DNA of 20,000 bases from Catajapyx aquilonaris (taxonomy: Eukaryota): the NCBI GenBank assembly GCA_000934665.2, contig JYFJ02001400.1:61579-81578 (forward strand), in the 5' to 3' direction. The position numbers were made by a program, and so were the translations under genes. Each line of letters opens with the position of its first letter. The stretch's first letter is position 1. The notes below the pieces were generated by a model that searched no databases, was not told the DNA's origin, and saw nothing but the letters and a program-made list of their open reading frames with translations. Positions 1-20,000 of the stretch are shown here, piece by piece.

Positions 1-210
1 AAAATCACTCCACTGATCCAGTATTCTCTGCTGCCTTCTTGCGAGTGAAATAAAGTTAAATAACCGAAACGACAAGCATATTTTCCCACCAAGGGGCCAA
101 AAACTGATCTGGTAAAGCCGAGGCGAGGTGAAAATGAAAATGTAATATTATTATCAGGAGTAAAAATACACCGGGCCTTACGGAAGTTTGCCGGGAGCGG
201 CCTTTAGAGT

Positions 211-247
211 CTGTTATAACCAAAGCTGTTATATCCGGAGTCAACTG
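211..247 (-). mobile_element. Terminal inverted repeat of a pogo/Tigger-like (Tc1/mariner) element; other end outside the window
   Basis: Reverse complement reads TA-CAGTTGACTCCGGATATAACAGCTTTGGTTATAACAG: TA target, CAGT start and a duplicated TATAAC motif typical of pogo-like TIRs. Confidence 0.55.
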
Positions 248-1472
248 TAATATAATTAGCCTATTGACAAACAAATGGCTGCGAAATTACCAAATGAAGT
301 ACGACGCACATGCAACCCGATTCAAATAATATAACGAGTTACGTACACTTTTGATTTAACTTCAGAAAATCCCGGGGCCTGACGCCTGCAATCCGGAAAA
401 TGAGAAAAGACGCATAATTTTCTTGGAATATATAGGGTACCATATGCATAATTATAGGCTAGTCTGGTCTGCCACGCATATCTCGATTGAATGTCACGTG
501 TGGGCAGTAATCAATAAAAACCAAAAGAAATAGAAATAGACTCTTGAAGTATAGGCATGTTTTCTATTTTTTTCCGTAATTTTGACCAAATTAAACAGGA
601 AGTATCAATTATATTTCTTCAGCATTTGTGACAGGCACTGACAAGTAAGTCTATTCTAATCAACTAGATCCAAAGTACTTTTTAATAATACCAGAAAATA
701 ATAATGAAAGTTTTCTGACGAATTGCTTTTACTCGGCCTTGGCCGCATGCGATCCAGTCTTCGCATTTTGCATAATTTGGGAATATTCTGTTGTCTCTCT
801 AAAAGACAAAAACTAATAATTAAGCCTTTTTACACATTTGCCAATAATGCTAGTACCACAGAGAATAATAAATCCATTATTATCCAAGCAAATGCACAGA
901 ATAAGGTTGGGGGTGACACCATTTACGAACGTGGTGTCGGTTTAGCTTATTCTTCCAGGCGCCATGGTGCAGCTTGTTCAAATACATGCTGAGTCATTGA
1001 CTCTTGATAGACTCAACATGAAAGTGTCCAGTATGCGTAGGTGTATCAACTCCCACATGAGCTGCAAAGACGGAAAATTGCGGTATTTTTGCGACTGGAA
1101 TAGAAATTGCTAAAACTTGCGTATGTGTTATTGGCAACATGTAGCTCAAAGCTTGATACGGCTCGAACTGTGCAAAATGCCAATTTTATATGCTTCAGAG
1201 CTTTTGCTATAAGCTGGGTACAGACTGTGAGTCTCGATTTCCAGATTACACTTAACTAAATTATGCAAAAAAAAACAACACAAAAACTATCATATACCCT
1301 TAGGCTACTTATCATCAGTGTACAGCATGCTGCTTCACATACGCGCAGGTTCTGTATACTGAACTGTACACAGCCGCACAATCTCTTCCAGAGTCTCGTG
1401 TAGGCGCATGTTATGCTCCAGTGAAAGAAACAGAGCCTCAGAGGCTGCGTCATTACTATTTTTTAAAAACAT

Positions 1473-1561
1473 AATTGAAGGAGGCCGTGCAAAGAGGGGC
1501 ATGAGTCATGTGTCTGTCCGTTTGACTCGGCCGTGCCCCTCTTGCACTGCACCATTCAATT
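1473..1561. repeat. Imperfect inverted repeat/hairpin upstream of the plus-strand gene
   Basis: gtgcaaagaggggcat-gagtca (1487-1508) pairs with tgactcggccgtgcccctcttgcac (1523-1547); outer aattgaa/ttcaatt also pair. Confidence 0.6.
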
Positions 1562-1968
1562 TGTGCTTATCAAAGCATTTGGCTTCACAGATAAGCAAGG
1601 GTAGCTCTACACTCACATTATGCAAACTTGGGGAGTTTTTTTTAAAATGACTATGAAGCCGCTTACAATTTCCTTCATGTGCAATCCAGGTATACTATAA
1701 TCCGGTATAATATATGTTCGTTCTTTGTATACGTACGAAACTGCGAACACGATGCAGTTGTCATATACTTTTCCATAAGTATAAAGGTAAGGCGTATAAA
1801 AATGATGCATAGATCCCTCTCTGCGTTTTTTGCAATTATTTTTTTAAAAAATGGTTTTCGAATATTTCCCGGGGGTTCAGGTAGTATGTAGTTTGCGATT
1901 AAACCGTTTGGGAGCAGCAGTGGTTAGGCGACGCTGCTGCTCTCTGGCCGATCGCCGGGGAACTAATC

Positions 1969-1978
1969 CACTTCCGGT
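1969..1978. promoter_or_regulatory. ETS-type motif CACTTCCGGT in a CpG-rich putative promoter/5' region of the plus-strand gene
   Basis: Consensus ACCGGAAGTG on the minus strand, 12 nt before the candidate ATG at 1990, inside the CpG-rich stretch that begins near 1900. Confidence 0.4.
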
Positions 1979-1989
1979 CCCCGCCAAAA

Positions 1990-2085
1990 ATGGTCGCAAT
2001 CCGACGCCGAAGACGCCGACCACGTGCTGCACGAAGATGGACCATGCCGGCCGTAGGAAGCTTGAAACCACTTGGGAATGTCGGG
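1990..2085 (+). CDS. Probable first coding exon of the uncharacterised plus-strand gene (MVAIRRRRRRPRAARRWTMPAVGSLKPLGNVG)
   Basis: ATG in gccaaaaATGG context. Phase-0 donor GGG|gtaggc at 2086 is compatible with the phase-0 acceptor ttacaacag|GTG at 2192/2193. Alternative start is the in-frame ATG at 2181 with no intron. Confidence 0.45.
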
Positions 2086-2192
2086 GTAGGCGGCCAGGGT
2101 TGCAGGCCACAACTGAGCGCAATTTGGGATTGTTACATGGCCGTTACCGTTAAGTTCATAACTTACTTTTGTGAGCCACAATGTTACAACAG

Positions 2193-3839
2193 GTGTTGAC
2201 CCTTGCAGGCCCGAACAACCAGCTGTACTTTCCGTACCCGCCGCCTCCGTACAACATGTGCACCCAGGGCGCATTCCTCGTGCAGTACCCGCCGCAGTAC
2301 CTGTACGGCTTCAATACTCCACCGCCCCCGGTCATGCAGATGCCCTACACAAACGGCGTACCGTCTGTCCCTGCCAGCCATACACTCAGCCCGCAGATGG
2401 TTCCGCCACCCCCAGGCTACCGGGACCCTCGCCTGAAGAAGCAGTGTGACGCACAGTCCCCTACCGGAGGGAGTGCTGCAGCCGGATCACCAGACCAGCC
2501 GGTGTCGGCTGCTTCCACATCCCTCGAGGATCATTCGAGCTCATCCCCACCTGTTCCCGTCCAGGAGCAAGGGATTTTGTTGCTGTCCAGGACAACTCAT
2601 TATACAAAGTTCGACCGTTATGATCCTCAGCTCCTGGACACTCAGCTGCCACGGTATCCATACCTGTTCCCTGCTGCTGTTTGCATCTCGAGGATTAGTT
2701 ACCTGAGGGATCCGAGAGAAGACGATGAGAGGGCGAGAAGGTTGAAGGAACATGACAAGAGGCGTTGTGATGGGGAAAAAGAGGAAGCTCGCAGCAGGGG
2801 CACGGAGGAAAACCGGGAAAAGCAGTTAAGGCGCAAGCAGCAGTGGGAGGTAATGAAGAAGAGGTTGAACTTGGGAGGAGAGACTGAAGAAGATGCGGAT
2901 GACTTGTTGCCCCATTCCGTGGACATTGTTGAATGCTCTGAGGCCATGTCACCCATTGCTGATACGAATCAACCTGGCGAAATTCCCATCATGTCCCCAC
3001 ATGATAACAGCCAGGATTATTCTCCATGGGATTCTGATGAAGACGATGCTTTGCGCATATGTGAGTCACCACCTGAGGACACGCAGACTTCAGAAAATAC
3101 TGCGCTTCAGCAGGAAGACAAGCAGAATGAAGAAAGGGTTGCAACGTCCAAAGAAGAAGAGTCACCAAACTACCAGGGTGCCATAGAACATTTCGCAACC
3201 TTGGAAGAAGCAGTTCTTGGGATCCAGCTGCATCAGGAGGCGGTGTTTGAGGCCCAGAAAATGCAGCCAAAAGAAGTGTCAGAGAGCCAGAAGACTGTGG
3301 ATGTATTGGAGAACCAAGGTATGGAGAATGGAGTAAGGGACCAATTGGAGGAGCGACCTATGGACTTGGACAGTGGGGATGGACCAGAAGACCAGGTAGA
3401 TGGGAGTGAAGAAAAGGATGAAGCGGATGGAGGCAGACCAGATGACCAGGGTAGACTGGAGGACCACGAGACTGAAGAAAACACTTTGAACAAGCCATCG
3501 CTTGCCATTGCTCAGTTGAGTGTGGAGGAGATGATGTTGGAAATATGCGGCTCCCCACTGAAGAACCTAGAGAACGGCACGGATCCTAACTCGTCGCCTA
3601 TCCCGCCGCAAAAAGCAGAAGATGTGATGGAAGTAATATTTGGTGCCCCAGTGACACAGAACCAAACGAATGACAAGATTCCTGACAGACTACAAGAAAC
3701 CCCAGTGGAACCAGCGGAACCAGTGAATGTGATGGAAGAAAGAGATCCTGATTTGCCCTGCAGCTCTCCACAAGACATGTTGGAAGAAATGATTCCTATC
3801 CCAGTACAACAAGCACCAGTAGTAAAAGAGAATCTCCAT
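2193..3839 (+). CDS. Large exon of an uncharacterised low-complexity protein (Pro/Tyr-rich N-part, charged helix, long acidic Ser-Pro-rich region)
   Basis: 584-codon ORF 2181-3935 with coding-like composition. Strong donor CAT|gtaagt at 3840 (phase 0); the ORF tail after it looks intronic. Confidence 0.85.
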
Positions 3840-4247
3840 GTAAGTGTTTCCATTCCCAGTCGTAAACCCTTCATTGCATTTTGTTTATTGGACATGGGAT
3901 CAGACAAAGAAGCATGTTGGAGCATTTGTTATTGAAGTTTGCGTAAACATTGCATCTAGAGCGGCTCTACAGGAATACAGCAGTTTGGGTCGCAAATGTT
4001 GTAGCGCTGCAATGAATGAAAGGGGACAAGAATTGCCTTAAGACTCCTACTGGGGAAGCCCACCCACACCTGCTCAGTCACTCGCAAATTAATTAATTTT
4101 ATAACTTAAAATGTCCCCATTGACTTACTTTTTGAGTAGAAATTCTTGGAAAGGTTTGGGAAAAGCCTGCCACTCTGAAATCAGAAGGTTGGCGTAATTG
4201 GCTTTTTGTGGGATTCAACGATAAATTGACTGTACTCTTCTTTTAAG

Positions 4248-4446
4248 GTTCCTAGTAGCAGACATGAAACTACGCCAGTGTCAGCACGACCTGGTACGTC
4301 AGAAGCAGAGGTCGTGTTCACCAGAGACTCATCCCACCACAAATCTACTGAATCTTTTCGTAGCACTACAAAGATGAAGAGGAAGACGAAGGAGAAGAGG
4401 AAGAAGAAAAAGAAGACTGCTGTTGCCAGGAAGAGGGAATGGAATG
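4248..4446 (+). CDS. Internal exon of the uncharacterised gene (VPSSRHETTP...KMKRKTKEKRKKKKKTAVARKREWN), basic NLS-like tract
   Basis: Acceptor ctcttcttttaag|GTT (phase 0, matches the previous donor), open frame, donor G|gtaagt at 4447 (phase 1). Confidence 0.8.
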
Positions 4447-4842
4447 GTAAGTCCTGCAGCAAATTGTGTTGTTGTATACACGGGTGAAAAATATGAGCAA
4501 GATAACGTAATCAGGTCAAAGTTGAATTAGAGAGGTGAGGCATCAGATGATATGCCGCACTCTCTCTTCTGCACAAAGTTTGTCCACAGCAGAAAGCTTT
4601 TATTGGAAGGAGAGAGGAGCATAACATGGATCTCACCTGATCTTGGACCTGGACAATAATTTGGAGTAGTTGTTCCTGATAATGTATGATGAAAATCATG
4701 TCATTGGGTCAGTTTTGTCCTTATCTATTCTTATATTGCAGAAATTTGCATTCACTACAGGATGAGTAGGTAATTTTTTTTTCTTCTTTTTTTTTAGCAA
4801 TGTAAAGTAATGCCTGATTTTTGGTGGAGTTGGATATTGGTC

Positions 4843-4980
4843 ACATTGCTAAACTCAGCCGGTGTTGCAGCAAAACAAAAGAGTAACAATAAAATAACAA
4901 AGAGTAATCTTGTGATTATAATATTGTTACTCATTTGTTTCGCTTTCTTTTGTTGTGGCAGCGGCTGAGTTTAGCAACGT
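4843..4980. mobile_element. Small MITE-like palindromic element (138 bp)
   Basis: acattgctaaactcagccg (4843-4861) vs cggctgagtttagcaacgt (4962-4980), 18/19 inverted match; inner gagtaacaat/attgttactc also pair. Confidence 0.7.
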
Positions 4981-6144
4981 ACTGAAGGCACTTATCAACA
5001 GCAAATCCCAAGGAAGTGGTTGTTATGTGGTATTAATTGTTTAGCATATTGTTACTTACCAACAATGAAAAGAATTATTAACAAACAGTGGCAAACAGGA
5101 CAAAACTGACGTGAGATTATCTTTTTTGACCTTATATTATTAGGAACTAAATTTCCACTGGCAATATATTGTGGCATTCCAAGGAAAAAACAGTGCAGGG
5201 AGGGCTTCTTCACACGGAATATATTTGCAGAGTGATGGATTGTCATAGTGCACGGCATTAAAAATCATAATTTATGATTTTTAGCTCATTTAACTTTCCT
5301 GTGCCAGCAACAATCCATGTGTTCCACATATTTACAGTACGTAGCATCATTAAGGAACACTTGGACAAAAAAATGATGGCAGGGCTGCCACTCTGTTACT
5401 ATTTGCTACTATTTATTCAGGGGTTACTGTTTACTTCCTTTTTTAAAAGTTATGATTACATTTGGTCACCTTTTTCTTGCAATCTCTAAAAATGTTACAT
5501 ATATTTTGTGTTGGGCAGTTCATTGGTGTCTTGTTGGAAGCAACTATGGAATTGGCCGTGCACAAGTGCTATGGAGGGAGAAGCAGGGGAAATTCCCCCA
5601 TGGCCCACACTCTTCCTTACAGACTACTCTTCCCTCTCCTTGTGCATGGCCAATTATTATTATCCCATTGTCCCTTCTAACAATGACCCTGCTGAACTGC
5701 CCAACAGGAAGTGCATCATTCTAAAGTACAAAGTTGCATGTTTCCCTGGAGCAGTAGCTAGAAAAATCCTATTTCACGTTCCCAGTGATTTATTCTCATT
5801 GTTGCGTAATTATAATTAAGTAATTGTTGAAGGGGGAGTTTAAAAATTATTTTTTGAGAGACTTACTGTGCACACACCTAGGTCATCGTTGAGCCATGGG
5901 ACAATTTTATTGGTCATCCATATAAGACAAGGAAAATTCTGAAACTTTTTCTTTTGTCAGAGGTGCTTAAAAATGGGTGTCTTTTTAACAAGACGTGGTT
6001 TGTCTTTTTAAACTGGCCATTGACATTGGCATTTATTACTACCTAGTTAAAGTTATCGAACCAGCCTTTCTGATAATTAATTTTCCAAATTTCCAAATTG
6101 AGATGACTATATTTAGAGGACATGTCTGGCACATATATTTTTAT

Positions 6145-7206
6145 GGCTTGGGTGCAGTTTAGAGCCGCAAAAATCTTGCAGGTTTCTGTACATTTTCTGA
6201 ATCTACTCGATGAGCTGAGTCGAATGACACTATTCCTAGTGTGCGGAAATGTTTGGTTCAAGAGTAATTGAATTTTGAAATTGCATGTAATAACAATGAA
6301 TAAAATGAAAGTAAACAAGTGTTCCTTTGTTGAGACTGTTCACTCCCATTGTTGCGTCAGGTGATTCTCCGTGGAAACGTGAGAGATTCCATGGAAACGT
6401 GCTGTGAGGGATGCTGAATGATGTAAATAAACGGTTGTTCTTGGTTCGTTGGACATAGAACGAGAGTGTATGAGTTTAATTTAACATCATTCAGGAGCGT
6501 CCATGGCCGAGGCATTGCATCGGTGCTTATCAGGAATAATTGGGCAAGCCGTCCTGGAAGTAATGAGGGAGGTTGCTTGGTATCTCCTGGGCCACTGCTC
6601 GAGGCCTCTTGCCCGCCAACAAGTGTTGCCGTAAAATGAATCCTAAGCTTTTACTCAAGGCATGCCCCACTCTGATTGTGTTGGTGTTATCTGTGAGGCG
6701 TTGGTGTGACCGCACCAGTACTGTCCGTCTTGTGGCCCTGCCAGGCACGGTACGTCGCCTGTGCGTGATATTTTTAGTTTTTGCGGAGCGATAGCGGAGC
6801 TGGGCGCTTATTGTGGGTTTCTGTATCCGCAACATTTACTGTCCGTCTTGTGGCGCCGCAGGCCAACGAACGTTATTGTGGCTTTGCCACATCCACATCC
6901 GCAACACCCACATCTACGCCACCACAAGGCGGACACTATTTCTGCGAACACACAACCCCCAAACTACGTTTAAAATTATCATGGATATTCATTCACTCAA
7001 CAATGGGAGTAAACTGTTTCAACAAAGGAACACTTGTTTATTTTCATTTATTCATTGTTATTACTTGCAATTTCAAAATTCAATTACTCTTGCACCAAGC
7101 ATTTCCGCACACTAGGAATAGTGTCATTCGACACATCTCATCGAGTAGATTCAGAAAATATATAGAAACCTGGAAGACTTTTGCGGCTCTAAACTGCACC
7201 CTTACC
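6145..7206. mobile_element. Non-autonomous DNA transposon with ~210-bp TIRs and 8-bp TSD (Merlin-like, or Mutator-like)
   Basis: Arms 6145-6354 and 6998-7206 are closely matching inverted copies. TSD atttttat at 6137-6144 and 7207-7214. The right TIR begins GGTAAGGGTGCAG, fitting the Merlin GGNRM consensus. Confidence 0.8.
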
Positions 7207-7515
7207 ATTTTTATAGTTTGCAAATATCGAATAATTTCAGTTTCCCATAATTTGCATAAATCTCAAATGAAAATTTTTCCTTATCATTTTAAGTGGCATT
7301 GAAAATAAATCGTAGGGGCCATCAAGACAGAGAGAGTGAAAATACCTTTCAAATTCATGTGTCAAGTTAAAGATTTGTCCAGTTTTTCTGGAAGTTATGC
7401 AAGGAGCAAAAATACTCGAAAATTGGCACATCTTGGCACCCTGTAGTTTGAAACTACTCGTAGCCGAATACTTTGTTTTACCTGCGAAGAACAAAAAATG
7501 TAATGATGCCATTAG

Positions 7516-8290
7516 CTCCTTCGCTACCAGATAGGCCCTAACCACACAGAATTTGGCTTACGCGTACTCCGAAGATATGGACAAGATATTTTACACATAA
7601 TAACAGCTATACTTACCCGATCTGGGAAAACACTATGAATGTGTCCGGAACAATTTTACTCATCTAGAAGTCCCTAAATTAATTTCCTAAGAAAGGCTGT
7701 AAAAACTCGAAATTCGAGTCCTGCCGACCAACTGTTAGGCCGATTTAATTATGATATGCGTGAAAATATGCGGAACAACTTTGAGAACCATGACAGATGA
7801 ATTTGTTGAAATCGTCGTACTTTGCGAGAAATAAATAAATACATATATTTTTTTGCTGCTTTTTGATACATCGGAAAACGGCCATTTATTTTCTTCTCGT
7901 GAAGTACGATGATTTCAGAAAATTCATCTCATACTCATTTTGGGAGTTTTCCTTAGTGCCAGAAAGCTGCATATAAGTATTAATTTATTTCCCGCAAAGT
8001 ATGACGATTTCAGAAAATTTGTCTGGCATGGTTCTCACGGTTGTTATTCAGCATATTTTCACGCATTTCATAATTAAATCGGCCTAACAGCTGGTGGGCA
8101 GTACTCAAATTTCGAGTTTTCATAGCCTGTCTTTGGAAATTAATTTAGCGACTTCTAGACGAGTAAAATTGTTCCTGACACATTCATAGTGTTTTCCCAG
8201 ATCGGGTAAGTATAGGTGTTATTATTTATAAAATATCTTGTCGGTATATTCGTAGTCTGAGTGGTTCGGGCCTATCTGGTAGGGAAGAGG
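7516..8290. mobile_element. Foldback MITE with ~320-bp arms, possibly piggyBac-derived
   Basis: 7516-7846 is an inverted copy of 7971-8290 (e.g. ctatacttacccgatctgggaaaacactatgaatgtgtc / gacacattcatagtgttttcccagatcgggtaagtatag). Flanks TTAG (7512-7515) and TGAA (8291-8294) are each one change from TTAA. A partial third copy lies at about 7884-7929. Confidence 0.85.
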
Positions 8291-8596
8291 TGAAGGGAGA
8301 CAAGGAGACAAGGAGGTAATTCTGAATGATTCTGAAGAATAAAATTCATGTTGCACACATATGGCATTGCTTGTGGGAATGATGTATTTCGGTTACTTTT
8401 TGGTTACTATTTTACTGCTTTGAATTTACTATTTACTATAATATTTTTTAAAAAAAGAATGGCAGCCCTGTGATGGCAGTTCATGACAGAATTGATTTGG
8501 GAATGGGTTATTATACTTCAACTAGACGTTGAGTTACGGACCCTATTCTATAGCTGTAACACACAAGACAAAATTAAGGTTGATTCCTTGTTGTAG

Positions 8597-9768
8597 GGAA
8601 ACCTGAAGATGACAACAGTGACTCCAGCATTAAGTCAGCTGGAGTGTGCCAACAGAGTACAAAGACCATGACTGACATATTGGGGGAAACAGTCCAAAGC
8701 AGCTTGACTGAGACTAATTCGCGTAAGAAACGCCACAAGACTGACATATTCAGGAAGATTGCCATAAGACTGCCTGGCAAAAAGGGCGCTTCTCCTGAAA
8801 AGTCATACGGAGAGGTCCCTCTGGCAACACAAGAATCACCCATGGAGGTATCAGGTGAAGATTGTACGACACCATCTCAAACTGCTGGGAGGGCAGTGGA
8901 GGAGTGTCAGGGTCATGAAACACTTGCCTGCAGCCAAGAAGAAATTGACGGGATTCCTGCCAAAGAAGCTGCGATGGGGAGTGATGGCCACAGAGAGGAA
9001 GGCACGACCAACATGCCTGGCACTGTGGAAACTCAGTCAGAAACCAACATTATACACGTTTACAAGCGGAAATTCCGCAAACAATCCCTGGCCCGTCGCC
9101 GCCAAATTCTAAACAGCAGCTTTTCCTCCGATGAGCATCCATGTGAGATAGATTGTCATGCCATGGAACGGTATCAGAACGAGGTTTCGTCCCACCGGCG
9201 GCGGTCTGACAGCGGCAACATGTCATCTGATGAACCACCCCTAGTGAAGTATAGGCGTATCATCCCGCTAGCCAAGTACATTGAGCAGGAAGCTGCCAAG
9301 GTGGCAAAAAAGGTGGAAAAGAAGGTGACAAAATATGCCACTGCGTGTGTGACCAACACTGCTACTGCTGCTACTCAGCCCATCCAGAATCCGCAGCAAA
9401 CGGTGACGAAAGATGCAACTGCCACCAACACTGCTGCTGTTACTACTGGGCCCGTCCAGAAGAAGACGGTTGGAGCCACAAACTCTGGTGTTAGAAGACC
9501 AGGTCCATTGAGCAAGACCATGTTCAGGATGCCAGGGGAGGAATCCTGGGAATGGAAAAAACGCCAGGAAGCAGTGCAGGCCAAGAGATGCGAGGAACAG
9601 GGGAACAGTTTCATCATCGTTGGAAGCATTGAGTCATGTCTTGGGTGTGGGACGGAACTGCCCCGAGACTGCTCGTATGATGTCACCGACTGGTCGATAA
9701 CGATTCATTGCAAAAAGTGTAACATGACCACCGTCATGAAGAACGTGTTCGAAACCGATAGCATATAA
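8597..9768 (+). CDS. Terminal coding exon of the uncharacterised gene, ends with a CLGC-x20-CKKC putative zinc ribbon
   Basis: Acceptor ttccttgttgtag|GG is phase 1, matching the donor at 4446. Open frame continues into the 374-aa ORF 8644-9768 (TAA). Extra small exons in the 4.1-kb intron cannot be excluded. Confidence 0.8.
9325..9461 (+). repeat. Intragenic tandem duplication encoding VTKYATACVTNTATAATQPIQ / VTKDATATNTAAVTTGPVQ
   Basis: Two diverged nucleotide copies at 9325-9389 and 9403-9461, frame preserved. Confidence 0.7.
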
Positions 9769-10707
9769 TTTTGTGTACAATTGTTCAGGAAATTGTTTGT
9801 TGTATTTAGTAGCATTTAAGGGATGATTGCAGGGTTGCTCAATGAGAAAATACTCCAGATTAAGAAGGGTGGCCCAAGTCAAGCAACCTCCAGTCTCACA
9901 GAGATGCGATGTTGCTTGGCGGCAGTGGGGTGCCACTTCATACTCCTTTTTCGTCTCTCCCAAAGGGCAGGGATGCATGGTTGGGAGTAAATGCTGCGCT
10001 CATGGAAATGGTTACAATCATATACCTATTCCAGAGGTGGCAGCAGATATTTTTAATCGCCTAACACATGCTCATTTGGCTTCACGGACCAATTAATTTT
10101 TCTTGGTATACTTTTTTTCCCATGTAAATATGTGCACCATGGAAAGGAGTGGTTTTCTTTCAAGTACAAAAAAGACAACATGTGGCATCCACAAACTTCT
10201 CCTGGGCAATCCAATAAGACAATAATGGTCGTTTTTAAGGGAATTTGCCCAGACAAATGGAGATCAAAGGTATATTTTGTTTCTTCCTGAAGTCAGTGGA
10301 TACTGCGGAGTATTACAGTTGATTGGAAAGGGGGAGAGAAACTGACTTGCTCTCCACAACCCACATAATAGCTCAAGGAAATGTGGGCTCTGTTGAGCAC
10401 AAGTGCCAAAGAAAGCTTTCCCCCCCCCCTTCATACTTGGAGGAGTGTATAGACATAATTTTTTTGTCATAGAGGGTGGCAGGAAAAGTGCAATAATCTT
10501 AGGTTTTTAAAAGTATCAATAATAGAGATGGTTTTGGTCAATTTAGACTCCAATGCAGAGATCATGAACTTGCATCTATTGTCATGCCGCTCTTGTACAT
10601 GTGTACCTGGTTGGTATAGAGCCGTGGCAATGAAAACAAGCAACTACTCTAGTACTGTTCATTGTCCTGCATCATTTGCGTGTCATTGCCAGTGAAAGTA
10701 CACTATA

Positions 10708-11016
10708 CAGTACTCCCGATTATCCAGGTGCTGATTATTATCTGTGTATCGCCAAGAAAAAGACTTTTGAAGTAAAGGTCCTAAAGAATGTAAATATGTC
10801 TTCCAAACAAAGAAGCATAACAGAATTTTTTCAGGAGACAAATTAAAAATATATGGTACGTTTCATTATTTTGATTAAACATTATTTAAAGCAGCATATG
10901 TTATGTAAAAACCTGTAAATAGCTCGCTGTTACGGTATCTAGGACCATATTTGGATTCTTCGTGTGTTTTGATTATGATTCTACATTCAGTGGCACAGAT
11001 AATTGGGAGTGCAGTG
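10708..11016. mobile_element. Degenerate pogo/Tigger-like MITE (~310 bp)
   Basis: TA-cagtactcccgattatcc at the left and gataattgggagtgcagtg-TA at the right form imperfect TIRs with TA flanks. Confidence 0.55.
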
Positions 11017-11089
11017 TATGACGCTTACTGTATTTTGCTGATTGACAACATGCACCTTTTCTACCACCCAGTGTAGAAATTGTACAAAG

Positions 11090-11434
11090 GCTGATAATAA
11101 TTTCTTGCCTCCATGGACGTACAATGTGTAATACTTATCACAGGACAGCAACATCAATTCTTCAAAATGATCCATTTACTTTTCTACATAATCACCACCG
11201 ACAGTATTAATACACTTGTGCCGACAATGTGCCGGTATTTGTTCTATGCCAATGGAAGGAAAGAACTAGTACATCATTAGCACAAATGTATTGCTGTATC
11301 TGGTGATTTAGATTATGTAGAAAAGTAAATCTGCGGTTTTGAAGGGGACATTCCAGGCTTTTATTTGATGTCTCCTGCATTATCCTGTGATATGTATTAC
11401 ACATTCTATGTCCATGGAGGTGAAAATTATCAGC
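11090..11434. mobile_element. Old palindromic (foldback) MITE remnant
   Basis: cctccatggacgtacaatgtgtaatacttatcacagga pairs with tcctgtgatatgtattacacattctatgtccatggagg; atttacttttctacataatc pairs with gattatgtagaaaagtaaat; centre near 11255. Confidence 0.75.
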
Positions 11435-12097
11435 ATGCCCTCATACGAGTGTCATAACATGATAATTAAGATGATATCAAGTTTGAGTATGTCCTGTTTT
11501 CTTGCTCATAGCACTGTACTGGGTGGCGTGCACTTGCTCTTAGAGAAGTACACACCTCTCACACCACCCTGTACAAAGCAAGTTTCCAAGAGTGAGTCCT
11601 CTCCCTGCAAGGAAGGCATCGCAGAATCTGTCCAGCATAAAATAAGGTCCAAGTCCAGCATCACATTCAGTGTGACAGCTCGCCTGTACAGTCACAACCC
11701 TGATGGAGAAGGATCATCAAGGAGCTACCATGCATCGGGACAGATGCGTCCCCACATTTCAGTGCCCTAGATAGGGTTAGCCATTCCCAGTGTCCCTGAG
11801 CTGTCGCCAAAGACAACTTTCATTGCATCTCAGCCTGGACTTGTACCTTGGACTTGTGCTTGGTCATTCAATGTTCCTGTAAGCCATTTTGTATGTGCAG
11901 CACAGTACTGGCATCCCTCCTGCATTGCAAGTGTTACCTGAGCTCTAGAGATTAAGTTAATTTAGATTAAATTGTTGTACAAGACTGCTGCAGTATTAGG
12001 AATCAGTTGTGGTTTATTGATATTAGATGGCGAAAGATGATCGCTAGTATCCTTGAAAATTTTAGGTGAGCTGTCTGAAAATCTATGCTGGATTGTA

Positions 12098-12261
12098 CAG
12101 TGTATTGTGCTCCTTTTAGTTATCACAGATATTGGCCAAAGTTGCCAATCAGTGCGCCCAATTATTCCTAGGTGTGGTTGAATAATTATGGCATTGCTAT
12201 TAAAAGGGAATCTCGATTGGGAAACAAAAAGGAAAGTTCCGATAACTAAAAGGACCCCCTG
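12098..12261. mobile_element. Short Tc1/mariner-like MITE remnant
   Basis: tccttttagttatc (12111-12124) / gataactaaaagga (12241-12254) perfect 14-bp inverted pair inside TA-CAG ... CTG-TA ends. Confidence 0.45.
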
Positions 12262-12876
12262 TACTTGGAAAGTTTTGGTTTCACTGCAGTTGTATTTCCT
12301 TTTCCTCGACCTTTGTTGTGTAAGGGTGGACGCTCTGAAAATTCCATCCATCAGTTGAACTAGAGTTGCCATTTGTATCCATCCATTGTTATTAGTGTTT
12401 GTAGTCAGAGTATGGATTTTATATACAGTCAAATGATGCTAGTGTGTGGCACCTTGGCTCCAGTGACTTGTCCAGTTGGATGTGATTGTTAGATTAGATT
12501 TGGAGGTCTGGCCAAGCCAAGTGATGTGTATGAAAAGATGAAAAGAATATTATTCTTGTTTCAAATTAATATAATTATACGGAGATGTGTTATTTATAAA
12601 GGCACTATGAGAAGATTTTATTATGTAGCAATGGTGACATGCAGTCAAGCTTGCTTGATGTATGGGTCACTACGAGTCACTAGTACAGATTGGCTAGTTT
12701 TTTCAAAATAGTTCTTCTTTCTACAGCGTTACTTTTTAAAATGATGTAGTGCAGAAGATATGAACTTGCAAAGTTTATGGTAATGTGAAGAGAGAGTCAG
12801 TGAGTTGTAGTTCTTTTCATGTACCGGTATACTAAGAGTCATATTATGAAGCGTATAGCTATCAGTGGAGTAAGGC

Positions 12877-13595
12877 CATGAATTATGTGACCCCTGGTTT
12901 TGCCTAATTATTATGACTTCCATCCACCTCGCCAACGTGCAGCAATGCAACCTCCAATTATTCCAATCTGCTCTGCCGTTTCCTTCTCTCGTGTCAATGA
13001 CAGTGCATTTCCAAAGCAACATGCGAGTGCGAAAAGATGACTCAGTTTCGATTGGTCTTGAAAGTGATTGGACTGCCAGATATGTTTACATTCATGAGAT
13101 TAAATTTTTAAAGGGTTGCATATTGGTCGCTAAATCTGACAAGTTGCACATTGCAACATGCCATTTGAAAGCATGTCGCACCGTACAATCAGTATTTTTG
13201 GCTATCATGATTACCATAAGCGCAAGTGCCAGTTTTGGTGAACAATATGTGATTTGAATAATTTGGTGTAATGTGCCAGGGCTGTGAAATTTTTTTAAAG
13301 ATATCTGCACGCTCACTTCGCTTACTGTGGCAATATGAAGTTCGAAGAATCCGTAATTATTATACAACTTTTACCTTCTCCATTCACACTATTGCGAATT
13401 TTTAGCACCAGAAGAGATGTTATGATGCTGATTCCATAAATAAAGCTTAATTGGAAATTTATCACCTGAGACTTTGAAATAGATTGGTCTTGTTCTATTG
13501 GGTCGTTAAATGATTTAGACATGCAATACAAGAAATTTAATGGTTGCTAAGACAGAAGAGAGATATACTAGCTCCCGAGGGTCACATAATTTATG
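12877..13595. mobile_element. Possible TIR element remnant (~720 bp)
   Basis: catgaattatgtgaccc (12877-12893) vs gggtcacataatttatg (13579-13595), 16/17 inverted match; no clear TSD. Confidence 0.45.
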
Positions 13596-16477
13596 TTCTG
13601 CACACAATTATTTTTAGTGTTGTCAGCTATGTGCAATGTTAGTAATGTTGTGGCAGGAAAACACAAGGCGTGCTCAATGTGAGTTGCTACTCGAGTTTTT
13701 ATCCGGAACTCAGGTCAGATACTCCTATATTTTGTAATCTGTTTGTATTTTAAAAACTGGGAGACTTTACAGTCCCTGTGTACTCGATAGTCCCCATTTT
13801 GGTTCTGTAATAAAGTACAAAGTGTAATTGCCATGATACCTGTTGGTTATTTTTGAATGATTTTAAACACCCGCTATAGGCTGTTTTTCTAGGCAATAAT
13901 AATTAGCACATCGTTTCTGCCAGTGGATTCTGCAGTGACAGGTGCGTTGATTGCAACTTCGGAAAAGGGTGCAGCATTATAAACATATTCTTCCCAGCAG
14001 AGCGTCGTCATGTCGGCAGGGAAACTTGTTGTAGAGGACACACATCCGGTGCTCAAGGCATGGCGGGAACCCAACTTTGCTGTGGTGTTGGGGCTTGCCT
14101 GCTCTGACAACTCCCAGGAACCAAATCAGTGGTAGCTTCGTCTACTGGCCCAATCATCCAAGCCGGAAAGGTCTTTTCGGGTATGAGACTGGCAGAAGAC
14201 ACCAGCATTTCTTCTCTTCCTTCTGTCTTGGTGTATCTCTCCATCTGTCCCCTCTTCTCTGTGTGTCTTTGAAGAGCCAAACAGCCTTAGTAGCTTTGGC
14301 TTATTCTGACCCAAATGTTGCAGGAATTCATGTCCGTCATGCAAAAAGAAGCAATGCTGTCCAAAATAAGTTTAAAAATGTAACAAAAACGCACTCCTGT
14401 TACTTCAATTTTCAATTCCTGCTTCAGCCAATGTTATTAATCTGTAGATGACCACCAGGCAGTAGCACTGAAAATTGGGATGAACAGCTAAGATTATCAT
14501 CATTTTCCGGTCTATGCAACTGCTACGGTCTATGGTTGTCACTGCTGAAACACTTACGAAGCCACTATATTAATAATTTATTGCCATATAGCCCATCCAA
14601 CACTCTGAAATTTGCAGAATTCGAGTTTACTGTAGGTAAAATAAAATTAGTTTTTAATGTAGAATACCAAAATTGGACACTTCCAGTAATAGAATGTACT
14701 ATGCAATGTGTCGGTCTGCGTGTATTTTGAGGTGTGTAGTGACATGACTTCCTCCAGAAGTCGGTAGCCTCTTGCCTTAACAAATGACACCCCAAATAAC
14801 ACTGCCAATCTCCCACTTTATGGACATAAATTTTACATGATAGTTATTCTCTTTCGACCTATGAACACTCAAGTGCAAAGCGGTAGGACAATCACACGTC
14901 TGTATTGCAGAGAAACACAAAATGGACCACTTAGGGAGGGGAAAAATATCCTGCAGCTCTTTGGATGCACAGCCTGGAAAAGCTGTTCGTTAGGCCAGTT
15001 GTCTTTGGTTGCTTACTGCAAATTGTAGTAACTCTTAACTCCATCAGAAAATTAGCCTGCAAAACTGCAATGAAGATGGGAATAATTTGTCCATAGGGAT
15101 TTGAGCATGTAAATGTAAGAATAAAAGTTGGGACAGGTTCAAGATGTGCCCCAAGAAATGAAAAGACACCAAAAAAACACCCACCCGGAAATAAAGTATT
15201 CTGCGGAAGTGGACAGATAAAGTGGTGGATTTATTAACTGTTCTCTGTTTGTTTTTCTTGTGCTATGCTTACAATTGAAGTACTAAATAATTTTTTTTCA
15301 AGTGGGGGACAGGAGAAAGCAAGCAAAAAGAAATAAAAGCCCAGTGGCAAACACGTGGAGAAAAACAAAGTCACAGGAAAATTTAAGAAAACTGCTTAAT
15401 AATGGAAAACATGGAAAAGCAGCACAACGCTAAAAAAAAAATGCAGTCAGCTTTTCGTACTGACAATTTACCTACGCGATGGAAAAACAAAAAACAGTTC
15501 GGTTTCCAGGCACTTTTTTGACACATTAAAAACCAGCGTGTGTAAAAAGAGGTCGAGAAATGGCACTGCTACAAAAATTATAATAATATCAATCAAATAG
15601 TATAATAATTATTAGTTTGGTTCCCACAGGCAATCATCACACTTTTGGCCATCTAAATTTTAATTGGTCTCCACACAACACAACTACAGGCCTTTTGCAA
15701 TCACACGTCATGCTTTTCCATACAGCTTGCAAAACACATCATTTAAAAAATTCCCCACCTCTCTAATTATTAAATGGTGTGCTTTTTTTTTCACTTCACA
15801 CAATAGATGTCCATTCTCCATAGCGTGCAAAAAAAAATATTCACTGATGGTTTGTAAACGTATAAGGTCGGCAAGGGAGGAGGCGGGCGGTGAAAAGGTG
15901 GAAACCATTGCATTGCACTTGCACTCAATCCATTTGCTTTTTAAACGTCATTTTTGGTTTTATACGAATGCATACAAAGGTTGGTGTTTTAATCTTCTTT
16001 TTTGAAATCGGTCTTTTTCTACACCAAAAGACAAACAAGCCATGAGACGGTTTTTTGAAAGTCCTTTTAAAAAATGGCAGAAACTGCAGTTAGGGGGGGG
16101 GGGGNATAAATAATAGAGTAGAAAAACAGCCTATTTGGGAGTGTCGTGTTGGGAATCAGGTCGACGGGATAAGGATAGGAGAACTTGTGACCTTTCGCAC
16201 CTTCCAGAGGTCAAGGAAGCAACCAGTCTCCTTTTTAAACTGACCAAAATAATTAGAGGAAGTCATACAGGAACCACTATCTTAGGATCGTTTCCTGAGA
16301 GGAAAAAAAAAACACCTACCACAGTTAAAAAAAAAAACAATTTCAATCACTGTCAAAAGGTTGCAGTGGACACGAAATAACACAATCATCCGCGGGGGGG
16401 ATCACTCGCGCACTACTTGATGGCAAATCCTTCTTTTATTTTCCAATTCAAAACTCGCCTGCGGAAGGGCGAACCAC

Positions 16478-16690
16478 TCATAAGAGCTTCTCAGTGACAG
16501 AACTGGCGGTGGTGCAGGAACTGATGGTGGAGGTGGGCGGGTCCTCTTCCTCCTCCTCTTCGTCTTCCCCAGCAGGATCGGAGGAGGAGAGCTTCTTCCG
16601 ACCTCGAGGATCGGCCGAGACCTCCGCAGTGGCCACACTCGCGGCTCCTCCCACTGCTCCAACTCCTGCGCCCCCGCCGGGAAGTAGTTG
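16478..16690 (-). CDS. Putative stop-codon readthrough extension of ABHD17 (70 codons: QLLPGGGAGVGAVGGAASVATAEVSADPRGRKKLSSSDPAGEDEEEEEEDPPTSTISSCTTASSVTEKLL*)
   Basis: In frame with the ABHD17 TGA, context TGA-CAA-CTA, open to a second TGA at 16480-16478. The GC-rich, coding-like composition ends shortly after the second stop. Confidence 0.7.
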   Translation of the reverse strand, partial: QLLPGGGAGVGAVGGAASVATAEVSADPRGRKKLSSSDPAGEDEEEEEEDPPTSTISSCTTASSVTEKLL

Positions 16691-16774
16691 TCAGTTGACC
16701 AGTTCCACTGTCACAAATTGCTTCAACCTCTCTAGATACTGGTTGTACAGTTCCACGTCATTGTGCCCTGCTCC
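16691..16774 (-). CDS. ABHD17: ABHD17 coding exon 3 [27 protein letters not shown], contains the catalytic His
   Basis: Acceptor tttcag|GGA, phase 0, 84 nt ending in TGA at 16693-16691. Matches the family C-terminus [21 protein letters not shown]. Spliced total is 295 aa. Confidence 0.96.
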
Positions 16775-16923
16775 CTGAAATGGAATAGGGTCGTTAAAAA
16801 CAGACCACACCAAACAAGATTGGCAAATCACATGGGCGTGATTAGAGTAGACTTTTTCATGTTTACTGTCTTATAGCGTTCTATAAGACTTTTTTCTTCG
16901 AAAACGTCTAAAACTGCAAAAGG

Positions 16924-17453
16924 ATCCCTTCCAGGATTGATTTTGCAGCGTTCCACAATAATTTTTAATGTAAGTTGTTCCTCATAATATTACTCGTAGA
17001 TGAAAAAGTGAAACTCAGTTTTTAAATATTTGTCCTTTGAGTAGGGAAAACCTGGCCTCAAAAGTCGATATTTTTTTTTGAATGGGAATGACCACCCAAA
17101 GAATTGGCCAGAATCAACTATTGTGTGAAAAATTAATCATAAAAACTTCGGAAGCTTTTTAGTGCCTGCTGTGGCCATTTTCCATTTTTTAAAAAATATT
17201 TGAAATGGCCACAGCAGGCACTAAAAAGCTTCTGGAATTTTAACATTAATTGTTCAGACAATCATTGATTATGGCCTATTCTTTAAAGTGCAACAAAATT
17301 GCAAATTCTCAGACTTTTTGAGCCCAGGTTTTCGCTACTCAGGGGGACATATTTTTAAAAACTGTGCTTCACTTTTTCATGTAATATTATGAGGAACAAC
17401 TTCCAATAAAAATTATTATTGCGGAACACTGCATAATCAATTCTGAAAGGGAT
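16924..17453. mobile_element. Foldback MITE filling most of the ABHD17 last intron
   Basis: Arms 16924-17180 and 17203-17453 are inverted copies, with a perfect 30-bp core (17151-17180 / 17203-17232) around a 22-nt loop. Confidence 0.85.
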
Positions 17454-17515
17454 GCATTCAGATTTCATCGGCACAAATTAAACTTCAAATGCAAAAAAAT
17501 GTGGGCGCTATTTAC

Positions 17516-17648
17516 CTCCACCCATAGGGGCTCGACGGCCCGTGGACACTTCTCGTAGATGGCCAGGCCATGGGAGAAGTCGATGACCTCATCTTCAGTT
17601 CCATGGATGACCAGCACTGGCGAAGTCACTTTCGGCACTTTGTCAATA
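17516..17648 (-). CDS. ABHD17: ABHD17 coding exon 2 (S)[44 protein letters not shown], contains the catalytic Asp region
   Basis: Manual translation of the minus strand. Acceptor ttttggcag|T completes AG+T=Ser, 133 nt, donor GAG|gtaaa. Matches the conserved ABHD17 [15 protein letters not shown] motif. Not in the ORF track. Confidence 0.96.
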
Positions 17649-18550
17649 CTGCCAAAAAAAAATTCGTCATCAGCAAAAAATTTAATCCAGCAAGATTGTC
17701 AGATTATTTCTAGATGGGTGGCGGCGGGATCAAAATCCTGGTCAAAGTCCAGCATTTCCCTTTCATAACTTGCAAAGGCGGATTATAGAGTTGGGTGGAT
17801 GCTAATTATTCACGAATCGCTTTTTGGACAGGGGCCAGGAGCACACCTGTTCAATGCAACCTTCACCTCCCAAGATCTGCATGTTGCCAGATACTTGCAG
17901 AGATAAAGGGTGATGAAACTTGTGGCCAAGAATACATTCCGGAATTTGTTAAAACCACATGTAAAATTACACCCTCAGAATTATTGCAAGCATTTTCAAT
18001 CTCGGCAATACACAACACATCAATGCTGATGGAACCGGTACATGCCCAGATTAGATTATTCTTGCTGAAAGATTAGATAGGGTGTATTATTAGACTTTTT
18101 AAAAAGACCTGTGCGAAATGTGGCCGGCAATTATTATTTGGGATCACATGGCTTTGAAAAGGGAGTGTGCAATCAGACATTTTATTCGTTGCAGTCACAG
18201 TTAAAGGACAATTTTCTTTACAGTCTACCAACATTTTCGAAGTGTTTAATATGCCGGTGTGATTTGCCAAGTATTATTACTGCAGCAGTACAAAATCCTA
18301 GGCATATCGCTCTAGCCGCAGTGGAACTTAAAAAACCTTTAAATGTGACTATTGTGACTAGAACACAATAGCTCATGGCAATAATATGCACTCGACCTCC
18401 TTAGCGGCACTTTCTTCCCTATGTACCGACTGGCTATTGTGTCACAGTCGAAACTGCTCCATAGAAAAATTACTCTTTATGCAAAAAAAAACACACAGTA
18501 AGCTCAATACGTTTTAGAATTTTTAAACCTGAAGTATGCTAAAACAAATC

Positions 18551-18666
18551 CTGCGTTTACATGCGAGCATTACATGTGTGCAATAACCAATTGTTTGGGG
18601 CGAAAGTAACAATCGCCCCAAACAATTGGTTTCATTGCTGAGCAAATCGCTCGCATGTAAACACAG
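18551..18666. mobile_element. PIF/Harbinger (Tourist)-like mini element forming a hairpin in an ABHD17 intron
   Basis: Ends ctgcgtttacatgcgagc / gctcgcatgtaaacacag; inner perfect 19-bp stem 18585-18603 / 18613-18631 with a 9-nt loop. Confidence 0.75.
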
Positions 18667-18785
18667 CTCTATTCTTCCATTTCTCTGAGCACTCGTAATG
18701 CTTTCATTATTATTATTTACTGCTCAGATCTTAATTTGGCAAGATGCAACCTATAGTGTAAACTCAGTAAATAAAGGACAATTAC

Positions 18786-19456
18786 CTGGGGAAGGCATCG
18801 AAGAACCAGGTGCGCTTGGTGTTTGGGAAGGCCACCCTCATCCCGGACATGAGTGGCGAGTGCAGTATGACTGCTCCGACCTCGTACCTGGAGGCCAGGT
18901 CAACAGTCGGCACAGTCCCGATGCTCTGTCCATACAGGATGATGTTCTCTGGCGATATCCCATACCTGGTTCGAAGCGCGTGCCACGCAGCGTCTATGTC
19001 CGCATACAAATTCTTCTCCGAGGGCTTACCAGTGCTGACCCCATATCCCGCGTAATCGTAGCTGAAGATATTGCAGTTTATCCTGGATCCAAGTCCCAAG
19101 TAAAAGCTGCTCATCTGTCCCAAATCGACCGCGTTCCCATGTGAAAACAGGATGGTGAAGCGCGCAGACGGCGTGCACCGGACGAACATGCAGGCGATCC
19201 GGTTTCCCCGCAACGTCCGTGAGAAGAAGACTTCAACATTGTCCTTCTCCCTCTCAGAATATTGCCATTCCGCCTTTTCGGTCAGTTCCAAATGGTGCTT
19301 TGATCCCCCGCCTCCCACCGGGTCGCCTGAGGGTGCCTCCGGGACAAACTTGTATGTGGGCTCAGGCGGAAGGAAGGCCAGCTTGGCCGCAATGCGGGAC
19401 GGGAAGGGCGGACAGCAGAACAGGCAGCACAGCTCGCTCAGGCTGAGCCCGTTCAT
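18786..19456 (-). CDS. ABHD17: ABHD17 (FAM108)-family alpha/beta-hydrolase protein depalmitoylase, coding exon 1 (223 codons + 2 nt)
   Basis: [36 protein letters not shown]-terminal palmitoylated Cys cluster, [21 protein letters not shown], nucleophile elbow YGQSIG, ending [10 protein letters not shown]|gtaat (phase-2 donor at 18785). The true ATG is at 19456; the ORF track starts 4 codons earlier at a GTG. Confidence 0.97.
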
Positions 19457-19514
19457 AGTGCGGCACACTCACGACTAATGCGGCTCCACCTTTGCAAATA
19501 AAAACAGAGAGTCA

Positions 19515-19671
19515 TGACCCCCTGATGACCTCCCACATGATGACCTCTCACCAGTGTTGCAGGTCACCGTCCCCTCCGGTCCACGCCCCTCAGGGTCAGC
19601 TGATCATTGTTGGGCCTCATCCTCCGTCCCCCTCCCCTCCCACCCCCGCCCCAGAGGATGACCTTTGACCT
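19515..19671. promoter_or_regulatory. Cluster of seven RGGTCA nuclear-receptor half-sites including a perfect DR1
   Basis: Half-sites at 19515, 19526, 19541, 19561, 19593, 19659 and 19666; TGACCT-T-TGACCT at 19659-19671. Confidence 0.6.
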
Positions 19672-19942
19672 GGCGGCGCAGGCACCCCCAGTGCCTTTCC
19701 CACTCCTCTTCCGATGGCCTCCTCGACCCGAGGGTGTTTCTTTCTCTGTTGCTCTCCGCCTGTCAGACCACCATTATTGTTACTCGGAGCAGGGGTGCCA
19801 GGCGGAGGAGGGCGCTGCTCGGAAGGGTGGAAGGACACTTGCCCCGGTTAACAACCACTGTTGGTGCACAATTAATGTGGAATAATTACAAGTCAAAATG
19901 TATGATTGAACGTACTTAATGAAGGATTCGATTTGCGGGATG

Positions 19943-19969
19943 GTGACGTCACATCCGGACCGCGGAAGT
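19943..19969. promoter_or_regulatory. CRE palindrome GTGACGTCAC plus adjacent ETS-like CGGAAGT near the probable ABHD17 promoter
   Basis: TGACGTCA at 19944-19951 and cggaagt at 19963-19969 in CpG-rich sequence 5' of ABHD17. Confidence 0.45.
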
Positions 19970-20000
19970 TCAAACGCCCGAAGCGGCACAGTTGGCCTAC

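Follow-up and report, generated by a model that had tools for sequence, protein, structure and literature searches.

In the ABHD17 gene of Catajapyx aquilonaris, programmed readthrough of the UGA stop codon is, judging from sequence comparison with relatives, the best explanation for a long in-frame extension behind the stop, and probably the right one. Most ribosomes would terminate at the UGA at positions 16693-16691 and release an enzyme of 295 residues, and a minority would decode this UGA, in the context AAC-UGA-C, by means of a near-cognate tRNA. Readthrough of UGA generally inserts Trp, Arg or Cys. Ribosomes that read through would add 70 codons up to a second UGA and thus make an isoform of 366 residues, whose tail would consist of a disordered linker, varying freely between species, followed by a Ser/Thr block and a constant tetrapeptide, here EKLL. 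We propose that the tetrapeptide may act as a short linear motif whose free carboxyl end is recognised in trans, and that its binding would shift the localisation of the enzyme or the substrates within its reach.

The ABHD17 gene and its in-frame extension

The window, i.e. the whole stretch of 20,000 nt analysed here, carries the ABHD17 gene as three exons on the minus strand, which when joined give 295 codons with no internal stop. The features discussed below are the following, splice borders being marked by a slash:

18786..19456, minus strand: ABHD17 coding exon 1, from the listing of open reading frames, with its ATG at 19456-19454 and the donor AG/GTAA
17516..17648, minus strand: ABHD17 coding exon 2 (..SIDKVPKV...EPLWVE), with the acceptor cag/ and the donor /gtaaat
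16694..16774, minus strand: last coding exon, the 27 final codons of the canonical protein, carrying the catalytic His motif GAGHND
16691..16693, minus strand: first stop TGA, the candidate leaky stop, with AAC before and C after
16685..16690, minus strand: hexamer CAACTA, which fits CARYYA, directly 3' of the first stop
16481..16690, minus strand: in-frame extension (ORF2), 70 sense codons, translated as QLLPGGGAGVGAVGGAASVATAEVSADPRGRKKLSSSDPAGEDEEEEEEDPPTSTISSCTTASSVTEKLL
16481..16531, minus strand: STISSCTTASSVTEKLL, the conserved last part of the extension, comprising a Ser/Thr block and the terminal motif, in part identical to two related loci, L001 and L004
16481..16492, minus strand: terminal tetrapeptide EKLL (the extension ends SSVTEKLL), an instance of E-x-hydrophobic-hydrophobic at a free C-terminus
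16478..16480, minus strand: second stop, TGA-G, beyond which only 9 codons are open
16435..16440, minus strand: AATAAA, a putative poly(A) signal found by eye 38 nt 3' of the second stop

By its sequence, the protein is a member of the ABHD17 depalmitoylase family, the hydrolase core, GxSxG, His motif and Cys cluster all being present. Exon 1 encodes GQSIG as the nucleophile elbow and, near the N-terminus, LCCLFCCPP, a Cys cluster such as serves palmitoylation in this family; it matches Pfam Hydrolase_4 (E=5.4e-7) and shares 85-86% identity with proteins named ABHD17B or palmitoyl-protein hydrolase from ticks, crickets, beetles and others. The canonical end, ...FVTVELVN, coincides with the 27-28 residue end of the named ABHD17 proteins. 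An earlier note on this DNA had described ...VELVN-TGA followed by CAA CTA, 70 codons and a second TGA at 16480-16478; its coordinates, its peptide and its arithmetic (295+1+70 = 366 residues for the predicted read-through form) are exact.

The extension is composed of a Gly/Ala stretch, RGRKK, an acidic run and the Ser/Thr block, and a Pfam scan of its 70 residues found no family. As none of its 70 codons is ATG, separate initiation of the extension is unlikely. One peptide of the extension, LSSSDPAGEDEEEEEEDPPTSTISSCTTASSVTEK, would be a candidate for targeted mass spectrometry. We also considered a third ORF behind the second stop and rejected it: the window shows no homology to the long third ORFs of wasp and mosquito models, and tblastn of the long tails of five proteins (P0072, P0085, P0088, P0003 and P0058) against the window matched the last exon only.

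Composition and RNA features of the window

The block behind the stop, which had been described as GC-rich and coding-like, is indeed GC-rich (0.62-0.65 across 16500-16724 vs 0.32-0.45 in the intron and downstream), but this has little value as evidence, all six frames being open through it and the codon statistics being neutral. Past the stop, the open stretch measures 95 and 65 codons in the other two minus-strand frames vs 70 in frame, and 241/2000 shuffles of the 210 nt (12%) contain no in-frame stop. Because all frames are open, and a share of the shuffles too, openness and GC-richness by themselves do not count as evidence. The GC content at codon positions 1, 2 and 3 is 0.69/0.60/0.61 in the extension vs 0.54/0.43/0.71 in the CDS, so that the extension is without the GC3 bias that the CDS shows; the codon-usage log-likelihood (-3.2 bits for frame 0, -0.4 for frame +1) does not separate the frames, and a GAG/GAA-rich simple repeat is present. 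These same observations, i.e. the six open frames, the open shuffles, the neutral GC3 and codon usage and the repeat, are what would be expected if the extension were non-coding, a GC-rich, low-complexity 3' UTR that is open by accident and whose translation, if any, has no effect; we return to this reading with the data from other species.

Folding of the RNA after the stop gave no sign of a stimulatory structure (MFE -62.5 kcal/mol, z = -0.77, with 47/200 shuffles folding equally well). Across 14500-17000, an RNA-family scan returned three matches only, all at chance level (E 1.5-7.6), and a SECIS scan at E<=10 returned 0 matches; in 20 related loci, no RNA family reached the Rfam gathering score. 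Single-sequence measures from the stretch alone thus prove little about a coding extension. What exceeds chance, on comparison of sequences, is the conservation in other species.

Stop context and terminal motif among relatives

Searching proteins with the last exon plus the extension as query, the stop being read as X, gave 88 proteins out of 1643 candidates. Twenty of the 88, as counted from the listing, read the stop as W and continue, and 16 of those 20 reach, where they end or where another W stands, a tetrapeptide of the type E-x-hydrophobic-hydrophobic (EKLL, EKFL, ERVV, ERIV or ETLL). These W-readers are artefacts of a gene caller that takes TGA as Trp, and we therefore examined DNA loci instead. 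Loci were searched with two peptide patterns, GAGHNDVE and LY[NSG]QYLERL, both inside ORF1, the frame before the stop. The best 80 of 141 confirmed loci, ranked against the 98-residue Catajapyx query with a bias toward arthropod-like, extension-like loci, yielded 69 distinct ORF1+ORF2 sequences besides that of Catajapyx.

The stop is TGA-C in 52 of these 69 distinct sequences, which come from the best 80 of the 141 loci. With the terminal motif written as E-x-[LFIVM]-[LVMI], a definition made post hoc, after inspection of the data, 34 of the 52 have an in-frame ORF2 that ends in the motif, 15 lack it and 3 run off the contig, i.e. the motif closes ORF2 in 34/49 complete TGA-C loci, at ORF2 lengths of 6 to 439 codons. 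At loci with another stop or context, the motif stands at the end of ORF2 in 0/17 cases (TGA-T 10, TGA-G 1, TAA 5, and TAG 1, the sole TAG locus running off its contig), and among out-of-frame control ORFs in 1/112. The median in-frame ORF2 at TGA-C loci is 58.5 codons vs 29 and 6.5 in the other frames, and the longest single ORF2s reach 439, 247, 221 and 140 codons. Some of the 15 TGA-C loci without the motif look as if a frameshift or an indel had altered a lineage that bears it (L014, L017 and L019 vs L012).

The endings of the 35 motif-bearing sequences, Catajapyx included, are EKLL (21), EKFL (4), EALV (3), EKLM (2), ETLL (2), EVFV (2) and EKLV (1). All 35 distinct sequences have the context AA[CT]-TGA-C, and 29/35 have A at +5. 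Their CARYYA fit, counted by eye, is 8/35; CAACTA is identical in L002-L006, and CAATTA is found in L001, L056 and L061. The conservation of TGA-CAACTA that the earlier note had suggested testing in relatives is thereby confirmed for TGA-C (35/35) and fails for the hexamer, only the C at +4 and, less strictly, the A at +5 being general. CAR-YYA is the tobamovirus-type readthrough context, in which the viral stop is UAG. The Catajapyx TGA CAA CTA and the CAATTA of L001, L056 and L061 resemble this context, but unlike there the hexamer is not the conserved element in the ABHD17 family, and from these alignments it is probably not the essential signal.

Extensions homologous to that of Catajapyx occur in L001, L002, L004, L008 and L015. 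Directly after the stop, Catajapyx, L001, L002, L004 and L008 have QLLP in common, with codons that differ synonymously among these loci (CAA/CAG, CTA/TTA/CTG), and before the second stop they have in common S-T-[IV]-S-S-x-T-T-x-S-S-[VI]-T-E-K-L-L; in L002, a sense codon directly follows TEKLL. The final 17 residues are identical to L001 at 11/17 positions (E=2e-5), and the end of the extension is identical to L004 at 17/25.

The second stop of the 34 motif loci is TAG in 18, TGA in 12 and TAA in 4. This bears on selenocysteine insertion, in which the UGA would be decoded by way of a SECIS in the 3' UTR. As this reading expects, no extension-bearing relative departs from TGA as its first stop, and the family is like selenoproteins in having a conserved in-frame TGA with conserved coding sequence behind. 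Unlike selenoproteins, it shows no SECIS, either in the scan of 14500-17000 or in 20 related loci at the Rfam gathering score (0 matches); moreover, the second TGA, which often ends the extension, must terminate in 12/34 cases, and the UGA lies in a variable linker rather than in a redox motif. A SECISearch3 screen of Anopheles candidates, as reported in Jungreis et al (2016; PMC5100048), excluded one of them, AGAP000358. We give selenocysteine insertion an almost negligible probability.

Coding-type evolution of the extension

In eight close pairs of relatives, dN/dS was computed for ORF2 by the method of Nei and Gojobori, and the values span 0.05-0.45. As dN over dS, the L021 group gives 0.015/0.31 (L021/L022), 0.023/0.35 (L021/L026), 0.023/0.42 (L022/L026) and 0.10/0.61, and the other pairs give 0.10/0.23 (L011/L012), 0.20/0.66 (L024/L036), 0.015/0.070 (L052/L055) and 0.21/1.70 (L009/L048). 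The gaps of ORF2 in close pairs are multiples of three ([3,6], [3], [3,9], [3] and [3,3,9] nt), whereas in the 200 nt past the second stop they are not, e.g. [3,7,15,3,1,4], and identity is lower. For the Catajapyx extension itself, dS is saturated vs L004 (2.35) and not computable vs L002, and the coding case rests on homology. Set against the evolutionary-signature definition of functional readthrough genes of animals (Jungreis et al, 2011/2016), the region between the stops thus appears to evolve as protein-coding sequence in the relatives and, by homology only, in Catajapyx, and the first stop, conserved and in a leaky context, does not look like a recent nonsense change.

Preservation of the frame, a bias toward synonymous change and the absence of frameshifting indels in close relatives had been put forward in the earlier note as ways to examine its proposal. 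The frame is kept over extensions of 6-439 codons, the dN/dS of close pairs of relatives is low and their indels respect the triplet, and with these comparative tests the readthrough isoform of 366 residues proposed there is well supported and quite likely to exist. The reading of the block as an accidentally open 3' UTR has to contend with a QLLP start and an STxSSxTTxSSVTEKLL end that are conserved across species in the same frame and between the same bounding stops, as well as with purifying selection and a terminal motif that are found family-wide; we consider it exceedingly improbable.

Retention of the stop in cDNA-like contigs

Contigs of runs X1 and X2, when aligned to the window, gave no cover over 16235-16675, a repeat there being skipped. 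Among the relatives, fourteen intron-free, cDNA-like contigs hold the full CDS from Met, interrupted by a single in-frame TGA and closed by the motif. These fourteen bear on two further ways of translating the extension, the first being an alternative splice from a rare donor 5' of the stop to an acceptor in or before the extension, which would bypass the UGA, a possibility that the earlier note had itself raised. NCBI gene models of wasps (P0072, P0085) and of Anopheles epiroticus (P0088) have long stop-free C-terminal extensions, as if spliced, and the D. melanogaster readthrough region contains an intron, being given as two intervals in the supplementary list of PMC5100048. The wasp and mosquito models look, however, like predictions that step around the stop. 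Splicing requires no frame match between ORF1 and ORF2 across the TGA, yet the frame is kept in 34 independent sequences; the TGA is retained in frame between ORF1 and ORF2 throughout the whole CDS in the 14 contigs of relatives; and residues are conserved from the codon directly behind the stop onward (QLLP). By eye and unscored, no GT in the last exon shows a good donor consensus. A splice around the stop is in our view very unlikely.

The second is A-to-I editing, by which ADAR would turn UGA into UGI in part of the transcripts, the codon then being read as UGG (Trp). It predicts the same signature as readthrough, namely a TGA without exception, preservation of the frame and an ORF2 of coding character. 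At the site, however, the cDNA-like contigs are all TGA and none is TGG, and editing could thus be a minority event only; the A to be edited has a G on its 5' side, the neighbour that ADAR favours least; and the strict C at +4 is a known mark of leaky UGA termination. The dipteran orthologues, too, are interpreted as readthrough in the supplementary list of Jungreis et al (2016; PMC5100048). We hold editing to be very improbable.

The tail as a proposed short linear motif

A Ser/Thr-rich block precedes the terminal motif in many lineages, and the distance from the core to the motif ranges from 2 to about 435 residues. We modelled with AlphaFold2 the read-through form of L008, the closest full-length relative (317 aa): the hydrolase core is predicted with confidence, and residues 295-317 have a pLDDT below 50. 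Because the motif is kept over this whole range of distances, and because the tail of L008 is predicted to be disordered, we read the tail as carrying a linear motif that would be recognised in trans. An intramolecular role of the tail gains no support from the AlphaFold2 model of L008, in which the tail does not dock onto the core. As to the kind of motif, our best guess from the sequences, a tentative one, is a ligand of PDZ type or of sorting type.

The position -2 of the motif varies (K, R, T, A, V). This is atypical for a PDZ ligand and leaves the PDZ guess weak.

Taxonomic distribution

A quick maximum-likelihood tree was built from 64 rows, comprising the Catajapyx sequence, 40 named proteins and 23 full-length loci, and the taxon labels of the loci given here are inferred from this tree and from last-exon identity to named proteins. 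Catajapyx ABHD17 falls in a pancrustacean-like group (SH-aLRT 88-89) that also holds Artemia, Armadillidium and many loci of marine origin, and is in none of the starred clades of the tree. Locus L007 is sister to Armadillidium (support 100), and L008 falls among insects. Three loci with TGA-C and the motif, L053, L062 and L080, group with Haliotis, Aplysia and Dreissena (93), L080 and Dreissena together having a support of 98. These mollusc-like loci and their kin have extensions of 6-10 codons, namely HMEALV, QLPEALV, QKEVFV, HKEVFV and QRRRCKEALV. Sequences bearing the AA[CT]-TGA-C context and the motif thus span insect-like, crustacean-like and mollusc-like branches. No sign of readthrough was seen in cnidarian-like, vertebrate-like and some arthropod-like loci, which have TGA-T, TAA or TAG; the arthropod-like ones are L010 and L016 (TGA-T), L037 (TAA), a neighbour of Artemia, and L051 (TGA-T), a neighbour of oribatid mites.

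From this distribution we see an even chance that ABHD17 readthrough predates the split between arthropods and molluscs, which would make it neither dipteran nor pancrustacean in origin and place it among the oldest conserved recoding events of animals, that its sole constant product is the free E-x-hydrophobic-hydrophobic end, and that leakiness of the UGA serves as a switch by which a small, fixed share of the enzyme receives a docking or sorting signal. The linker would then be free to shrink to 2 residues (HM-EALV, QK-EVFV) or to grow to 435, and part of the membrane-bound depalmitoylase would be sent to a second place or to a second set of substrates, e.g. PDZ scaffolds.

Relation to known readthrough systems

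The earlier note had left open whether the case is already annotated. Fly and mosquito orthologues are in fact catalogued as ancient TGA-C candidates in Supplemental Data S1 of Jungreis et al (2016, Mol Biol Evol; PMC5100048), where CG33096-RG of D. melanogaster has 79 codons, TGA-C and two intervals and was found by homology, AGAP010402-RA of A. gambiae has 69 codons and TGA-C, and AGAP013018-RA of A. gambiae has 93 codons, TGA-C and a double readthrough with a third ORF of 786 codons. All three entries are classed there as stop-orthologous and "Ancient", i.e. common to Drosophila and Anopheles. The same paper describes a screening out of explanations by splicing, downstream ATG and SECIS, and proposes that abundant readthrough arose in Pancrustacea (PMC5100048).

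The Catajapyx gene is a non-dipteran arthropod orthologue of these catalogued candidates. It is like them in gene family, in TGA-C and in the length of the extension (70 codons vs 79, 69 and 93). Unlike that of CG33096, which is split by an intron, the Catajapyx extension has none, and unlike the 786-codon third ORF of AGAP013018, only 9 codons are open behind its second stop. The dipteran candidates are rows of a list that gives no peptide description, and the likeness accordingly covers gene, context and length. The E-x-hydrophobic-hydrophobic end, together with the presence of 6-10 codon extensions in mollusc-like loci, may be new. A full-text literature search found no paper discussing ABHD17 readthrough, and a search for readthrough C-terminal extensions with a PDZ-binding motif found nothing; in one supplementary file of a 2026 preprint (PMC13278127), neither CG33096 nor FBgn0053096 is present.

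For comparison with targeting signals at a C-terminus, we consider peroxisomal import. The PTS1 consensus is [SAC]-[KRH]-[LM]. For peroxisomal LDHB and MDH1 in mammals and for glycolytic enzymes in fungi, readthrough is described as uncovering a hidden targeting signal at the C-terminus (PMC4359377, PMC4207609 and PMC5133446). By analogy with LDHB and MDH1, ABHD17 would combine a short leaky UGA context with a proposed function carried by the few residues that form the free C-terminus. Unlike in LDHB and MDH1, the ABHD17 tail ends in K-L-L, A-L-V or V-F-V, which is not a PTS1, and its linker can reach 439 codons.

Significance

With a strict AAY-UGA-C, an extension of 6-439 codons and a constant end, the ABHD17 family would be a clean natural case of readthrough that appends a short linear motif, and the mollusc loci, if they hold, would extend one readthrough event well beyond Pancrustacea. 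For annotation, the predicted isoform of 366 residues belongs beside the one of 295 residues. Among the proteins from which ABHD17 enzymes remove palmitate are signalling and synaptic ones such as N-Ras and PSD-95. A conserved, low-abundance isoform with a C-terminal docking motif would, if true, be a testable handle on the targeting of ABHD17 to its substrates in arthropod and mollusc models, among which Drosophila offers an orthologue, CG33096, that is already a listed candidate.

Structure of the ABHD17 gene in the window

In one 311-nt contig of sequencing run X1, position 19486 is joined to 19549, and the 62 nt skipped (window 19487-19548) have GT..AG ends on the minus strand and lie just upstream of the ABHD17 ATG at 19456. 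The skipped stretch resembles an intron removed by splicing from the ABHD17 5' UTR, which hints that X1 contains transcript-derived ABHD17 sequence; a deletion allele is a possible alternative source of the same skip.

The last ABHD17 intron harbors a foldback element of ~460 nt. DNA contig depth reaches 130-2241 over 16823-17557, compared to about 30 on the flanks, and the element is therefore a high-copy repeat, probably MITE-like. On the 3' side of the gene, an AATAAA motif follows the second stop; its use as a poly(A) signal would leave a 3' UTR of just some 60 nt past the extension. Further downstream, the contigs of X1 and of the second run, X2, both stop at 16104, and the stretch at about 16095-16106 is thus a weak point of the assembly. 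Two open frames, both acidic and Ser/Pro-rich and neither matching a Pfam family, are probably exons of a neighboring gene.

Features of the window
16957-17417, foldback element with nested inverted arms, last ABHD17 intron
16957-16993/17381-17417, arm pair, 95% complementary
16997-17035/17345-17383, arm pair
17019-17063/17316-17360, arm pair
17142-17241, central 49-nt hairpin of the element
16435-16440, minus strand, AATAAA, 38 nt past the second stop
about 16095-16106, minus strand, N followed by a poly-C run
2175-3935, plus strand, open frame of 586 codons
8584-9768, plus strand, open frame of 394 codons

Variation of the extension among relatives

Among the best 80 of 141 confirmed ABHD17 DNA loci, the longest extension (439 in-frame codons) is that of L013 (match 952-1032), which starts behind TGA CTAGGG and ends ..GEKLL TGA. 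Its hexamer opens with CTAG, a mammalian high-readthrough context. Five other loci have contigs that are near-identical save for a frame change at '..SNQDLDKK', past which L017 and L019 read KTKQFRKVFV.. whereas L012, L018 and L020 read PNSSEKFL. Judging from the sequences, an A run probably differs by 1 nt in length between the two groups, through either a polymorphism or a mistake in the assembly.

In L002 (match 1893-2021) and L003 (match 571-699), the extension starts with TGA CAACTA as in the window and includes the ...SSITEKLL block, followed by a Ser codon at the expected place of the second stop, and the frame continues to 188 codons. In this lineage, either the second stop was lost or a further extension is present.

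Very long stop-free C-terminal extensions are found in the named gene models P0072 and P0085 from vespid wasps (684-686 aa) and P0088 from Anopheles epiroticus (1150 aa). The wasp models contain ...KKFLW..., resembling the terminal motif followed by a Trp codon. With tblastn, the tails of P0072, P0085, P0088 and two further proteins, P0003 and P0058, matched only the last exon in the window, which holds no counterpart of the long wasp and mosquito tails. For AGAP013018, one of two listed Anopheles gambiae orthologues, a third ORF of 786 codons is listed in Supplemental Data S1 of PMC5100048. Together with the three long models, this ORF suggests that some insects may make a third, long ABHD17 isoform.
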